Of a stretch of 64,000 bases of DNA, positions 1-64,000 are shown piece by piece. The DNA comes from Patescibacteria group bacterium. GTDB taxonomy: Bacteria > Patescibacteriota > JAUYIX01 > JBHPHK01. A model generated the notes under the pieces. The model saw only the letters and a program-made list of their open reading frames with translations, was not told where the DNA came from and ran no database searches. The stretch is taken from the NCBI GenBank assembly GCA_042569365.1, contig JBHPHK010000004.1, positions 6,113-70,112 on the forward strand, given 5' to 3'. Numbering within the stretch: position 1 is the first letter of the stretch; each line of letters opens with the position of its first letter. The position numbers and the translations under genes are program-made.

Positions 1-489
1 AACCACAAACCCAACCAAAACAGTAAACAAAGTTACAGACCAGACTATAACCCCTCTCTCTAGATTCACAGCCCAGCACAAACTCAAAAGACTGACCGCC
101 ATAAACACAAAAGCAGCGAGCCATAAAGAATGCCATTTCCCGATCTTCCTTCGAAGCTTCAAGTTATAAATCAAATACACAAACCAAGACAGAAGCCAGA
201 CCGCCCCAATGATCCAACTGACGCGAATCGTGTTGCCAGCCAGTTCCCACGACCCCACTTTTTCGTAGGGCAGGAATAACAAAACTGCGTAAAGCCCCCA
301 CGTTGGCACATTCAAAAACATCAAAAACAAAATTGCACTAAAAACAGCACCAACAATCACGAGTCCGACCCAGACCTCCCAAATTCCAGCTACCAAACCA
401 AGCACAAAAGCCAATAGCGCTCCGCTAATCGACAGAATTAATGTCCGTCTGTTTATTCTGTTGTCTAAATTTCGTATAAAGAGAGGCAT
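1..489 (-). CDS. polytopic membrane protein, O-antigen ligase/polymerase-like (3' end outside window)
   Basis: This open frame reaches the left edge and is not in the supplied track. ATG at 489 gives MPLFIRNLDNRINRRTLILSISGALLAFVLGLVAGIWEVWVGLVIVGAVF... with several hydrophobic helices. It overlaps the stop of the upstream GT gene and lies in a GT/flippase operon. The family is guessed from context only. Confidence 0.45.
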   Translation of the reverse strand, partial: MPLFIRNLDNRINRRTLILSISGALLAFVLGLVAGIWEVWVGLVIVGAVFSAILFLMFLNVPTWGLYAVLLFLPYEKVGSWELAGNTIRVSWIIGAVWLLSWFVYLIYNLKLRRKIGKWHSLWLAAFVFMAVSLLSLCWAVNLERGVIVWSVTLFTVLVGFVV

Positions 490-1567
490 GTTGCTTAGCT
501 ATGCTGTCCCAGGAAAAATTATCACTTGCTATTTGAGATCGTCTCTTTAGTTCATCTAGCATTTCCGGTTTATCAATAATCTTCTCGATCGCCTCAGCTA
601 AATCATCAGGCGCATCAGGTTTTACCAGCCAGAGACCATCCAATGTTTTATCAATCATCTTAGCTTCCGTACTTACGACTGGAAGTCCCGCACTGATCAC
701 AGATATCAGCGTACTGCGCCGACTAGTTGCGCCTTCCACAAACGGCAGGACAAATAAATCTACAAGCGCGAGTTCTTCGGCAAGCGTTCGATCACTATAA
801 TCAGCAGGCCATAAAATATCTTCATCCTCAAAATTGTCTTTGAGGAAGTCTTTAATCTTAGCACGATATCGGCCATTGATTAAGTCTTGTTTATCGCTCG
901 TTTCCTGGATCGAATCCAATGCAGACAACAGTGACAACCTATACCGATATCCACGCTCTCTGAGCCTCTGAAGGCTCTCTAGAAGCGTTAATAACCCTTT
1001 ACTAGGCTCCAAGTACCCCCAAAAACCAATCACTATCTCATCAAGCTGCAGGCCTTTCGCCCCTCTTTTTGCCTGAATCTCTTCCTGCGACAATCTCACT
1101 ATCTCAAGATTTGGACCAACCGGGATCGCACTTATCTTTCTTTCCGAAATCAACCAGAGACGAACCATCGCTTCCACAAAACTTTTGTCCGGCACAATAA
1201 TTTGATCAGCCACTACCATCAAAAGCCAAATCTTAAAACGACCCTTCCATGAATACGTCAGGTATTCGTGTACGGTCAATACCATCTTTGCCTTGGTAAA
1301 AAACCTCAACATCCACCACTTGCAAACAAGACCAACCCTCTTACCATAAGCTGAAGTAGGATATTGTAAGTGCACTACATCTATCTTTTCCATCTGAACA
1401 ACTTTTCTTATTTTAGTAAATTGTGATGTGATAATCATGGTCTCGACTCCTTGTGCTCGCAAACTTTCATGCAACCGCTTGGTATATCTTCCCACTCCAC
1501 ACTCGCAGGGAGGGTAAGTCCCCGATACTAAAGCAATCGATTGTTTCTTTAAAGTATTAACCGGCAT
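425..1567 (-). CDS. glycosyltransferase, GT-B fold (GT1/GT4-like)
   Basis: 380-aa ORF. The C-terminal half has a GT4-type nucleotide-sugar pocket pattern (DLFVLPFVEGATSRRSTLISVISAGLPVVST). It overlaps the flippase gene by 11 nt. Confidence 0.8.
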   Translation of the reverse strand: MPVNTLKKQSIALVSGTYPPCECGVGRYTKRLHESLRAQGVETMIITSQFTKIRKVVQMEKIDVVHLQYPTSAYGKRVGLVCKWWMLRFFTKAKMVLTVHEYLTYSWKGRFKIWLLMVVADQIIVPDKSFVEAMVRLWLISERKISAIPVGPNLEIVRLSQEEIQAKRGAKGLQLDEIVIGFWGYLEPSKGLLTLLESLQRLRERGYRYRLSLLSALDSIQETSDKQDLINGRYRAKIKDFLKDNFEDEDILWPADYSDRTLAEELALVDLFVLPFVEGATSRRSTLISVISAGLPVVSTEAKMIDKTLDGLWLVKPDAPDDLAEAIEKIIDKPEMLDELKRRSQIASDNFSWDSIAKQHASLYTKFRQQNKQTDINSVD

Positions 1568-3005
1568 CGGAACTTCTTATGTTTAGCATCCTACGAACGT
1601 CGCCCGGCGTGATCGCCCTCAAGACGAAAAGTAATCCGCCATATACGATGGCCGCGATCACAACAATCACAAATATATTCCAGTCGCGGACAAGCCAAAT
1701 CACTCCGCCCATGACTGCTGTCGCCACGATCACTGGCGCCCATATTTTTAATGGCGGCCAAGTCTTGAAATAGCGCCCCACTAATATAAATGCAACGACC
1801 GCTACCAAAGCCTCTACGCCCACCGTTGTTATCGCAGCTCCTGTATAACTATACAGTGGGATCGCGATAAAGTTGCTGACCAAGCTCAAGACTGCGCCCA
1901 CTCCAAATATCAAAGTCAAAGATTTAATCCTTTCGCCCGCCACAAAAGCTTGGCTAGCAAGATTTCCTACAAACATAAACGGAATCGACAAGATTATGAT
2001 CTGTAAAACAAATGCCGACTCGGCATACTCACCGCCCGCGATCACCTCGATAATTTTTGGTGCAGTCAAGATCACCCCCACCACTACCGGAACAGAAATT
2101 ATAAGTAATAGTTCAAAAGTTTTGCGAAATACTCGGCGGAAACGTTCACGATTACGATTGACGAAGTGGGTCAGCGTCCCCAGCACCAACCCTGTGATGA
2201 TTGCGGGGAATGCCACCAAAATATCCACCACCTTGAACGCCGCTCCATAAATACCAACATCCGCCTCCGGTTTAAACCAGGAAAGAATAATCGTATCAAA
2301 ATGAAAATAAATAATATTCAAAACGATGGCGGCGGCAAGCGGTACCGCAAGCTTCAGGATTCGCTTCCAAATGGTAAAGTCAAAAGCAAAACCAACTTTA
2401 ACATAACGCCGCGCAAATAAGATATTAATCAGCAAAGCTATCAAGTTTCCGGCCACCAAAACCCACATCACACTGAGCAGACCCGCCTGCAGATAAACCA
2501 CCAACACAACTCCTGCCAAAAAGATTATTCTTCCGACTACTTCAGAAAATGCCAGCTTCCAAGCCGTAAATTTATATTGAAAAATGGCGGCATAAAGACT
2601 CGTCTGCTGCAAAAATAAATAAGATAAGATGCCGACCCAGATACCGACCTTGACCACCAAAGGATAAGGAATAAACCAAGCAATCGCACCGCCGATCACA
2701 AAAAATCCTACCGTTAGTGTAAGACGCAGCGCGGTTACATTTCTAAACAGACGACTCTGTTCGATCTTACCGTCGGCAAACTCCCTGATCGTTATCGCGA
2801 ACAATCCAAAATCAGCCAAGATCGCAAAGAATCCTAGATAAGCCATGATCGTCGAATACTGACCAAAGGCATCGCGCCCCAAATAGCGCGTCAAGATCGC
2901 AAATGTTATCAGCCCGACTATCAGTCCCAGAATCTTCCCTACAAACTGATATACAGTATTTGAAGCGACTTTCGACGTTAAAGTTTTCTCTTGTTTATCT
3001 GGCAT
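1557..3005 (-). CDS. polysaccharide flippase (MOP/Wzx family)
   Basis: 482-aa ORF that is almost entirely hydrophobic helices (about 12-14 TM). Length and pattern are typical of Wzx/MurJ-like exporters, and it forms an operon with the GT. Confidence 0.8.
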   Translation of the reverse strand: MPDKQEKTLTSKVASNTVYQFVGKILGLIVGLITFAILTRYLGRDAFGQYSTIMAYLGFFAILADFGLFAITIREFADGKIEQSRLFRNVTALRLTLTVGFFVIGGAIAWFIPYPLVVKVGIWVGILSYLFLQQTSLYAAIFQYKFTAWKLAFSEVVGRIIFLAGVVLVVYLQAGLLSVMWVLVAGNLIALLINILFARRYVKVGFAFDFTIWKRILKLAVPLAAAIVLNIIYFHFDTIILSWFKPEADVGIYGAAFKVVDILVAFPAIITGLVLGTLTHFVNRNRERFRRVFRKTFELLLIISVPVVVGVILTAPKIIEVIAGGEYAESAFVLQIIILSIPFMFVGNLASQAFVAGERIKSLTLIFGVGAVLSLVSNFIAIPLYSYTGAAITTVGVEALVAVVAFILVGRYFKTWPPLKIWAPVIVATAVMGGVIWLVRDWNIFVIVVIAAIVYGGLLFVLRAITPGDVRRMLNIRSSDAG

Positions 3006-3023
3006 AACTAAAAACTCAGTGGT

Positions 3024-3052
3024 TTATTACGTTTTCTATTATACCTTGTCAA
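3024..3052 (-). promoter_or_regulatory. sigma70-type promoter for flippase operon
   Basis: The minus strand reads TTGACA-17 nt-TAATAA and ends about 18 nt upstream of the ATG at 3005. Confidence 0.5.
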
Positions 3053-3222
3053 GCCCAAATATCCATGCTGATTTATTAAATTAGTTGGGAACGATCATTT
3101 GTCTGCACCAAAAGCAACACATTGATGTTGATCGTGACATATCTACCCGGACGCAAATAAGTAGTCCTTTATTTAACGCCGAGCGCTAAAAACGCTCGGT
3201 TTCTATTACCCGCAAATCACCC

Positions 3223-3251
3223 TTGACAGGAATCAAAAGGTCTGATACAAT
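3223..3251 (+). promoter_or_regulatory. sigma70-type promoter (TTGACA-17-TACAAT)
   Basis: Exact -35 hexamer, 17-nt spacer and TACAAT -10. It faces a 70-nt three-hairpin leader and the 53-aa ORF. Confidence 0.55.
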
Positions 3252-3325
3252 GCGCGGATTTTAAATCCAGACCAGTTATTAATATTGGTTAATTTACTGG
3301 TCATAAGGCCTCTAAGGCCACTCCT

Positions 3326-3487
3326 ATGAACCTAACTCACACTCAAACTATCTTCAAACTCGCCCTGCTTTTTGTTGTACTAACCATTCCTTTGCTTTGG
3401 TTTTTGAGTCAGAGAAACATTGCTGCCTCAATTATCGAGCTACAACAAAACAGCCGCGATAGCTTTGGCGAGATTCTAAATATCTAA
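3326..3487 (+). CDS. small single-TM protein (53 aa), hypothetical
   Basis: The ORF MNLTHTQTIFKLALLFVVLTIPLLWFLSQRNIAASIIELQQNSRDSFGEILNI is below the track cutoff. It lies downstream of the consensus promoter and has one clear hydrophobic helix but no SD. Confidence 0.35.
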   Translation: MNLTHTQTIFKLALLFVVLTIPLLWFLSQRNIAASIIELQQNSRDSFGEILNI

Positions 3488-3489
3488 TT

Positions 3490-4068
3490 TTAGTTAAGTT
3501 TCCTTTGCTGAACCTCCTGGGCACTCGTCTCCAGGAGGATTTTTTCTTTGGCTGTATTTAATATTTTCAAACGACTCCTAGCCTCCGGATCCTTCACGAT
3601 TAATGCCTCTTTATAAAAAGCTAGGACCTCATCGATAGATATTTGCCGTTCTTCATTGTCTCCGCGGCCAGGTAATCCCTTTATCAAAACTATCAGATCC
3701 GTGATCTGCCCCGTATTAAGATCAAAGTGATAATTGATAACGTCTCCCAGATAGCGATTTGCTTCCGTTACCACCTTTTGTCCCAAAACCACAACTCCTT
3801 CTTGGTAGATTTTCTGGGTATAATCATCCTCTTTAAGGTTCATAACCTGCGCAGCAGTTCCTATCTGCGCCGCTTGATCATCAATAGATATAACTGCATC
3901 AAACAAAACAAATTTTGCAGCTTTCAAAAGCCTAGCACGCTTAAAAAGCAGAGCATGTAGCCTTCTTTGTTTCGGATCAATGATGATTTTTTCAACGGTT
4001 CCCTCAATATCCTCTTCATCGCGCACCTTTATTGGTAAGCCTATGATTTGTTTTGCTTTGTGTAACAT
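3490..4068 (-). CDS. PRC-barrel-like domain protein (two repeats), hypothetical
   Basis: 192-aa ORF with two similar segments (GLPIKV..GTVEKIIIDP..; LGQKVV..LGDVINYHFDLNTGQITDLIV) that resemble YlmC/YmxH PRC-barrel proteins. The call is by motif only. Confidence 0.5.
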   Translation of the reverse strand: MLHKAKQIIGLPIKVRDEEDIEGTVEKIIIDPKQRRLHALLFKRARLLKAAKFVLFDAVISIDDQAAQIGTAAQVMNLKEDDYTQKIYQEGVVVLGQKVVTEANRYLGDVINYHFDLNTGQITDLIVLIKGLPGRGDNEERQISIDEVLAFYKEALIVKDPEARSRLKILNTAKEKILLETSAQEVQQRKLN

Positions 4069-4152
4069 ACATCTATCTTATGTTTTCTGTTAAAGACGAG
4101 CAAGCAACAAAAAAGGATCTCTATTGCGAGATCCTTCTTTTTGTTTGGATAA

Positions 4153-4713
4153 TTATTTCTTAGCCGGCTTAACAATCACTCTGCGATCAGGCCCTGTGCC
4201 TTCGCTTTCCGTTTCAACGTAGCTGTTGTCTCCAAGAACTACATGCACAATCCTGCGCTCATAAGCATCCAGGGGAGGAAGCTCTACCTCATCTTCCGTA
4301 GTCGTACAAAGCTCTGCTGCTTCTTTCGCCATATCACGAATTTCCTGCCAACGTTCAGCGCGATAATCATTAATATCTATCACGAAACGTGGCATATCTT
4401 CAATGTTCTCCTGCTTAAACCTATGTCCTGTCATCAAACGAATAAGATACTGTAGTTCCATTAGATTTGCGCCGTGTTTGCCGATCAAGAGGGGAGCATC
4501 CTCCATCTCAATTCGACAAGTCAGAGAATCTGCTTCGCCTGGCTGCGTCTCTACGACAACTTCGGCTGAAAAGCCCATCTTTTCCAGCACATCTTCAATC
4601 GTATCATTAATAATCTCTGCCACTGATGCCTTAGAGCTTGCTGCCGGAGCTTTTGCTTCTGCCTTCTTAGCCGGCTTACTCTTTTTCTTCTTGAACTTCA
4701 ATAATGGTGTCAT
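4153..4713 (-). CDS. jag: Jag/KhpB RNA-binding protein (KH + R3H domains)
   Basis: The KH-like segment LLIGKHGANLMELQYLIRLM and the R3H-like C-terminus ERRIVHVVL...DRRVIVKP are present. It holds the conserved position after yidC. Confidence 0.85.
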   Translation of the reverse strand: MTPLLKFKKKKSKPAKKAEAKAPAASSKASVAEIINDTIEDVLEKMGFSAEVVVETQPGEADSLTCRIEMEDAPLLIGKHGANLMELQYLIRLMTGHRFKQENIEDMPRFVIDINDYRAERWQEIRDMAKEAAELCTTTEDEVELPPLDAYERRIVHVVLGDNSYVETESEGTGPDRRVIVKPAKK

Positions 4714-5476
4714 CTTTTTTATCGTTAGTGTTTGGATTGCGTTTTTCCTGATACAGAATCAAGCCCTGTTGTGCCATAGCAATCAAGCTGCGCGCTGCCC
4801 AATAAAGAGCTAGGCCCGCCGGCAAAACAAAACCGAACCAGACCGTAATCAACGGGGTGATAAACATCATGTTCTTGGTCATAGCCTCTGACATGATGCC
4901 ACGACCTTTTTTCTTCGGTTTTGCAAGAGTCTTATCTTGCTTGCGCTTCCACATCATAAACCAAGTCTGACCAAACTGGAACAGACCGGCTAGGATCGCG
5001 AAGATCCAGTTGCGTGTTGCTGCTAAATCCATGCCGAAGAAGTATGTATTCAGTTCTCCTGGAGATTTAACCCAGCTATACAGAACTGTTTCATCTAATG
5101 CGATGTCCGACAAGATTCCGCGCCTTAAAGCCTGATACAAACCAATCAAGACAATACCCTGGATGATCAAAGGCAAACAGGACGCAAAAGGACTGACTTT
5201 GTTTTCTTTGTAAAACTTCATCATCTCCTGACTCTGTTTTTGCTTGTCGTCCTTGTATTTTTCCTTGATCTCGTTCAGTTTTGGTTGAACTTGCTGCATC
5301 GCACGCTGCGCCTTGAATCCTTTCTGAGAAACAGGCCACAAGACAATGCTAATAATTACAGTAAGTAAGATAATCGACCAACCTAAACTTTCGCCTGGAA
5401 GAAAATTATAAAAATAGACCAATAGGTTAAGAATCGGCTCGAAGAGAATCTTATTGAATATATCGATAAATATCAT
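4676..5476 (-). CDS. yidC: membrane protein insertase YidC (short form)
   Basis: 266 aa with the YidC/Oxa1 core pattern (QPKLNEIKEKYKDDKQKQSQEMMKFYKENKVSPFASCLPLIIQ) and a basic C-tail. It follows the rnpA-yidD-yidC synteny. Confidence 0.9.
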   Translation of the reverse strand: MIFIDIFNKILFEPILNLLVYFYNFLPGESLGWSIILLTVIISIVLWPVSQKGFKAQRAMQQVQPKLNEIKEKYKDDKQKQSQEMMKFYKENKVSPFASCLPLIIQGIVLIGLYQALRRGILSDIALDETVLYSWVKSPGELNTYFFGMDLAATRNWIFAILAGLFQFGQTWFMMWKRKQDKTLAKPKKKGRGIMSEAMTKNMMFITPLITVWFGFVLPAGLALYWAARSLIAMAQQGLILYQEKRNPNTNDKKDDTIIEVQEEKE

Positions 5477-5498
5477 GTTTTATTTTGAGATTAATAAT

Positions 5499-5831
5499 TT
5501 AAGAAAAGGTTTGTGCGGTCTCCGCTTCTATCTTTTGCGTGTTATTTTTTGGTGGAACCTCATCAATCCCGCCGCCGCTCCAGGGATTACACCGCAGTAT
5601 GCGTGCTGTCCCTAAGATAAAACCACCGACAACCCCGTGCTTTAAGACGGATTGTCTGCAGTATTCTGAGCAGGTGGGATGATAACGACAATAACCTTTT
5701 GTGAAAAAATGCCTTACCCAGCTGTGATCTGGCGATATCGTAACCTGATATAGACGAATTAAATAAGCTAAAACAAGACTCGGCAATCCAAGCGCTTGTT
5801 TTATGAATGATTTAATTATGTTTGAGGCCAT
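5499..5831 (-). CDS. yidD: membrane protein insertion efficiency factor YidD
   Basis: It carries the hallmark CRYHPTCSEY...RCNPWSGGGIDEVP. Confidence 0.9.
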   Translation of the reverse strand: MASNIIKSFIKQALGLPSLVLAYLIRLYQVTISPDHSWVRHFFTKGYCRYHPTCSEYCRQSVLKHGVVGGFILGTARILRCNPWSGGGIDEVPPKNNTQKIEAETAQTFS

Positions 5832-6172
5832 ATTTTTGATCTTTTCAATAATGTGTAAATTTCTGCCTCAATCTCTTGATAGGTTTTCCCGGCAAAATCG
5901 CTGCGCACAACAATTATAAAGAGTAAGTTTGCCGGCAATTCATCAATTATGCTTTCTATAATAGAGCGGACCTGGCGTTTGATTCTATTCCTGTCCGTAG
6001 CTTTCTTCGCAACCTTTTTACTAACCACGATCGTGCCTCGGGGAGGGTATTCCACACCATCTTTTTCCCATGAAACATGAATTGTAGCATCCTTACTATG
6101 GAAACGGCGCCCTTCCTTGAATATACGGTCTATTTGGCGCTGTTTGCGTAATCTATTGTGACGTTTGAGCAT
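5816..6172 (-). CDS. rnpA: RNase P protein component
   Basis: 118 aa, basic, with the motif VSKKVAKKATDRNRIKRQVR. It lies directly downstream of rpmH. Confidence 0.85.
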   Translation of the reverse strand: MLKRHNRLRKQRQIDRIFKEGRRFHSKDATIHVSWEKDGVEYPPRGTIVVSKKVAKKATDRNRIKRQVRSIIESIIDELPANLLFIIVVRSDFAGKTYQEIEAEIYTLLKRSKIWPQT

Positions 6173-6222
6173 GTTGATAGGTTGAGGAAATCCTCCCTAT
6201 TTATCAACAGGAAGATAAAAAA

Positions 6223-6360
6223 TTAGACCGCTAATCGCTTACGGTTTTTTTGGCGGCGTTTTGATAATACACGACGACCTGTTGTTGAGCTGCTCCTCTT
6301 ACGAAAACCGTGAATTTTTGCTCGACGGCGCTTTCTGGGCTGATATGTACGTTTTGGCAT
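6223..6360 (-). CDS. rpmH: 50S ribosomal protein L34
   Basis: This ORF is not in the track (45 aa). The reverse strand translates to [45 protein letters not shown], a canonical L34 sequence. Confidence 0.9.
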
Positions 6361-6610
6361 TGTCTTATAACAAATTCAGTAAATCGGCTCTCATCTTAGC
6401 AAGGGATCGCCTTTCAGTCAAAGCATTTTTGAAAAATCAAATTTCTTGTTATTTTCAAACATTTACTTATCCAAAAAGTACTCCACAAAGTTTTCCACTG
6501 TTGAAAAATTATGACTATATCAAGCGAAATAACATGCACTACTTTTTTGTTTTCCACATGAGTGGTATACTGAATTTTGTTGATGTACTTATTTGATTAA
6601 TTTAAAGAGG
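6361..6610. promoter_or_regulatory. dnaA upstream region with DnaA-box-like 9-mers (origin half / dnaA autoregulation)
   Basis: The boxes are TTATCCAAA (6467..6475), TTTTCCACT (6491..6499) and TTTTCCACA (6550..6558), against the consensus TTATCCACA. The region is AT-rich and lies between divergent rpmH and dnaA. Confidence 0.5.
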
Positions 6611-8032
6611 ATGGATCCACAAAAGACTTGGCAAGCCACACTGGGCGAGCTTGAGCTTTCTATTAGTAAAGCAAACTTCACTACATGGTTTCGTAATACA
6701 TTTATCATGGAATGGAATGATGAAGAGGTAGTTATCGGTGTTCCAAATGCATTTACTAAAGAGTGGCTGGAAAATAAGTATCACAAAGAGATTTTTCGCT
6801 CTATTAATAGCGTCGTCAACGGAACAGTCCGCCGTGTCCGCTATGAAATAGGAAGCCTGCGCAACGCAGAGCAACATGCCAACGTTTTAGTTAGCGCCCA
6901 AGAGAATCAAATGGGTGATTCTTACAATTCTAGCGATTCAGAATCCTCTACAACCCAACCTTTTGGAAACGTCAGCATCGAAACTACCATGCCGGGCGTC
7001 GATCGCAACACCAACCTAAACCCACGCTTCACTTTTGACGATTATGTAGTCGGGCCAAGTAACGAGCTAGCTCAAGCAGCTGCTCAGTCAGTTTCATTGA
7101 GTCCCGGCACAACATATAATCCTTTATTTATGTACGGCGCCGTGGGGATCGGCAAGACTCATTTGATGCACGCCATTGGAAACGAAATCGTAAAAAATTT
7201 CCCGGAAAGAAATATTTTATACGTCACATCTGAAGCTTTCACAAATGATTTTGTCGAATCCGTCCGCAACAAAACAATGGCGAGCTTCAAAGAACGCTTC
7301 CGTAACCTCGACCTTTTGATAGTTGATGATATTCAGTTCCTCTCAACCAAAGAACAGACCCGCGAAGAGTTTTTCCATACTTTCAACGCTATTACTAGCC
7401 ATGGCGGTCAGATCGTCATCAGCTCTGACCAGCCACCTAAGTCTATTCCTACTATTGAAGATCGTCTCCGCTCTCGTTTTGAAGGCGGCATGATCGTTGA
7501 TATTGGCATTCCAGAGCTCGAAACTCGCCTAGCCATCTTAAATAAGAAGGTTGCTGAGTCAGAATTAGAGTTTCCTGATGATGTCTTAGAATACGTGGCC
7601 CAAAACGTGCGCCAGAGCGTCAGAGAGCTTGAAGGCGTTCTCAACCGCATTATCGCTACCAGCCAGCTTAAAGGCATCCCACCAGCACTAGAAGACGCGA
7701 AGAACGTCCTAGCAACCGTAGCAGCCAGTCCTAAGAAGCGCGCCATTTCTCCAAAACGTATCCTTGAGATCGTTTCACAATTTTATGACGTTGACGTTGA
7801 TGTTATTAAAGGCAAGTGCCGTAAAAAGGAAATTGTCCGCCCTCGTCAAATTTCAATGTATCTTATGCGTGAAGAATCGCACACAAGCTATCCAACAATT
7901 GGACAAGAGCTTGGCAATAAAGACCACACAACCGCCATGCACGCTGTAGATAAGATCACAAGAAATCTGGAAGAAGATGAAGAACTGCGCCAAGAAATTG
8001 ATTTGATTAGACAGCGCCTTTACCTTCCGTAA
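6611..8032 (+). CDS. dnaA: chromosomal replication initiator DnaA
   Basis: It has the Walker A motif GAVGIGKTHL, an AAA+ core and the C-terminal DNA-binding helix (HTTAMHAVDKI). The track ORF starts at a TTG at 6593, and I prefer ATG 6611 (MDPQKTW). Confidence 0.95.
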   Translation: MDPQKTWQATLGELELSISKANFTTWFRNTFIMEWNDEEVVIGVPNAFTKEWLENKYHKEIFRSINSVVNGTVRRVRYEIGSLRNAEQHANVLVSAQENQMGDSYNSSDSESSTTQPFGNVSIETTMPGVDRNTNLNPRFTFDDYVVGPSNELAQAAAQSVSLSPGTTYNPLFMYGAVGIGKTHLMHAIGNEIVKNFPERNILYVTSEAFTNDFVESVRNKTMASFKERFRNLDLLIVDDIQFLSTKEQTREEFFHTFNAITSHGGQIVISSDQPPKSIPTIEDRLRSRFEGGMIVDIGIPELETRLAILNKKVAESELEFPDDVLEYVAQNVRQSVRELEGVLNRIIATSQLKGIPPALEDAKNVLATVAASPKKRAISPKRILEIVSQFYDVDVDVIKGKCRKKEIVRPRQISMYLMREESHTSYPTIGQELGNKDHTTAMHAVDKITRNLEEDEELRQEIDLIRQRLYLP

Positions 8033-8326
8033 AATAAAAATAAAATAAAATAAAAATATTTTTGACTAACTTTAGTAGAGTGGATATCTACTGGATAGTT
8101 TATGAATAACAACTTGATATGTCTGGTGAGAAAGTGAATAAAAAATCACTCCCCTCTAAACCCTCTGACTTATACACCTCTCTCCACACAAACTATCACT
8201 AACTTCTTCATCTTCTATCCACCTCAATTATCAATCAGTTAAGTAAAAATACTTACCTTTACCCAGTTTCCACACTACTACAATTACTACCACTATATTT
8301 ATATAATATAATTTATTAATAATAGT
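8033..8326. promoter_or_regulatory. putative oriC (dnaA-dnaN intergenic)
   Basis: An A-tract/AT-rich run (AAAATAAAAATAAAATAAAATAAAAATATTTTT, 8033..8065) is a candidate unwinding element. It is followed by at least 5 DnaA-box-like sites: GTGGATAT 8080..8087, TCTCCACA 8181..8188, CTATCCACC 8215..8223, GTTTCCACA 8266..8274 and TGGATAG at about 8092. Confidence 0.6.
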
Positions 8327-9445
8327 ATGCGATTTGTTTGTACTCAAGAAAATCTAAACTCAGTATTAAATATTGTTGCGAGAGCAGTAACTAAAGATAA
8401 TACTTTACCAATTTTAGGAAATATTCTTATTAAAACAGAAGATGGTGGTTTAAGATTGGCCGCGACAAATCTCGAGATTGGTGTGAGAACTATTGTGAGA
8501 GGTCGTGTAGAAGAAGAGGGTGAGTTTACAGTACCTGCTAAATTATTGGTTGATTATGTTAATAATCTTCCGAAAGAGAGAATTACACTGCGTCAAAAGG
8601 AAAATACTCTCGAAATAGAAACTAAACAAAACACAGCCAAGCTTCAGGGCTCTGCAGCAGATGAATTTCCATTGATTCCAGTAGTGCAAGACAAAAAAGT
8701 AGCTGATGTTTTGATAAGCGACTTAAAAATCAGTCTCCAACAAACAGTTTTCGCAGCTGCACAGGATACATCACGTCCTGAAATCGCAGGTCTCTATATT
8801 GGCTTTGAAGATAACCAACTTAGAATTGCAGGTACGGACAGTTTTCGTTTGGCAGAAAAGATTATGTCGGCAAAAAATGTCGCTACAGACGAGTCGCCGA
8901 TTATTTTACCAACCAGAGCCGCACAAGAACTTTCTCGTATCTTAGACAGCAGCACAGAGCGCGAGGAGACAGTTGCAATTTACTTATCACAAAACCAAAT
9001 TCTCTTTAAATTCGGCGATATTGAATTCACTTCTCGTTTGGTAGAAGGAAAATTCCCGGATTACCAACAAATTATTCCACAAGAGTTCAATACAGATGCC
9101 GTTGTGGACCAGGATACTCTCACGCGCGCCTTAAAAACAACAGGCTTGTTTGCGCGTACCGGATCCAATCAACTCAATCTCACTTTCGATGGAGAGCACA
9201 AAAAATTGCAGTTAGCAGCGCGTGCAGATCAGTTGGGAGAAAACCAGGCAGAGGTTCCAGCGAAAGTAACAGGACGAACAGAGACAATTGTCCTTAATTA
9301 TCAATATCTTTTGGATGGACTAGCGGCAGTATCTGCTCAAGAGGTAACTTTGAAAATAAACGACACCCAAAATCCGATAATGTTGAAATCACACGGCACA
9401 GGCAAGGGAGGATTCCTCTATCTTATAATGCCGATAAAAGCATAG
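8327..9445 (+). CDS. dnaN: DNA polymerase III beta sliding clamp
   Basis: 372 aa. Both the N-terminus (MRFVCTQENLNSVLNIVARAV) and the overall pattern are typical of DnaN, and it follows dnaA. Confidence 0.95.
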   Translation: MRFVCTQENLNSVLNIVARAVTKDNTLPILGNILIKTEDGGLRLAATNLEIGVRTIVRGRVEEEGEFTVPAKLLVDYVNNLPKERITLRQKENTLEIETKQNTAKLQGSAADEFPLIPVVQDKKVADVLISDLKISLQQTVFAAAQDTSRPEIAGLYIGFEDNQLRIAGTDSFRLAEKIMSAKNVATDESPIILPTRAAQELSRILDSSTEREETVAIYLSQNQILFKFGDIEFTSRLVEGKFPDYQQIIPQEFNTDAVVDQDTLTRALKTTGLFARTGSNQLNLTFDGEHKKLQLAARADQLGENQAEVPAKVTGRTETIVLNYQYLLDGLAAVSAQEVTLKINDTQNPIMLKSHGTGKGGFLYLIMPIKA

Positions 9446-9512
9446 ACATTTCTTCAAAAACGTGTAATATCTAGATGCGGGGGCAGATGGGCTAGCTGAC
9501 TCTTTTTTATCA

Positions 9513-10661
9513 ATGCGAATCGTAAACCTACAACTAGATAGTTACCGTAACTACGATAAAATCAACCTTACTTTAAATAAGGGGGTTAATATTTTCCGTG
9601 GTTCGAATGCAAGCGGCAAAACGAATCTTTTAGAGGCGATTAGCCTTTTTGTTTTGGGGGGATCGTTCCGAGCACAAGATTTATTTTTAATAAAATATGA
9701 AGAGCCAGCCGCACACGTGTCTCTCAAAATAAAATCTGACCAGGAAAACAAATTAAAGGTAAGTTTGGGAACGACCGACAAGGGCTTAAAGAAAGTTTGG
9801 AAGAAAAATGATATGGGCTCTCAGTTTAGTTATTTGCGCAAGGATCTTCTCGGCGTTCTGTTCTTGCCGACCGACACAGAGTTCGTAACTGGTTCGCCAC
9901 AGATCAGGCGCCAATTTTTCAACCGCGTTTTGTCGCAGATCGATCGCGACTATGCACAAACCCTTTTTCAATATAATAAAACTCTCAGGCAACGAATCTT
10001 TTCTTTGAAAAGAGTGCGTCAAAAATATTCTTTCGAAAATGAGCTTGATACGTGGGACGAAACGCTAGTCAAATATGCCGTGCCTTTGTATCAGGCGCGC
10101 GAAGCACTGGTAAAAAAACTTAATCGTTATTTATCTGAGATTTATAGCGATGTTATTCGGGGAAAGGCGGAGTTGAAGATCGATTATAAGGCATCACCGG
10201 ATGGGATTTTGCTCGAGGATGATCTGGGTCTGCGCCTTTCTGATCAGCTGATCGCTTCGCGCGAACGAGATCTTTCGCGAGTGCGTACGCACAACGGTCC
10301 TCACAGAGACGACTGGCAGTTTATGCTTAATGGAAACCCTCTGAGCGAAACCGGATCGCGCGGAGAGCAGCGCAGTGCAATTATCGCGATGAGGGTTGCC
10401 GAGGCGCGCGTCATTGAAGAAGTATCTAAGCACAGGCCGGTTCTTTTGCTGGATGATGTTCTGTCAGAACTAGATCAGCAGCGCCGCGAGACGTTACTTG
10501 AGATCGTTAAGGAATACCAGACGATTATTACGACTACTGATGTTGATTTTCTAGCCAACCATTTAGACATACTCAGCGATGTTAAGCTGTTTGAGGTTTC
10601 ACAAGGTAAAGTAAAATCAATCAAGCTTGATGATGCAAAAGCTTTATATTTTTCAAACTAA
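9513..10661 (+). CDS. recF: DNA replication/repair protein RecF
   Basis: It has the Walker A motif GSNASGKTNLLEA and the signature/Walker B region (LLLDDVLSELD). It follows the dnaA-dnaN-recF synteny. Confidence 0.9.
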   Translation: MRIVNLQLDSYRNYDKINLTLNKGVNIFRGSNASGKTNLLEAISLFVLGGSFRAQDLFLIKYEEPAAHVSLKIKSDQENKLKVSLGTTDKGLKKVWKKNDMGSQFSYLRKDLLGVLFLPTDTEFVTGSPQIRRQFFNRVLSQIDRDYAQTLFQYNKTLRQRIFSLKRVRQKYSFENELDTWDETLVKYAVPLYQAREALVKKLNRYLSEIYSDVIRGKAELKIDYKASPDGILLEDDLGLRLSDQLIASRERDLSRVRTHNGPHRDDWQFMLNGNPLSETGSRGEQRSAIIAMRVAEARVIEEVSKHRPVLLLDDVLSELDQQRRETLLEIVKEYQTIITTTDVDFLANHLDILSDVKLFEVSQGKVKSIKLDDAKALYFSN

Positions 10662-10958
10662 ATGTCTTGGCATTCCATCCAAAAATTAATTCACACTACT
10701 TCCAAGAAAGAAAAACTTGGGAAAGGTTTGGACGTTATGCTGATCTGCAACTCGGCTGAACGCTCTATCCATAAAAATTGCAGCGAAGCAACTGCACGCA
10801 ACGCGAGCGTTGTGGCTTATACGAATAAAGCTCTGACTGTTTCAGTGAGTGGAGCAGCGTATGCGCAAGATATCAGACTGCACCAAAGAAAAATAATAAA
10901 AGACCTCGATAACGAGATCGAGGTCGGAATTGTCGAGAGGATCTTATATAAGATTTAA
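10662..10958 (+). CDS. DUF721/DciA-like small protein
   Basis: 98 aa, abutting the recF stop. The C-terminal pattern (ALTVSVSGAAYAQDIRLHQRKIIKDLDNEI) resembles DUF721 proteins commonly found after recF. Confidence 0.65.
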   Translation: MSWHSIQKLIHTTSKKEKLGKGLDVMLICNSAERSIHKNCSEATARNASVVAYTNKALTVSVSGAAYAQDIRLHQRKIIKDLDNEIEVGIVERILYKI

Positions 10959-13795
10959 CTCACCGTAACTACAACAGTGTCTGTATGCGAATTCCCCGCA
11001 TAGTCAGTGACGGTCAATATTACGTTATAAATTCCGGCAGAGGTAAAGATGTGTGAAACATTAACGCCAGAGCCTGTTCCTCCATCATCAAAGTTCCATT
11101 CATAACTTGCGATGCCGACATTATCTGTTGAGCCAGATCCGTTGAAGCCTACGGATTGCCCAACTGTTGTGCTCACGTTTGCTCCGCCGTTCGCGACGGG
11201 GTTTTCTGTATCAGGGACAAACGAAATCGTGATCAGGTCTTCAGCGATATTGCCCATGCCGTCGGTAACGCGTACGCGAACCGTGTGACTACCTGCTGTA
11301 AGAGATCCGGTGTATGTAGCCGCGTATGGAGAGTTTGTGTCTGTGGCAAATGAAACATCATCAACAAAGAACTCTACGTTGCCCACGCCTAGCGGCGCAT
11401 TAACACTGGCCGAAACTGTGAAGCTGCCATAAACTGTGGTGCCGTCTCCTGGACCTGTTATCTGGAGCGACAGTGCTGATCCAGCTTGATCAACTGAACA
11501 ATATTCTGTCGGAAGACTGTCAGTATAACCATGCTTGGCACCCCATGCTCTAACCGGCGCCTCCCAGTTGTTATAGAGAGGGTCGTTTTGTGGGTTTTTT
11601 GGAGCAGGTCCATTCGGATTGGTGCGGTCGACATAGTGTAAGATGCTATGTGCCGATTTGAATGTCCTCTCGACAATGTATTGGCTTGGCAAATTGTCTG
11701 GAGCTAGCTTGCTTTGATCAAAAGAACAAACTTTCACAACCTGAGACTTGCCCATCTTACCGGCCAAGGCTGGGTTGCTTGGATTTGTTTTCGTATAACC
11801 GTTAAATTTTTCGACTGGAGTATTAGCCAAGGCATTCTTCATATACTCGTTCCAAATTGGCGTTGCCACAACAAATCCAGGCGAGTTACCACGCATCAAA
11901 GTGTTGTCATTGTTTCCCACCCAGACAACTGCGGCAAGGCTCGGTGTGTATCCAACCGTCCACCCGTCTGTGAAATTTTGAGTCGTACCGGTCTTGGCAG
12001 CGACTGGTCGTCCACTTAGTGTCAATTTGCTGCCGCGTGGAAGTCCAGGTGCGCGTGCACTATCATCTGTCAAAACATTAGTAATCATGCGTGCGATATT
12101 TTCATCGACTACTTGCTCGACGCTGTTTTCAGGATTATGTTCTTCCAGAACTGTTCCGTCAGCTTCCATTACTTTGAGAATGCCAGTCTCTTCAATGCGG
12201 CGACCTTCGTTGGCGAGAGTCGCAAACGCGGATACGTGATCGAGAGGCGTTACGTCATATGCTCCGAGAGCAAACGAAAGACCAACCTCTTCCGCGCTCG
12301 GGAAAGTCGAATAGCCCAAACGATTTGCCAGATCGAGAGTCTCTGGAATTCCGGCCATATACAAAGTCTTAACGGCCGGTGTGTTCATGGAGTTTTGCAG
12401 AGCTTTACGCATGGTTACCGGCCCAGCTTGAGTAAGGCTGTAGTTTTTAGGCTTATAGTTACCGAAGAAAGTAGTGTTCAAGTCGTAGAGAATTGTGTCA
12501 GGCGTGTACCCTCGCTCAAAGGCGGCAGTATACTCCAAAGGCTTAATAGAAGAGCCAGGCTGTTGGAGCGTAGTCGTGATGTTTACGTTTCCATCATTTG
12601 CCGTATCGAAGTAATCAACAGAACCAACCATTGCCAAGATTTCTCCAGTCTTAGGATTAATAGAAGCAAGCGCTGCATTCTTGGCGCCGTGACTTGCATT
12701 AGCGCGCGCGCCGTTTGTCACAGCGGTCTCTGCTATTTTTTGTTTATTTAGATCAAGAGTGGTAATGATTTGCAGTCCACCCTGCTCTAAGCGCTGTTCA
12801 CCGTATCGTTCAGCTAACTGCTCGCGTACATAGAAAACGAAGTGTGGCGCAGTAATATCAATATTCGGTCTTTCGAATTTAGGGAGAGCTCCGACATTTG
12901 CATCATGCTCTTCCTGTGTGATATGACCATGTGCTAAGAGTTTCTCTAGAACGAAATCTTTGCGCACCAAGAGACGATCAGTATGACTACCGTAAGGAGA
13001 ATAGTAGGATGGTGCATTTGGCAAAGAGGCGAGCGTGGCGGCTTCGTTAAGGGTTAGGTCGCCGACTGATTTATTGAAAAATGTTTTGGTCGCAGACTCG
13101 ACGCCATAAGCGTTGCTGCCGTATGGAATTTCGTTTAGATAAAGCTGCAGGATTTCATCTTTTTCTAGGCTGTGCTCGATTTCGATCGCCAAAATGATTT
13201 CTTTTATCTTACGCGTCACCGTTCGATCGGGAGATAAGAGAGAATTTTTAATAAACTGCTGCGTTATCGTAGAGCCACCCTGCTTATTGGCTCCACCACT
13301 ACTGACTGTCTTAAAGACACCGCGGATCAGTCCCATAAAATCAATACCACCGTGTTCGTAGAATTCCTCATCTTCAATAACGATTGTTGCTTCCTTGATG
13401 ATCTCCGGCATTTGATCGATCGGAACCACAGTGCGTTTTTCCTCGCCATAAATCTCATATAAAATATGCTCTCCTGTACGGTCGAAGATTTTTGTCGATT
13501 CTGCGACTAGACGGCTGTTGATTTCGTTTGGATTTGGCAGATCTTTAGCAAACACCACGAACATAATGCCAATCGCGACAACTCCCACAACAAATAGACC
13601 AAGCGCAACATATAAGATGCGTTTGGTTATTTTGATCTTTTGCTCTCTTGTTTTTTTCTTGCGCAACGTGACGAGGCGTCGGTAAGCCTTAGTTTTTCTT
13701 AAGACCTGGTTGGTGCGACCATGAGCTCTTGAAGAAGGCGCGCCGAGAGGTTTTCGGCGGCCAGGCTTAAATTTACGCAAAAATTTCTTAGACAT
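10955..13795 (-). CDS. class A penicillin-binding protein (transglycosylase + transpeptidase) with C-terminal Ig-like/PKD domains
   Basis: It has an N-terminal TM helix, GT51 motifs (EDEEFYEHGGID, GGSTITQQ) and transpeptidase motifs (PGSSIKP, SMN, KTGT). The tail contains the PKD-like repeat WNFDDGGTGSG...YNVILTVTD. Confidence 0.9.
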   Translation of the reverse strand: MSKKFLRKFKPGRRKPLGAPSSRAHGRTNQVLRKTKAYRRLVTLRKKKTREQKIKITKRILYVALGLFVVGVVAIGIMFVVFAKDLPNPNEINSRLVAESTKIFDRTGEHILYEIYGEEKRTVVPIDQMPEIIKEATIVIEDEEFYEHGGIDFMGLIRGVFKTVSSGGANKQGGSTITQQFIKNSLLSPDRTVTRKIKEIILAIEIEHSLEKDEILQLYLNEIPYGSNAYGVESATKTFFNKSVGDLTLNEAATLASLPNAPSYYSPYGSHTDRLLVRKDFVLEKLLAHGHITQEEHDANVGALPKFERPNIDITAPHFVFYVREQLAERYGEQRLEQGGLQIITTLDLNKQKIAETAVTNGARANASHGAKNAALASINPKTGEILAMVGSVDYFDTANDGNVNITTTLQQPGSSIKPLEYTAAFERGYTPDTILYDLNTTFFGNYKPKNYSLTQAGPVTMRKALQNSMNTPAVKTLYMAGIPETLDLANRLGYSTFPSAEEVGLSFALGAYDVTPLDHVSAFATLANEGRRIEETGILKVMEADGTVLEEHNPENSVEQVVDENIARMITNVLTDDSARAPGLPRGSKLTLSGRPVAAKTGTTQNFTDGWTVGYTPSLAAVVWVGNNDNTLMRGNSPGFVVATPIWNEYMKNALANTPVEKFNGYTKTNPSNPALAGKMGKSQVVKVCSFDQSKLAPDNLPSQYIVERTFKSAHSILHYVDRTNPNGPAPKNPQNDPLYNNWEAPVRAWGAKHGYTDSLPTEYCSVDQAGSALSLQITGPGDGTTVYGSFTVSASVNAPLGVGNVEFFVDDVSFATDTNSPYAATYTGSLTAGSHTVRVRVTDGMGNIAEDLITISFVPDTENPVANGGANVSTTVGQSVGFNGSGSTDNVGIASYEWNFDDGGTGSGVNVSHIFTSAGIYNVILTVTDYAGNSHTDTVVVTVS

Positions 13796-13956
13796 AGATG
13801 TTTTAAGGAAGTTATGTACGATCTTTTAATACTAGTATAACTCAAAATAGATCCAAACAAAGATAACAAATTGAGGCCTTTTTGTCAATGGTCCGCTAGG
13901 GACTCTAGGGCGGGGCTGTATTGCGTTTAACGGAAATCTAGGATTCATGTTAATAT

Positions 13957-15162
13957 ATGTTTATGACAGTAGATACCTCTAAAACAACAATTGAAAAGCT
14001 TATTGATCGTGGAACTGGGCAGGTCACTGTTGAAAAGGACCTGCGCAAAAAACTTGCGAGCGGTAAAGTGCTACGTATTAAGCATGGTATAGATCCTACG
14101 ACGCCTGATTTGCACTTGGGATACGCGGTAGTTTATGAAAAATTACGCCAATTTCAAGAGGCGGGACACAAAATTGTTTTTTTGATCGGGGATTATACCG
14201 GGCGGTTTGGTGACCCAACTGACAAAGACGAGGCGCGTGAGATGCGTTCTGCTGCGGAAGTGAAAAAACTTGCCAAAAAATATATAGATCAGGTGGGAAT
14301 TATTTTAGATCTTAAGAAAACTGAAATTCGTTACAACAGTGAGTGGTATGACAAGATGTCCGCCGAGGAGCTTTTACATATCATGAGCGAGTTTACGGCA
14401 GCGCGCGTTTTGGAGCGCGATATGTTCCAGGAGCGCATGAAAGAGAAACAAGATATTCGTTTGCACGAGTTGGTGTACCCAGTTTTACAAGGATATGACT
14501 CGGTGATGCTTAAGTCTGATGCAACAGTTATAGGAAGTGACCAGATTTTCAACGAATTACAGGCTCGCGGCTTGCAGGAAGTGCGCAAACAAGTGCCACA
14601 AGACTTGGTGGCGGTGCCTTTATTGATTGGAACAGACGGAAAGATGAAAATGAGCCAGAGCTTAGGCAACTACATTGGGCTTGCCGATAAACCGAAAGAT
14701 ATGTACGGCAAGATCATGTCGATTCCGGATAATTTGATCGCAGACTACTTTGAATATCTTGCGCGCATTTCAGACGCAGAGCTTCTTGAGATTAAGAAGC
14801 AGCTTAAGGACAGCAAAACAAATCCACGTGATCTAAAAGCACGACTAGCACATCAGATAGTCAGTCAATATCATTCTGAAGCGAAGGCTGATAAGGCCGC
14901 GAAAGAATTTACAAATGTATTTCAAAAACATGAGGTGCCCACAGATGTGAAAGAATATAAGATCGCAGCCGGAACTGTAAATATATTTGACTTGCTTACA
15001 GAGACGGGATTGACGCAAAGCAAAAGCGAAGCGCGCCGTTTAATTCAACAAAATGCGGTAAGTTTCGAGGGAAAGAAAATTATTGAAGAACAGATCGAGA
15101 TGACTGAGTCAGGAGTTCTTCAGGTTGGCAAGAGGCGCTTCTTAAAGATAGTTATAGGTTAA
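13957..15162 (+). CDS. tyrS: tyrosine--tRNA ligase
   Basis: It has a HIGH-type motif (PDLHLGY), a KMSKS-type motif (KMSQS) and a C-terminal S4-like domain (SKSEARRLIQQNAVSFEGKKI). Confidence 0.85.
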   Translation: MFMTVDTSKTTIEKLIDRGTGQVTVEKDLRKKLASGKVLRIKHGIDPTTPDLHLGYAVVYEKLRQFQEAGHKIVFLIGDYTGRFGDPTDKDEAREMRSAAEVKKLAKKYIDQVGIILDLKKTEIRYNSEWYDKMSAEELLHIMSEFTAARVLERDMFQERMKEKQDIRLHELVYPVLQGYDSVMLKSDATVIGSDQIFNELQARGLQEVRKQVPQDLVAVPLLIGTDGKMKMSQSLGNYIGLADKPKDMYGKIMSIPDNLIADYFEYLARISDAELLEIKKQLKDSKTNPRDLKARLAHQIVSQYHSEAKADKAAKEFTNVFQKHEVPTDVKEYKIAAGTVNIFDLLTETGLTQSKSEARRLIQQNAVSFEGKKIIEEQIEMTESGVLQVGKRRFLKIVIG

Positions 15163-15249
15163 ATATTGGCATTTTAACTAAAGACCTCAATACTTGATAT
15201 TTAGGGCTTTGCGTGGTAAAATTCGTTTTGTAATTTGATGAAAATAAGC

Positions 15250-15987
15250 ATGTCAGGACACTCGAAATGGTCAACAATTAAGCGCAAAAAGGCGGTCACG
15301 GATGCGAAACGTGGTGCAGTTTTTACTAAGCTAGCGCGTGCAATTACGGTTGCAGCGCGGCAAGGCGGCGGAGATCCTGCTCTGAATGTTTCCTTACGTT
15401 TAGAGATTGAAAAAGCTCGCCAAGCAAATATGCCTAAGGACAATATAGACCGTGCCGTCAAACGCGGCACAGGGGAACTCGAAGGCGCGATCCTTGAAGA
15501 GAAAACGTATGAAGGATACGGACCAGAAGGAGTGGCGATAGTTATTAAAACAGTTACTGATAACAGCAATCGAACTGTGGCGGATATCCGCAAAATATTC
15601 ACGCAACACGGAGGCTCCTTGGGAGAAAGCGGAAGCGTGCTCTGGATGTTTGAGGCTCGTGGAATCTTACGCATGCCGATTCCGGATGCTAAATCTCGTG
15701 ACGATATCGAGCTTGTTGCAATTGATAAAGGAGCAGAAGACATCAAGGAAGAAGATGATCAGCTTGTGATCAGCGCCAACCCCAAAAATTTAACAGCTAT
15801 CAAAGAAGCGCTGGATGATATCCCAGATAAAGAAATTGCCATGAGCGAAACATCTGTTGAACTTATTGCCAAAAACGAAATCACTATCAGCGATGAGTCT
15901 GTTTTAGATAAACTGGAGAAGTTGTTCGAGGCGTTAGACGATTTAGATGACGTGCAGGAAGTATTCAGTAATCATCGACCGGAATAA
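15250..15987 (+). CDS. yebC: YebC/PmpR family DNA-binding regulator
   Basis: It begins with the canonical N-terminus MSGHSKWSTIKRKK. The track ORF starts 15 nt earlier, at 15235. Confidence 0.9.
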   Translation: MSGHSKWSTIKRKKAVTDAKRGAVFTKLARAITVAARQGGGDPALNVSLRLEIEKARQANMPKDNIDRAVKRGTGELEGAILEEKTYEGYGPEGVAIVIKTVTDNSNRTVADIRKIFTQHGGSLGESGSVLWMFEARGILRMPIPDAKSRDDIELVAIDKGAEDIKEEDDQLVISANPKNLTAIKEALDDIPDKEIAMSETSVELIAKNEITISDESVLDKLEKLFEALDDLDDVQEVFSNHRPE

Positions 15988-15989
15988 CC

Positions 15990-16502
15990 ATGAGCACGAA
16001 ACGTCCAAATATTATTCTCGGGATTGATCCGGGCATCGAACGGACAGGATTTGGAATAATCGAGTCAGCCGGAAAAAATATCAAACTGATCGACCAGGGG
16101 TGTATCACTACCAGCAGTAAAGATACGGCAGCACAGCGCTTGCTCGATATCGAAGAAGATCTCCAAGAATTATTAGCTCAGCATAAGCCCAATACATTGG
16201 CTATCGAAAAATTGTTCTTCGCAAAAAATGTAACATCAGCATTGGCAGTCGGTCAGGCACGCGGCGTTATCTTGCTGACGTGCGCTAAGGCAGGGCTAAG
16301 CATTTTTGAATACAATCCTATGCAAGTCAAAGTCGCGGTGACCGGATACGGGGGAGCGGACAAAGAACAGATGGAAAAAATGGTGCAAAAGTTGATGAAC
16401 TTAGACTTCGTACCAGCTCCCGATGATGTAAATGATGCGCTCGCACTCGCAATCTGTCACGCGCATAACCAGTCGTTCATTGAAGCGGCTGCCAAAAAAT
16501 AA
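15990..16502 (+). CDS. ruvC: Holliday junction resolvase RuvC
   Basis: It has the patterns ILGIDPGIERTGFGII and DDVNDALALAICH. It forms the typical yebC-ruvC pair. Confidence 0.9.
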   Translation: MSTKRPNIILGIDPGIERTGFGIIESAGKNIKLIDQGCITTSSKDTAAQRLLDIEEDLQELLAQHKPNTLAIEKLFFAKNVTSALAVGQARGVILLTCAKAGLSIFEYNPMQVKVAVTGYGGADKEQMEKMVQKLMNLDFVPAPDDVNDALALAICHAHNQSFIEAAAKK

Positions 16503-16512
16503 TATCTCTAAA

Positions 16513-18027
16513 ATGAAAAATCCAAATAAATATATCATTCCAATATTACTATCAGCTCTGATTTTGTTTGGGGTTGGTTTACAAGGAGTAGGTGCTCAAG
16601 AGCTAGAAGCTGAACAACAGCTCGAGATTGTTAATCTTTCTGGTACTGATGCATTAATTAATGAAGCAGTCAGCTTTACTGTGCCTAGCGCAGATGACGA
16701 AGATCAGGTCATCTGGAATTTTGGCGACGACACTGTCGTGACGGGCAAGACTGTCGAAAAGACATATTCTGAAACAGGGGTCTATGATATAAGCGTGAGC
16801 GTTATTGCGAGCGATGGCACCTTAGAGGTCGGTACGCTGGCAGTTTCAGTTTTCTCTGAATACATTGTTGCGCTTATCGACAGAAGCGTCATGGCCGAAG
16901 AAATTAAAACGCTAGCGACGACTGCCGCCGAGCATAATATCTATTTAAAGACTTTGAGAGCAGATGAGCTCCAGACTCTATACCAACGGGAAAGGTCGTT
17001 GACGGACTTGTTAGTAAATACAGCGCCTGTCTTGAGTCAGGCTAAGTTGCTGATTGACTGGACCCAGGGTACGGTTGGCTTAGCGTCTTTGCTGGCAGCA
17101 CAACAAGCGCCCAATGCTGTTCCCCTAGATCTGAGCAATCAAATTATCATAAGCGTCACGAAGACAATATCTTTCGACAAGCGTATCGCTCAACTTACAT
17201 ACGACGTTATCAATCCGGTTGGTTTAGTGTTAACAGAAAAGGAGACACTGCCAGTCTTGGTGGCTAGCGAATCGCTTAGAGATGTTACAGAAAATCTTCA
17301 GCAGACCGGTACTAATTTCGAAATCATTCAACAAACATCACCGCCTTTGTCAGAGCGCGTAAGTATCGTCAATTTCTTTTTTCCCGGCGTAGAATTTGTT
17401 GCTAAGCGAGGATTGCCACTGAATACGCTTGTCATCTTTCTTGCGCTTCCTTTGATCGCATTATTCTTTATCATCGGCAAACAAGTTATCGGCCTGCGCA
17501 CCTTTGGTTTGTATATTCCTGTTCTTTTGACGGTAGCTTTATTGCCACTCGGGCTTGTGACCGGCCTCGTTGTGTTTCTTGGATCACTCTTTATTACAGA
17601 ATTGATTCGACCGTCGTTTAGATGGATGCGTTTATCTTTCTTACCGCGGTCTGCGATCATGGTAACGGCAATCACACTTCTGTTTCTTGGATTTTTTGTA
17701 GTGGCTGGCACGCTTGACTACATACATCTCCTGCCATACGCAATTTTCCCTGCGCTTCTGTCTATTCCTCTGATTGAGAAGTTTGCTTCAGTACGAATCG
17801 AGAAGAGTCGCTCGGCAGCTATTCGATATACATTGGAAACGATGTTGATGGTCGTTATTAGTTTCGTCGTTATCAATTTACCGGTGATAAATACGCTGAT
17901 TATCAGTTACCCTGAGACGATTATCATTGTGGCTTTGCTTGCTTTCTTGGTAGGGCGCTTTACAGGCTTAAGAATAGTGGAATATTATCGTTTCCAAGAT
18001 CTAATTCGCGCATTGCGTCGCGACTAA
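16513..18027 (+). CDS. signal peptide + PKD domain + central domain + C-terminal ~7-TM module protein
   Basis: My preferred start is MKNPNKYIIPILLSALILFGV, a signal-like sequence. The PKD motif WNFGDDTVVTGKTVEKTYSETGVYDISVSV is present. The last 200 aa are multi-pass hydrophobic, like the 7TM module that accompanies RimK-type ATP-grasp genes. Confidence 0.7.
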   Translation: MKNPNKYIIPILLSALILFGVGLQGVGAQELEAEQQLEIVNLSGTDALINEAVSFTVPSADDEDQVIWNFGDDTVVTGKTVEKTYSETGVYDISVSVIASDGTLEVGTLAVSVFSEYIVALIDRSVMAEEIKTLATTAAEHNIYLKTLRADELQTLYQRERSLTDLLVNTAPVLSQAKLLIDWTQGTVGLASLLAAQQAPNAVPLDLSNQIIISVTKTISFDKRIAQLTYDVINPVGLVLTEKETLPVLVASESLRDVTENLQQTGTNFEIIQQTSPPLSERVSIVNFFFPGVEFVAKRGLPLNTLVIFLALPLIALFFIIGKQVIGLRTFGLYIPVLLTVALLPLGLVTGLVVFLGSLFITELIRPSFRWMRLSFLPRSAIMVTAITLLFLGFFVVAGTLDYIHLLPYAIFPALLSIPLIEKFASVRIEKSRSAAIRYTLETMLMVVISFVVINLPVINTLIISYPETIIIVALLAFLVGRFTGLRIVEYYRFQDLIRALRRD

Positions 18028-18031
18028 ATTA

Positions 18032-19519
18032 ATGCCTAGCATCAATACAGAAATTTTAGGGATGAATGCCAGAAATTCAGTTTATCTAAGACCGAATAAT
18101 TTGAGGAGCGCAGTAAGATTGGCAGACAACAAACTGGAAACTAAAAGAATCTTACGTCGCTACGGCATGCCAACTCCAAACTTGTTGGCGGTTATCCCAA
18201 CTGCTCGTGAGTTAGATGAGTTTGACTGGGCACAGATGCCAAGTAGTTTTGTGATCAAGCCTAACGGAGGGCTAGGTGGAGAGGGCATTATTATTTTGAA
18301 AAAGAAATACAGTCCCAAAAAAGAAAAGGAATCGGGATTAGGCAATGTATTCGGATTAGTGCGTGAAGAAAGCGATGAACCAGCTTGGGTTGGGTCAGAT
18401 GGTCGTATTTGGACCGCATCGAAACTGAAAGTGCATGTAGCCAACATATTGAGTGGTAATTTTTCGATCGCTGGTACTTCAGATATTGCCTTAATAGAGC
18501 AAAGAATCAAGCTTGACCCTATCTTTAAGCCGATTACTCCGAGTGGAATTCCTGATATTCGTGTAATTGTTTTTAATAGAGTGCCAGTGATGGCAATGCT
18601 CCGGTTGCCAACAAAACGATCTAATGGAAAGGCAAACTTAGCGTTGGGAGCAATCGGTGTTGGAATCGATCTGGCAACGGGGATGGCCACAAGTTCATAT
18701 GTTAAAAAGCCACGACGCCAAATCATTGAACGTCATCCAGACACGAATGAACCCCTATCTAATATAAGAATTCCATACTGGACTACGATTTTAAAAATGA
18801 GCATAGAATGTCAGGTGGCAAGTCGACTAGGATTTTTGGGCGTGGATTTAGCATTGGATAAAAATTACGGGCCAATGGTTGTTGAGCTGAATGCAAGACC
18901 CGGCTTAGAAATTCAATCTGTTAATCAAGCATCTCTGCGCCGGCGTTTACGCCGTCTATATGGACTAAAAGTTCGTACAATTAATAAAGGAGTAAAGGTT
19001 GCCAAGGAATTGTTTGGCGGCGATACCGAGACAACTGAAGAGGACAGACCTGTATTAGGAATTATCGAACCAGTAGAAGTATATCAACACAAAAGCAGTA
19101 AACGAGAAAAGATTTTGGCAAAAATAGACACAGGTGCGACATACACTTCTATCGATCGCGATGTTGCGGCGCGACTTGGATACAAAGGCGTCATTTCTGC
19201 CTTTAGAAAATACGGACTCGATAAAACTATGACCAGAACCAAGGCGCGCAGAAGTTATCAGCGTTTCCGAAAAGAGATTTTGCAGAAATACTCGAAAGAA
19301 ATCGTGGATACGCGCATTATTCACTCCAGTCACGGTACGACTTATCGCATTTTGATTCCTCTAAGGTTCATGCTGTCTAATGAATTAGTCGAAACGAATG
19401 CCACGGTCATGGTCCGCAAGCATTTGCGCTATCCTATCATTATCGGCCAGCGAGATTTGAAGAAATATATCGTCGATCCGTCCAAACGACGCCATCATAT
19501 TAAAACTTTCTCACGCTAA
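18032..19519 (+). CDS. ATP-grasp (RimK/alpha-L-glutamate-ligase-like) fused to a retropepsin-like C-terminal domain
   Basis: The N-terminal 330 aa have an ATP-grasp pattern (FVIKPNGGLGGEGIIIL, DIRVIVFNRVPVMAMLRLP, VVELNARPGLEI). The C-terminal domain has the aspartic-protease-like motif AKIDTGATYTSID. It begins 5 nt after the 7TM gene. Confidence 0.75.
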   Translation: MPSINTEILGMNARNSVYLRPNNLRSAVRLADNKLETKRILRRYGMPTPNLLAVIPTARELDEFDWAQMPSSFVIKPNGGLGGEGIIILKKKYSPKKEKESGLGNVFGLVREESDEPAWVGSDGRIWTASKLKVHVANILSGNFSIAGTSDIALIEQRIKLDPIFKPITPSGIPDIRVIVFNRVPVMAMLRLPTKRSNGKANLALGAIGVGIDLATGMATSSYVKKPRRQIIERHPDTNEPLSNIRIPYWTTILKMSIECQVASRLGFLGVDLALDKNYGPMVVELNARPGLEIQSVNQASLRRRLRRLYGLKVRTINKGVKVAKELFGGDTETTEEDRPVLGIIEPVEVYQHKSSKREKILAKIDTGATYTSIDRDVAARLGYKGVISAFRKYGLDKTMTRTKARRSYQRFRKEILQKYSKEIVDTRIIHSSHGTTYRILIPLRFMLSNELVETNATVMVRKHLRYPIIIGQRDLKKYIVDPSKRRHHIKTFSR

Positions 19520-19531
19520 ACTTTAAACTTT

Positions 19532-20575
19532 ATGAAAATAGCTCACCTAACACCAAGCGTTACAAGATTCCCTCCTCGTGGAGACCAGGGACGTTATCGT
19601 TTGGTAAATCTATTAATCGAAGGGCTTAGTGCAAAAAAACATAAAGTAACTTTGTATGCTCACAAGGACTCAACGACCAGTGCTGAACTTATTTCGATTG
19701 ATTCCTTACCGCTTGAGGGCCGTTCTCGTATAGAGAAATTGAAGAATGTGACCCTCTCCACTAATTTATTGATTTCAAGGGCTTATCAAGACGCAAAGAA
19801 GTATGACGTTATTCATAGTCACTTCAATGATAAGCATCTAATGTTTAATGCCTTAGTCGATGTTCCGACAGTTGTTACTCAGCATTGGCCAATAACTGAA
19901 GAGATGGATCATATTTTAAGTCAGGCAAATCTAAAAAATTTACATATCGTTCCGATCTCCAAGGCGCAGAAAAAAGCTAATCCAAAATTGCCATACACTC
20001 AAGTCGTTTACAATGGCATAGAGGTAGACAAGTTCAAATTTCGACCTGAATCAGGCAAATATCTAGCAAACTTAAGTCGTGTTATGCCTGAAAAAGGCAC
20101 TCGTGATGCGATTAAAGTGGCTAATAAAGCAAAATTGCCTTTGGTGATCGCAGGAAAATCTAAACATAGTGATAAGGCGCGGGCATATTGGCCGGAGGTT
20201 GAGAAGGCTCTCATTAAATCGGCTTATGCGAAATACCGCGGCATGATTCCACACAAAGAAGTGTCAAACTTTTTGGGACATGCCAAAGCTCTTATCTTCC
20301 CGATCAAGTGGGAGGAACCTTTTGGGTTGGTCATGATCGAAGCGATGGCTACCGGCACACCGGTGATCGCGTATGGACGCGGGTCTGTCCCTGAGATTGT
20401 GAAAGATGGCGTGACAGGGTTTATTGTGAATTCTGTGCGGGAGATGGCAAAGGCTGTTAAAAAAATTGATCAGATCGATCGCGCCGCTTGTCGTAAACAT
20501 GTGGAAGACAATTTTTCTGTACAGCAGATGGTGGAAGGTTACGAAAAAGTTTATAAATCACTAAAGAAAAAATAA
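19532..20575 (+). CDS. GT4 glycosyltransferase, paralogue 1 of 3
   Basis: 347 aa. It carries the conserved block WEEPFGLVMIEAMATGTPVIAYGRGSVPEIV..GVTGFIV, which is shared with the next two genes. Confidence 0.85.
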   Translation: MKIAHLTPSVTRFPPRGDQGRYRLVNLLIEGLSAKKHKVTLYAHKDSTTSAELISIDSLPLEGRSRIEKLKNVTLSTNLLISRAYQDAKKYDVIHSHFNDKHLMFNALVDVPTVVTQHWPITEEMDHILSQANLKNLHIVPISKAQKKANPKLPYTQVVYNGIEVDKFKFRPESGKYLANLSRVMPEKGTRDAIKVANKAKLPLVIAGKSKHSDKARAYWPEVEKALIKSAYAKYRGMIPHKEVSNFLGHAKALIFPIKWEEPFGLVMIEAMATGTPVIAYGRGSVPEIVKDGVTGFIVNSVREMAKAVKKIDQIDRAACRKHVEDNFSVQQMVEGYEKVYKSLKKK

Positions 20576-20578
20576 ATT

Positions 20579-21634
20579 ATGCGTATTGCGCAGGTTGCTC
20601 CGCTTTATTTGCCAGTTCCTCCACCGGGTAGGGGCGGTATTGAGCTGATGGTTTCATATTTAACTGAAGAATTAGTGAAACGCGGGAACGACGTAACGCT
20701 TTTTGCGAGTGGAGATTCACAGACAAGCGCAAAGCTAGTGAATGGTGCTAAAAAAGCGTTCACTTTTGAAAAAGATTTTGAAAATTGGCAGAAAGGCAAG
20801 TCGAGTGCGCTGACAACTCAACATATTGAGAAAGTATTTGAGCAAGCTGACCAGTTTGAAATCATTCATGGCCATTTTAATCAAATATTCCCGACTGTCG
20901 CTGGTAGATCTAAGACACCATCGGTAATGACGTATCATTTACCGATCAAGCCAGAAGCACATGACAAATATCTGAAGACATCGAACTGTCATTTCGTGTC
21001 ACTGACCAAATCACAGCAGGCTGGCCTGCCAAATTTTATAGGAACTGCACCGAATGGTATTCCGATTGATAAAATTCCGTTTAATGCCAAAAAGAAGAAC
21101 GAACTGATTTTTGTCGGGCGCATGGCTACAAAAAAAGGTCCGCATTATGCAATCGAAGCAGCAGAAAAAACTGGCTTGCCGCTGTTTATGCTCGGAAAAT
21201 CATATCCAAACATCGCAGAATACTGGCAGTACTATCAAGAAAAAGTTAAGCCAAGAATCGATGGAAAGAAAATCAAACACATAGAAGAGGTGTCAAATGT
21301 TGAGGCGCTCAAATATATGAGTCAGGCGCGTGCCTTGCTGATGCCGATCGAATGGGAAGAGCCTTTTGGTCTGGTCATGATCGAGGCAATGGCTACCGGT
21401 ACGCCGGTGATTGCCTTTAGGCACGGTTCTGTTCCAGAAGTAATTGTGGATGGCAAAACAGGCTTTATTGTTGATACAATAGAAGAGATGATTGAAGCGA
21501 TCGGAAAGCTTGATCAAATCAATCCGGCAGATTGTCGCAAACATGTAGAACAAAACTTTACGGTCGAGAAAATGGCTGATGCTTATGAAAATATTTATGA
21601 AAAAATCCTCAAACAAGGCTCCCACAAAAAATAA
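20579..21634 (+). CDS. GT4 glycosyltransferase, paralogue 2 of 3
   Basis: 351 aa. It shares the C-terminal block (WEEPFGLVMIEAMATGTPVIAFRHGSVPEVI) and has the N-terminus MRIAQVAPLYLPVPPPGRGGIE. Confidence 0.85.
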   Translation: MRIAQVAPLYLPVPPPGRGGIELMVSYLTEELVKRGNDVTLFASGDSQTSAKLVNGAKKAFTFEKDFENWQKGKSSALTTQHIEKVFEQADQFEIIHGHFNQIFPTVAGRSKTPSVMTYHLPIKPEAHDKYLKTSNCHFVSLTKSQQAGLPNFIGTAPNGIPIDKIPFNAKKKNELIFVGRMATKKGPHYAIEAAEKTGLPLFMLGKSYPNIAEYWQYYQEKVKPRIDGKKIKHIEEVSNVEALKYMSQARALLMPIEWEEPFGLVMIEAMATGTPVIAFRHGSVPEVIVDGKTGFIVDTIEEMIEAIGKLDQINPADCRKHVEQNFTVEKMADAYENIYEKILKQGSHKK

Positions 21635-22766
21635 GAAACTCAAAATCGCTTTTAACTTAGCGCAGCTCTATGCGCTGCCTGAGGCGACACGAGGTGGCAT
21701 TTTCGCACCACTCACTTTAACGCAGGATATTATTGAGGGGCTAGTCGCGCGCGGTCATCATGTCACTTTCTATGGCCCGCCTGGCGTAAAAACAAAAGCC
21801 CAGAAAAATGTCAGTGGAGATGTTCGCGCTATGCGTAAAGATCTGCGCGATCTTAAGTTGAGCTTTTCTGAATATCATGAACAATACGGTCCGCGCTTTA
21901 ATAACGCCTATCATCATCACGAAAATACTTTAGCGTCAGCACTTATTCAAGATGAACAGAAAGGTAAATTCGATATTATTCACGACTACCATAGTCAGCT
22001 TCTGGTATATCTGGCGCCGACCATCAAAACTCCAACGGTTTTCACACTTCATGATCCTGCGCCAAAAGGCCAGTTTGGCCAGATTCATTTTCAGGATCGA
22101 ATGAAAATGTATGCGAAAAATAATTACATCGCAATCAGTAAACGTCAGGGGCAGCTGATGCCAGGCATAAACGTAAAGAAAGTAATTCATCATGGCATAA
22201 GTCTGCGCCACTGGAAGTTTCAGGTAAAAGCTAAAGGTGACTATCTCGCATTTCTAGGGCGCATTACTCCTAAAAAAGGCTTGCATACAGCGATCGAAGT
22301 TGCAAAACAAACTGGATTGAAGTTACGGATTGTCGGAAAACCTTTCTCGGATCGACCAGATTCATATTGGGCTAAGAAAATTAAGCCACAGATCGATGGT
22401 AAGCAAATTATTTATGATGGATATCACAATCCAAAAGAACATAAGTATCTGTCAGATTTCTTAGGAAACGCAAAGGCATTCTTGATGCCAATCGAATGGG
22501 AAGAACCTTTTGGTCTAGTCATGATCGAGGCAATGGCTACTGGTACACCGGTGATTGCGTTTAAGAAAGGCTCTGTTCCTGAAATCGTTCAACATAAAAA
22601 GACCGGTTTTGTCGTAAATACGAAAGCGCAAATGATAAATGCAGTGAAAGATGTTGATCAGATCAAGCGAGCAAATTGTCGTCGACATGTAGAGAAAAAT
22701 TTCTCGATCGAACGCATGGTGGATGACCACGAAAAACTATATTCTCGGCTAGCTAAGGGCAAATAG
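21579..22766 (+). CDS. GT4 glycosyltransferase, paralogue 3 of 3 (start uncertain)
   Basis: 395 aa with the same C-terminal block (WEEPFGLVMIEAMATGTPVIAFKKGSVPEIV). The 5' end overlaps paralogue 2 by 56 nt, and the true start may be ATG 21597. Confidence 0.8.
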   Translation: MLMKIFMKKSSNKAPTKNKKLKIAFNLAQLYALPEATRGGIFAPLTLTQDIIEGLVARGHHVTFYGPPGVKTKAQKNVSGDVRAMRKDLRDLKLSFSEYHEQYGPRFNNAYHHHENTLASALIQDEQKGKFDIIHDYHSQLLVYLAPTIKTPTVFTLHDPAPKGQFGQIHFQDRMKMYAKNNYIAISKRQGQLMPGINVKKVIHHGISLRHWKFQVKAKGDYLAFLGRITPKKGLHTAIEVAKQTGLKLRIVGKPFSDRPDSYWAKKIKPQIDGKQIIYDGYHNPKEHKYLSDFLGNAKAFLMPIEWEEPFGLVMIEAMATGTPVIAFKKGSVPEIVQHKKTGFVVNTKAQMINAVKDVDQIKRANCRRHVEKNFSIERMVDDHEKLYSRLAKGK

Positions 22767-22815
22767 ATCAATATACAGACGGTCTTTAGTTTGTTACAAT
22801 TGATATTGTAAACTT

Positions 22816-23883
22816 ATGAAGCAACAACATCCCGTTGAACAAATTTTAGATAAGAAAGTCATGGAATCTTTTTTCCGAGAGCATTTCTCGGAGATTGTTC
22901 CTGAGGCTGATGAATATGTTGGGTTGGATCTCAAAATGATTCGACGGTTTGATGGCACCGCATTTTACAACAAAGATGTTCCGGTCACGACTATCAGAGC
23001 GCGATACAAAATAAAATACAAGGAACAGGGCGAAGTTCAAGAAGTAGTCCTATACGGAAAAGCAACATCGACTTTTATTACAGAGCCGGGCAGAATGTCT
23101 CGGGTGCAGAAATATTTATTCGATAAGGTTTATACAAAACCTGAGCTGAGCGTGATAAAACCTCTTGGATATTATCCGGAGCAGAATGTGCTGCTGCGCT
23201 ATGAGGCTCCAGGAGCGACATTGAGATCATACTTAGAAAAAGCAAGTGATAACAAAGAAGAGATAACAAAGGGGTTGATCAATACTGCTCTATGGGCAGC
23301 GCGTCTGCATAAAATAAATAAAGTTCCGAAGTATTTTCCACGCAAGGACGATTTCGCGCTGATACGACACTTCAAAAGAGTGTTTAAGGAGCAAGGTCCT
23401 AAGTCTCTGCTAAAAGAATATACAGAGTTGTATAATGAGTTTATTGAAAAAGCTAAGGCTCAGGAAGAAGGCCTGGAGAAACGATTGATACATGGCGACT
23501 TTCATCCTGATAATGTTTTCATAACCGATGAAGGTTTGATGGCGATTGACTTTGACGATACGGGCCTGAGTGATCCAGCGCAAGATCTCGGAAGCTTTCT
23601 AGTTCAGATGAGGAATATGATTGTGGGGGTCGATCAAGATCAGATCAACGAATGGCAACAGTTATTCCTGGAAAAATATTTTGAGAATAGTGAGATCGGC
23701 GAAAATATAAACGAGCGCATTAATCTTATGCAGGCACGTACTATTTTTAAAAATCTTTCGCATCATGTTTCCAGGCATGATGAAGATTATGACGATGACG
23801 AAAAAATTAAACTAGACTTTGATCACATTAAACAATTGTTCGACTTGGTCGATAATAAAAGCAAAATACTAATTACCTACTAA
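22816..23883 (+). CDS. APH/choline-kinase-fold phosphotransferase
   Basis: It has the kinase catalytic-loop motif LIHGDFHPDNVFI and the metal-binding motif IDFDD. The substrate is unknown. Confidence 0.7.
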   Translation: MKQQHPVEQILDKKVMESFFREHFSEIVPEADEYVGLDLKMIRRFDGTAFYNKDVPVTTIRARYKIKYKEQGEVQEVVLYGKATSTFITEPGRMSRVQKYLFDKVYTKPELSVIKPLGYYPEQNVLLRYEAPGATLRSYLEKASDNKEEITKGLINTALWAARLHKINKVPKYFPRKDDFALIRHFKRVFKEQGPKSLLKEYTELYNEFIEKAKAQEEGLEKRLIHGDFHPDNVFITDEGLMAIDFDDTGLSDPAQDLGSFLVQMRNMIVGVDQDQINEWQQLFLEKYFENSEIGENINERINLMQARTIFKNLSHHVSRHDEDYDDDEKIKLDFDHIKQLFDLVDNKSKILITY

Positions 23884-23887
23884 TCAC

Positions 23888-24826
23888 ATGAAATCTCTAG
23901 ATATCCAAAAGTTTTACGAACACCATAAGCCATTTCAGGTTGATTTGCATATGCACAGTATTCACTCGGATGGGGGCAAGACGCCAGATGAGCTCGTACG
24001 CATGGCAGAAAAAATGAAATTGTCTGTTATTTCTATTACTGATCACCATACAGTGGCCGGATATCATGAAGCGAAAGACACTGCCAAGGCCTTGAATATC
24101 GGCCTTTTGCCGGGGATTGAGATTGATGTTGACTTCAAAGGGTCTAACTATCATTTGATGGGATATGGTTTTGATCCTTATCACAAATGCTTATTAAAAA
24201 TACTAAAAGAGAAACAGCAGGAACGCAAAGAGCGAGCCGCGAAGTTGATTAAAAATTTACAGACAAATAATAAATTTGATATAACACTACGCCAAGTGGA
24301 ATCATTCGGATCAAAAGTAATAGCGAGATACCATATCGTTAAGGCTATTATGGATAGTCCACGCAATCGAGAAAAAGTTTGGTGCGAAGTAAATCCACAT
24401 CCCAATATTTTTGAGATTATCAATTACTATATGGGCAAGGAAAGCGGTAATTATGTTCCCAAAGAGCATTTTACTTTAGACGAAGCCTTAAGTTTAATGC
24501 ATGATGCGGGCGGAATTATTTCAGTTGGCCATCCGGGAGCGTTGCAGGCAGATTGTGATTTGAAATTTAAAATGGATGATAATCTGCGTGATTTGATTAA
24601 GTTAGGAGTTGCGGGCATTGAAGTTTATTCTCCAAAACACCTCCAAGTTGAAGTGAAGCATTATGAAGAATTTGTAAAACAGGAAGGAATTATCGCGACC
24701 GGCGGATCAGATTACCATGGAGTTGAGATTCCGGGAGTGCGCTGGACAGACTTCGTAGTGCCCTATCAAGTTTATGAAGATTTAGAAAAAGTCCTAATAT
24801 TAAAAAAACCACATGCCTCCAAGTAA
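23888..24826 (+). CDS. PHP-domain metal-dependent phosphoesterase
   Basis: The N-terminal motifs VDLHMHSIHSDG and ISITDHHTV, and the C-terminal GGSDYHG, are typical of the PHP (TrpH/YcdX-like) family. Confidence 0.8.
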   Translation: MKSLDIQKFYEHHKPFQVDLHMHSIHSDGGKTPDELVRMAEKMKLSVISITDHHTVAGYHEAKDTAKALNIGLLPGIEIDVDFKGSNYHLMGYGFDPYHKCLLKILKEKQQERKERAAKLIKNLQTNNKFDITLRQVESFGSKVIARYHIVKAIMDSPRNREKVWCEVNPHPNIFEIINYYMGKESGNYVPKEHFTLDEALSLMHDAGGIISVGHPGALQADCDLKFKMDDNLRDLIKLGVAGIEVYSPKHLQVEVKHYEEFVKQEGIIATGGSDYHGVEIPGVRWTDFVVPYQVYEDLEKVLILKKPHASK

Positions 24827-26294
24827 AACACGTAAAATATTATTTGTCTCAGCAGAGATCGATCCGTTTCATAAAGCGGGAGGGTTAGCTGATGTTTCAC
24901 GCGCACTTCCTTTGCAACTCAAGAAAAGAGGGCATGATATTCGCGTGGTAATGCCGTTACACAATTCCGTGGAACGAGACTTTAAAGACCAGCTGGAGCT
25001 TGTCGTAGAAAAAGCGACTGTGCGTTTTGGTAACGATTATATTAATTATTCTATCTGGAAAGGCATGCTGGAGGATAAAATTCCAGCCTACTTCATAGAT
25101 AATCAGGGGTATTTTGCACAGCGCAAAGATCCGTATAACTATGTCGACGATAATAATCGATATGCCTTCTTTGCTCGTGCTGTTTTAGAACTGCCAAAAT
25201 ATATCGATTGGTATCCGGAAGTTATTCATAGCAACGAGTGGGCAACTGGCGGTATTCCGCTCTATTTCCAAAAAGTTTATTGGGAGGATGAAAATTATAA
25301 AGATACGGTTAACGTTTTCACGATTCATAACTTGTTTTACCAGGGTCCTCCGGACCGTGTGGTTAAACGGGATGATGAGATAGACAAAGGTGGTCGGATT
25401 CCCGCTTTTGATTCTCCGCAATTCCAACTTGTGAATTTCTTGAAGAGGGCGATCAATAACACAGATGCCATCACGGCTGTTAGTGAACAATATGCTAAAG
25501 AAATTTTAACTAAGGAATATGGAGGGCTATTAGTGGATGATCTTAACAAGCAAAAAGACCGTCTCTTCGGTATTATGAACGGCATCGAGTATGGTAAATT
25601 TGACCCGGCGGCAGACACGAATATTTATACCAACTATTCTCTCGAGACTCTTGATAAGAAAGTAGAAAACAAACTAGCTCTTCAAAAGGAATTTAAACTG
25701 AAAGTGGATAAAGATGTGCCGTTACTGACTTTTGTAGGACGTTGGTGGGGGCAGAAAGGATTTAGTCTAATAAATAAGATTTTGCCTTACTTACTAAAGT
25801 GTGATGTACAAGTGTTCTTGGTAGGCGAGGGCGATCCTAGATTCCACAGGAGCGTGATTAATTTGCATAAGAAATATAAAGATAAATTAGCGGTCTATGA
25901 TCACTTTTCAGTGGAATATGGTCAGAAGGCCTATGCCGCAGGAGATATGTTTTTGCTCCCGTCTCGTTATGAGCCGGCTGGTCTTGTCCAACTTTTTGCG
26001 CTGCATTACGGAAGTATTCCAATCGTGCGCGCAGTGGGAGGTTTGGTGGATTCGGTTAAGAATTATGATCCAGTCAAAGAAACCGGCAACGGGTTTGTAT
26101 TCAAGGGGTTCAATGCATTTGATTTTTATGCGGCGATCGTTCGTGCGCTAGAGATATATAAATTTAAAGACAAATGGCGCAAGCTTCAAGAGTATGGCAT
26201 GAAACAAGACTTGAGCTGGAAGACGGCCGCCAAGAAATACGAAGAAGTCTACGAATTTGCACTAAAAAATCCGCGACGTCGAATTAAGCCGTAA
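24813..26294 (+). CDS. glgA: glycogen/starch synthase (GT5)
   Basis: It has the N-terminal signature FVSAEIDPFHKAGGLADV and a typical C-terminal region (LLPSRYEPAGLVQLFALHYGSIPIVRAVGGLVDSV). It overlaps the PHP gene by 14 nt. Confidence 0.85.
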   Translation: MPPSKTRKILFVSAEIDPFHKAGGLADVSRALPLQLKKRGHDIRVVMPLHNSVERDFKDQLELVVEKATVRFGNDYINYSIWKGMLEDKIPAYFIDNQGYFAQRKDPYNYVDDNNRYAFFARAVLELPKYIDWYPEVIHSNEWATGGIPLYFQKVYWEDENYKDTVNVFTIHNLFYQGPPDRVVKRDDEIDKGGRIPAFDSPQFQLVNFLKRAINNTDAITAVSEQYAKEILTKEYGGLLVDDLNKQKDRLFGIMNGIEYGKFDPAADTNIYTNYSLETLDKKVENKLALQKEFKLKVDKDVPLLTFVGRWWGQKGFSLINKILPYLLKCDVQVFLVGEGDPRFHRSVINLHKKYKDKLAVYDHFSVEYGQKAYAAGDMFLLPSRYEPAGLVQLFALHYGSIPIVRAVGGLVDSVKNYDPVKETGNGFVFKGFNAFDFYAAIVRALEIYKFKDKWRKLQEYGMKQDLSWKTAAKKYEEVYEFALKNPRRRIKP

Positions 26295-26301
26295 ATAAAA
26301 A

Positions 26302-26333
26302 ACAACCCCGTTATTTTCCGGGGCTGTTTTTTT
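26302..26333. terminator. terminator between convergent glgA and LTD-protein genes
   Basis: A CCCCG...CGGGG hairpin is followed by TTTTTTT on the plus strand. It sits between two convergent stop codons. Confidence 0.6.
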
Positions 26334-26341
26334 ATGTCTTG

Positions 26342-27955
26342 TTATTCAGTTGAACCTTCGCGCTTCTCGCGCCGTCTCAGTCCGACGTAGCTGATCGCCG
26401 CAGTCAACGCAAGGCTTATTAAAATTGAGAACAGTAGAGTTGTAGATCCGGCCTGGAGAAGCGAATCTCCAATACCTCCGCCAGTCTCTGTAGAAATATC
26501 TGCATTGCTACGGGGGAGAATACGATAACCGCTGCTGGTTTGGCTGACGACGCCGGTGATCATAAAGAAGTCGCCTTTTTGTTTGTCGGGCAAGTCGATT
26601 TCCGTGTCCGGATCAACATATATCTTCACAGCTCCTGTGTCATCGTCGAGGTAAAAAGTAGAACCGCTCGTTTCCGTAATATTTCCTTGGACGCGCACTA
26701 ATTTGCCCTCGTAATCTTCATCTGTATCTCCAGTTTTAATATCTGTGGGCGTGATGGGCAGATTTGAGCTTAAAAATTCAATGTCAGATAGGTCAGAAAT
26801 TTTTAGCCGTGTTTCACCTTGGGTGGAGCTTAAAGTTCCTTTGATTTTCAACTTATCGCCTAATGAAAAGTCACTGACAGACAAAGTGCCGACATAAATT
26901 TGCATTCCGCCTGTAGAATCTTCGACGTAAAAATATTTCTCACTTAAAACTCCGGGCTTGACCGTAACAATTGCTTCAACTAAGGCTTCTGCATCAGGAT
27001 CTAGCGTGCGTGCTTCTGCAATGGTCAAGACTTCGTCTGTTGGATCGGGATCAACGGGATCAGTTGGGTCTACAGGATCAATCGGATCGTCTGTAACTAC
27101 GACAGTAGCAACTTCAGAATTTTCAGACTGAGCTCCGTGGGAATCAGTTAATGTTATGCTGACGGTATATTCTCCAGGTGTATCATAAATATATTCTCCG
27201 GACATCTCTGTACTCACTCCTCCATCGCCGAAATTCCAAGCAGCCGTGAAAGAATCGTTTTCTGGATCGGTTGAGATCGCGGCATTATAGGTAGCCGTAA
27301 GAGGCGCTTCGCCTTCATCTGGCGTAATTATCGCTGTGATCTGCGGTGCATCGTTATTATCAATACCAGGACTGGAGCCAAAGGCGTTGGCGCTCTGTGA
27401 CCAATTCATAGGCTCGTTAGTGAGTTCGGGAGAGTTCTTCTCCCAGGAAATTCCTTCGCCTGCGTCACCGGACCAGTCAAAGACGTCAATAATATTTCCA
27501 GTGAAGTCTGTGAGTGTTAAAGTGTCGCCGCTGTTTCCGAGTCCGTTGCCAATACTGGTATCGGCGTAGACTTTGATCATAATAGTTGTGGCGGGATCTG
27601 CATTGGCGGTCAGAAAATCGTTATATTCTCCGGCATACTCCGGGTCAACGATAATAGCACGCGCACCCGGCTCCAAAACTGTCCCTGCTTTGCCCCAGTC
27701 ATAGAGGGTCGTATAGTCTTCGAAAACATCGTTATTATCGGCCGGGTCACCCAGCATCCAGCGCCAGAGATCGATCTCAGAGTCGCCAAGATTGATAAGT
27801 TCGACAAATTCGCCCGTGTCTTCATCGAGCGGGTTGGCCATAACTTCTGTGATACGGATTTGTGATAATACTTCAGCTCGGACAGGACTGATATTAACTG
27901 CAAAACTCGTAAATACAAACGTTAAAATAGAAAAGAGGGCAATAGATTTTTTCAT
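26342..27955 (-). CDS. surface protein: signal peptide + lamin-tail domain + PKD + two OB-like domains + C-terminal TM anchor
   Basis: My preferred start is ATG 27955 (MKKSIALFSILTFVFTSFAVNISPVRA). It has the LTD motif RITEVMANPLDEDTGEFVELINLG and a PKD motif (WNFGDGG). The C-terminus is LLFSILISLALTAAISYVGLRRREKRE. The 91 upstream codons of the track ORF run through a terminator and a mini-ORF. Confidence 0.75.
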   Translation of the reverse strand: MKKSIALFSILTFVFTSFAVNISPVRAEVLSQIRITEVMANPLDEDTGEFVELINLGDSEIDLWRWMLGDPADNNDVFEDYTTLYDWGKAGTVLEPGARAIIVDPEYAGEYNDFLTANADPATTIMIKVYADTSIGNGLGNSGDTLTLTDFTGNIIDVFDWSGDAGEGISWEKNSPELTNEPMNWSQSANAFGSSPGIDNNDAPQITAIITPDEGEAPLTATYNAAISTDPENDSFTAAWNFGDGGVSTEMSGEYIYDTPGEYTVSITLTDSHGAQSENSEVATVVVTDDPIDPVDPTDPVDPDPTDEVLTIAEARTLDPDAEALVEAIVTVKPGVLSEKYFYVEDSTGGMQIYVGTLSVSDFSLGDKLKIKGTLSSTQGETRLKISDLSDIEFLSSNLPITPTDIKTGDTDEDYEGKLVRVQGNITETSGSTFYLDDDTGAVKIYVDPDTEIDLPDKQKGDFFMITGVVSQTSSGYRILPRSNADISTETGGGIGDSLLQAGSTTLLFSILISLALTAAISYVGLRRREKREGSTE

Positions 27956-28044
27956 AAACGATAGATTAGATAAATTAATTTTCTCCAATCTAACACGGCG
28001 CGCATTAAGAAAATCTAAAAAAACAATTAAACTATTTTCACAAA

Positions 28045-28092
28045 ATAAAAAAAGGCTCCCCCTGGAGAAGAAAGGTAGAAAAGAGGGGGAGC
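28045..28092 (-). terminator. rho-independent terminator closing the mini-ORF pair
   Basis: The minus strand reads GGCTCCCCCT-(20-nt loop)-AGGGGGAGCC followed by TTTTTTTATTTT. Confidence 0.7.
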
Positions 28093-28149
28093 CAAGGAGA
28101 AGAAAGGTTATGATGGCCTGCATCTTCTCTGAATGCGCCGAGTGTGGTC

Positions 28150-28221
28150 TTAGTCGGTGACGCAGTCCTTGGAAATAACGGCACCGAAACATCGCGTGCC
28201 TGTACAGCCGAAGTGTCGCAT
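28150..28221 (-). CDS. mini-ORF, 23 aa, MRHFGCTGTRCFGAVISKDCVTD
   Basis: It is preceded by ACAAGGAAGG about 7 nt before the ATG. Its SD context and first 9 nt (ATGCGACAC) are shared with the upstream mini-ORF. It contains three Cys and is below the track cutoff. Confidence 0.45.
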   Translation of the reverse strand: MRHFGCTGTRCFGAVISKDCVTD

Positions 28222-28287
28222 AGAACACCTTCCTTGTTGAGGTTAACAGAATTGGTGGCCAGTCTTCGTTTCAAAGAAGCAGACGAG

Positions 28288-28395
28288 CTAGCCGCCGCCA
28301 GTGGAGGCGCCGAAGAGTATTCCGGTCGTTTCGGAGGTTTTGTTGCCAGCGGCGGTGTCTCTCATACCGCCGGCACAGCCGCCAAGGTGTCGCAT
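28288..28395 (-). CDS. mini-ORF, 35 aa, MRHLGGCAGGMRDTAAGNKTSETTGILFGASTGGG
   Basis: It is preceded by ACAAGGAGAA 6 nt before the ATG. It shares the motif TSE[TN]TGIL with the 47-aa ORF at 28929..29072. Confidence 0.5.
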   Translation of the reverse strand: MRHLGGCAGGMRDTAAGNKTSETTGILFGASTGGG

Positions 28396-28524
28396 AATAG
28401 TTCTCCTTGTAATGGTTTATTTTAAGGCTTAATAAGCCTGTTATTTGTAAGCTGCAATCCATTTATATTATAACCTCTGAAAATAGCAAAAACAAGCAAG
28501 GCGTATTATTTAGGTTTCACAATG

Positions 28525-28669
28525 AAAAAGCGCCCTCCCGGAGTGGTCACAAGGGGAGGGCGCGAAGTGATCTAATCCGGGAAAATTCCCGGAAAAGTGG
28601 GGGCATTACCATGTATGTGGCATTCGAGGGTGCCGCATACTTAGGTTAACGATCTCGAGGCAATCGTTA
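28525..28669 (-). ncRNA. candidate small RNA (~145 nt) or leader, class unknown
   Basis: A promoter lies directly upstream. Four hairpins can be drawn: AACGAT..ATCGTT, GTATGCGGCA..TGCCACATAC, CCGGGA..TCCCGG and GCGCCCTCCC..GGGAGGGCGC+TTTTT. The loops and linkers are C-rich (CCUCGA, CCCUCGA, GCCCCCA). No sensible ORF is present. Confidence 0.5.
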
Positions 28670-28675
28670 CTCAAT

Positions 28676-28704
28676 ATACTAGGTGCAATAGAAGTTTTTG
28701 TCAA
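28676..28704 (-). promoter_or_regulatory. sigma70-type promoter (TTGACA-17-TAGTAT)
   Basis: The minus strand has an exact -35 at 28699..28704 and a -10 at 28676..28681. Confidence 0.5.
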
Positions 28705-28711
28705 GAGTTTT

Positions 28712-28754
28712 AAGGTAAAAGAAATAGAGCGCTCCCTAGAAGGAAGCGCTCTAT
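28712..28754 (-). terminator. rho-independent terminator after the 47-aa/14-aa mini-ORF unit
   Basis: The minus strand reads ATAGAGCGCTTCC-TTCT-AGGGAGCGCTCTAT followed by TTCTTTT. Confidence 0.6.
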
Positions 28755-28801
28755 GATGCGTCAAATTTTTCGATTTTGTCCCTTGGGACGTTTGTACAGA
28801 C

Positions 28802-28846
28802 TTAGACGAACCCTGACTCGTATCTCTGCAAATCAGAAACCGTCAT
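28802..28846 (-). CDS. mini-ORF, 14 aa, MTVSDLQRYESGFV
   Basis: A perfect AAGGAGGAA lies 6 nt upstream of the ATG. The ORF sits 82 nt after the 47-aa ORF and just before the terminator. Confidence 0.35.
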   Translation of the reverse strand: MTVSDLQRYESGFV

Positions 28847-28928
28847 AGGGTGTTCCTCCTTGCGGATGTGCCGTCACGGCTGGATTTTTCTTTGTCAGGT
28901 TTGCGACAACTTGCTGTGGACTCAGCTC

Positions 28929-29072
28929 TTAGTTACCGCTTACCGCGTCGAGAAAGGCTTTGTTCCGGCAGTCCTCATTCGCGAGAATGCCAGTGTTTTC
29001 GCTTGTGTGCGCGTTCACCGCGACTTTCTTCTTGTTTTCGCTGGTGTCAGGGTCTTTATTATGGAGGTTCAT
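28929..29072 (-). CDS. mini-ORF, 47 aa, MNLHNKDPDTSENKKKVAVNAHTSENTGILANEDCRNKAFLDAVSGN
   Basis: This is an internal ATG of the 71-aa track ORF, preceded by AAGAGG 9 nt upstream. It is hydrophilic and shares TSENTGIL with the 35-aa mini-ORF. Confidence 0.5.
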   Translation of the reverse strand: MNLHNKDPDTSENKKKVAVNAHTSENTGILANEDCRNKAFLDAVSGN

Positions 29073-29170
29073 AGGCAAGTACCTCTTTTTTGTCTGCGCC
29101 GTATAAATACGGCTCTGGTAATGTTCGAGTTTCGGGAATAACACGACCCGGGGTAAGGAGTGTTTAAGTA

Positions 29171-29199
29171 AATATACTTTTCCCAGCGCGTTTTGTCAA
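29171..29199 (-). promoter_or_regulatory. sigma70-type promoter (TTGACA-17-TATATT)
   Basis: The minus strand has exact hexamers and lies about 90 nt upstream of the 47-aa ORF. Confidence 0.55.
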
Positions 29200-29211
29200 T
29201 TGTGTATAAAG

Positions 29212-29243
29212 AAAAAAGCGCCGCTGATTAAGGCGACGCTTTT
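29212..29243 (-). terminator. rho-independent terminator after the 4-TM protein gene
   Basis: The minus strand reads AAAGCGTCGCC-TTAATCA-GCGGCGCT followed by TTTTTT. Confidence 0.6.
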
Positions 29244-29269
29244 ATGGTTTGATTTTTGAAGTTGGCTGG

Positions 29270-29707
29270 CTAGTCATCATAGTCCAAGTGCTGAAGTTTC
29301 AGATTAACTTCGCAGAGCCGAGCGGGAATTTCCGTGGCCCAGAAGCCTAATTGTAAGAAACAAATCGGAATGGGCCAGATCAGCCACAAAAGCAGTTTGA
29401 CGATCTTGGTGAGCGTCCGTTGCTGGTTGCAGAAAAGGTAAGAGAGAGTCAAGACCAGCATGAGCAGATGCGGGAAATAGTAGACGCCGACTTCGTTTAA
29501 GGAAAACTGGAAAATAATCCAGGGCGCTACCGTGTACAAGAAGGTGTCAGAGAGATTCAAAGGCTGAGTGTCAACGATTGTGAAGAACAGGGAAAGCATA
29601 AAAAATATGCACACGGCCGCAATCGTCACGCGTCCCGCATTGCCAGGACCGCCTTCCAGATCTTTAAGGCTGTTCAGCCATCTGATCAGCGAGAAAGTTC
29701 TTTTCAT
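29270..29707 (-). CDS. small polytopic membrane protein (145 aa, ~4 TM), hypothetical
   Basis: TAGGAGGCACCCAAA precedes the ATG. Four hydrophobic helices are visible, and I recognise no family motif. Confidence 0.65.
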   Translation of the reverse strand: MKRTFSLIRWLNSLKDLEGGPGNAGRVTIAAVCIFFMLSLFFTIVDTQPLNLSDTFLYTVAPWIIFQFSLNEVGVYYFPHLLMLVLTLSYLFCNQQRTLTKIVKLLLWLIWPIPICFLQLGFWATEIPARLCEVNLKLQHLDYDD

Positions 29708-29778
29708 TTTGGGTGCCTCCTATAGGTTACGGTTAAACAGAAAGATGGTTGTTATAAGTTGTTAAACAGCGATATATG

Positions 29779-29807
29779 ATGCTAACAAAATGCCCCGGCT
29801 TTGTCAA
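29779..29807 (-). promoter_or_regulatory. sigma70-type promoter (TTGACA-17-TAGCAT)
   Basis: It reads on the minus strand and lies about 70 nt upstream of ATG 29707. Confidence 0.5.
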
Positions 29808-29844
29808 GCTGGAAAGAGAGTTAGTAAAAGAGTTGTATTGTGGT

Positions 29845-31050
29845 CTAAGCCTTCTTCTTCCTCAAATCAAAACTAATATTCTTGCTTGCTTCTACCTGAG
29901 GCTGATCAAAAGGATTAACTCCGCGCATCCAGCCAGAGTACACCGCAGCATACTGCAGGAAGCCCATCAGTTCGCCGACATTCTCTTCATCCAGCTTTGT
30001 TATCGAAGTCGTGATGACTGGAATCCCGATATTGATCGCATCCTCATAAGTACCACGGTATTCATACTCCATAACCTTCGAGAGAGGAATGTCATCCAAA
30101 TCCGCGAGCGTCCCATCACGCAGAGGAATGTCACCGATCTCTTCCGGAATATATGTTGCGTGATCATGGAAAAAAGTCTCCGGACGAATAAACCAACCGA
30201 CCACGTTCTTGCCTCCACCAAAGAAACGCTGGTTGGTGTGGTGCTGAGACTGCGGGCCTTCGGCGCCGTACATAGTTTGGCCGCCGCCCTCTTTACTGAC
30301 GGATTCATGGAAAAGCTGGACGATCAATTCTGAAATACCGGCTAGTTCATGTGAATAGATTGGGAAAAATATTTCACTGAAACCTTTTTTCTCCAACTGA
30401 TAGAAAGCGGCTGCCACTTGTAGGGCAGGATTTTTTTCCAGCGGAACGGAAGGCGCGCACTTAGCATGCATGCTCTTAAAACCGGCATGGAGTTTGTCGA
30501 TATCAATCTCGAGCAAAGCAGTTGGGAGGAGGGCAGCCTCTGTGCCACCGATAAAACGACCGCCAATGTCCGGGTGCATGAAAGTCTTCCATTTGAGGCG
30601 ATCGGCTATTTCTCGCAGAGCTCCGTTGGGACCTGTGATCGCCGCAATCTTATATTTATGTCGTGAAAAGAATAGTGTGTTTTCGAGTTGTTCGACGTTG
30701 GTACCGGATTTGCTGATCGTTACCACGACAGAATTATCTGCCGGAGCAAAGCGCATCAGGTGTTCCAGATAGTTTGGATCAGACGTGTTGCAGATGAAAA
30801 CTTTGTGTTTGGATTGATGCCAGCCCAGGGCCTCGTAGATCGCCTTGTAGCTGGTGATCGAGCCACCGCGGCCGACGACAATAATGTTGCGGGCATTGCA
30901 ACAGGTCTTCACAGATTCCTTGATTCCTTCCAAGTCCGCTTCGTATTGTGCGAAAGCGGGAACTTTTTGTTTGGCAATAGAGGCGAGCTCTTTTTTAAGC
31001 CCTGCGCCGATGTCTTTGATAGTTGTGTGTTGTAGGTCGTTTTTAAGCAT
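29845..31050 (-). CDS. pgi: glucose-6-phosphate isomerase (short SIS-type PGI)
   Basis: 401 aa with PGI-type motifs (IVVGRGGSITSYKAI, VVTISKSGTNVEQ, GGRFIGGTEAALLP, NPFDQPQVEASK). Confidence 0.8.
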   Translation of the reverse strand: MLKNDLQHTTIKDIGAGLKKELASIAKQKVPAFAQYEADLEGIKESVKTCCNARNIIVVGRGGSITSYKAIYEALGWHQSKHKVFICNTSDPNYLEHLMRFAPADNSVVVTISKSGTNVEQLENTLFFSRHKYKIAAITGPNGALREIADRLKWKTFMHPDIGGRFIGGTEAALLPTALLEIDIDKLHAGFKSMHAKCAPSVPLEKNPALQVAAAFYQLEKKGFSEIFFPIYSHELAGISELIVQLFHESVSKEGGGQTMYGAEGPQSQHHTNQRFFGGGKNVVGWFIRPETFFHDHATYIPEEIGDIPLRDGTLADLDDIPLSKVMEYEYRGTYEDAINIGIPVITTSITKLDEENVGELMGFLQYAAVYSGWMRGVNPFDQPQVEASKNISFDLRKKKA

Positions 31051-31084
31051 AGATACAGTATAACAAATAATTTGGTTTTGGTCT

Positions 31085-31121
31085 GGTGGGCCTCCCCCGA
31101 CCTCCCGCCCCTAATTTTAGA
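31085..31121. repeat. GC-rich 37-nt element, copy 1
   Basis: The sequence GGTGGGCCTCCCCCGACCTCCCGCCCCTAATTTTAGA matches the copy at 35293..35329 at 35 of 37 positions. It lies in the queA-pgi intergenic region. Confidence 0.7.
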
Positions 31122-31142
31122 GGAAAGGAGATTAAATTTTGA

Positions 31143-32195
31143 TTAAATAATCAACATCGCATCCCCAAAACTATAGAAACGATACTTCTGTTTGATTGCT
31201 TCAGCGTAGGCTTGTTTGATAATTTCAATTCCAGAATCAGGGTCTGTAGAATCTGCGACAAAAGACGCAACAAGCGCTAGCAGCGAAGTTTTCGGCAAAT
31301 GGAAATTCGTAATCAGGCCATCAACAATTTTCCACTCATACCCAGGGTAAATATAAATGTCTGTTTCTCCTTCAAGTGCGCCTGATGCTCCAAATGTTTC
31401 CAAAACACGTGCTGCGGTTGTGCCCACGGAGATCACGCGTCTTTTTTCTTGTTTGGCTTGTTTGATTTTTTCCGCGATCTCAGGATCGATCTCAAAATAT
31501 TCAGAATGGATCTGATGTTCTTCAATCTCATCTGTCCGAATAGGCTGGAAAGTCCCAAGGCCTACATGCAAAGTCACGTACTCGATCTGCACGCCTTGTT
31601 TTTCTAAAGAAGCCAACAGCTCCGGCGTAAAATGAAAGCCGGCCGTGGGAGCGGCCGCCGATCCCTCTTTGTCAGGATCAGCAAAAACGGTCTGGTACTG
31701 ATCTTTGCGAGACTTTGAATTCGTAATGTAGGGAGGTAGGGGAACTTCGCCATACTTTTCAAGCTTTTTCCTAAAATCTGCACCCTTCACATTAAAACGC
31801 AGTAAATATGTTCCACCGGAGAGTTTTTCTTCCATCTTCGCACTCAATAAATCATCGCCAGTCTTGCTTATTATCAAATCCTCACCCAGCTTTAGCTTTT
31901 TACCAGGTTTTACTAGTGCTTCCCATGTGTCTTCACCTTTTTGTGCCAACAACAATATCTCAAACTCATGACTAGCCTCATTCACGGCCCGCAACCTTGC
32001 CGGGATCACTTTAGAATTATTCAAAACTAAAACATCGCCGTCTCGTAAGAACTGACCTATATTCTTGAATATATAGTGGCTAAAATTATTTGTCCCTCGC
32101 TCAAGATGAAAAAGACGCGACTCATCTCGCGGCTCTAAAGGTTCCTGGGCGATAAGCTCTTTCGGGAGCTCGTAATCAAAAAGATCACTCCGCAT
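31143..32195 (-). CDS. queA: S-adenosylmethionine:tRNA ribosyltransferase-isomerase
   Basis: It has the N-terminus MRSDLFDYELPKELIAQEP, the motif PLPPYI and the C-terminus YRFYSFGDAMLI, all typical of QueA. Confidence 0.9.
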   Translation of the reverse strand: MRSDLFDYELPKELIAQEPLEPRDESRLFHLERGTNNFSHYIFKNIGQFLRDGDVLVLNNSKVIPARLRAVNEASHEFEILLLAQKGEDTWEALVKPGKKLKLGEDLIISKTGDDLLSAKMEEKLSGGTYLLRFNVKGADFRKKLEKYGEVPLPPYITNSKSRKDQYQTVFADPDKEGSAAAPTAGFHFTPELLASLEKQGVQIEYVTLHVGLGTFQPIRTDEIEEHQIHSEYFEIDPEIAEKIKQAKQEKRRVISVGTTAARVLETFGASGALEGETDIYIYPGYEWKIVDGLITNFHLPKTSLLALVASFVADSTDPDSGIEIIKQAYAEAIKQKYRFYSFGDAMLII

Positions 32196-32890
32196 TATTG
32201 CTGATGATCAGTATTTGTCTGTGTAGCAGAAGGGGTCGTAGGATGTTGCGGAACACCTGTCTGGCTTTGCTGACGCACAATCTGAATAATATTATCAAGC
32301 TCAAGTGTCCTGCCGCGTACATTTTCCCATGAACGGTACATGTTCTGTAATTCCTTTTCCCCGTGGCGGTTATACTGGTCGCGCAGATGGATGATGATGT
32401 CCGAAATTTTCTCAGGATGGGATAGTTTCAAAAATTGGAAAAGTTCTACAGCAGCAGCGGTCTGGATCAGAAGCGTGCCGAACTGCATGAATGTAGGAAT
32501 CACTCCGACTATTTTTGTCGAGACGTCCTGGATCTCCGTTAGAGACAGTTCAGAAACACTACGGTTGAACAAAGCATTTTGTTTGATCTGTACAACGCGG
32601 GAGGTCGTCACGATAAAAACATCCAGATAATAATCGATCCAGCCAATAAACAAGAACAGGAACAAGAACATTAAAAACATGACAGAGAGAAGCTGGATGA
32701 TGCGGCCAGTTTCCTCTCGTGCCAATTCGGGAAAGAAATATCCCAGGGCGAAAATCAAGGCAGTGAAAAGTACGGCCAAAATTACTGTGAAAGTGACGTG
32801 TCCTAGGAAAACTGTCCAGTGGCGACGCATAAAGACGATGATGCGCTCATCGGGTCTTTGGTTTGGGAAATAGTGGGCAGCGTCTTGCAT
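32195..32890 (-). CDS. membrane protein with bacterial PH (bPH_2/YdbT-like) domain
   Basis: Two N-terminal TM helices are followed by the pattern DVFIVTTSRVVQIKQNALFNRSVSELSLTEIQDV. The call is by motif only. Confidence 0.55.
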   Translation of the reverse strand: MQDAAHYFPNQRPDERIIVFMRRHWTVFLGHVTFTVILAVLFTALIFALGYFFPELAREETGRIIQLLSVMFLMFLFLFLFIGWIDYYLDVFIVTTSRVVQIKQNALFNRSVSELSLTEIQDVSTKIVGVIPTFMQFGTLLIQTAAAVELFQFLKLSHPEKISDIIIHLRDQYNRHGEKELQNMYRSWENVRGRTLELDNIIQIVRQQSQTGVPQHPTTPSATQTNTDHQQ

Positions 32891-32901
32891 AATGTGAGAG
32901 T

Positions 32902-33261
32902 TTAAACAGGGGCAATTGCCAAGACAGCGCCGATTACTGCAAGAGCAACTGAGAGGCCGATAAAAATCAGGGTACTAACCAAAGATTGGTCGCCCTTAAA
33001 ACCGTATTTGAGCATATGGTAAACGGCGAATGCAGCAAAGGTGATATAGACAGCAATAAATATAAAGAAGATTATTTGGAAGATCAGCAGGGCAAGATCT
33101 CCAATCTCATCAGCAAAAAAGAATGTGACAGCGACAGCGCCGCCTATCAAAAGCACGCCAATTGATGTAAAAGTAATCAGCGGTGCGTTGCGGCGCTTGT
33201 CTTCCATGGGTGGCTGAACGATATGTTCGCCAAATTGTGGTCGGTCTGGATCTCCTAGCAT
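32902..33261 (-). CDS. small membrane protein (119 aa, 3 TM), hypothetical
   Basis: The ORF has three clear hydrophobic helices and is tightly spaced with the next gene. Confidence 0.55.
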   Translation of the reverse strand: MLGDPDRPQFGEHIVQPPMEDKRRNAPLITFTSIGVLLIGGAVAVTFFFADEIGDLALLIFQIIFFIFIAVYITFAAFAVYHMLKYGFKGDQSLVSTLIFIGLSVALAVIGAVLAIAPV

Positions 33262-33348
33262 AGTCAGGAATGTATTAATAATCGATTTAATTATAAGTAA
33301 AGACGCTTAGATAGGCCAGAGGACAAGGAATAGACCTGATTCTTAGAG

Positions 33349-34392
33349 TTAAAGAAGTTTATCTGGACCGTTTTCTGGCGGTTCAATATCTAAATGCTTG
33401 TAGGCCTTTTCAGTGGCGGAACGTCCACGTGGTGTACGTGCCAGAAATCCTCCCTGCAGCAAAAATGGCTCGATAACTTCTTCGAGAGTGTCTTCTTCGG
33501 CCGCGGTAGCTGCAGCAAGAGTACCAATACCAACTGGTCCGCCCTTGAATTGTTCTATTATAGTATTTAAAATGCGCCGGTCGTTTTCGTCGAGGCCTTC
33601 CGGGTCGATACTTAAAAGATCCAAAGCTTCGAGGGCTAAGTCTTTCGTTATTTTTCCGTCACCTTTGACTTGGGCATAGTCTCTAACACGTTTTAATAAA
33701 CGATTGGCGATACGTGGTGTGCGGCGCGCTCTTTGTGCGATTGCTTCGATCGAATCTGCGTCCGCATTAACATCTAAAATCTTTGAGGAACGCTCCAAGA
33801 TATCTTTAATTTCATCTTCAAGGTAAAAGTCCAGCTGGTGTGTAGCACCAAAGCGATCACGGAATGGGGAAGAGAGTAGACCGATGCGTGTAGTTGCTCC
33901 GATAATAGTGAAACGGGGGAGGTCTAGTCTAATGGATTTTGCGGAAGGGCCTTTGCCGATCACGATGTCGAGGACGTAGTCTTCCATTGCCGGGTATAGC
34001 ACCTCTTCTACGATTTTATTCATGCGGTGGATTTCGTCTATAAAGAGAACGTCATTATCTTCCAAGTTTGTGAGGATCGCACCAAGGTCGCCTGCTTTTT
34101 CAATGGCGGGGCCGGATGTCGTTTTGATATTCACGCCCATTTCATTGGCGATGATGTTGGCAAGCGTAGTTTTGCCAAGACCGGGAGGGCCGTAAAGCAG
34201 CACATGTTCGATCGGCTCTTTTCTCTTTTTAGCCGCCTCCATAAATATATTCAAATTGTCTTTAACCTTTTTCTGGCCGACGTAGTCCTTTAGTTTTTTC
34301 GGGCGTAGGCTAAGATCTAGCGAAGCATCTTCGTTTTCTGGCGTAGGAGAGACTACGCGGTCGATCTTTTTCTTTTTGCGTTCAATAGCCAT
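33349..34392 (-). CDS. ruvB: Holliday junction branch migration helicase RuvB
   Basis: It has the Walker A motif [11 protein letters not shown], the Walker B motif LFIDEIH and the pattern [15 protein letters not shown]. Confidence 0.95.
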
Positions 34393-34458
34393 AGTGATGA
34401 ATCATAGCATTTTTACGGGCTCTATTCAAATTGTAGCATAAAGAAAAAGCGGACCTCG

Positions 34459-34956
34459 TTAAGATCCGCTTTTTGTGTCGATATACTGTATTACGAATTC
34501 CTTTCCAGGCAATTCGCTGGTCCTTTCCACCTCGATGACTCGATCAAGAAGATCGCGATCAAACTCACCGTTGAGAAACGCAGCGAGACCAAATGTGGCC
34601 TCTAGCAAGTTTCTGCGTACCCAACTATCGTCGTATTTTTTCCAGTTCTCTTCGGGATCAGACAGCTTGTGTTTGAGGAGCTGGTGCCAGACGTCATGTG
34701 CGTTTTTTTCTGCAATCTGTAAGAAGGTTTCCATAACCTTGGTTCTTGCAGCCTTGTGCACAAGGTCATCGCTCGTGAAGCAGACGAAACCGAAGCATTG
34801 CATGAGACTGCGACAAGCTACGACAACGTCGATTCTGTCGACGAGAACTTCAAGTTCTTTGATGAAGTTGTCCCAGTGAGACTTGGTAGGAGAGGTGTTC
34901 AGTTGAGCGACTGCTCGGAGGAAACTCATACGGTAAGTTTGCGTGTTCGCTTCCAT
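34459..34956 (-). CDS. hypothetical protein (165 aa), self-contained cassette
   Basis: My preferred start is ATG 34956, preceded by GGAGGTCGTT. The promoter is TTGACA-17-TAGGGT, with its -35 at about 35025. The terminator hairpin includes the stop codon. I recognise no family. Confidence 0.6.
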   Translation of the reverse strand: MEANTQTYRMSFLRAVAQLNTSPTKSHWDNFIKELEVLVDRIDVVVACRSLMQCFGFVCFTSDDLVHKAARTKVMETFLQIAEKNAHDVWHQLLKHKLSDPEENWKKYDDSWVRRNLLEATFGLAAFLNGEFDRDLLDRVIEVERTSELPGKEFVIQYIDTKSGS

Positions 34957-35061
34957 AACGACCTCCAGTTCAAGGTTATTTTTCGTAATGTACAAGACAC
35001 TCTACCCTAGCAGATTTAGCATTATTTGTCAATAGAATTGAACAAGTTTATTACTCAGAGC

Positions 35062-35090
35062 TTGACAATTCTTAAAATCCATGCTATGGT
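35062..35090 (+). promoter_or_regulatory. sigma70-type promoter (TTGACA-17-TATGGT) of the orphan RNA
   Basis: It has an exact -35 hexamer and a 17-nt spacer. No ORF follows. Confidence 0.55.
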
Positions 35091-35096
35091 TCTATG

Positions 35097-35271
35097 TTAT
35101 TCGAAAACGCCCTTTTAAGATAGTGAATAAAAAGAACCGCGTAGGTTCTGTAGACGCCCCCAAGAATATTGCGTAGTCTAGAAGGAATACTTGGTATTTA
35201 AACTTGCTTTTAATATCACTGAGCATCCCCTCGTACGTAATATTTGTCTACAGAGCCTAGGCGGTTTTTTG
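35097..35271 (+). ncRNA. candidate small RNA (~175 nt), class unknown
   Basis: The unit runs from promoter to U-run without an ORF. A 21-nt arm at 35135..35155 pairs with 35246..35266 (one mismatch, one G-U). The helix extends a further 12 bp (AAGAAUAUUGCGUA/UACGUAAUAUUU), and GGTTTTTT follows. Unpaired C-rich segments are GCCCCC (35156..35161) and CCCCUCG. Confidence 0.55.
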
Positions 35272-35291
35272 TTACCTAGTAATATAAAAAC

Positions 35292-35329
35292 GGGTGGGCC
35301 TCCCCCGACCCCCCACCCCTAATTTTAGA
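35292..35329. repeat. GC-rich 37-nt element, copy 2 (also a hairpin/terminator-like structure)
   Basis: The sequence is GGGTGGGCCTCCCCCGACCCCCCACCCCTAATTTTAGA. The stem GGGTGGG/CCCACCC is flanked by T-runs on both strands. It lies between the sRNA candidate and the VanW gene stop. Confidence 0.7.
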
Positions 35330-35379
35330 AAATAGGGAATGAAATAAATCTAAAATAACTATTAAACTATTTTAATATC

Positions 35380-37293
35380 TTAGTGCGAGAATTGCGTCAC
35401 TGGACGATAGCTGGAATAGAAGCTCTTACTATGTAAAACCGAGCCATCAGCGGCTGTCACCAAATGCTCCCAGGATGCTTTCATAGAATTGCCAGGACCC
35501 CAGCCCCAGTTGGATGGGATTGTTTCTTTAACTGTGCGTCCATCATCCGTTCCGTAAAATTCGAAGGTCAATGTATTTCCGGAGACAAATGTCTGAATCA
35601 AGACATAACTTGGCGTGTCATTGATGAACTTCAAGTCCACCGCACCTATATAAATAGTTGCGTCAGCACCAGCGCGACCATAATAATCATAATAAGAAAC
35701 AACGAAAGAATGATTGTGTCGCTCTGTTATATCTAGACCCGACCAGAAAGCGGCGCGGAAAGCGGTCGTTGAGACTTGGCATAAGCCTCCGCCCCATTCT
35801 GGGATAATTTTGTTTCCTTTAATGACAAGTTCCGGCAAAAATCCGCTATTTGCATCCACCTCTCCCAAGTGGTCATTGAATGAAAACTCTTCACCGGGCG
35901 CAATTAGGAGTCCGTCATATTTCTCAGCGCCAAATGCAATATTATAGCGGCGATTAGCGGGACTGCCTGAAAAATCTGAAGTTCCGCGTCCGATCAACTC
36001 TGTGATGCCCAAACCATCGAGCATAGACTCGTTAATATCTGCTTCCGAAGTAATAACATGAGCCGTAATTTCTCGCGGCTTGCTTGTTTGATTCAAACTG
36101 AATAGAGCATCTTCCATCAGCTCTTCCATGTCAACGGCCTGGCCTTTGGTGCTAGGCGTCTTGATGACTAAATCTCCATCTATCCAGTCCAATCGCAGGT
36201 CATCTCCTGGGTTATTTAATGCTGCTCCGACTTTATTAACTAAAGCCCGTTGGAGACTGTCCGGCTTGATGCCGGCAAAACTTTGGACAGGAGAACCAAG
36301 TGTTGCATGCGACCCCAGACCAATATACGCGGCATAGTGACTAGGGCTAGGCAATGTAGTCTGCAGCGGAGGCTTGGCCGGGTTACTGCCCTCATAAAGT
36401 TCATGCGGAATCATCAGAAGGCGCGTCTGTAGATCATCGGACAGATAATTCGCTTCAATATATTGAATGCCCTGATCTTGCAACTCTTCGGTATTTTCTA
36501 AAATAGATGAATCAAGATTCTCAAAACCGATCCACTGCTGGATCTCATTAGCGGCATATTGCCACTTTTGATTTTCATAGGTAACGATTACAGGCTTGCT
36601 CCAGAGCGTGCGGGCGACCTGTTGCGCTTTCAAAGTGTCCCATTTTGTAACCTGCGGCTGTGTTTCGGCAAACCAGACTTTGATCGGCTCAGTATTGAGT
36701 TGATTAAAGTTTTCACGTAGGTTGATCAAGAGTAGATCACGATTAGCCTCATGACCAACCTTTTCCGGCGTGACTTCTAGTCCACCATTCGCAAACTTGA
36801 TAGTCGCATTGACCGCTGGGCGTTCAATATCTTTGAAATTCTCAGAAAGCAACGCCAAGAGTTTATTCTCATCAAAAGAGTAAGAAAGCTCCAGATCGTT
36901 TTTATCAAAACAGGCTACTACGCGGTTGCTCAGGTTAGCTACAAAATTATTGGGATGGCTGTAGCTTAGCGCCTCGTCAACAGAGCCGATGATGTTAAAA
37001 GCCAGGTTGATATCCGCCGGGAAGAAAGAGAATTCCTTATCATCCGTTAATAAAACTATAGGTTTTTCCAAAAAATAGTCTATCTGCTCTTGTAGGGTGT
37101 ATAAAGCGGCCTGCTGCGTCTGTCCGCTAACTGAAACAGGGCCGATCGACAAATTAGCCATCAGCTGGTCATTATACTCAGCGCTATTTACTTGCGCTAA
37201 AAACCCAAAAAAACAAAGAAGAACAGCGAGTCCAACGATTAGAAAAACTAGCCGCACCGAGAATAAGTTGCGTTGATTTGATGATTCTTCCAT
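35380..37293 (-). CDS. VanW-family protein (N-terminal TM anchor)
   Basis: It has the C-terminal VanW signature (GGGLCQVSTTAFRAAFWSGLDITERHNHSF) and an N-terminal hydrophobic anchor. Confidence 0.8.
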   Translation of the reverse strand: MEESSNQRNLFSVRLVFLIVGLAVLLCFFGFLAQVNSAEYNDQLMANLSIGPVSVSGQTQQAALYTLQEQIDYFLEKPIVLLTDDKEFSFFPADINLAFNIIGSVDEALSYSHPNNFVANLSNRVVACFDKNDLELSYSFDENKLLALLSENFKDIERPAVNATIKFANGGLEVTPEKVGHEANRDLLLINLRENFNQLNTEPIKVWFAETQPQVTKWDTLKAQQVARTLWSKPVIVTYENQKWQYAANEIQQWIGFENLDSSILENTEELQDQGIQYIEANYLSDDLQTRLLMIPHELYEGSNPAKPPLQTTLPSPSHYAAYIGLGSHATLGSPVQSFAGIKPDSLQRALVNKVGAALNNPGDDLRLDWIDGDLVIKTPSTKGQAVDMEELMEDALFSLNQTSKPREITAHVITSEADINESMLDGLGITELIGRGTSDFSGSPANRRYNIAFGAEKYDGLLIAPGEEFSFNDHLGEVDANSGFLPELVIKGNKIIPEWGGGLCQVSTTAFRAAFWSGLDITERHNHSFVVSYYDYYGRAGADATIYIGAVDLKFINDTPSYVLIQTFVSGNTLTFEFYGTDDGRTVKETIPSNWGWGPGNSMKASWEHLVTAADGSVLHSKSFYSSYRPVTQFSH

Positions 37294-37388
37294 GTACTTT
37301 GACAGTACCAGTTAAAAAACCTCTCTGTCAAGCCTAGAAAGGAAAAAAGCACCATCTTAGAGACAGTGCTTTTTAATGTCAGAAGTTG

Positions 37389-37838
37389 TTATTCTGATGT
37401 CTTGTGCTTGATCTCCCAGCCCGTTGGGAGGATCAGATCCGTCATCAGGAGAGTCTTGGAATCGTTATGGAGAACTCCCGACGATGCCGAGAGAATTCTC
37501 AAGTAATATTCCATGTTCGTGAGCAGATCATCAGGCAGTTCTTTGTCGGGCTGCAAGAGATCATGCTGCGGATGTACGTTGACCCTCGGCATTTTCGTCT
37601 TTCCGTCAACAACGACTTTTCTGACAGGAACGATCAGCGCATAATGTTTGTAGATGAGTTTGACAAACCCTTTTGGCGCCAGAGAGTTGGGATTAAAGAG
37701 ATAGATCTCTTTGTTGCTGAGTTGTTCGTCCAGGCTTTCGTATGAAAAACGAATACCTTCAAACTTCTCAGCCAAGGTTCTGGTGTATGCTCGGATCATA
37801 ACCTTAAGAGCAGGGTCAGTTACAGATTTCAAATCCAT
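37389..37838 (-). CDS. hypothetical protein (149 aa), self-contained cassette
   Basis: My preferred start is ATG 37838, preceded by GGAGGTACCAAA. The promoter is TTGACA-17-TACCAT (37883..37911). I recognise no family. Confidence 0.6.
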   Translation of the reverse strand: MDLKSVTDPALKVMIRAYTRTLAEKFEGIRFSYESLDEQLSNKEIYLFNPNSLAPKGFVKLIYKHYALIVPVRKVVVDGKTKMPRVNVHPQHDLLQPDKELPDDLLTNMEYYLRILSASSGVLHNDSKTLLMTDLILPTGWEIKHKTSE

Positions 37839-37949
37839 TTTGGTACCTCCGTATGTAAATTGGTAAGAGTGCAAAGTTTTTCATGGTAGCTCGTAGGGGC
37901 AGTATTGTCAAATGAAAAAGCGCCTCGTAAAGAAGCGCTTTAAGGGGGT

Positions 37950-38345
37950 TTATTTTTTGATTAATCTATAGAACAGACTGCCAAAACAGATAGCACTGAC
38001 GATAGTGGTACAAATGTACGTTGCTATGACAATGAGGCATGATTTGTCGCTATAGATAGTATAGCTTGGAGCTACGCAGTAGACGCAGACGATACCGATA
38101 ATCAGATGATAAATCATATAGATTATGTTGCAGCGTCGGAAATATCTGTAAGGTATATCTGTAAACAGCGTTGTCAACGTTGTGAAAGCCACAAAAGCAA
38201 TGATCAGATATGACCAAATGCCGACAACTTCCACTTTATCAGTGAGTGCGCCGTGCATGATGCCACAGATCAGGAGAATTGATAATAGTACTGTTGCTCC
38301 GAACATGGTCCAGAGGCTAGCAACAACTTCACTTTTTGCAGACAT
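37950..38345 (-). CDS. hypothetical 4-TM membrane protein (131 aa), self-contained cassette
   Basis: AGGAGGCATTCT precedes the ATG. The promoter is TTGACA-17-GAGAAT (38394..38422). The terminator at 37915..37940 has a 7-bp GC stem plus a U-run. Confidence 0.6.
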   Translation of the reverse strand: MSAKSEVVASLWTMFGATVLLSILLICGIMHGALTDKVEVVGIWSYLIIAFVAFTTLTTLFTDIPYRYFRRCNIIYMIYHLIIGIVCVYCVAPSYTIYSDKSCLIVIATYICTTIVSAICFGSLFYRLIKK

Positions 38346-38568
38346 AGAATGCCTCCTTTCGTGGGTTATTAAGTTGGGAAATATCGAATTATCATTCTCC
38401 TCTTATCGCAGGAATCTGTCAAATGAAAAAGCACTGATGCTATGCTATAAGTCAGCTCGGATAATGATTGTCATGGAACTGGATCCAGCCTATTGCAGCT
38501 CTCCCTCTTTTTCATAGTCGGAGAACATATCAATATAAAAACCGCCTTTGCCGGCGGTTTTAAGGAAG

Positions 38569-41292
38569 CTATTTCTTTACTTTAGCGGTTGCTTTCTTGC
38601 GCGGCTTAGATTTTGCGGTAGCTTTCACTCTTTCTTTTGTTCCTGTGAAAACTAGCTCATCTGCTTTCAGGTCGATCGTAATAGTCTGACCAGACTTAAA
38701 CTTGCCGGCGAGTAGCATTTCCGATAACGGATTTTCAATCCGGCGCTGAATTTCGCGACGTAGCGGACGCGCCCCAAAACTTGGGTCAAAACCTTTTTTG
38801 GCTAAGAAAGTTTTGGCCTTACCTGTGATTTTCATTTTGATATTTTGGGCACGTAAGAGTTTTTCTAAGTCTTTGAGCATCAATGTGACAATCTGTTTGA
38901 TCTGCTCCTCGGTCAGGGCGTGGAAGACAATAATCTCATCGACTCGGTTTAAAAATTCAGGACGGAAATGTTTTTTAAGCTCTTCTAACAAATGCTCGCG
39001 GAGCTTCTCGTGCTTGCGGTCCGCTCGTTCTTGTTTAGTATTATCATTGTCATCCTCAAAACCAAAACTCTTCGCTTTCGAGTCCTGGATCATTTCAGAG
39101 CCGATATTGGAAGTCGCGATGATAATCGTATTTTTGAAATCGACTGTGCGGCCCTTTGCGTCAGTCAAACGGCCGTCTTCCATGATTTGTAACAGGATAT
39201 TGAAGACTTCGGGATGAGCCTTCTCGATTTCGTCGAGTAAGATGACGCTGTAAGGTTTGCGGCGTACTTTCTCGGTGAGCTGTCCGCCTTCTTCATAGCC
39301 GACATAACCTGGAGGAGAACCGACGAGTCGAGAGACTGTGTGTTTTTCCATATATTCGGACATATCGACGCGGATCATCGATTCTTCGTCTCCAAAGATA
39401 AGCTCTGAGAGCGCTTTGGAAAGTTCAGTCTTACCAACTCCAGTCGGTCCCAAGAAAATAAACGAACCGATCGGGCGATTAGGGTCTTTCAGGCCAGCGC
39501 GTCCACGGCGGACGGCTTCAGAGATCGCTTTGATCGCCTCATTTTGTCCGATGACACGTTCGTGCAAGCGATCCTCTAATTTCAAAAGTTTATCAAGCTC
39601 TTCTTCAGCAAGTTCTGTCACCGGAATACCGGTCGACTCTGCGACAACTTCTTCAATATCGCGCGGAGAAAGGACGACGTTGCCTTGGACAGATGTCTTC
39701 TTCCACTCTTCGCGAAGTTCGCGGAGTTCATCTTCGGCCTCGGCTAATTTTTTCTGTAAGTTACGGGCGCGTGTTTTAGTTTTACCTTTCTTGGCAGACT
39801 CCAACTCTTTAGCGAGCTGTTTGATAGACTTCTCGCGTTCTTTAAGTTCTTCGGGAGTATTGATATTAGCTAAACGGATCTTGGCGGCGCCCTCGTCGAT
39901 TAGGTCGATCGCTTTATCAGGCAAGAAACGATCATTAACATAACGATCGGAAAGGGAAGCGGCCGCAACGATTGCTTCGTCTGAGATCTCGACTTTGTGG
40001 TGCGCTTCGTATTTATCACGGAGGCCGTGGAGGATTTGGATAGTTTCCTCGACACTTGGCTCGCTAACAATAATAGGCTGGAAGCGGCGCTCGAGCGCAG
40101 CATCTTTTTCAATATGTTTTTTATATTCATCTAAAGTCGTAGCACCAATCATCTGAAGATCGCCGCGAGAAAGTGAGGGTTTGAGCATGTTCGAAGCATC
40201 CATTGCGCCTTCAGCAGCTCCGGCACCTACGATAGTGTGAAGCTCATCTATAAAGATCACAATATCTTTCTTGGCAGCTTCGATTTCCTTCATAACCTTC
40301 TTCATGCGGTCTTCAAAGTCACCACGGTGCTTGGTACCGGCGATCATGCTGGAAAGATCGAGACTAATAACTCGTTTATCTTTTAAGGTCTCTGGAATAT
40401 TTCCGCTGACGATGCGTTGCGCCAAACCTTCTGCGATCGCTGTCTTACCTACGCCTGGTTCACCGATCAAGACGGGGTTGTTTTTGGTACGACGAGAAAG
40501 GATCTGAACGACACGTCCGACTTCACGAGCGCGTCCCACGACAGGATCAAGCTTTCCTTCCTTCGCCATTGAAGTAAGGTCGCGAGAGTATTCATCGAGA
40601 GTTGGTGTAGTGCTGCGTCGTTTTTTGCGCGGCTTATCTCCAGTTCCAATAAAGTTAATAACGGCACTGCGCGCTTTCGTATGATCAACTGCATATTTAT
40701 CAAAGACTTGCGCGGCCATACCTTCACCTTCACGGATCAGGCCGAGCAAAATGTGCTCCGAGCCGACATAGTTGTGCTCCATATTGCGGGCTTCATGGAA
40801 AGCAAGCTCCAAAACCTTCTTGGCACGCGGAGATAGGTCAAACTGGCGTGTCTCAGCGTCGCCTTTCTGAATATTTTCTTCGATATACGCCTTAAGATCA
40901 TCAGTTTTAATACCCAGATCCTCAATAATCTTTACAACCACTTCTTTTTCTTCCAGCAATCCCAAAAGCAAATGTTCTGTGTCGATATGGCGCGCTTTAT
41001 AATGATGCGCGGCTTGGGCAGACTCCTCCAAAACCTTCTTCGCACGTTCTGAGAAAAACTCAACGATATTAACCTGCTCGGGCTGAGAAGCGCGTTGCGA
41101 CTGGGGGGAGAGAGGGGCTCCACCGGAAGCACCGGCGCCGCCCATCATAAATGAGTTTAAAAACGAGTCGTTACCAAAAAACATGCGTTCTTCTGCACAC
41201 GTATGACAAAGGTGTAGATAGGATGTGCGACCGTTGACGGTCTGACGGATTGAGATTGCCGCTGGACGGCGGCCACAAGATTGACAGAGCAT
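38569..41292 (-). CDS. clpC: ATP-dependent Clp protease ATP-binding subunit ClpC with N-terminal CxxC..CxxC zinc-ribbon extension
   Basis: It has two AAA+ modules ([15 protein letters not shown]; [14 protein letters not shown]), Clp_N repeats and a short coiled-coil middle domain. The N-terminus is [11 protein letters not shown]...HLCHTCAEE. Confidence 0.9.
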
Positions 41293-41358
41293 ATATTAAG
41301 GTTAACTAGCTTATATAATGATAGCGCGAAACAGGGTAATCATCATGTGGAAGTAAAA

Positions 41359-41385
41359 TTAGCAGTCTCAATAATAGAGTGCTAA
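41359..41385. promoter_or_regulatory. CIRCE-like inverted repeat (HrcA operator)
   Basis: The sequence TTAGCAGTC-N9-GAGTGCTAA has one mismatch to the consensus TTAGCACTC-N9-GAGTGCTAA. It lies just downstream of the clpC promoter. Confidence 0.75.
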
Positions 41386-41399
41386 TTATCAGCTACTTT

Positions 41400-41428
41400 A
41401 TTGTATATAGAGGCATTAGTCATGTCAA
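41400..41428 (-). promoter_or_regulatory. sigma70-type promoter of clpC (TTGACA-17-TACAAT)
   Basis: The minus strand has exact hexamers. The CIRCE element starts about 15 nt downstream of the -10. Confidence 0.65.
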
Positions 41429-41432
41429 GAAC

Positions 41433-41463
41433 AAAAAAACGCCTCTTTTCAAAGAAGCGCTTT
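41433..41463 (-). terminator. rho-independent terminator after hsp20
   Basis: The minus strand reads AAAGCGCTTCTTTGAAAAGAGGCGT followed by TTTTTTT. Confidence 0.6.
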
Positions 41464-41488
41464 ATCACGGTCTCTTATGTATAAACGG

Positions 41489-41908
41489 TTAGCCCGTTAC
41501 TTTTATTTGTTTTGGTTTTGCTATTTTGATTTTCGGAAGCTTCACAATCAAGATGCCGTTTTTGATCTCCGCCTTAACCTTATTGGCGTCGACTTCGACA
41601 GGCAATGCAACACTACGAGAAAAACTACCCCAGTAGCATTCCTGATAGAAATAGTCTTTTTCATCGACCTTTTCTTCAATTGCACGCTCGCCACGAATAG
41701 TCAGCATATTATCATCCAGTGTGACACTAATGTCTTCTGGTAATACACCAGCGATCGTAGATTTTACGACAACTGTAGTTTCTGTTTGGAACATATCAAT
41801 TGTAAGCTGTCCCTCTAATTCCTCGGTATTCTCCAAATCCGTATCAAGAATAGTTGGAGAAATTACTTTCGCATCAGCTGTAGTGGTTTTAGTGTTCAAA
41901 TTTGTCAT
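41489..41908 (-). CDS. small heat-shock protein (Hsp20/alpha-crystallin)
   Basis: My preferred start is ATG 41908 (MTNLNTK...). It has the alpha-crystallin pattern (LTIRGERAIEEKVDEKDYFYQECYWGSFSRSVALPVEVD...NGILIVKLPK). A TTGATT-17-TATAAT promoter lies upstream. Confidence 0.85.
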   Translation of the reverse strand: MTNLNTKTTTADAKVISPTILDTDLENTEELEGQLTIDMFQTETTVVVKSTIAGVLPEDISVTLDDNMLTIRGERAIEEKVDEKDYFYQECYWGSFSRSVALPVEVDANKVKAEIKNGILIVKLPKIKIAKPKQIKVTG

Positions 41909-41985
41909 AAAAAAGTTAGAAATTATCTCAATTCCTTCTTCATTATAGAGAGAACACAACAATAAATCAATCGAGTTAGCATAAC

Positions 41986-42006
41986 AAAAACCCGCCTGCC
42001 GGCGGG
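41986..42006 (-). terminator. rho-independent terminator after the PrsW-like gene
   Basis: The minus strand reads CCCGCC-GGCA-GGCGGG followed by TTTTTG. Confidence 0.65.
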
Positions 42007-42030
42007 CCTTGCAAATCATTTAGGACTTAG

Positions 42031-42735
42031 CTAAAGAGGGGGTTTGAAAAGCCGTAGTTTTCTGCGTTTGACCTCTCGGATACTGCCCGAGAGCAAAATA
42101 TAGAGAACGACCATCAAAAGAACGAGTAAGAAAAGTGTCAAAGGCGTCTGAGATAGAGCAATAAAGTTGTACAAGCCATGCATGATGATACCCACAGCCA
42201 GACCCTCTATCATAAGGCGCGTGCGGTACTGAGGGTAAAATTTAGCAAGACCTAGGTAATAGCCTACAAGGCCACTAGCAAGTGCGTGGAGTAAAGTCGC
42301 AGATACAAGACGGAGAGGCAGTACTTCAGCACCCTCCTGAACAACGATTAAAATGTTTTCAGCGGTTGCAAAACCAAGTGCACCGGTAATCATATAAATA
42401 ACACCATCGATGCCCTCGTCAAAGTGCTTGCTGCGGAACGCGCTCCAGCGTACAGCTGCAAACTTCATAAACTCTTCAACTGGCGCAACGATCAAAAGAG
42501 AGCCGATCGCAAGTGTGAAAAATTCTGTTGAAGAGGAGAAAGGAAAGAAAGTCTCAGCTACCAATTCTAGACCAAGTGCTGGAATCGTAGCTAACATACC
42601 CAAGATAAATACCAAAGCGAGCTGACCTTTCGGTTCTGGTTTATCGCGGTCTTTACGCAAGAACCACCAGAGCCAGAAGAATCCTGGCAGAAGCGCAAGA
42701 GCAATATCCAAAACGATGATCGGCGAAATATCCAT
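42031..42735 (-). CDS. PrsW-family intramembrane metalloprotease
   Basis: The protein is polytopic, with the motifs VEEFMKFAAV and HALASGLVGY plus a later HGLYN motif, all characteristic of PrsW. A TTGACA-17-TACAAT promoter lies upstream (-35 at about 42829). Confidence 0.65.
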   Translation of the reverse strand: MDISPIIVLDIALALLPGFFWLWWFLRKDRDKPEPKGQLALVFILGMLATIPALGLELVAETFFPFSSSTEFFTLAIGSLLIVAPVEEFMKFAAVRWSAFRSKHFDEGIDGVIYMITGALGFATAENILIVVQEGAEVLPLRLVSATLLHALASGLVGYYLGLAKFYPQYRTRLMIEGLAVGIIMHGLYNFIALSQTPLTLFLLVLLMVVLYILLSGSIREVKRRKLRLFKPPL

Positions 42736-42892
42736 GAGATTTAGGTGTATAGCTTATAGTATAACTGATCTGGGATTCTTGAGATCTCTTCAAAAATCGG
42801 AGAATTGTATCAGAAGGTCTCTTCTTTGTCAAGGGCCTTGAATAAATAGGCTATTTCCGGTATCCTATGTAGACGGTAAACAACGGTAAAAT

Positions 42893-43753
42893 ATGCCTAA
42901 AACAGCCTTTCGGGCCAAAATGGACAACTTAATGCAGGACAGTAACAATTGGCTCTTAAAAGGTGCTGAGCCCTTTTTTGATTATGAGGATAAAGTGGAA
43001 ACCAGCCCTGCCAAAACAGCCCTTCTTTTCCTGCACGGTTTCTCTTCTAGTCCGCAAGAAATCAAAGGAATTGCTAAATATTTCGCAGAATTAGGCTATG
43101 GCGTTTCACTGCCTTTGCTGCCCGGCCACGGAACGCACCCTAAAGACCTGAAAGATCAGCGCTGGATGGACTGGTATTTGACGGCAGAAAATAGCTTGAA
43201 AAAATTATTAGGGGCGGGCTATGAAAAAGTAGTTATCGTTGGATCTTCAGTAGGCACAAACTTAAGCCTACTGCTCTCATTTCAATATCAAGATAAGATC
43301 AAGGCACAGATTTGGATCACTCCAGCCCTGCGATTGAGACGTGAAACCTTTTTACGGTTCGGGACATTCATCGTTCACCGATTTGTTCCGTTTTGGAACT
43401 ATAAAAGTAAGCGTCCGATCGACGAATTTAATACTGTTGCTGACAGGTCTGTCTTTGAGGACAGAGTGGCTTACCCGATCAGCCCGTTCCAGGCAGTGGA
43501 GGAGGTTTACCACATCAATGAATTTACACGACGTTCTCTATATCGCAATCAAACTCCAACTCTTGTTCTGCTAGGTAAAAAAGATCGCGTCATTCACGGA
43601 GCTGTTAAAAAAATGCTACAGGAAGAAATTAGGCCGGAGCTTTTGGAGATCAGAGAATTTGAGAATTCCAAACATTTATTGGCGGTAGACTATGACAAAG
43701 AGGAAGTGCGGACAGTTATACGTGATTATTTAGATAAAATTAACCAGAAATAG
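42893..43753 (+). CDS. alpha/beta hydrolase (esterase/lysophospholipase-like)
   Basis: It has the oxyanion-region motif LFLHGFSSS and the nucleophile elbow VGSSVGT. Confidence 0.75.
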   Translation: MPKTAFRAKMDNLMQDSNNWLLKGAEPFFDYEDKVETSPAKTALLFLHGFSSSPQEIKGIAKYFAELGYGVSLPLLPGHGTHPKDLKDQRWMDWYLTAENSLKKLLGAGYEKVVIVGSSVGTNLSLLLSFQYQDKIKAQIWITPALRLRRETFLRFGTFIVHRFVPFWNYKSKRPIDEFNTVADRSVFEDRVAYPISPFQAVEEVYHINEFTRRSLYRNQTPTLVLLGKKDRVIHGAVKKMLQEEIRPELLEIREFENSKHLLAVDYDKEEVRTVIRDYLDKINQK

Positions 43754-43754
43754 T

Positions 43755-44897
43755 ATGAATACTCCAAAACGCATTCTGGTTCTTACTGCTTCGGCTGGCT
43801 ATGGCCATCGCTCGGCGGCGAACAGCATCATCGATGCCCTCAAAGAAGAAAATCCGAACTATGAGATTGAGATTTTTGATACTTGGTCGCTTTTGCCCGC
43901 TTGGCAACACTGGATTTATACGAAAGGCTATGTACTTGCCGGTCGTTTGACGCCCGATTTCTATCGCTTTGTTTATCGCACGATCGTAAATAGTCCCAGG
44001 CATTTAAAAAGCGTCAAAAATGGTTTCCTAAAAAATGCCAGAGGCTTGAATAAATATACCAAGCGTTTTAATCCTGATGTCGTGGTCGCAACGCATGCGC
44101 ACGGTGCTGGAATTGCGCATCATCTGAAAGAACACTTCAAACATGATTTCAAATTAGTCTATGCTTACACGGATTATCATGCGCATAATCTTTTGCGCTA
44201 TGATGCGGTTGATCTATATTGTTTGCCGGCGGAGTCTGTAGCAGATGAACTAAATGCACTAGGAGTTCCTCGCGAAAACATAGCCGTAACTGGTGTCCCA
44301 GTGCGTCGAGAATTTGGGGCATATATCAAACAGTCTGATGCTCGCAAGCAGCTTGGGATTGATCCGGGACGATTCACTGTACTGCTGATGCGCGGCGGTC
44401 ATGCGATTGGCTCGAGCTGGATGAGTCAAGTTTTGAAGCTTGCTCACCAGAAACAACTGGCCGTGAATATTATCGCGGTAACCGGAACAAATGAAATATT
44501 GGAGGATAGGCTAAATCGCTTAGTTTCCAAATATTCTCCAGCGGCCCATAACACTAGCGTGCAGGTGGTTGGTTTTTCAAAAGATATTCCTTTGTTTTTA
44601 GCAGCGGCCGATGTGTATGTTGGCAAGCCTGGCGGTTTGAGTTTATCGGAAGCTCTGACAGTTGGCCGGCCTTTAATCGTAGATAGTGGGATGCCGGGTA
44701 CGGAAGATGGTAACTTGGAATTTGTGAAACGGGAGAAAATTGGGCTCAAAGCAGAGAATCCGCGCGATGTTATTAATCATTTGCGCTACTTTAGCGACAA
44801 TAAAGACAAACTTAAAGAATATAAGAAAAGGGCGCACAGGCTTGGACAGCCTCAAGCGGCTCAGAATATTGCTAAGAACATCGACGGGATCATCTAG
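43755..44897 (+). CDS. diacylglycerol glycosyltransferase (MGDG-synthase/UgtP-like, GT28)
   Basis: It has the N-terminus ILVLTASAGYGHRSAANSI and the C-terminal pattern GKPGGLSLSEAL. It begins 2 nt after the hydrolase gene. Confidence 0.7.
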   Translation: MNTPKRILVLTASAGYGHRSAANSIIDALKEENPNYEIEIFDTWSLLPAWQHWIYTKGYVLAGRLTPDFYRFVYRTIVNSPRHLKSVKNGFLKNARGLNKYTKRFNPDVVVATHAHGAGIAHHLKEHFKHDFKLVYAYTDYHAHNLLRYDAVDLYCLPAESVADELNALGVPRENIAVTGVPVRREFGAYIKQSDARKQLGIDPGRFTVLLMRGGHAIGSSWMSQVLKLAHQKQLAVNIIAVTGTNEILEDRLNRLVSKYSPAAHNTSVQVVGFSKDIPLFLAAADVYVGKPGGLSLSEALTVGRPLIVDSGMPGTEDGNLEFVKREKIGLKAENPRDVINHLRYFSDNKDKLKEYKKRAHRLGQPQAAQNIAKNIDGII

Positions 44898-45309
44898 TTG
44901 TCCCCAAACTGTGTATTACCGAGTGGAGAAATAGTGAATAGATATCTATATCAAAAAAGTGAATTGACTCAATAAAGCCAATTCAGTTTTTGCTTCAGAA
45001 CTGTTATATAAATGCTACGATAAATATGTAATGACCTTTTAGATTGGTGTTGCTATTTGAAGCTTCATTATATTCGGGAGCTGCGTTATTTATCATCTAA
45101 CGACTCTATTAGTAGCGTTGGGTGAACGGTTCTCTTGAACAGTCTAAAAACTTTACTGACCTATTTAAGGTTAACAATTGAATAGCTCAATTGAATTATA
45201 GTCTCTTAATTCCCGGGAAGTGCCCCTCTTCAAAAAGGGTGTTTTCCGGCGTCTAAAAACCGGATATTTGTTTTTCAAAAAGACGCAAACTAGTATATTA
45301 TGACTAAGT

Positions 45310-46446
45310 ATGTTAAGTAAGATTCGTTCAATTTTTACATTTGGCGGCGGCTTTCTCTTGGGAGCCTGGATTGTTTTTATGGGATTTTTTGCGTATCTCC
45401 AGATTAGTGATGCGCAAGTTGAGTACGATGCGAGTCTTTTAAGTCGGCCGCAGGACTTGATCTATGACTTTGACAGTTGGAAGACATACGAAAATGTTAC
45501 TCAGGATTATGAGTTTCAGTATCCGGTGAACTGGTACGCGCAGGACTTTACACTTTTTGTCGGCAGCAACGCTGTGATATCTGATACAGCAGTTCCGCCG
45601 AATGCGCGCTTGCCTGAGTCTCCTCTCGAAGTAAACAAAGGGTTTATCTTAGACGTTTTCATCCGCAAGACTGAAGGCCAGTTAGATCCAGAAAAATGGA
45701 TGAAAGATAATTTGAAAACTTTCGATCCTGAAGCCAGTATTGCCGAGATGCAAAAAATTGAAGTTGCCGGAGAGAATGCACGCTTGGTTACTTTGGAGGT
45801 TGAGGGGACCGATAGCATAAAGTCTAATGCTAGAAATTCATACGAGCTTGTCGTTCTTCCTTATAAAAACGATACCTATTTGATACGGTTGTTTACCGGT
45901 GCTAAAGAAGGGAAGGATTACGAGCCTGTCTTTATGCATTTACTTGAGACATTTACTTTCAAGGACGAGGTTGTAAATGAGCCTTGGACAAAGTACGTAA
46001 ACAAAAACTTAAATTATAGTTTTGAATATCCGGTAGATTGGGAAATAGACGAAGGTAAAAATAATGCGGTAAGAGTTTGGAAAGAATTCGCGCCTGATAA
46101 TACCACTGAAAATCTAAAAGAGCGCGCTGAGTTTTACGTTCGGACGCATAGCTTTCCGAATGGATCAAATCTAGAAAGCTGGATCAATACATATGACAAA
46201 TATAAGGAACGGGGATTAAGACTGATCGATCAAGACAATATTCCGTTTGTGAAGTGGGTCCATGGCATCAAACGCTATTACGGCAAGCCTGATGAGCCGG
46301 GACGCTTCGTAACCCTATTTATTCCGTACAATAATAAGATTTACTGGATCGAGTATAATTTTGTTTTTGATCCGGGTCGCGTTAAGCGCAAGGCGACTTA
46401 TGAGCGCATTCTTTATGATATTTTGAATACACTCGATATTAAGTAG
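45310..46446 (+). CDS. membrane-anchored exported protein with an internal two-fold repeat, hypothetical
   Basis: It has an N-terminal TM helix. Two similar modules begin YEFQYPVNWYAQ and YSFEYPVDWEIDEG. Confidence 0.6.
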   Translation: MLSKIRSIFTFGGGFLLGAWIVFMGFFAYLQISDAQVEYDASLLSRPQDLIYDFDSWKTYENVTQDYEFQYPVNWYAQDFTLFVGSNAVISDTAVPPNARLPESPLEVNKGFILDVFIRKTEGQLDPEKWMKDNLKTFDPEASIAEMQKIEVAGENARLVTLEVEGTDSIKSNARNSYELVVLPYKNDTYLIRLFTGAKEGKDYEPVFMHLLETFTFKDEVVNEPWTKYVNKNLNYSFEYPVDWEIDEGKNNAVRVWKEFAPDNTTENLKERAEFYVRTHSFPNGSNLESWINTYDKYKERGLRLIDQDNIPFVKWVHGIKRYYGKPDEPGRFVTLFIPYNNKIYWIEYNFVFDPGRVKRKATYERILYDILNTLDIK

Positions 46447-46473
46447 GTTCTATTGATATAATGAATGTATATA

Positions 46474-46505
46474 GGGCCCGCCACCCCCGCCTCCACCCTA
46501 AAATA
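46474..46505. repeat. C-rich element related in composition to the 37-nt repeat (copy 3, divergent)
   Basis: The sequence GGGCCCGCCACCCCCGCCTCCACCCTAAAATA lies 50 nt upstream of hisS. It shares the GGGCC..CCCCCG..CCTCC..CCCTAA layout but not the stem. Confidence 0.4.
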
Positions 46506-46554
46506 TCATGAAGAAGATTAAATCAAGATTAAATTTTCATTAAACAAATCTAAA

Positions 46555-47862
46555 ATGGCAGATCAGAAAAAAATTGAAGCAAAGCTTTTGAAAGGTTTTC
46601 GAGATTATCTCCCGCAAGAAATGGTAGCACGCCAAGAAATGCTGGATACAATTCGAAAGACATTCGAACTATATGGTTTTCTGCCACTGCAGACTCCGGC
46701 TCTTGAATATGCCGATGTTCTTCTAGGAAAATATGGAGAAGAGGGAGATAAGTTGCTTTATCGTTTCAATGATCAGGGCAAGCGTGATGTTGCGCTGCGC
46801 TATGACCTTACTGTTCCGCTGGCGCGCGTAATCGCCCAATACAAACAACAATTTCCTTTGCCATTCAAGCGCTATCAGATTGCTCCAGTGTGGCGAGCTG
46901 AAAAACCGCAGAAAGGCCGCTTCCGCGAGTTTGTCCAGTGTGATGTCGATATTGTCGGCACTAAAGATATTTCATCTGACATTGAACTGGTATCACTAGC
47001 TGTAAATGTTCTTGAGAATCTAGGTCTAAAATTTCAATTGCGCGTTTCAGATCGTCGTATCCTGACCGGAGTTTTGACGAAGGCCGGAGTTTCTGAAGAA
47101 AAACAAACTGCCGCTATTCAAACAATCGACAAGTATGAAAAAATAGGCGAGTCCGGAGTACAGGCAGAGCTTGAGAAAAAAGGTTTCGACAAAAACCAGA
47201 TCAGCGAGCTTACAAATTTCTTGCAAATCTCTGGATCAAACGACGCTATCCTAAAAACTCTCACAAAATACGTCGAGGATTCAGACCAAGCACTTGAGGC
47301 GATCAATAGATTTACAGAAATTTTCGCAGAACTAAAAACAGCTGGCGTTGATACGAAGCAAATCAAACTTGATCCGACTCTTGCACGTGGCATGGACTAC
47401 TACACAGGAATTATTTTTGAAGCAGTCCTAATTAAGCCAACAGGTTACGGCAGTGTCTTGGGCGGAGGCCGTTACGATGAGCTCATTGGAATGTTTACTG
47501 GACAGGACTTACCAGCCAGTGGATTTAGTATCGGGATCGATCGTCTTTTTGATGCGGTCAATACAGACACAGCAAAATCCCAAAACATCCAAGCATTAGT
47601 TCTCTTCCTCGACAAAGATGATCGTGCACATTACAGTAAATTACTAAATGAATTACGCAGCGCTGGAGTCCGCACAGACTTTTATCTCAAAGATTCCGAC
47701 AAGATCGGAAAGCAGTTGACCTATGCGGAAAAAATCGGCGCCCAGTATGCTATTTTCTTGGGAGAAGAAGAGATCAAAGCAAAAACGATTAATGTCCGCG
47801 ATATGCAGACTGGAAAATCCAAAAGCCTGAAAGTCAAAGAGTTTATTAAGAAAATCAAATAG
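46555..47862 (+). CDS. hisS: histidine--tRNA ligase
   Basis: It has class II motifs (LLKGFRDYLP; RYDLTVPLARV; FREFVQCDVDIVG; GGGRYDEL) and a C-terminal anticodon-binding domain. Confidence 0.9.
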   Translation: MADQKKIEAKLLKGFRDYLPQEMVARQEMLDTIRKTFELYGFLPLQTPALEYADVLLGKYGEEGDKLLYRFNDQGKRDVALRYDLTVPLARVIAQYKQQFPLPFKRYQIAPVWRAEKPQKGRFREFVQCDVDIVGTKDISSDIELVSLAVNVLENLGLKFQLRVSDRRILTGVLTKAGVSEEKQTAAIQTIDKYEKIGESGVQAELEKKGFDKNQISELTNFLQISGSNDAILKTLTKYVEDSDQALEAINRFTEIFAELKTAGVDTKQIKLDPTLARGMDYYTGIIFEAVLIKPTGYGSVLGGGRYDELIGMFTGQDLPASGFSIGIDRLFDAVNTDTAKSQNIQALVLFLDKDDRAHYSKLLNELRSAGVRTDFYLKDSDKIGKQLTYAEKIGAQYAIFLGEEEIKAKTINVRDMQTGKSKSLKVKEFIKKIK

Positions 47863-47887
47863 AAAAGTTATCCAGTTTGCATCCATC

Positions 47888-47916
47888 TTGACACCTGCTG
47901 TAGCAGATGCTAGTTT
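47888..47916 (+). promoter_or_regulatory. sigma70-type promoter (TTGACA-17-TAGTTT)
   Basis: The -35 is exact and the -10 is weaker. An ATG sits about 6 nt after the -10, at 47922. Confidence 0.4.
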
Positions 47917-48274
47917 GGAATATGCATTTGAATCTGGCAGAAGTGCATAGCGAAAAAACAATTGTGCCAGAACGCTACACATCACATCATCCGCCAAAAG
48001 GAGGCTGGTATGCCATCATGGCCGTAGTGAAATCGTGCAGTTGGCGACTGTAACTCGTCCCCAGGACCGTGCGTAATATTGATATATTAATATTACGCGT
48101 CCACGCCAAACGCTTCATTACGAAGCAGTCAACTTAGTTGACAAGAAGGGGGTTCGCGATCAGATGCGTAATGTATACGAAGAACAACAGGCTCAGGAAG
48201 CCGACAACTCTTCCCCTGTCCTTCGCACACAATACACTCTCATTCGCACCCCGCAATCATATCTAGTATTTTCC

Positions 48275-48308
48275 AAGAGCCTGGTTTTACCGGGCTCTTT
48301 TCCTTTGT
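48275..48308 (+). terminator. rho-independent terminator
   Basis: AAGAGCCTGG-TTTTA-CCGGGCTCTT is followed by TTCCTTT. Confidence 0.6.
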
Positions 48309-48321
48309 CTTTCTAATACAC

Positions 48322-48350
48322 TTGACAAAAAAGTAAAAATAAACTACAAT
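48322..48350 (+). promoter_or_regulatory. sigma70-type promoter (TTGACA-17-TACAAT) of the purC leader
   Basis: It has exact hexamers and lies 354 nt upstream of the purC ATG. Confidence 0.6.
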
Positions 48351-48452
48351 CGTGCTCGCACTGAATGAATGAGCTGTCCGAATATTTGCATGAAAATGCT
48401 CAGTGCCACAGTCCTTTGGACAAATTAATATTTAAGAGACTTTAACGTTGCA

Positions 48453-48584
48453 ATGAATATGCACGTATTCCCGAGCCCGAAGCAGACCTCGGAAACAGAA
48501 GTTATTGATTTCAAAGGAATTGCCCAGTTGATATTGACGGCCTTGGTCGTTACTTTCGTAACTAGCGCATTTCTCTTGTTGTAA
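48453..48584 (+). CDS. possible 43-aa hydrophobic-tail peptide inside the purC leader
   Basis: The ORF MNMHVFPSPKQTSETEVIDFKGIAQLILTALVVTFVTSAFLLL has one C-terminal TM-like helix. It has no SD, and a terminator lies 25 nt downstream. Confidence 0.25.
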   Translation: MNMHVFPSPKQTSETEVIDFKGIAQLILTALVVTFVTSAFLLL

Positions 48585-48610
48585 ATTTCTGTCATCTACT
48601 TCGATCAAAG

Positions 48611-48644
48611 GGCGTAATCTATCATGGAGATTGCGCCTTTTTTC
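48611..48644 (+). terminator. leader terminator/attenuator upstream of purC
   Basis: GGCGTAATCT-ATCATGG-AGATTGCGCC is followed by TTTTTT, 60 nt before the purC ATG. No promoter fits in between. Confidence 0.6.
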
Positions 48645-48703
48645 ATTTCGTGTTATTTTTACTAACCAATTTTGACGACCCTTACCAATAAAAGGAGGCA
48701 TGT

Positions 48704-49648
48704 ATGGATTTTCCATATCACCCAAAATGTGTTCCTTTGAAAGAGATTTCACAGGGCAAGATCAGAACGATCTTTGCCGCGGGAACACGCAACAACGAAG
48801 AACAAGACAAGCTGTTCATCGTAGCATCCGACAGAATCTCGGCCTTTGATTTTGTCTTACCGACTCGGATCCCGGAAAAAGGAGGGCTCCTCACCAAAGT
48901 AACCGATCACTGGCTGAGGAAAGTGCTGACAGGCATTTCTCACCATTTGATCACGACCGAGTGGGATGAGCTCCCAGATAACCTCCGGCTGTATCTCGAA
49001 CAGCGCAACTTGCGCTCGCAGCTTGAGGGCCGATTCAGCTTGGTGCGCAAGGCCGAAGTGATCCCCATCGAGTGTATCGTGCGGGGCTACATCACGGGCT
49101 CTGGCTGGAAAGACTATCAGCGAACTGGCATGGTTTGCGGATTGCCGCTTCCATCAGGCTTAGTCGAAAGTGAAAAACTGCCAGAACCGCTCTTCACTCC
49201 CTCGACCAAAGCTTCCCAAGGCGAACACGATGAAAACATCAGTTACGAGCAGACAGTGGAGATCTTGGAAGAAAGATATCCCGGCCGTGGAGAACGTCTG
49301 GCAGAGGCGCTGCGCGACAAGAGTTTGCAGCTGTACCAGACGGGAGCTGAGCATGCGCTCGCTCGCGGGATCATCATCGCCGATACCAAATTCGAGTTTG
49401 GCTTAATCGACGGTGAAGTCGCTCTGATCGACGAGGTTCTGACTCCAGACTCTTCAAGATTCTGGCCGAAGGACACCTATCAGGCGGGCCGCTCGCAGGA
49501 GAGCCTGGACAAACAACCGGTGCGCGACTGGCTGACTGCCAACTGGGACAGGACTGGCGATCCGCCGGAACTTCCAAACGAAGTCGTGCAGCAGACTACA
49601 GAGCAATATCGGGAAGTTTGCAGACTCCTAACCTCCGATGAACAATAA
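48704..49648 (+). CDS. purC: SAICAR synthetase
   Basis: It has the motifs LFIVASDRISAFD and GIIIADTKFEFG, typical of PurC. AAGGAGG lies 5 nt upstream of the ATG. Confidence 0.85.
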   Translation: MDFPYHPKCVPLKEISQGKIRTIFAAGTRNNEEQDKLFIVASDRISAFDFVLPTRIPEKGGLLTKVTDHWLRKVLTGISHHLITTEWDELPDNLRLYLEQRNLRSQLEGRFSLVRKAEVIPIECIVRGYITGSGWKDYQRTGMVCGLPLPSGLVESEKLPEPLFTPSTKASQGEHDENISYEQTVEILEERYPGRGERLAEALRDKSLQLYQTGAEHALARGIIIADTKFEFGLIDGEVALIDEVLTPDSSRFWPKDTYQAGRSQESLDKQPVRDWLTANWDRTGDPPELPNEVVQQTTEQYREVCRLLTSDEQ

Positions 49649-49728
49649 TCATTTAATTATAAGAGCATCGCTACGGCGGTGCTCTTTTCACATTTGACAT
49701 TATCAGTAAATCAGTGTAAAACTTAACT

Positions 49729-51078
49729 TTGTATATGACATTCAATACCGACAATATAAGGAAGCAATTCCCGATCACAAAACGCCAGGTGCGGATTTTA
49801 GATCATGACGATCCGCAGCCGCTTATTTATTTTGACCATGCCGCCTCGACTCATCCCGTGAGGCGCGCTCTTGATCGTTATGTCGATTTTTTAAACAACG
49901 ACTACGCCAATATCCACCGTGGCAATCACTTGCTTTCAGAACTTGCAACTCAGCAATTTGAAAACGCGCGTACAGATATTATTAACTTCATCAAAGGCGA
50001 TCCCAAGACAAATACTATTATTTTTTCAGATAATACAACAAGCGCTCTTTCTCTCGCGAGTCATATTATGTCGGGAGAAGAGGGAATCGTTGTAACTAGT
50101 CTTTTCGAGCATCACAGCAATGACTTAACGCATCGTCAGCACAGTGACGTTAAGCATGTTAATCCTAAGGAAGATGGGACTTATGACCTCGAAGCCTTAG
50201 AAGATGTGCTGAAAAATAATAAAGTAAAACTAGTCGCGGTAACCGCCGCTTCCAACTCCACTGGGTATATGCCACCTCTGGCAGAGATCGCGACACTAGC
50301 CCACAAGCATGGTGCAAAAATCTTGGTCGATGCAGCTCAAATACTGGCACATGCCCAACTGCAAGTCTATAAAGACGATGATCCGCGCCATCTAGATTTT
50401 GTAGCAGCCGCGGGCCACAAAGCTTATGCGCCTTTCGGTAGCGCCTTCCTTTTCGGGCCGAAAGAAATATTCGATAAATCCGAGCCATATCGTCCCGGAG
50501 GCGGAACAGTCAAGTGGGTCACCACCGATGCGGTTTCCTATCAGCCATCGCCAGAAAGACACGAGGGCGGTACGCCAAATATTGCCGGCGGAATTGCGTT
50601 AGCAGAATCCCTTGCCTTCTTAAAAGATATAGGCTTAGAAAATATTCGCACGCACGAAAAAGAGCTCACTCAACATCTGATCGACGGGATCGCAAATATT
50701 AAAGGCGTAGTTGTTTACGGACCTCTCGATGTGGAGGAGAGAATTGGCATTGTGACTTTTAATATAAACGAAATAGATCACAGCACGGTTGCATCTATTT
50801 TAGATCAAGAATATGGAATCGCTGTTCGCAACGGCTGTTTTTGTGCGCATCCTTATCTGCATTATCTTTTAGAAATTGATCCGGCCGATGTTGAGAAATA
50901 TAAAGAACAATTGGAAGAAAACGATAAAACAAAAGTCCCCGGCGCAGTGCGTGCCTCTATTGGAATCTATAATTCGAAAGAAGAGATCGATGTTTTGATA
51001 AAAGCGATCAAAAAAATTGCCAAGAAAGAGTGGTCAGGAGATTATTCTGGCGTCAAGGCTCCGTGTAGTTCTTCTTAA
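49729..51078 (+). CDS. class V aminotransferase / cysteine desulfurase-like (SufS/CsdA family)
   Basis: It has the PLP-lysine context AAAGHKAYAPFG and the active-site-like motif RNGCFCAHPY. The start may be ATG 49735. A TTGACA-17-TAAAAC promoter lies at 49694..49722. Confidence 0.8.
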   Translation: MYMTFNTDNIRKQFPITKRQVRILDHDDPQPLIYFDHAASTHPVRRALDRYVDFLNNDYANIHRGNHLLSELATQQFENARTDIINFIKGDPKTNTIIFSDNTTSALSLASHIMSGEEGIVVTSLFEHHSNDLTHRQHSDVKHVNPKEDGTYDLEALEDVLKNNKVKLVAVTAASNSTGYMPPLAEIATLAHKHGAKILVDAAQILAHAQLQVYKDDDPRHLDFVAAAGHKAYAPFGSAFLFGPKEIFDKSEPYRPGGGTVKWVTTDAVSYQPSPERHEGGTPNIAGGIALAESLAFLKDIGLENIRTHEKELTQHLIDGIANIKGVVVYGPLDVEERIGIVTFNINEIDHSTVASILDQEYGIAVRNGCFCAHPYLHYLLEIDPADVEKYKEQLEENDKTKVPGAVRASIGIYNSKEEIDVLIKAIKKIAKKEWSGDYSGVKAPCSSS

Positions 51079-51113
51079 GGTATGGGTCCTCACGCCGGAA
51101 TTTTAACAAAGTG

Positions 51114-51143
51114 AAAAGCCCCTCTCGGATGAGAAGGGCTTTT
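51114..51143. terminator. bidirectional terminator between convergent genes
   Basis: The hairpin AAAAGCCCCTCTC-GGAT-GAGAAGGGCTTTT has A/T runs on both sides. Confidence 0.65.
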
Positions 51144-51161
51144 GCGTAATCGGTTTCGTGG

Positions 51162-52634
51162 TTAGTAGCGGTTGATCCACTTAGGCTTCCAGGAGTTGAT
51201 GATCATGATTTTGTAATCACCCGTCGGATCTTCGAAAAGATCTTTCAGGCAAGAAAATGTGATCGACCACCTCTTGGTTGCCTTGAACTTGAGTGAAGGT
51301 CCCGCGGAGAGCAAGTGATGTCCGGATTCCGGGATGTAGCCAGAAATATGCGGGCCAAACCACCAATCACCAGCACCCCAGCGGATGCTTGTGTCGGTGA
51401 ACCAGCCTACGTAGTCAAGTTTGTGATCCGGTCTCGTTACAGCCCAGTTGAACTGGTTGTAGAAGAACAGATCACCGTACTTGGCTGGCCAACCACTGGC
51501 GAAACTGAGCTCTGGATCGATTCCAATAAACTCCCAGTTGCCTTTGGTGTGATCCCAGCTGGTCATCAGGCGTGGCTCCCAAGCGAGTTTGAAAAAACTA
51601 GTGTTTTTCCCAAATCCGATTTTGCCGGCCTTGGCTTCGGGCAAAAGTGAAGTAGATCCACAGGCTACCCAGCCAGACTTAAGCCAGGTTTTGTTGTAGC
51701 GCAGCGAGAGGCTGTCTTCGCCAGTGCCACTGTCGGTGTAGAAGAACACAAGCTGATCCTTAGACGGATCAATCAGTTCTTCAGCGTACGTCGCAATAGC
51801 TGGAGTCAGCACGATCAGACAGCAAAGCGCAACTGAAGTCATAAATGCTTTCTGAAGCTGCGGGCCGCGGAAGCTGTTCTGCATGACAGTCTTAACGAGC
51901 GAGAAAATCTTAGAGTAATCTTGGACTTTCTCTTCGGCAAGTTCTTGCCTATTTTCTGCACGTTGTTTTAAGAACGCCGCTTCGCGGCCGTCGCCGACAT
52001 AGCAGAATAATCCGATCGGCCACATGGCCAGAAAAGGAATAAACAACTGCCAGTCTTCGGCAAAGGCCTGGACAAAATCGCGGTTATGTCGTTCACGGAT
52101 TCGCAACACGAAGCCGCGGAGGGCGGCGAGCATGAAGGCCAGATAGAAAATCACGGCCGACCATTTGAGCGCTGCCCAATTGGTGACATGATCAAGCGTT
52201 GGTTTCTGCGCTTTGTTGTAGGCGACAAAAGCCGTTCGCAAATCGTCAATCTGGGGAAGCTGTCTTGTGTCACGATCCATTTCTGCGATGGCTCCAAAAG
52301 CCATCGGGACGCCGCGCTCCATGAATTCGATCAGCGTTAAACGCATCTCGATGTATTCATCGGCTGTCAGCGCTTCACCACGTTCCTGGATGGTGCTGAG
52401 GATTTCCTGTCTGGTTGCCCCCGCATCTTTTACAAGAGCAGCACGGCCGTCCTGGTCGAGAGCGGACCATTGATTGGTCGGATACCGATCAGGGCCGTTC
52501 ACAGAAACGGTGACCCAGGCAACCAGCACAAAAGCCAGAAGCCCTGCGACGAAAAACCAGCGTTGTGTACTGTTTTTGACGTCATCGAATTGCACGCACG
52601 AGTTGTGCGGGCGGTGGTTATTCCAGTGTTCCAT
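51162..52634 (-). CDS. hypothetical membrane protein (490 aa), GC-rich, aromatic-rich C-terminal domain
   Basis: AGGAGGTACCC precedes the ATG, and the promoter is TTGACA-17-TATTTT (52710..52738). It has 4-5 TM helices. The 200-aa W/F/Y-rich C-terminal domain ends ...WKPKWINRY. Confidence 0.65.
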   Translation of the reverse strand: MEHWNNHRPHNSCVQFDDVKNSTQRWFFVAGLLAFVLVAWVTVSVNGPDRYPTNQWSALDQDGRAALVKDAGATRQEILSTIQERGEALTADEYIEMRLTLIEFMERGVPMAFGAIAEMDRDTRQLPQIDDLRTAFVAYNKAQKPTLDHVTNWAALKWSAVIFYLAFMLAALRGFVLRIRERHNRDFVQAFAEDWQLFIPFLAMWPIGLFCYVGDGREAAFLKQRAENRQELAEEKVQDYSKIFSLVKTVMQNSFRGPQLQKAFMTSVALCCLIVLTPAIATYAEELIDPSKDQLVFFYTDSGTGEDSLSLRYNKTWLKSGWVACGSTSLLPEAKAGKIGFGKNTSFFKLAWEPRLMTSWDHTKGNWEFIGIDPELSFASGWPAKYGDLFFYNQFNWAVTRPDHKLDYVGWFTDTSIRWGAGDWWFGPHISGYIPESGHHLLSAGPSLKFKATKRWSITFSCLKDLFEDPTGDYKIMIINSWKPKWINRY

Positions 52635-52794
52635 GGGTACCTCCTAAAGGTATAAAAGATTGTAAAGACCGATTACTTTCCTCCTCCTGTTTTTAGGGCG
52701 GAAGAGATTAAAATAACACACAAAATAATATTTGTCAATCAAAAAAATGCCAGTTTTCTGATACTGACATTTCTTGAATATTTTTCCTAATTAA

Positions 52795-53271
52795 TTAAAA
52801 ACGAGGACGGCCGCCACTTGGTGGACGACTTTGAGGTCTTGGGGCTGACGAGCCAGATCCAAACAAACCACTCATCACACCACCAAAAAAACCGCCAGAT
52901 TTTTTCACTTGAGATTTTTGTTGCTCAAGCTGAGTTGCTGTGTAGCGAGTTTGCGTCGTACCTTTAGCACGTTCTTGCTTCATAGCCATTCCATGCTGTC
53001 TTTCTAGTATTGCGAGCTGCTTATTTTTTTGCGCCAGACTCTTAGCAACAAAATTTGTCTGGTTAGTTTGTTTTCCAAGCTTAGCTAAAGATGTTTGCTT
53101 ACGCTGCAAGGCAGCGATCTCCTTTTTAGCAGATAACACCTGTCCCCCAAGTGCTTTAGCTTGTCCCTTTGCCTGCATATAGGCTCGCGCCTTCTGAGTG
53201 TCTACGTTTGAAATTTGATCAGGAGTCATAGGAATAAATGTTATTTTGATGTCTTCATCATACCAATTCAT
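52795..53271 (-). CDS. hypothetical coiled-coil protein with Gly/Ser/Pro-rich tail
   Basis: This 158-aa ORF has a Q/K/A-rich heptad-like middle region and the C-terminus GGFFGGVMSGLFGSGSSAPRPQSRPPSGGRPRF. A terminator follows at about 52745..52775. Confidence 0.55.
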   Translation of the reverse strand: MNWYDEDIKITFIPMTPDQISNVDTQKARAYMQAKGQAKALGGQVLSAKKEIAALQRKQTSLAKLGKQTNQTNFVAKSLAQKNKQLAILERQHGMAMKQERAKGTTQTRYTATQLEQQKSQVKKSGGFFGGVMSGLFGSGSSAPRPQSRPPSGGRPRF

Positions 53272-53319
53272 TAATGAAAAACAAAACTAGCGCTAATCAA
53301 ATAATGCTACAATAAAACC

Positions 53320-54117
53320 ATGCAGCTAACCTTCCTCGGAACAGGACCCTCGCTAGCGTTACCGCGCAAAGGGCACGCAGATGCTCTCTGTAAGTCAGCG
53401 CGCAAAGTTGGCAGTAAAGACAAACGGACCCGTTCGTCAGCTTTGATAACGCACAAGCAAAAAAATATCTTGATCGACTGTGGTCCAGATTTTTTAGAGC
53501 AAATCAAACGAGAGTACATTACTAAGATCGATGCGATTCTCCTGACGCATGCCCATCGTGATGCGGCCGGCGGTTTTAATCAGCTGCGGATCTGGCTGAA
53601 CAATCATTCTGAGAAAATTCCGATCTATATCGAGCGACGAACCTGGCAGACTTTAAAGACTAGATTTAAAAGACTGGATCATCTCAAGCCGATATTCATT
53701 TCAGCAGGAAAAAACTTCAAGCTTCTAGACTTAAACGTAAAACCATTTCGTGTGCATCACAGTTTGCAAAAAGAATTTCCAACACTCGGGTATCGTTTCG
53801 GAAACAAGCTAGTTTACGCGAGTGATTTTTGGAAAGTTCCATACAAGAGTAAAGAAAATATGTACAAGGCCGACGTTCTCATGATCGATGCGGCTATTTA
53901 TTTTGGACTGTACATTCACGGTCATCAAAATACAGAACAGGCACTAAAAATGGCGCACGCCTTAAGAGCGGGTCAAACATATTTGACCCAAGTAGGGCAC
54001 AGCTATCCTCCGCACGTAAGAGCACAGCAGGATATTCGCAGAGCCTGGATGGCGATGGGGGAGCAGGCAAAAAGCATGCCTAAAATAGCTTACGACGGGC
54101 TAAAAATAAAATTATAA
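53320..54117 (+). CDS. MBL-fold metallo-hydrolase
   Basis: It has the HxHxD motif context LLTHAHRDAAGG and further His/Asp ligand positions downstream. Confidence 0.7.
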   Translation: MQLTFLGTGPSLALPRKGHADALCKSARKVGSKDKRTRSSALITHKQKNILIDCGPDFLEQIKREYITKIDAILLTHAHRDAAGGFNQLRIWLNNHSEKIPIYIERRTWQTLKTRFKRLDHLKPIFISAGKNFKLLDLNVKPFRVHHSLQKEFPTLGYRFGNKLVYASDFWKVPYKSKENMYKADVLMIDAAIYFGLYIHGHQNTEQALKMAHALRAGQTYLTQVGHSYPPHVRAQQDIRRAWMAMGEQAKSMPKIAYDGLKIKL

Positions 54118-54145
54118 ACCAAAAACGACCCAAAAAGTTATCATC

Positions 54146-54174
54146 TTGACATAATGGCCTAGTCGGTGTACAAT
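54146..54174 (+). promoter_or_regulatory. sigma70-type promoter (TTGACA-17-TACAAT)
   Basis: It has exact hexamers and lies 47 nt upstream of ATG 54221. Confidence 0.6.
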
Positions 54175-54220
54175 CTGGCCGCTATAATCAAGATATAGAG
54201 CACTATTATATATAAATTTT

Positions 54221-56368
54221 ATGAATAAAAAACTTACCCAAATGAAATCCGACACAAGCATTGGCGAAGAAAACTGCCACGCTAAAGACTCACATTTAAT
54301 AGTACGATTCGCTTTGATAGACACCGTTGCTGCGGCTGTCTTATTGTTAGTGATTACGGGTGCATTGTTCTTGGTGCGCAATCAACCCGCGCCAGAAGTA
54401 AGCACCGTAGCTGAAACAAATGGTACTACTGCGCAAATAGGTAAGCCAATAGATCCGAGGGATCCGCCTGGCACTGGTGTTATACTTCAAGGAAAGATAG
54501 ATACAGCGTTACTTCTTGAACGCGTTAACGGCGCTCCCCTCAATCAGCATAATTATCCTCACACTGTTGAGGTCGGAGATCTAGTTCAATATCGTCTGGA
54601 CTATAGGGCTTTTGGTATAACTTTAGAAGCGCCAGTTGAAATAGCTTCAGCGTACAATCCTGGTTATTTACGCTTTGTCGGAATGTATGGCGACCATATT
54701 GGCCCAGATCAGCCAATTACCCAAGGTATCTTGCACTGGCCGGACGCTACTAGTGGTGCAGATATTCCAATGTTTGAAGTTAGAGTAATGAAGCCCATGT
54801 TTAGGGTAATCAAGGCAGGAACTAATCCAAATACAGATATTTCATTTCAGGCTACGGCTGATGCTACTGATGGTGAAACATATATTGATAATATAAAATA
54901 CTCTCCGTTAACTGTTATCAATATTCCACCGGCACCGTCCGTAACTGTTGACTCAAGCTCGCTTCTGACATCAACCTCGGTAGAGATCCAAGATCTATCT
55001 CGCTACCGCATCGCGGTTAAAAATACTGGAGCCATAAAACTAGAAGCACCAGTGGTTCTGCACGTGGCTTACAATCCTAAGATCTTCAAATATGTTGGGA
55101 CTGAAGGAGCGCTCTCCGCGTCTTCAGACCAGGACGGTACGATCATCTTTAATGATATTACCAGCGGCAAAGGTCTTGCGGCTGGAACAGGAGCATACAT
55201 TGGGTTGCGTTTGGTAGCAAAAACACCGGGAGCCTCTCCAAGTACAGACGTTCATGTCTATACTTCTGCGCGTGACGCTAGAAATCGTTTAGCGACTGAT
55301 CGTATGACATTAGCGGGCATCACAGTTGTTGCGCCGCCGCCGCCTCCTGCACCGGAACCGGAACCAGAGCCAGAGCTAACTCTGGCCCAACAATTGCAAG
55401 CATTCTTCACTCTTTCACCAGAGCAAGAAGGTGTAGTTAAGACTGTTGTCGCGCCGTCGACTGCGGTGATCAATGCGATCAACCTAGCCGCGGCCGCTAA
55501 TCCGCTCAATATCGGCTATCTCTTCCTCTTGCTCTTCACTGAGCCTTTGCAGCTTCTCTTCCGTCGCCGCCGCGGATCTTACGGCGTCATCTATAACGCG
55601 TTGACGAAGCATCCGCTTTCGCTTGTTATGATCCGTCTTGTTGAAGCTAAATCTGGCCGCGTCGTGAAGACAGCCGTTTCAGATACTAAAGGACGCTTCT
55701 CAATGACAGGCCCTCCAGGTCAATACCGCATTCAGATTTCTAAGGCCGGATTCGTTTTCCCAAGTCAATCTGTTCCAGGTACGCGTGATTCAGGCTTTGC
55801 TAATGTCTATCACGGCAACACCTTCGAATTGACTGAAGAAAATCCGAACATAGTAGCTAGTATTCCACTTGATCCTCCAAAGGCAGAGCGCACCCGCCAA
55901 GCACTCATGCGCAGCAGAGTTTATAATGTGATCCGCAACGTAATTGCCTGGGTCGGTATGGCTGTTGCTGTCATTCTCGTGATCTTGGCACCGAGCCCAT
56001 TGACGATCGGACTGCTTGTAGCACACGTCATCTTCTTCTTCCTCTTCCGCTTCTTTGCTCGTATGCAAGCTCCTCCAACTTGGGGCGCAGTCTACGACTT
56101 CCTAACCGGCAAACCAATCCGCGGTGCTGTGGTTCGCATCTACGACACTCAGTATGAGCGTCTGTTAGACTCGAGAGTCACAAATCGTCGCGGACAGTAT
56201 GGCTTCATAGTCGGGCAGAACGAGTACTTGCTTGACGCTGCGAAGGAAGGATACAAGTTCCCGGCACCAGAGAAGAAAAAACCTCACGACTATCTCGGAG
56301 GTAAATTTACTCCTCGTCGCGGTTCGGTCAGGATGAATATCCCGATCAGTCCCAGTAAGGGCAAGTAA
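54221..56368 (+). CDS. large envelope protein, paralogue A
   Basis: 715 aa. The order is an N-terminal TM helix, two beta-rich repeat domains, a PEPEPEPE linker and a TM block. Two CarboxypepD_reg-like modules follow (VMIRLVEAKSGRVVKTAVSDTKGRFSM..; GAVVRIYDTQYERLLDSRVTNRRGQYGF). Confidence 0.75.
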   Translation: MNKKLTQMKSDTSIGEENCHAKDSHLIVRFALIDTVAAAVLLLVITGALFLVRNQPAPEVSTVAETNGTTAQIGKPIDPRDPPGTGVILQGKIDTALLLERVNGAPLNQHNYPHTVEVGDLVQYRLDYRAFGITLEAPVEIASAYNPGYLRFVGMYGDHIGPDQPITQGILHWPDATSGADIPMFEVRVMKPMFRVIKAGTNPNTDISFQATADATDGETYIDNIKYSPLTVINIPPAPSVTVDSSSLLTSTSVEIQDLSRYRIAVKNTGAIKLEAPVVLHVAYNPKIFKYVGTEGALSASSDQDGTIIFNDITSGKGLAAGTGAYIGLRLVAKTPGASPSTDVHVYTSARDARNRLATDRMTLAGITVVAPPPPPAPEPEPEPELTLAQQLQAFFTLSPEQEGVVKTVVAPSTAVINAINLAAAANPLNIGYLFLLLFTEPLQLLFRRRRGSYGVIYNALTKHPLSLVMIRLVEAKSGRVVKTAVSDTKGRFSMTGPPGQYRIQISKAGFVFPSQSVPGTRDSGFANVYHGNTFELTEENPNIVASIPLDPPKAERTRQALMRSRVYNVIRNVIAWVGMAVAVILVILAPSPLTIGLLVAHVIFFFLFRFFARMQAPPTWGAVYDFLTGKPIRGAVVRIYDTQYERLLDSRVTNRRGQYGFIVGQNEYLLDAAKEGYKFPAPEKKKPHDYLGGKFTPRRGSVRMNIPISPSKGK

Positions 56369-56433
56369 TCTATCAGAACAATAAACAAAAAGCTGCATGA
56401 CAAAAGTGCAGTTTTTTGTTTTATAAAAGTGTC

Positions 56434-56478
56434 ATTCCCGTCCCCGGATCAAGTCCGAGGACAGGCTCCGGTGGGAAT
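56434..56478. repeat. GC-rich nested palindrome ATTCCC-N33-GGGAAT
   Basis: The sequence is ATTCCCgtccCCGGAtcaaGTCCgagGACaggcTCCGGtGGGAAT. It forms three nested stems in an otherwise AT-rich spacer between the two paralogues. Confidence 0.5.
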
Positions 56479-56549
56479 CTGTAGCTAAATCAGTGTAGGT
56501 TACGGAATTAGAGACTTGTATTTTTAGTAAATGCGATAAGCTGTAGAGC

Positions 56550-56578
56550 TTGACAAAAAAGGCTAGTCAGTGTATGAT
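56550..56578 (+). promoter_or_regulatory. sigma70-type promoter (TTGACA-17-TATGAT)
   Basis: The -35 is exact. It lies 47 nt upstream of ATG 56625, the same spacing as for paralogue A. Confidence 0.6.
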
Positions 56579-56624
56579 TCCTTAGTTATAATGCAGTTAG
56601 ATTTATATAAAGATATTTTCTGAC

Positions 56625-58820
56625 ATGGCTCAAAAACCGGCAGATAAGAAAACGGCTGAAGACCCAGCCGAACAAAATTATAGAAAGAAGGAACCGCACA
56701 TGATTTTGCGGTTTGCTTTGATTGATACAGTTGTTGCGGCCGTATTGCTTTTGCTGATCACCGGTGTGCTTTTCATGGTACGTAACTGGCAAATTAACGT
56801 TGAAGAGACCAATTCATTTTCAATAGTCCAGTCAAATCATGTTACAGCACAGGTACCAATTTATATTGATCCTCGTGATAGACATTCTCCTCCTGTAGCT
56901 CCTCTCCCGCCTGCAATTATCATGGCGGTAAACGTTGAGCGCGTGAACGGTATCGCAATCAACCAAAGCGCTGACCCTATTCAAGTAGAGGTCGGTGATT
57001 TGGTGCAATATCGAGTTGACTATAAACCGTGGAGGATAAACTTAATCGCTCCTTTTGATATGGTTCAGTCTTATGATCCCGGTTTTTTGCAATATGTAGG
57101 TATGTATCAAGATATTAATGGAGCCGACCAGCCTGTTACTCAAGGCTTAATACATTGGACAGATGTCAGTAATGGTGAAGATGTGTATTCTACTGAGACT
57201 AGAACAGTAAAACCTGAATATCGAGTGATCCGTGCCGGCATAAGGCCAAACACTAATTTATCGACTGAGTTGTCTTTTGAGTTTGAGAGCGAGACTATTT
57301 ACGGCACTAGTATTTTTGACAAATTAAAAGTAGATAACCCGCCTCCGCTGCCAGTTATCACAGCTTCCAGAAGTTCGCTGAATACAGCAGCTACCATAGA
57401 CGAAAACGAACTCGTGCGTGCACGTATCTCCATTGCCAATACGGGAGAGATTGCAATTGCGGCACCTGTTAAGGTGACTGTTACATATAATGCAAATTAT
57501 CTAAACTACATTGGCACGGAAACAACTACGGGCGCGTTATCTGTTTCATCTGATAATGTAGCGGCAGCGCAGGTCACATCAGGTGGCGCGTTAGTTTGGA
57601 GTGATGCGACGAATGGACATAGCATCGCACCGGGTACGTCAGCCTTCTTAGGAGTGCGCTTCAAAGCTGTTAAGCCTGGTACTCGTCCCAATACAAATAT
57701 TAACATTGCTGTCGCAGCCAAAGACACTCGCGACCGTTCAGCGACAGCTGCTTTTACAATCGCAGGCTTAGTAGTCAACGCGTTGCCAATACCGGAGCCA
57801 GAACCTGAACCAGAGCCAGTAATTAGGCAGGCTCTGCAAACTATTCAAGACTTTTTCACACTAACCCCGGAACATGAAACCGTGGTTAGTACGGTGATCG
57901 CGCCGTCAACTGCGATCATCAATGCGATCAACCTAGCGGCGGCTGCAAATCCGCTCAATATCGGCTATCTTTTCCTATTACTCTTTACCGAGCCGCTTCA
58001 GTTGATCTTGCGGCGCCGTCGCGGATCTTTCAGTGTTGTTTATAATGCGCTAACCAAACATCCTCTTTCACTTGTTATGGTTCGTCTTGTTGAGGCAGAG
58101 TCTGGCCGCATCATGAAGACTGCCGTTTCAGATCCAAAAGGGCGCTTCTCACTTTCCGGTCCTCCAGGTAAATATCGCATCCAGATCACAAAATCAGGCT
58201 TTATTTTTCCAACCAAGACTATAAAGGGCATACGCGATGCCGGTTTTACAAATATTTATCACGGAGACATTTTCGAGCTCACGGCTGATAAGCCAGCGGT
58301 GACCGCTAGTGTTCCGATTGATCCGCCAAAGGCAGACCTAACACATAAAGCGGTCTGGCGCAGTAATCTATATAATAGTATCCGCAACATTATCGCCTGG
58401 GCCGGTATTGTCGTGGCGATGGTCTTGGCCTTAATCGCACCGAGCGCTTTAACGATCGGACTTTTGGTCGCGCACGTCGCTTTCTTCTTCCTCTTCCGAT
58501 ATTTTGCCCGCCTCGAAGCTCCGCCAACCTGGGGGATGGTTTACAATTTCATAACAGGCAAACCAGTACGCGGCGCTTTGGTGCGCATTTATGATGCACA
58601 GTACGAACGCCTGCTTGATTCGAAAGTAACTAATCGTCGCGGACGCTACGGTTTCTTAGTCGGACAGAACGAATACTTGCTTGACGCTGCGAAAGTAGGA
58701 TACCAATTCCCGGCTCCAGAAAAGAAAAAATCCCATGACTATCTGGGAGGCAAGTTTACGCCACACGATTCTGTCAAATTAGACATTCCGATCAAACGTC
58801 AGGCTCGACAGAAGAAGTAA
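56625..58820 (+). CDS. large envelope protein, paralogue B
   Basis: 731 aa with the same architecture as 54221..56368. The C-terminal 330 aa are nearly collinear and highly similar, and the N-terminal ectodomain has diverged. Confidence 0.75.
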   Translation: MAQKPADKKTAEDPAEQNYRKKEPHMILRFALIDTVVAAVLLLLITGVLFMVRNWQINVEETNSFSIVQSNHVTAQVPIYIDPRDRHSPPVAPLPPAIIMAVNVERVNGIAINQSADPIQVEVGDLVQYRVDYKPWRINLIAPFDMVQSYDPGFLQYVGMYQDINGADQPVTQGLIHWTDVSNGEDVYSTETRTVKPEYRVIRAGIRPNTNLSTELSFEFESETIYGTSIFDKLKVDNPPPLPVITASRSSLNTAATIDENELVRARISIANTGEIAIAAPVKVTVTYNANYLNYIGTETTTGALSVSSDNVAAAQVTSGGALVWSDATNGHSIAPGTSAFLGVRFKAVKPGTRPNTNINIAVAAKDTRDRSATAAFTIAGLVVNALPIPEPEPEPEPVIRQALQTIQDFFTLTPEHETVVSTVIAPSTAIINAINLAAAANPLNIGYLFLLLFTEPLQLILRRRRGSFSVVYNALTKHPLSLVMVRLVEAESGRIMKTAVSDPKGRFSLSGPPGKYRIQITKSGFIFPTKTIKGIRDAGFTNIYHGDIFELTADKPAVTASVPIDPPKADLTHKAVWRSNLYNSIRNIIAWAGIVVAMVLALIAPSALTIGLLVAHVAFFFLFRYFARLEAPPTWGMVYNFITGKPVRGALVRIYDAQYERLLDSKVTNRRGRYGFLVGQNEYLLDAAKVGYQFPAPEKKKSHDYLGGKFTPHDSVKLDIPIKRQARQKK

Positions 58821-58860
58821 AACATGCTAATTATGCGCTATAGAGCTTTCTATGGCCATA

Positions 58861-58889
58861 TTGACAAAAGTCCCTTTCAGATCTATAGT
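58861..58889 (+). promoter_or_regulatory. sigma70-type promoter (TTGACA-17-TATAGT)
   Basis: It has exact hexamers and lies 104 nt upstream of the ATP-grasp ATG. Confidence 0.5.
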
Positions 58890-58959
58890 ATAACTACTTA
58901 TTTCTTTAGCGCTAAAACTTATGACGCTTTCAGCAATTTGGCAAGACTAATTATGAAAT

Positions 58960-58992
58960 AAGGTCGGCTAATAACCGACCTTATTTTTATTT
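58960..58992 (+). terminator. hairpin + U-run immediately before the ATP-grasp start (attenuator or terminator of the upstream gene)
   Basis: AAGGTCGG-CTAATAA-CCGACCTT is followed by ATTTTTATTT, which abuts ATG 58993. Confidence 0.5.
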
Positions 58993-59943
58993 ATGAATCA
59001 AATTATTATAGGCTGCCCATATGATAGGATCATTGATCTTAAAAGTGCCCTTAAGACTATCGCGAAGGGAAGTGTTATCGTAGATGTGAACGACGTGTCC
59101 GCAGTAGACTTCGATGCTATTTACGTTGGATCCGATTTCAAGCCTATGCGTATTTCAGATTTTAACGCGTCTTTCATACGTTACCCGTACGACTTAATTC
59201 CTCCACACACCAGTAACTATTCCCGTCGAGAGAAGACAGAGCTTCTCAAAACACTCGCATTGCTTTTTTCTGATGTGTCGATTAATAAATTTTCTGAGAG
59301 CCTTCGGGCCAGGAATAGAATTTACTCTCTAAAGGTTGCTGCCAGTTGCGGGCTTAATATTCCTAGTTCACTTATAGTCAGTCGTAATATTGGTAATTTC
59401 AAGACAGACTTATTTTCTGACAAAGTCGTAACGAAAAGTTTAGGGAATTGTTATTATGCTAAACGACTCAATAACGAAGAAGAATTGACCAAGAAGCAAT
59501 TGTTTTTTACCAAAGATGGCAATGACTCGGCCTATATTTATCCTGCCCATGCAATAAAAAACGCTGAAGAACTTAACGCGCACATAGAAAGTTTTCAAGT
59601 ATCCTTTCTCCAGAATTGTGTAAAGGGTAAGGAGTTTCGTATTTATCTTATCGGTGAAAAAATCTTTTTCTACAGTCGCGAGAAAGTTGACGGCATAGAT
59701 AAGAGTGCAGGCAAAAAAGTGCCCATAGATTCGCCTATAGACAACAAAGAAAAAGTAAAACTATTTACGCTACTAAAGAAGCTTAAACTTCAATATTTAA
59801 ATATCGATGCTGTCATAGATTCGGCGACTAAAAAGTTTATTGTCATCGACATTAATCCTTTTGGTTCTTTGCCGGACTACGACACTGATCCCGAGCCGAC
59901 TCTCGAATTAGCCAGGCTTATTTTAAAAGACAAGAAAAAATAA
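58993..59943 (+). CDS. ATP-grasp ligase (RimK / peptide-ligase-like), AT-rich
   Basis: 316 aa. The patterns NRIYSLKVAASCGLNIPSSLIV, VVTKSLG, EFRIYLIGEKIFFYSRE and YLNIDAVIDSATKKFIVIDINPFGS resemble ATP-grasp central and C-terminal lobes. The call is by motif only. Confidence 0.6.
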   Translation: MNQIIIGCPYDRIIDLKSALKTIAKGSVIVDVNDVSAVDFDAIYVGSDFKPMRISDFNASFIRYPYDLIPPHTSNYSRREKTELLKTLALLFSDVSINKFSESLRARNRIYSLKVAASCGLNIPSSLIVSRNIGNFKTDLFSDKVVTKSLGNCYYAKRLNNEEELTKKQLFFTKDGNDSAYIYPAHAIKNAEELNAHIESFQVSFLQNCVKGKEFRIYLIGEKIFFYSREKVDGIDKSAGKKVPIDSPIDNKEKVKLFTLLKKLKLQYLNIDAVIDSATKKFIVIDINPFGSLPDYDTDPEPTLELARLILKDKKK

Positions 59944-60172
59944 AACATAAAAAAGTCGCACTCTCCCAACAGATGTCGGTACAGTTTTTAGTGTTTAAAT
60001 CTTAATCGTACAAGAAACAATTTATTTATCTGATTTTTTTGTTCAGAGGTTTTTAAAAATCCTTTATCTTAATTTCAACAGACTATTGTGGTAAACTAAC
60101 AACAGGTTATGCACTAACGCATCTTGTGTTAGTTGTACTAGATATCAATAATTCACATAACTATACTATACT

Positions 60173-60415
60173 ATGAAATTTACTTCTTTCGGAATCATGC
60201 AATTGCCTGATGGATCATATCTGCATGCACCAGGCTTTACTAAGAAGATCGTTCAAAAACTTCCCATGCCAGCCGCTGCTATTAAGGGAACTTTCACAGG
60301 AGAATGGGGGAAGTCTGATGACCTGCAAGTAGAAAAAGGGATGAGAATCCTAGGGGTCAATAGATTGGGCAGAGAATTGGGACTTGATCTAGAACGAAAG
60401 ACAGGGACTTTCTAA
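60173..60415 (+). CDS. small protein A (80 aa), member of a local 3-gene family
   Basis: The ORF begins MKFTSFGIMQLPDGSYLHAPGF...GEWGKSDDLQVEKGMRILG. TATACT lies 5 nt before the ATG, so the mRNA may be leaderless. It is collinear with protein C. Confidence 0.5.
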   Translation: MKFTSFGIMQLPDGSYLHAPGFTKKIVQKLPMPAAAIKGTFTGEWGKSDDLQVEKGMRILGVNRLGRELGLDLERKTGTF

Positions 60416-60498
60416 GGTAAATTCTGTCATCTTCGCTTGAGATTAATCTCATATAAACACGAGAAAAAAGCTGCGCCGAACAGAGAGGGGCAGTTTTT

Positions 60499-60573
60499 TG
60501 GTAGTCCCTACGGGAATCGAACCCGTATTTCCACCTTGAAAGAGTGGCGTCCTAACCGTTAGACGAAGGGACC
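60499..60573 (-). tRNA. tRNA-Glu (anticodon UUC), CCA encoded
   Basis: The reverse strand reads GGTCCCTTCGTCTAACGGTTAGGACGCCACTCTTTCAAGGTGGAAATACGGGTTCGATTCCCGTAGGGACTACCA. It folds as a cloverleaf with anticodon loop CTTTCAA and T-loop GGTTCGATTCC, and closely resembles bacterial tRNA-Glu. Confidence 0.9.
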
Positions 60574-60611
60574 AAAATAATCTTAAAGCAGCAGGCTTAG
60601 CTGCTCCGCCT

Positions 60612-60640
60612 ATGCTACTAGTTGCCGATGAGTTTGTCAA
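60612..60640 (-). promoter_or_regulatory. sigma70-type promoter of tRNA-Glu (TTGACA-17-TAGCAT)
   Basis: It reads on the minus strand and lies about 38 nt upstream of the tRNA 5' end. Confidence 0.55.
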
Positions 60641-60709
60641 CATGAACACACTGTCTATTTAAAGTATAATAAAAACAGAATCAACCAACTATAAAGGAGG
60701 TGTTAAGTA

Positions 60710-60877
60710 ATGCCAATTAAACCAATAAGAGGATGGTTCGGATTTCTTCCACTGCCGAACGGCAATTCAATAACTTTCCCGCTTAAGCCAAAGGCTGCAG
60801 AGGCTCTGCTGGAAGTTCTCAAAAGACATAGTTTACCTTTTGATGTTAGAAGATCTGTTGGTCCACCTAAGATTTAG
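60710..60877 (+). CDS. small protein B (55 aa), member of a local 3-gene family
   Basis: AAAGGAGG lies 9 nt before the ATG. The ORF is MPIKPIRGWFGFLPLPNGNSITFPLKPKAAEALLEVLKRHSLPFDVRRSVGPPKI. A terminator follows at 60892..60916 (ACGCCGG-CTCGT-CCGGCGT+TTTT). It is below the track cutoff. Confidence 0.55.
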   Translation: MPIKPIRGWFGFLPLPNGNSITFPLKPKAAEALLEVLKRHSLPFDVRRSVGPPKI

Positions 60878-60964
60878 TGTTGGATAACAAAAACGCCGGC
60901 TCGTCCGGCGTTTTTAGGTAGTGAAATAATTTTCGCGTAGTTAAGTCTTTTTTCCTAAAAAACC

Positions 60965-60993
60965 TTTACAGAACACAAAATCCATGTTACAAT
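60965..60993 (+). promoter_or_regulatory. sigma70-type promoter (TTTACA-17-TACAAT)
   Basis: It lies 61 nt upstream of ATG 61055. Confidence 0.5.
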
Positions 60994-61054
60994 CGGGTTG
61001 TAATAGTTGAGTGAAAGCTCGATTATTCGAATTAATTAGATTAACTAAACAACT

Positions 61055-61318
61055 ATGGCAGAACAATTCAGTGTTTTACTGAATGGGGCAGGTAAGTTTG
61101 TTGCTGCGCCGATATCTGATCAGGCGTATGCAAACTATCCTCATGACAAAGCAAGATTTGAAGTTGATTCGATAGATCCTGGAGTTTGGGGTTCTGGAGA
61201 TACTCTTAAAGACGTATTATCTAGGATCCTGGAGGAAGGAAATCCTGTTGAGCTTAAGTGGATTGAGGGACCTGAGGGTTGGAGAAGGGACTTTGATGGC
61301 ATGATCACACAACCTTAA
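61055..61318 (+). CDS. small protein C (87 aa), member of a local 3-gene family
   Basis: The ORF begins MAEQFSVLLNGAGKFVAAPISD...PGVWGSGDTLKDVLSRILEEG. A terminator hairpin follows at 61345..61378. Confidence 0.55.
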   Translation: MAEQFSVLLNGAGKFVAAPISDQAYANYPHDKARFEVDSIDPGVWGSGDTLKDVLSRILEEGNPVELKWIEGPEGWRRDFDGMITQP

Positions 61319-61445
61319 GAGTAGTTCTTCTTACCTATATAAATAAATAACAGGCCTCGTGCCTGTTATTTATTTTGTTGATTATTTGCATTTCTGCTTT
61401 CAGGCTGATCATTGTATAATAGCGTTAACACTCTAGAGACTATTT

Positions 61446-62444
61446 ATGCCCGAAAATCTGCTTCAGCAGCCAGTCATTCAGATTGATAATGTTACCAAAA
61501 CCTTTCCCGGTAAAGGCTGGTTTAAGCGTCGTGCGAAAGATGTCTTAGCTATCGACCAGGTCTCGTTTGATGTCGCCCACAACGAGATTTTTGGTATTAT
61601 TGGTCCGAACGGCTCGGGCAAGACTACGCTGATCAAGATGATCACGTCTTTTATCTATCAGGATGCGGGGACGATTTGGGTGAATGGAAGAGATACATTG
61701 GAGGACTTCGAGGCACTCAAAGATCAACTCGGTTTTATCATTAGTGAAGAGAGATCTTTCTTCTTTCGCCTTTCGGGTCGGCAAAACTTAGAATACTACG
61801 GCATGCTCCAAAAGATTCCCAGAAAAGAGCTGCATAAGAAAATAGATGAACTACTTGAACGCCTAGAGCTTGCGCCCGCCGCCGATAAGCGCTATCAGGA
61901 ATATTCGACCGGTATGCGCCGTAAGCTTGGCGTAGCACGCGGGCTTCTGGTCGAGCGTCCAATATACCTTTTAGATGAACCGACTACGGCGATTGACCCT
62001 GTTTCAACAGTTACAATCGAAAACCTTATCAGAGAGCTGCGCGATGCCGGACACACAATCTTGTTTTCTAGTCATGATATGCATCAGGTCGAGCGCTTAG
62101 CAGATCGTGTTGGTATTTTAAATAAAGGTCGCCTCATTGGGTTAGGTGAGCCCAGCGAGCTGATCAAGAGGATTCTTTCTCAGTACGACTATTTCATTAT
62201 GGCCATGCTTGATCGGCCGATCACAAAAGACCTTATCCAACAAATTGGTCAGCTAGAAAATATCAAGCATATCGACAGTCCGGATGCTGAACATAAATCT
62301 CTGCGCGTAGTGACCAATAAGCCAAGTAGTGTCGTTGCGCCACTGATTCATATTTTAGGCAAGCAAGAAGACTTGAATGTCATAAACTTCGGCGTGCGTC
62401 AGCCAAGTCTAGAAGAAGCCTTTATTAAAATATCGGGAGTATAA
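61446..62444 (+). CDS. ABC transporter ATP-binding protein (ABC-2/DrrA-like)
   Basis: It has the Walker A motif GPNGSGKTT, the signature YSTGMRRKLG and the Walker B motif IYLLDEPTTAID. An extended -10 (TGTATAAT) lies upstream. Confidence 0.9.
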   Translation: MPENLLQQPVIQIDNVTKTFPGKGWFKRRAKDVLAIDQVSFDVAHNEIFGIIGPNGSGKTTLIKMITSFIYQDAGTIWVNGRDTLEDFEALKDQLGFIISEERSFFFRLSGRQNLEYYGMLQKIPRKELHKKIDELLERLELAPAADKRYQEYSTGMRRKLGVARGLLVERPIYLLDEPTTAIDPVSTVTIENLIRELRDAGHTILFSSHDMHQVERLADRVGILNKGRLIGLGEPSELIKRILSQYDYFIMAMLDRPITKDLIQQIGQLENIKHIDSPDAEHKSLRVVTNKPSSVVAPLIHILGKQEDLNVINFGVRQPSLEEAFIKISGV

Positions 62445-62449
62445 ACTCT

Positions 62450-63286
62450 ATGTTAAAGCGATTCAAACAAGCATTCATGCACTGGTTTTACCGGCTTTGG
62501 GTTTATCTGAAGAGGTCTTTCATAATCACGGCATCTTATAAGACGCAGTTTGTTTTGTCTTTCGTAAATATCTTTCTATCATTCTTGTCTTTCTACTTTA
62601 TAGCTACTTTCTTGGATACGGGCGATAATCCGTTTTTAGTTCAATATGGAGGAAGCTATATCCAGTTTATGGTGGTAGGTGTTATTTTTGCGAGTTTCCT
62701 ATCTTTTGCCTTTTCTTTTATGATGTCGGCCGTGTCTGAGGGAGTAAGCAAGGGAACACTTGAATATCTATTGCTTTCAAAAGTCGGTTTGATCCAGATA
62801 ACGATTATGACCAGTCTATGGAGCATGCTTTTCTTGGTGATCAACACAGCACTGACTCTGACTATCGTCAAGTTCATTTTAGGAGTGACATTTTTCTATA
62901 ATATCTGGCTGATAGCACTTGTTTTGCTTTTGGCTATGTTTGCGATTACGGGGATCGGGATGATCTCGGCGGGTATTATCGTCGTGATTAAGAGCGGTGA
63001 TCCGATTAGTTTTGTTTTCGGAGCTTTGACTGGCTTGCTTTCGGGAGTTGCTTTCCCAGTTGAGATCTTGCCGGCATTCTTACGCGAGATTGGTGAGATA
63101 TTACCAAATACACATGCTCTGACGGCTTTGCGTGAGGTGATGATCAACAATGCTTCGCTATGGGATATCAAAGAGGAGCTAGCTTTCTTATTTATTTCTA
63201 GTGTGATCACTTTAGCGATCGGATATTTTGCTTTTATCTATGGCTTCCACCGAGCGCGCCAAAAAGGTACACTTGCATTACGTTAA
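62450..63286 (+). CDS. ABC-2 type transporter permease
   Basis: 278 aa with 6 hydrophobic helices. It starts 6 nt after the ATPase gene. Confidence 0.8.
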   Translation: MLKRFKQAFMHWFYRLWVYLKRSFIITASYKTQFVLSFVNIFLSFLSFYFIATFLDTGDNPFLVQYGGSYIQFMVVGVIFASFLSFAFSFMMSAVSEGVSKGTLEYLLLSKVGLIQITIMTSLWSMLFLVINTALTLTIVKFILGVTFFYNIWLIALVLLLAMFAITGIGMISAGIIVVIKSGDPISFVFGALTGLLSGVAFPVEILPAFLREIGEILPNTHALTALREVMINNASLWDIKEELAFLFISSVITLAIGYFAFIYGFHRARQKGTLALR

Positions 63287-63298
63287 TACTGAATTTCA

Positions 63299-64000
63299 AT
63301 GGCAATAAGATCACAAGAACAGAACAGTCAACTGCCGCCACAGCCTATGACGGAAGAAATACCAGCAGTGAGGCCTGATATGCCTAAGAGTGGCCAAAGA
63401 TCAATGCAGATATTGATTGCCACTCTTAAGCGTCCTTGGTATATAGTTTTTTTGATTGCCATTTTATTGACAGCAGGAATCATGCTTTCGACTATGCCGC
63501 GTCCTACCCGGACTTTGTATGTGGATTCACGCGAGACAAGAGAGGAATTTGTCTTGACGGGCAGTGAAGACAAGCCTTTTAAGACTATTCAAGCGGCGAT
63601 TGAGAAAGCAGTCGATGGTGATATCGTTCATATTCGTGCCGGAATGTATCAGGAAAATCTTTATGTGGACGGCGTGAATATTACAATTAAGGGTGAAGGT
63701 GTCGAGGAAACTACTATCGTTTCTGTGAATGCAAAACAAGAGGGAGAGGAAGAGGTAGCGGTGGCTCCGGAAGAGTCTGCAGAGACTTTAGGTCGTGGAC
63801 CAGAAGCAGCTGAAAAAACTGCGCCTTATGAAAATAACGATGTTGTGTCTTACGTGAATGGAGCAACAGGCTTCATTCAGAACCTGTCTATAATTGGCGG
63901 GAGTGCTTTGAAAAGTTTTATTGCCGATGAGGAACGAACAGATGAAGAGTACGAAGAGATAGCGTTGCACGAAAGTGCAATTTCAGCTTGGGAAGCCTCA
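63299..64000 (+). CDS. membrane-anchored right-handed beta-helix (DUF1565/pectate-lyase-fold-like) protein, 3' end outside window
   Basis: This open-ended frame is not in the track. It begins MAIRSQEQNSQLPPQP, then has a TM helix (WYIVFLIAILLTAGIML), then KPFKTIQAAIEKAVDGDIVHIRAGMYQENLYV, which is typical of beta-helix proteins. Confidence 0.55.
   Translation, partial: MAIRSQEQNSQLPPQPMTEEIPAVRPDMPKSGQRSMQILIATLKRPWYIVFLIAILLTAGIMLSTMPRPTRTLYVDSRETREEFVLTGSEDKPFKTIQAAIEKAVDGDIVHIRAGMYQENLYVDGVNITIKGEGVEETTIVSVNAKQEGEEEVAVAPEESAETLGRGPEAAEKTAPYENNDVVSYVNGATGFIQNLSIIGGSALKSFIADEERTDEEYEEIALHESAISAWEAS

Follow-up and report, generated by a model that had tools for sequence, protein, structure and literature searches.

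A micro-ORF adjoining an ATP-grasp ligase gene looks like part of an undescribed minimal peptide-plus-ligase system

Towards the end of the 64 000 nt stretch of DNA analysed here (the window), a gene for an ATP-grasp enzyme is followed by three small ORFs, a tRNA gene and an ABC-2 operon, which raises the question of which of these genes belong together functionally. An earlier note on this DNA combined the ligase, the small proteins A, B and C as its substrates, and the ABC-2 pair as exporter into one graspetide-type or protein-tagging cluster. The positions it gave for the ATP-grasp ORF, the three small ORFs, the minus-strand tRNA-Glu and the ABC-2 pair were all confirmed, and separate promoter-like and terminator-like sites were indeed seen around the small ORFs. 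What it overlooked was a micro-ORF situated between a promoter and a hairpin, directly 5' of the ligase start. The features of the region are as follows:

58796–60489, no strand: strain-specific AT-rich islet with promoter, micro-ORF, hairpin, ligase and ORF A; absent from the closest relative
58861–58889, plus strand: sigma-70-type promoter, TTGACA-17-TATAGT
58921–58950, plus strand: micro-ORF of nine codons plus stop, encoding MTLSAIWQD; candidate precursor or substrate peptide of the ligase; unannotated in the public record
58955–58987, plus strand: terminator-like hairpin with a 13 bp stem, 7-nt loop and T-rich tail
58993–59943, plus strand: ATP-grasp ORF, 316 aa (NCBI ACFL1U_01500, annotated 'hypothetical protein'); assigned to a small clade that is sister to the graspetide synthetases
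60173–60415, plus strand: ORF A, 80 aa; orphan passenger of the islet
60499–60573, minus strand: tRNA-Glu(UUC); conserved landmark with variable inserts on both sides, outside the module
60647–60941, no strand: second strain-specific insert, holding ORF B; outside the module
60710–60877, within this insert: ORF B, 55 aa, with its own promoter, Shine–Dalgarno sequence (SD) and terminator
61055–61318, plus strand: ORF C, 87 aa; outside the module
61446–63286, plus strand: ABC-2 operon, comprising a DrrA-like ABC ATPase (61446–62444) and an ABC-2 permease (62450–63286); outside the module

Comparison with the closest relative (L011, ~75 % identical) revealed a mosaic. This relative retained the upstream gene, tRNA-Glu, ORF C and the ABC-2 operon, and lacked both the ligase with ORF A (1.7 kb) and ORF B (0.3 kb). 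The islet at 58796–60489 (1.69 kb), which lies between the 3' ends of a 731-aa gene and of tRNA-Glu, was swapped for about 53 bp and the second insert for 65 bp, with the tRNA-Glu region between them (60490–60646) displaying 87 % identity. GC content was 37.4 % in the islet and 43.8 % in the window as a whole, and 99.8 % of stretches of the same size had a higher value than the islet; the AT-richness described previously is real but localized. ORF A itself had a GC content of 43 %. The islet and the module it carries may have been gained in this genome or lost in L011.

The three small ORFs had also been described as one family, which sequence comparison did not bear out. BLASTP aligned A with B across 15 residues (E=0.006) and A with C at E=0.97, and gave no match between B and C, whilst Smith–Waterman shuffles returned P values of 0.013, 0.086 and 0.59 for A–B, A–C and B–C, respectively. 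A homologue search of 5.8 billion proteins with ORF A returned itself alone and ORF C had one weak, syntenic homologue; A and C are lineage orphans. Codon statistics were coding-like for A and C and ambiguous for B, despite the strong SD and terminator of the latter. ORF A was modelled from one sequence as input with an uninformative pLDDT of 50. ORF C proved fast-evolving and lineage-specific; its promoter and 5'UTR hairpin are conserved, and it is syntenic with the ABC-2 operon. Neither the ligase nor any of A, B and C matched the PADLOC or PHROGs models of anti-phage defence and phage protein families.

We inspected the DNA of 17 ligase loci, 16 of them independent (window included; L005 and L013 are one organism), drawn from about 45 clusters of the ligase family. 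Counterparts of A, B, C, the ABC ATPase and the permease were found at none of the 15 other independent ligase loci. Some features do favour the single cluster that had been proposed: the ligase is of RiPP-maturase type, ORF A lies inside the same indel, and A has a T/D-rich stretch together with a loose 'PAAAI' match to Phhx(1,2)h, a degenerate leader motif of CPR graspetides (PMC8939145). Against this, L011 lacks the ligase, A and B yet keeps ORF C and the ABC-2 operon, the small ORFs are mutually non-homologous and form separate transcription units, A–C match no RiPP precursor HMM, and the DrrAB-like ABC pair has no peptidase domain, nor was any C39-peptidase ABC exporter co-conserved with the ligase across its loci. 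The lack of co-occurrence, which for A–C the note itself had named as grounds for rejection, largely refutes the idea, which we regard as very improbable. Rather than an operon, the proposed cluster is an accidental mosaic around a tRNA gene, and the module at 58861–59943 is unrelated to its neighbours A, B, C, the tRNA and the ABC-2 pair.

The assignment of the ligase itself to the RiPP maturases fared better. Its best NCBIfam matches were GRASP_SAV_5884, MvdD and MvdC; scores for the graspetide synthetase families (TIGR04184/04185/04187) were 33.4, 31.8 and 30.1 bits, falling far short of the curated cut-offs of 350, 475 and 425, and the RimK family HMM TIGR00768 gave no match at E≤1. PDB profile matches comprised the microviridin ligase 5ig9 (E=6e-10), AMdnB, CdnC and PsnB. 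An AF2 model (pLDDT 91) searched with Foldseek placed MdnC, CdnC, AMdnB and PsnB at the top (best E=8e-17, TM 0.71; TM range to graspetide synthetases 0.61–0.71), followed by RimK, PruB and ArgX, and hhalign against graspetide-type relatives gave E=1e-39 over 300 columns. Graspetide synthetases were thus nearest by HMM, PDB profile, predicted fold and profile–profile alignment; RimK and LysX/ArgX came next. The ligase is not a housekeeping ATP-grasp enzyme. These results show that over its full length it is homologous to ATP-grasp enzymes that modify peptides, with a full-length ATP-grasp fold nearest that of MdnC/CdnC/PsnB as judged by fold and remote homology. Its clade is discrete (at least 110 bits inside, at most 72 bits to everything else), patchily distributed and small (about 45 clusters among 1.8 billion representatives), and RiPP maturase HMMs were matched by all 60 of its next-nearest relatives. 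The window ligase preserves all 30 invariant residues, a D-x-N motif among them, and RYPYDLI and GNC are invariant motifs of the clade's own. Judged by sequence and predicted structure, this is a tiny sister clade of the graspetide synthetases. The ligase neighbours in L015 were a resolvase, ArdA, MerR and RND.

The feature that does accompany the ligase is the micro-ORF. An ORF of 6–10 codons ending in [I/V]-W-[K/Q/H]-D-stop adjoined the ligase gene in 17/17 loci, and the pattern (ATH or GTN)-TGG-NNN-GAY-stop occurred 17 times in 519 kb searched on both strands, every time beside the ligase, with no occurrence in L011, L017 or L018, all of which lack the ligase. In 16 loci an in-frame ATG lay 6–9 codons before the stop, the remaining one having a GTG at 10 codons; SDs 5' of the micro-ORF were of AAGGAGG type in L003, L008 and L010 and GGAGG in L014. 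Differences between loci fell at third codon positions and in the choice of TAA, TAG or TGA, and in L004 and L008 stop codons close the overlapping +1 frame immediately ahead of the motif. Co-conservation of micro-ORF and ligase spanned distant phyla wherever DNA of the clade was examined. Within the peptide, only the C-terminal Asp and the Trp two residues earlier were invariant. No nucleophile was conserved across the 17 loci, whether Lys, Ser or Thr: a Lys at −4, giving KxxxD spacing, was present in 10 of the 17 peptides, whilst those of the window, L020, L007 and L019 have no Lys. No ligase alignment column covaried with the variable peptide positions.

The arrangement around the micro-ORF was similarly recurrent. 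The promoter at 58861–58889 has 11/12 consensus matches, ends 31 nt 5' of the micro-ORF ATG and outscores every other site in the 90 nt preceding that codon, with a score reached by 1 % of shuffles; it would drive the micro-ORF and, via read-through, the ligase. The window hairpin (dG about −17 kcal/mol) is separated by 4 nt from the micro-ORF stop and by 5 nt from the ligase ATG. A comparable hairpin followed the stop by 0–11 nt in 15/17 loci, 14 with a T-rich tail; in 14/17 it lay 0–10 nt past the stop with a dG of −10 to −23 kcal/mol, and in L003 it lay 11 nt past the stop and had no T tail. Such an upstream ORF and terminator have the usual look of a regulatory leader, and the micro-ORF could accordingly encode a cis-acting arrest peptide, a sensor and not a substrate: by pausing at W-x-D-stop, a ribosome would mask the terminator's 5' arm so that transcription continues into the ligase gene, and the ligase would act on another target, for example an antibiotic or ribosomal protein, in the manner of an inducible resistance gene. 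Terminators combined with short leader peptides regulate the erm, cat and ABC-F genes, and TnaC relies on conserved W and D residues. Consistent with such regulation, the micro-ORF is upstream and on the same strand as the ligase in 16/17 loci, at least 14 have the hairpin before the ligase ATG with no space for a second promoter, a hairpin 0–10 nt past the stop is reachable by a terminating ribosome, and the patchy, mobile-looking spread of the ligase (the L015 neighbourhood, the AT-rich islet here) resembles that of resistance genes. In L005, however, the micro-ORF (MAIWKD) and its hairpin are on the opposite strand, convergent with and downstream of a ligase–oxygenase operon, and no hairpin or anything similar lies 5' of the ligase; therefore, in this one organism (L005/L013), the peptide gene is an independent unit and not a cis leader. 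Additionally, L015 has no hairpin between micro-ORF and ligase, the L014 terminator is about 85 nt from the micro-ORF, the relatives of the ligase are peptide modifiers, and chance alone would have to account for an invariant C-terminal Asp beside an enzyme that activates carboxylates. We consider regulation by a leader peptide unlikely.

We instead favour, at a probability of about 0.5, the micro-peptide as the substrate. On this evidence, which is that of sequence, the functional unit would be 58861–59943, a leaderless micro-peptide plus an ATP-grasp ligase activating its invariant C-terminal Asp, and the pair looks like an undescribed minimal peptide-plus-ligase system. The leaky hairpin would halt most transcription, leaving the short peptide transcript in excess, and read-through would give a little ligase, as in mccA–mccB. 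The ligase may hold the peptide without a leader via its I-W-x-D tail and phosphorylate a carboxylate of the terminal Asp, and the resulting acyl-phosphate could be captured either by an intramolecular amine or hydroxyl, such as the Lys of KxxxD, or, as with RimK/LysX, by an amine or amino acid from outside the peptide. The general idea of the earlier note, that the ligase works on a short substrate encoded by a gene, is probably correct, with the micro-peptide in place of A–C and without the exporter. An unlinked cellular protein or small molecule could be modified instead, as by RimK or L-amino-acid ligases, with the peptide a trans activator, inhibitor or partner; the strong fold matches include RimK, ArgX and PruB as well, a conserved leader peptide, exporter or protease is lacking, and graspetide synthetases dependent on a partner protein exist (PMC13097080). 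Yet the peptide's sole invariants, a C-terminal acid and a Trp two residues before it, resemble LysW tail recognition (PMC10433800), and 6-aa peptides are unlikely structural partners. This, too, we think improbable.

Among known systems, graspetide synthetases (MdnC/MdnB, CdnC, PsnB, AMdnB) share with the micro-peptide module an ATP-grasp enzyme beside a small gene for a peptide with an acidic residue, and the micro-ORF corresponds to their adjacent, co-conserved precursor gene. The peptides here, of 6–10 aa, show neither an N-terminal leader plus core with Thr/Ser/Lys donors and Asp/Glu acceptors nor a repeated T/S/K...D/E core nor a conserved nucleophile; characterized graspetide synthetases require a leader, and the peptidase-ABC exporter of graspetide systems is missing from the module. 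Microcin C has a 7-aa MccA and an intergenic terminator before mccB (PMC4231749), which sets a high ratio of peptide to enzyme transcript (PMC4231749, PMC6495379). It likewise places a tiny gene first, modifies an invariant C-terminal residue and has a terminator before the enzyme gene, but MccB is a ThiF/E1-like adenylyltransferase acting on a C-terminal Asn; with an ATP-grasp enzyme and Asp here, the layout alone is shared and the window module does not belong to this family. The mcc operon further includes genes for export and immunity, which this module lacks, and no exporter, protease or immunity gene was co-conserved across the ligase loci. Biarylitides (bytA–bytO) pair one modifying enzyme with a 5-aa precursor that has no leader and whose gene is missed by annotation (10.1101/2020.07.21.214643; PMC13417212), a similarly minimal two-gene RiPP layout, but use a cytochrome P450 to form aryl cross-links, with no ATP-grasp enzyme or C-terminal acid chemistry.

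The LysX/ArgX ATP-grasp enzymes recognize the C-terminal EDWGE of LysW (PMC10433800), and in LysW/ArgW a RimK-class ATP-grasp enzyme joins an amine to a C-terminal acidic carboxylate, EDWGE-COOH being comparable to IWxD-COOH with Trp two residues upstream; ArgX–LysW was among the top fold matches of the window ligase. LysW differs as a zinc-binding protein of roughly 54 aa in a multi-enzyme pathway, with no pathway genes conserved here, and the window pair falls outside this family, its 9-aa peptide ending in IWQD without Cys and its 316-aa ligase lacking GSWGR (motifs as in PMC10433800). In the corallotide gene cluster, the graspetide synthetase CorB is joined by CorC, a divergent 2OG-Fe(II) oxygenase acting on KxxxD (KIVAD; PMC13097080). 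A 2OG-Fe(II)-oxygenase-like gene, absent from the window, overlapped the ligase gene in L002, L003, L005 and L010 (4/16 independent loci, window included), where the enzyme probably tailors the product. The CorA precursor is roughly 22 kDa with five repeats, and Lys is missing from the window peptide (SAIWQD); the combination of an ATP-grasp enzyme with a divergent PF13640-like oxygenase is nonetheless shared, and KIVAD can be compared with the KIWKD found in nine loci and the KIWQD found in two.

All the components that the earlier note had placed in this part of the Patescibacteria (CPR) MAG were present: the ATP-grasp ligase, three small ORFs (A, B and C; 80, 55 and 87 aa), tRNA-Glu and an ABC pair. 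Promoter-like and terminator-like sites of their own, as that note had described, were also found at the small ORFs.

Features of the window
58993-59943, ATP-grasp ORF (the ligase, 316 aa), 100 % identical to NCBI ACFL1U_01500
60173-60415, ORF A (NCBI: hypothetical protein)
60499-60573, minus strand, tRNA-Glu(UUC)
60710-60877, ORF B (NCBI: hypothetical protein)
61055-61318, ORF C (NCBI: hypothetical protein)
61446-62444, DrrA-like ABC ATPase
62450-63286, ABC-2 permease

The suggestion that A, B and C form one family did not survive BLASTP (A-C, E=0.97; A-B, E=0.006 across 15 residues; B-C, no match) or Smith-Waterman shuffle tests on the pairs (A-B, p=0.013; A-C, p=0.086; B-C, p=0.59). The sole match of A among 5.8 billion proteins was itself, a profile of C matched C plus one syntenic 89-aa protein and nothing else, and searches of phage, plasmid and IMG/VR collections with B returned nothing. 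PADLOC and PHROGs returned nothing for the ligase, A, B or C, and an Rfam scan of 58500-64000 returned the tRNA alone. Codon statistics indicated that A and C are coding; B was ambiguous, yet has a canonical Shine-Dalgarno (SD) sequence and a terminator. A single-sequence AlphaFold model of A reached a pLDDT of 50, too low to be informative.

The window was aligned to L011, a 4.2-kb Logan contig with ~75 % identical DNA.

Segments of the window aligned to L011
58617-58795, 3' end of the upstream 731-aa gene
60490-60646, tRNA-Glu and its upstream region (87 %)
60942-61046, promoter and 5'UTR of C (80 %)
61392-63999, ABC-2 operon and the next gene

Missing from L011 were 58796-60489, which holds the ligase and A (~53 bp in its place), and 60647-60941, which holds B (65 bp in its place). 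The ligase and A are therefore carried by a strain-specific islet that borders on the tRNA gene at its 3' end, B is a second insert, and C and the ABC-2 operon are conserved backbone. The GC content of 58796-60489 is 37.4 %, below 99.8 % of equal-sized windows. Its flanks showed no convincing direct repeats or att-like sites. Judged by alignment, the block is a mosaic and not a cluster. A metagenome scan with the permease gave relatives at 26 % identity only and thus added no close relative of the locus to L011.

Several observations concern the surroundings of the islet. Directly upstream of it are two tandem paralogous membrane proteins (54221-56368, 715 aa; 56625-58820, 731 aa), which contain a PEPEPEPE linker besides carboxypeptidase-regulatory-like and beta-sandwich domains. 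Between window 60990-61054 and L011 508-571, identity in the promoter and 5'UTR of C is 80 %, against only 24 % for the C proteins; the UTR forms a hairpin of 14 bp, the pairing of which is preserved by each of five one-sided changes between the window and L011 and broken by none, and it may be a conserved regulatory RNA element. The gene 3' of the permease (window 63299-64000; L011 2837-4234) is pectinesterase/right-handed beta-helix-like and kept in both genomes. Because this gene is conserved next to it, the ABC-2 pair may serve a cell-surface or polysaccharide role and not peptide export.

For the ligase itself, Pfam gave no significant match, and the best NCBIfam matches were three ATP-grasp RiPP maturase models, far under their cut-offs. 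A profile of 41 homologues searched against the PDB retrieved the 5ig9 microviridin ligase, AMdnB, CdnC, the 5ig8 ligase and PsnB, and the AlphaFold model (pLDDT 91) matched MdnC, CdnC, AMdnB and PsnB first (TM 0.61-0.71), then RimK, PruB and ArgX. When 1.84 billion representatives were screened in full with HMMER, only ~45 members scored 110 bits or more, and the scores then fell sharply to 72 bits or less. The next 60 proteins beyond this clade all matched GRASP_SAV_5884, MvdC and MvdD models, and hhalign of the clade against them gave E = 1e-39 (300 columns). The clade has 30 invariant residues, among them RYPYDLI, K148, GNC, D286-x-N288 and the arginines R63, R79, R107 and R109, and all are intact in the window ligase. 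Taken together, the HMM, PDB-profile, fold and hhalign results place the ligase in a sister clade of the graspetide synthetases that is small and discrete and has a horizontally scattered distribution; the RiPP-type classification thus held, and the ligase is not a housekeeping enzyme. Searches by tblastn against plasmids and phages, plus IMG/VR scans, returned nothing, and the taxa of the clade are not mentioned in the supplements of a graspetide phylogenomics paper.

DNA around ligase homologues was compared at 19 loci (handles within L001-L021), which collapse to 15 independent loci because L005 equals L013 and L015 equals L016. The sample covered Saccharibacteria, Uhrbacteria, other Patescibacteria, Cloacimonadota, Flavivirga, Cyclobacteriaceae, Candidatus Thiodiazotropha, an 'Acidobacteriaceae' MAG and marine metagenomes. 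None of the 15 encodes a relative of the small proteins A-C, of the ABC ATPase or of the permease, so the single cluster of ligase, small proteins and exporter is not co-conserved elsewhere, an outcome that the earlier note had named as one that would make its claim fail. The visible small ORFs by the ligase are red herrings; the earlier note erred in most of its grouping, but its pointer to a real ligase-based module was correct. The sole recurrent protein-coding neighbour was a gene of 180-200 aa overlapping the ligase 3' end at four loci (L002 1695-2270, L003 6932-7522, L005 6899-7501, L010 6902-7438), the product of which has an HxD...H signature and weakly matches 2OG-Fe(II) oxygenases (PF13640/PF03171); no such partner was detectable anywhere in the window. 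Radical SAM/SPASM genes occurred at three loci (L001, weakly, L008 and L014), were mutually non-orthologous and were lacking in the window, so the association was discarded, as was tRNA adjacency (~4/17 loci, not clearly above chance). At L014 (3618-9232) the ligase homologue sits amid three radical SAM/SPASM genes and adjoins a 32-aa Cys-rich ORF (6062-6160, MKIKVIKRQKKANVKVSMGSGVSGACRSQCSC), which looks like a separate sactipeptide/ranthipeptide-type precursor.

BLAST found no conserved ORF of at least 18 aa beside the ligase, a cut-off that hid a shorter gene. This micro-ORF came to light when the 70 nt 5' of every ligase start were folded to account for the promoter-terminator-ATG order of the window. 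The same arrangement recurred nearly everywhere among the ligase loci, preceded by a conserved 15-nt string that, read in frame, is the 3' end of the micro-ORF.

Micro-ORF peptides
Window, 58921-58950, MTLSAIWQD
L020, MTYSAIWQD
L012, MKGAIWQD
L007, MAIWQD
L006, MVYSKIWQD
L002, MNKIWQD
L019, MRISRIWHD
L001, MKIWKD
L004, MANKIWKD
L009, M(TM)EKIWKD
L021, MNRKIWKD
L003, MYRKIWKD
L008, MCCKIWKD
L010, MINKVWKD
L014, MAIWKD
L005, MAIWKD
L015, GTG start, MKRRKKIWKD

Both strands of 519 kb together contained 17 instances of the pattern (ATH|GTN)TGG-NNN-GAY-stop, all of them beside a ligase. Differences fall at third codon positions (ATT/ATC, CAA/CAG, GAC/GAT), in the K/Q/H residue and among three stop codons, and SD sequences precede the ATG (AAGGAGG type in L003, L008 and L010; GGAGG in L014). 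The +1 frame through the motif (NL[AE]RL) was rejected, having inconsistent starts and, in L004 and L008, stops right before the motif. On these grounds the micro-ORF is predicted to be a translated gene, and from the sequence comparison we hold its conservation and association with the ligase with high confidence. A gene that explains an 'orphan' ligase is invisible to gene callers, a lesson for annotation. At 14 loci the micro-ORF stop is followed after 0-10 nt by a hairpin (-10 to -23 kcal/mol) that has a T-rich tail; the hairpin of L003 begins 11 nt after the stop and has no T tail. The window has a strong promoter consensus 5' of the micro-ORF, but in most other loci the match did not reach significance. 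Most inspected ligase genes have no recognisable SD (window 58988-58992; equivalents in L001-L021), and in most loci, including gammaproteobacterial L003, the ligase ATG lies ~3-30 nt past the terminator T-tract.

The order micro-ORF, hairpin, ligase fits both a pure attenuator, with the micro-ORF encoding a regulatory leader peptide, and a RiPP-type substrate gene. At L005 (duplicate L013), however, the micro-ORF and hairpin directly follow the ligase-oxygenase operon and are on the other strand, and nothing like them was found 5' of the ligase. This arrangement suggests that the hairpin travels with the peptide gene and that the gene is kept where cis action is impossible, and it therefore separates the leader from the substrate model. 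Since, in addition, the invariant residue of the peptide is a C-terminal Asp, the ligase belongs to a carboxylate-activating family and its relatives all modify peptides, we consider a pure attenuator unlikely and favour a trans-acting substrate, at roughly even odds. For such a substrate the hairpin would be a leaky terminator after the precursor gene, a RiPP-type layout; one lies between mccA and mccB (PMC4231749).

We infer both the substrate role and its chemistry. Cyclisation of the I-W-x-D peptide is one possible reaction: Lys at -4 (KxxxD spacing, shared with KIVAD of corallotide; PMC13097080) occurs in 10/17 peptides and is absent from that of the window. Variation at peptide positions -1 and -4 does not follow the enzyme tree, and no column of the enzyme alignment co-varies with either. 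Intermolecular ligation to the C-terminal Asp would be compatible with all peptides; LysX ligates on the EDWGE tail of LysW (PMC10433800), and the RimK reaction is likewise intermolecular. Alternatively, the peptide could be the smallest known carrier or scaffold, to which an amine or amino acid is joined before further tailoring, e.g. by the 2OG oxygenase. Our boldest reading, with a probability of about 0.4, is an undescribed class of minimal leaderless ribosomal peptide system, in which 6-10 residues ending I-W-x-D would have their C-terminal Asp derivatised by a dedicated ATP-grasp enzyme, and horizontal transfer would have carried the module into Patescibacteria, Bacteroidota, Cloacimonadota, Gammaproteobacteria and an Acidobacteriaceae-labelled MAG.

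Graspetide systems share the ancestry of the enzyme, but the ligase scores below curated HMM cut-offs and the peptide does not have a leader plus core architecture. More than 20,000 graspetides are predicted by RODEO (PMC13097080), and CPR branches are described in which precursors could not be aligned or have escaped detection (PMC8939145). Microcin C (7 aa) and biarylitides (5 aa) resemble the module in precursor size, missing annotation and operon design, although the ligase is not of the MccB type. C-terminal carrier systems share an acidic C-terminus with Trp at -2, but the zinc-binding LysW and the GSWGR motif of LysX have no match in the module. An incomplete coverage of the literature on IWKD/IWQD-type motifs and minimal or leaderless ATP-grasp RiPPs yielded nothing relevant and no IWxD micro-ORF, and the two-part module of micro-ORF and ligase is real and apparently undescribed.

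If the ligase does act on the micro-ORF peptide, the pair would be the first ATP-grasp system whose leaderless substrate has <10 residues and, with microcin C and biarylitides, among the smallest genetically encoded natural-product systems, extending graspetide-type chemistry to a C-terminal Asp recognition tag. The compact pair (an 18-30-nt gene and one 0.95-kb enzyme gene) would be easy to reconstitute and could serve C-terminal peptide ligation or cyclisation. For Patescibacteria, the module is an accessory trait on a tRNA-adjacent islet, missing from the closest relative found. Elsewhere, modules lie near tRNA genes or mobility/resistance genes (L012 2762-2833; L001 416-2594; L004 8313-8385; L015 572-4359): tRNA-Gln ends 113 nt 5' of the micro-ORF in L012, an integrase is nearby in L001, and resolvase, ArdA, MerR and RND efflux genes in L015. 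Such neighbours are consistent with horizontal spread, the tRNA association not being statistically established. The Uhrbacteria homologue at L007 (6001-6941) is broken, with a stop at 6690 and similarity again from 6834, either as a pseudogene or through an error in the assembly, whereas the micro-ORF and hairpin beside it are intact.

What the first reader, a model, noticed from the sequence alone, without database searches (positions are those of the whole stretch)
60173..61318. Local three-member small-protein family with collinear motifs
- **Shared N-terminal motif:** A has FGIMQLPDGSYLHAP, B has FGFLPLPNGNSITFP and C has FSVLLNGAGKFVAAP.
- **Second motif:** A and C also share G[EV]WG..D.L......RIL, with Trp45-Gly46 at the same residue number in both.
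- **Fold resemblance:** A beta-hairpin 'h-h-x-x-P-[DN]-G-x-[YF]-h-x-x-P' followed by a 'G.[TS]..[DE]' helix start is reminiscent of HicB/UPF0150-type antitoxin N-domains. The spacer between the motifs is much longer here, and no HicA-like partner is visible.

Three paralogues clustered around a tRNA next to an ATP-grasp gene are unexplained.
Basis: partly seen in the sequence, partly recalled or inferred. Interest (0 to 1): 0.55.

Follow-up and report, generated by a model that had tools for sequence, protein, structure and literature searches.

The report
Orphan small proteins beside tRNA-Glu
Three small genes around a tRNA gene in a Patescibacteria genome look genuine but are not one family: two are probably old duplicates of each other with no relatives anywhere, the third is a separate conserved mini-protein, and none resembles a HicB antitoxin.

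Summary
The three ORFs and the quoted motifs are in the sequence exactly as described. A is 60173-60415, B is 60710-60877 and C is 61055-61318, all on the + strand, with tRNA-Glu on the minus strand between A and B.

- **A and C.** Standard local comparisons see nothing. A collinear alignment anchored at Met1 over the first 60 residues is well above chance: score 36, about 2 in 10,000 shuffles, and third of all 1770 ORF pairs in the window, behind two obvious adjacent paralogue pairs. I read A and C as probable distant duplicates. Both have gene-like codon statistics and no homologue among 5.8 billion proteins.
- **B.** It shares only a 15-16-residue beta-hairpin motif with A (E 0.003-0.02) and nothing with C. 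It belongs to its own tiny family, with one 53-aa relative, under clear protein-level selection. It is carried as a promoter, Shine-Dalgarno, ORF and terminator cassette.
- **HicB.** Not supported: no profile match, no fold match for B's confident model, and no HicA partner.

The upstream ATP-grasp is nearest to graspetide (RiPP) macrocyclases, and an ABC-2 exporter lies downstream. A precursor-peptide role for A and C therefore cannot be excluded, but it fails the available signatures. This is an ordinary finding of low interest.

The parts
60173..60415 (+). ORF A: 80 aa, pI 9.7, orphan small protein (MFC1632803.1)
   Evidence: ORF. The coding score is 0.180 per codon, which is the median of true genes and above all 126 spurious ORFs and all other intergenic ORFs. 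No homologue among 5.8e9 proteins. The AF2 single-sequence model is unusable, pLDDT 50.
60139..60167 (+). Promoter-like site 6 nt upstream of A's ATG, suggesting a leaderless or very short leader
   Evidence: Only 4 of 38 long genes in the window have a Shine-Dalgarno sequence.
60499..60573 (-). tRNA-Glu (UUC)
   Evidence: ARAGORN. Rfam tRNA match at 64.9 bits.
60643..60701 (+). B cassette 5' part: -10 TATAAT (60665-60670) and strong Shine-Dalgarno AAAGGAGG (60694-60701)
   Evidence: The -10 element and the Shine-Dalgarno block are conserved in both B-like copies on L022.
60710..60877 (+). ORF B: 55 aa, pI 11.05, a conserved mini-protein with beta-hairpin, helix, strand topology
   Evidence: Homologue P0047 is 53 aa at 76% identity, E 3.9e-15. 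A third copy of residues 1-31 lies on L022. Codons 6-31 of B vs L022b show 12 identical, 12 synonymous and 2 replacement codons. AF2 gives pLDDT 81 with E8-14, E20-25, H27-39, E45-49.
60894..60915 (+). Intrinsic terminator of B: CGCCGG, loop, CCGGCG, then TTTTT
   Evidence: Read from the sequence. The stem is conserved with a different loop after the L022a copy.
60965..60993 (+). Promoter-like site upstream of C (TTTACA, 17 nt, TACAAT, with TG)
61055..61318 (+). ORF C: 87 aa, pI 4.4, orphan small protein and probable distant paralogue of A
   Evidence: Coding score 0.175. No homologue. The anchored alignment to A is supported.
61341..61375 (+). Terminator hairpin after C
   Evidence: inverted repeat I4: 15-nt arms, 100% complementary.
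58993..59943 (+). Context: divergent ATP-grasp ligase, nearest to graspetide macrocyclases
   Evidence: NCBIfam hits TIGR04187, MvdD and MvdC at E 3e-8 to 3e-7, far below the curated cut-offs. The family profile vs PDB gives MdnC 5.7e-10, AMdnB, CdnC, MdnB and PsnB, and no other ATP-grasp ligase class, only weak CDC123 and ITPK1 matches at E 0.05-0.07. There are 41 homologues, with invariant K148, E214, R216 and D286-x-N288.
61446..63286 (+). Context: ABC transporter ATPase (61446-62444) and ABC-2 permease (62450-63286)
   Evidence: Pfam ABC_tran 4e-29, and ABC2_membrane_3 and ABC2_membrane at 2e-15 and 8e-13.

Best explanation
The 1.5-kb low-GC spacer between an ATP-grasp gene and an ABC transporter holds a tRNA-Glu and three independently transcribed small protein genes. 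They are not one family.

**A and C**
- They are a pair of very divergent duplicates: about 24% identity, collinear from Met1, with conserved F, G, AP, P, G-x-W-G, D, L and R-I-L positions.
- They form a taxonomically restricted (orphan) small soluble protein.
- Their charge has diverged: A is basic and C is acidic.

**B**
- It is a different gene: a 53-55-aa basic mini-domain (beta-hairpin, helix, strand).
- It travels as a self-contained cassette of promoter, strong Shine-Dalgarno, ORF and terminator.
- It is under protein-level purifying selection.

**The shared N-terminal motif**
The motif is a generic hydrophobic strand, P-[DN]-G turn, aromatic strand hairpin. It is not a HicB signature.

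**Shown and inferred**
- Shown: the existence of the ORFs, the coding signal, the A-C similarity statistics, B's homologues and its fold class, and the absence of known-family matches.
- Inferred: that A-C similarity reflects duplication, and that the genes are expressed from the predicted promoters.

**Function**
Function is not assignable from homology. My best single mechanistic guess, at about 0.12-0.15, is that A and C are substrates of the adjacent graspetide-type ATP-grasp. Otherwise they are lineage-specific accessory proteins of a kind abundant in Patescibacteria genomes.
For: **A-C**
- Anchored banded alignment score 36 against shuffles of -13 +/- 12. It is reached by 24 and 19 of 100,000 shuffles.
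- z is 3.3-4.9 over 8 parameter sets, and at most one decoy (a single tie, in one set) reaches the score.
- Only one foreign segment among 3594 decoy starts exceeds it.
- It is the third-best of 1770 window pairs, behind two evident adjacent paralogue pairs.
- MAFFT gives the same alignment.
- Coding scores of 0.180 and 0.175 are the highest of all intergenic ORFs.
- Both are orphans.

**B**
- Homologue P0047 at E 3.9e-15.
- Two cassette copies on L022, with conserved -10, Shine-Dalgarno and terminator.
- 12 synonymous against 2 replacement codon changes.
- AF2 pLDDT 81.
- B-C shows no similarity. A-B shows the hairpin only.

**The hairpin is generic**
- The same pattern occurs in the Omnitrophota repeat protein P0049 and in blades of the L002 Asp-box propeller.

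**No known family**
-.
Against: - The A-C statistic comes from a non-standard anchored alignment. BLASTP, phmmer and unanchored tests are not significant.
- Corrected for all window pairs, the score alone is only p about 0.1-0.6. It becomes about 0.01-0.04 only because the two genes are near neighbours.
- No structure could be obtained for A (pLDDT 50), and C was not modelled.
- The orphan status of A and C rests on a word-indexed search that misses relatives below about 35-40% identity.
- The A-B hairpin match improves slightly when C is added to A (E 0.017 to 0.0034). A common N-terminal module in all three is therefore not excluded.
Confidence: 0.5

Rival explanations
1. Graspetide (RiPP) gene cluster. 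A and C, perhaps with B, are precursor or substrate peptides that the upstream ATP-grasp cross-links through side-chain ester or amide bonds. The downstream ABC-2 transporter exports the product or confers immunity.
For: - The ATP-grasp's best matches in NCBIfam and PDB are graspetide macrocyclases, and no other ATP-grasp ligase class appears.
- A lies 229 bp downstream on the same strand with no terminator between them.
- An ABC transporter follows.
- Published work describes CPR-specific graspetide ATP-grasp branches. Their precursors fall in mutually unrelated clusters or occur as tandem divergent paralogues, and their loci carry radical-SAM or UbiE-like methyltransferase genes (PMC8939145). 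I see such genes beside homologues on L001, L013 and L023.
- A Thr/Ser (A T40, C S39) and Asp49 are aligned in A and C.
Against: - No Phhx(1,2)h leader motif lies within the first 30 residues, and there is no GG site in A, B or C.
- The matches to the graspetide models are far below curated cut-offs: 30-33 bits against 350-475.
- No A-, B- or C-like ORF and no conserved small ORF lies next to any of about 25 homologous ATP-grasp loci. The ABC transporter is not conserved there either.
- Conservation between A and C is spread over 60 residues rather than split into leader and core.
- B folds as a compact domain and has its own promoter and terminator.
- A tRNA on the opposite strand interrupts the supposed cluster.
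Confidence: 0.13
2. A true three-member family. A, B and C all descend from one ancestral small protein that begins with the beta-hairpin module, which is the first reader's claim without the HicB label.
For: - The A-B hairpin gives E 0.006.
- The best near-diagonal segment has p 0.002.
- The A+C profile against the B family gives E 0.0034, better than A alone at 0.017.
- The low-confidence model of A starts hairpin, helix, strand like B.
Against: - B-C shows nothing in any test.
- The A-B whole-length anchored score is 1, p about 0.05.
- Beyond the hairpin, the invariant B-family positions (LK.KAAE, H.LPF) have no counterpart in A or C.
- The hairpin pattern recurs in clearly unrelated proteins.
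Confidence: 0.15
3. Three unrelated ORFs. The A-C similarity is also a coincidence that a reader picked out after scanning a whole 64-kb window.
For: - Standard tools find nothing for A-C.
- With 1770 pairs, one null pair at this score is not very unlikely.
- In decoy sets, single sequences reach 35-46 against A and 36 against C.
Against: - The top null pairs are 8-56 genes apart, while A and C are separated only by B and the tRNA.
- The shuffle p is about 2e-4.
- The two proteins have similar length, the same orphan status and the same codon score.
- MAFFT finds the same register.
Confidence: 0.2
4. HicB/UPF0150-type antitoxin N-domains, possibly orphan antitoxins.
For: B's model is beta-beta-alpha-beta, loosely like the beta-beta-beta-alpha-beta HicB N-domain.
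Against: - No HicB or UPF0150 profile match, even at E 10.
- No PADLOC or NCBIfam match.
- Foldseek of B against PDB has a best E of 1.9 and no HicB among the 50 listed matches.
- The PDB sequence search is empty.
- There is no HicA-like ORF nearby, and no C-terminal DNA-binding domain.
Confidence: 0.02

Closest known systems
Graspetide (omega-ester/amide RiPP) precursor peptides of CPR bacteria (Makarova et al. 2022, PMC8939145)
   Same: - They are small ORFs beside an ATP-grasp whose nearest characterised relatives are MdnC, MdnB, CdnC and PsnB.
- They occur as divergent tandem paralogues with no wider family.
- The host is a Patescibacteria genome.
- An ABC transporter lies nearby.
- Radical-SAM or UbiE-like methyltransferase genes lie near some homologues of the ATP-grasp.
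   Different: - There is no Phhx(1,2)h leader motif and no GG site.
- No recognisable Thr/Ser...Asp/Glu core repeat is present.
- Conservation is spread over 60 residues.
- The ATP-grasp scores tenfold below the family cut-offs.
- No similar small ORFs lie at homologous loci.
HicB / UPF0150 antitoxin N-terminal domain
   Same: The proteins are small, with a hairpin followed by a helix. This applies to B's model only.
   Different: - There is no sequence or fold match.
- One strand fewer is present than in the HicB N-domain.
- There is no HicA partner and no DNA-binding domain.
Taxonomically restricted (orphan) small-protein genes of Patescibacteria
   Same: - They have no homologues.
- They are 55-87 aa long.
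- They sit in a low-GC variable spacer next to a tRNA.
- PGAP annotates them as hypothetical proteins.
   Different: Here two of them, A and C, show a detectable duplication relationship. The third, B, has a rare relative in another metagenome.
Beta-propeller blade hairpins (Asp-box propeller on L002; 40-aa repeats of Omnitrophota protein P0049)
   Same: - The motif h-x-h-P-[DN]-G-x-aromatic is shared.
- A shares the exact heptapeptide QLPDGSY with the propeller encoded right after an ATP-grasp homologue on L002.
   Different: - A blade profile built from that propeller does not recognise A (E 9) or C.
- B's matches to the repeat proteins are sums of individually insignificant repeats.

Membership tests
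HicB/UPF0150 antitoxin | Sequence match to HicB or UPF0150 profile families | tested here: not met
   Pfam gives zero families for A, B and C at E<=1 and at E<=10. NCBIfam, PHROGs and PADLOC give no relevant hit.
HicB/UPF0150 antitoxin | Beta-beta-beta-alpha-beta N-domain fold matching solved HicB structures | tested here: not met
   B's model (pLDDT 81) has a best Foldseek E of 1.9 against PDB, and no HicB appears among the listed matches. A's model is too poor to test. C was not modelled.
HicB/UPF0150 antitoxin | Adjacent HicA toxin gene | tested here: not met
   No such ORF lies in 58800-61450. The other ORFs there have negative coding scores. The neighbours are an ATP-grasp, a tRNA and an ABC transporter.
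Graspetide precursor peptide | Encoded next to a graspetide-clade ATP-grasp macrocyclase | tested here: inconclusive
   A is 229 bp downstream on the same strand. The ATP-grasp's best hits are graspetide maturases, but at 30-33 bits against cut-offs of 350-475 and a PDB E of 5.7e-10.
Graspetide precursor peptide | Leader signature Phhx(1,2)h within about 30 N-terminal residues, and a GG-type cleavage site (PMC8939145) | tested here: not met
   The signature is absent within the first 30 residues of A, B and C. The only match in any of them is PAAAI at A P33, and only if Ala counts as hydrophobic. There is no GG. The motif is present in 16-22% of unrelated N-termini, so the test is weak.
Graspetide precursor peptide | Core with conserved Thr/Ser and Asp/Glu (or Lys) partners | tested here: inconclusive
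   Only A T40 / C S39 and D49 align. There is no known core pattern such as TxxxTx(6-10)Dx(1-4)D.
Graspetide precursor peptide | Related small ORFs accompany related ATP-grasp genes | tested here: not met
   No A-, B- or C-like ORF and no conserved small ORF lies in L001-L026.
Local paralogue family A/B/C | Pairwise similarity above chance: A-C | tested here: met
   Anchored alignment with p about 2e-4 by shuffles, at most one decoy tie, and rank 3 of 1770 pairs. Local methods are negative.
Local paralogue family A/B/C | Pairwise similarity above chance: A-B | tested here: inconclusive
   Hairpin only, with E 0.006, 0.017 and 0.0034. Whole-length p is about 0.05.
Local paralogue family A/B/C | Pairwise similarity above chance: B-C | tested here: not met
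   No BLASTP alignment. hhalign gives E 0.24. The anchored score is -23, p 0.74.
Low-molecular-weight phosphotyrosine phosphatase (top PDB hit of C) | Match to an independent family profile, and the CX5R(S/T) P-loop | tested here: not met
   A profile of 12 LMW-PTPs does not find A or C among 7018 ORFs even at E<=200. There is no Cys in A or C. Only 2cwd hits, at E 0.3-0.4.
MVL mannan-binding lectin domain (top PDB hit of A) | Significant match to MVL repeats or the Pfam MVL family | tested here: not met
   E 0.09 from two weak repeat matches. The hit is lost with the A+C profile. hhalign gives E 0.13. There is no Pfam hit.

The most novel reading that the evidence does not exclude
A and C are tandem, fast-diverging substrate (precursor) proteins of a previously undescribed deep branch of graspetide-type ATP-grasp ligases in Patescibacteria. 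The conserved Thr/Ser, G-x-W-G, Asp segment would be the cross-linked core, and the ABC-2 transporter would act as exporter or immunity system. Leader recognition would use the N-terminal hairpin instead of the published Phhx(1,2)h helix.
Probability: 0.12. Interest if true: 0.6.

Novelty: new member of a known kind. Interest (0 to 1): 0.22.

Why it matters
As it stands, this matters little. Orphan small proteins and their local duplicates are common in Patescibacteria, and no function follows.

Three modest points remain.

- **Method.** Very divergent small paralogues can be invisible to BLAST and HMMER yet detectable by an alignment anchored at the start codon. That is useful when annotating small proteins.
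- **The ATP-grasp.** The adjacent gene belongs to a rare family of 41 members whose only characterised relatives are RiPP macrocyclases. If A and C were its substrates, this would add a new precursor type to the poorly understood peptide chemistry of episymbiotic bacteria.
- **B.** It is a compact, apparently mobile expression cassette. It is also found beside a GIY-YIG-like gene and fused to an EF-1alpha fragment in another metagenome. That is odd and unexplained.

Tried and rejected
1. **Standard pairwise tests.** BLASTP, Smith-Waterman and semi-global tests are non-significant for A-C and B-C.
2. **Family libraries.** Pfam (E<=1 and E<=10), PHROGs and PADLOC give no family for A, B or C. 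NCBIfam gives no relevant family.
3. **Homologue searches.**
   - A and C have none among 5.8e9 proteins.
   - B has one true relative. Its two other hits are sums of weak repeat matches.
   - Phage tblastn and a viral-contig scan give nothing.
   - There are no further copies in the window.
4. **Structure.**
   - A as a single sequence gives pLDDT 50 and is unusable.
   - B's good model has no PDB or BFVD neighbour.
5. **Propeller-blade idea.** A shares QLPDGSY and a 54-aa gapped alignment (E 0.012 in a 1.5-kb target) with the Asp-box propeller encoded after the ATP-grasp on L002. A profile of that protein's blades does not recognise A or C, so I rejected the idea.
6. **MVL lectin, the top PDB hit of A at E 0.09.** The hit is lost with the A+C profile and hhalign gives E 0.13. 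Rejected.
7. **LMW-PTP, the top PDB hit of C and of A+C at E 0.3-0.4.** The match looked striking (RFEVDS..G.W..G and R[VI]LEE.G). An independent 12-sequence family profile finds neither A nor C. Rejected as a chance match to one sequence.
8. **Integration island at the tRNA.** There is no att-like direct repeat and no integrase.
9. **Non-coding RNA.** Rfam finds only the tRNA above its gathering score. Four other matches (E 0.03-1) lie far below their family cut-offs.
10. **Conserved neighbours of the ATP-grasp.** There are none: contexts are heterogeneous.
11. **The ATP-grasp family's RYPYDLI motif.** It was not found in the stored, truncated part of the published graspetide ATP-grasp set.
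Full report
**What is there.**
- The window comes from a Patescibacteria MAG contig. The three ORFs are PGAP 'hypothetical proteins' ACFL1U_01505, 01515 and 01520, and each is a singleton 90% cluster.
- A is 60173-60415 (80 aa), B is 60710-60877 (55 aa) and C is 61055-61318 (87 aa), all on the + strand. tRNA-Glu(UUC) lies on the minus strand at 60499-60573 between A and B.
- Upstream is a 316-aa ATP-grasp (58993-59943). Downstream is an ABC ATPase with an ABC-2 permease (61446-63286).
- The stretch 58800-61400 has GC 0.33-0.45, mostly below 0.41, against 0.47-0.50 in the adjacent upstream gene and the ABC ATPase gene.
- Each small ORF has a promoter-like site. B and C are followed by intrinsic terminators.

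**Are they genes?**
- I trained a 3-periodic Markov model on 44 long ORFs of the window. A scores 0.180 and C scores 0.175 per codon.
- That is the median of true-gene chunks. It is above all 126 out-of-frame ORFs and is the highest of every intergenic ORF in the window.
- B scores only 0.017. However, it has a strong Shine-Dalgarno sequence in a genome where only 4 of 38 genes have one.
- B also has a real homologue, and 12 synonymous against 2 replacement codon differences to a second copy.
- I accept all three as coding.

**Are they one family?**
- Local methods say no for A-C (BLASTP E about 1) and for B-C (no alignment). For A-B they show only a 15-residue hairpin, at E 0.006.
- A-C scores 36, with 15/62 identities. 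Shuffles give -13 +/- 12, and only 24 and 19 of 100,000 reach 36.
- Against 543 decoy N-termini, z is 3.3-4.9 over eight parameter sets, with at most a single tie.
- Among 3594 decoy starts, only one foreign segment beats it for A and one ties it for C.
- Among all 1770 pairs of the window's 60 ORFs it ranks third. The two pairs above it are obvious adjacent paralogues, and the next null pair scores 27.
- MAFFT reproduces the register.
- Allowing for window-wide selection, and for the fact that the two genes are near neighbours, I estimate p about 0.01-0.04. I put the probability that A and C are distant duplicates at 0.6-0.7.
- A-B whole-length is p about 0.05 and B-C is null.
- Profile tests keep only the hairpin: E 0.017 for the B family against A, and E 0.0034 against A+C.

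**What is B?**
- An exhaustive HMMER search of 1.84 billion representatives found one true relative, P0047 (53 aa, 76% identity, E 3.9e-15). The two larger hits are sums of weak repeats.
- P0047 sits on an 836-bp metagenomic contig, L022. It lies after an ORF with a GIY-YIG-like motif and is followed by a terminator.
- After that comes a second copy of the promoter, the Shine-Dalgarno sequence and the first 31 codons. This copy runs in frame into an archaeal or eukaryotic-type EF-1alpha from about residue 41, so it lacks the P-loop.
- AF2 on B plus P0047 gives pLDDT 81 with topology E8-14, E20-25, H27-39, E45-49.
- Foldseek finds nothing in PDB (best E 1.9) or BFVD (best E 0.13).
- B is therefore a separate, conserved, probably mobile mini-protein of unknown fold class.

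**HicB.**
- There is no profile hit, no fold hit, no HicA partner and no DNA-binding tail.
- The hairpin pattern h-x-h-P-[DN]-G-x-aromatic also occurs in clearly unrelated repeat and propeller proteins.
- I reject this reading.

**Context and the RiPP alternative.**
- The ATP-grasp belongs to a rare family of 41 proteins. Its invariant residues include a D-x-N pair, which I take from general knowledge of ATP-grasp enzymes to be a likely metal site.
- Its only NCBIfam hits are ATP-grasp RiPP maturases (E 3e-8 to 3e-7, far below cut-offs). Its family profile hits MdnC, AMdnB, CdnC, MdnB and PsnB in the PDB and no other ATP-grasp ligase class.
- Makarova et al. 2022 (PMC8939145) describe CPR-specific graspetide branches. 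Their precursors are unrelated between clusters or occur as tandem divergent paralogues. Many loci have no identifiable precursor, and radical-SAM or UbiE-like methyltransferases often lie nearby.
- I see such genes near homologues on L001, L013 and L023.
- This makes 'A and C are substrates of the ATP-grasp, exported by the ABC-2 system' the most interesting surviving reading.
- Against it:
  - The published leader and GG signatures are absent.
  - No related small ORF and no conserved neighbour accompanies any of about 25 homologous ATP-grasp loci.
  - A-C conservation is spread along 60 residues.
  - A tRNA on the other strand splits the supposed cluster.
- I give this reading about 0.12-0.13.

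**Leads that failed.**
- A shares QLPDGSY with an Asp-box propeller encoded right after the ATP-grasp on L002. A blade profile does not recognise A or C.
- The top PDB sequence hits, MVL lectin for A (E 0.09) and LMW-PTP 2cwd for C and for A+C (E 0.3-0.4), looked suggestive by eye. The two are mutually inconsistent.
- An independent LMW-PTP profile built from 12 plasmid genes finds neither protein.
- Rfam finds nothing above its gathering score but the tRNA, and there are no att-like repeats.

**Verdict.**
The three-member family is not supported, a two-member A-C pair probably is, B is something else, and HicB is wrong.
- Function remains unassigned. The only mechanistic lead is the neighbouring graspetide-like ligase.
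- Limits: C was never modelled. A and C were searched only with the word-indexed tool. Synteny in sibling genomes could not be examined.

Noticed in passing
window 58993-59943 (+): The divergent ATP-grasp ligase belongs to a rare family of 41 members, found in Patescibacteria, Cloacimonadota, Bacteroidota, a Thiodiazotropha MAG and others. Its only characterised relatives are graspetide macrocyclases (MdnC, MdnB, CdnC, PsnB). No conserved neighbour or precursor was found, and the invariant N-terminal motif is RYPYDLIPPHT.
   Followed up: partly
L022 1-836 (ENA ERZ23498359 contig): There are two tandem copies of the B cassette. The second copy's first 31 codons run in frame into an EF-1alpha lacking its P-loop region. 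The upstream ORF carries a GIY-YIG-like motif (VIYYLVN...LIYIGKA). I cannot tell whether the fusion is real or an assembly artefact.
   Followed up: partly
whole window (38 long genes): Only 4 of 38 long genes have a Shine-Dalgarno sequence. Many have a TATAAT-like box within about 10-25 nt of the start codon, which suggests widespread leaderless or short-leader mRNAs. B is one of the few genes with a strong Shine-Dalgarno sequence.
   Followed up: partly
window 54221-56368 and 56625-58820 (+): Two adjacent large paralogous membrane proteins carry CarboxypepD_reg-like domains. They share a 300-nt stretch at 79% identity (56000-56299 and 58449-58748).
   Followed up: no
window 19532-20575 and 20579-21634 (+): An adjacent paralogue pair of 347 and 351 aa was detected by the same anchored N-terminal alignment, with score 81.
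   Followed up: no
L002 3962-5008 (and the identical L010): A membrane-anchored Asp-box beta-propeller (repeats h-x-h-PDG-x-Y...S-x-DG-x-x-W) is encoded 8 nt after an ATP-grasp homologue. Its first blade contains QLPDGSY, identical to A residues 10-16.
   Followed up: yes
L011 1572-1979: A secreted 135-aa protein made of Y-[TS]-DPYGNTSG repeats lies about 400 nt downstream of an ATP-grasp homologue. It is rich in Thr/Ser and Asp, but it has a signal peptide, so it is unlikely to be a RiPP precursor.
   Followed up: no
window 5499-6360 (-): This looks like the classic rpmH, rnpA, yidD cluster. The L34-like peptide is [22 protein letters not shown], followed by an RNase P protein-like ORF and a YidD-like ORF. 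I recognised it by eye only. L34 scores negative in my coding model, which shows the model's limits for short basic proteins.
   Followed up: no
window 58800-61400: A low-GC stretch (0.33-0.45, mostly below 0.41, against 0.47-0.50 in the adjacent upstream gene and the ABC ATPase gene) covers the ATP-grasp, A, the tRNA, B and C. No integrase or att-like repeat was found.
   Followed up: partly
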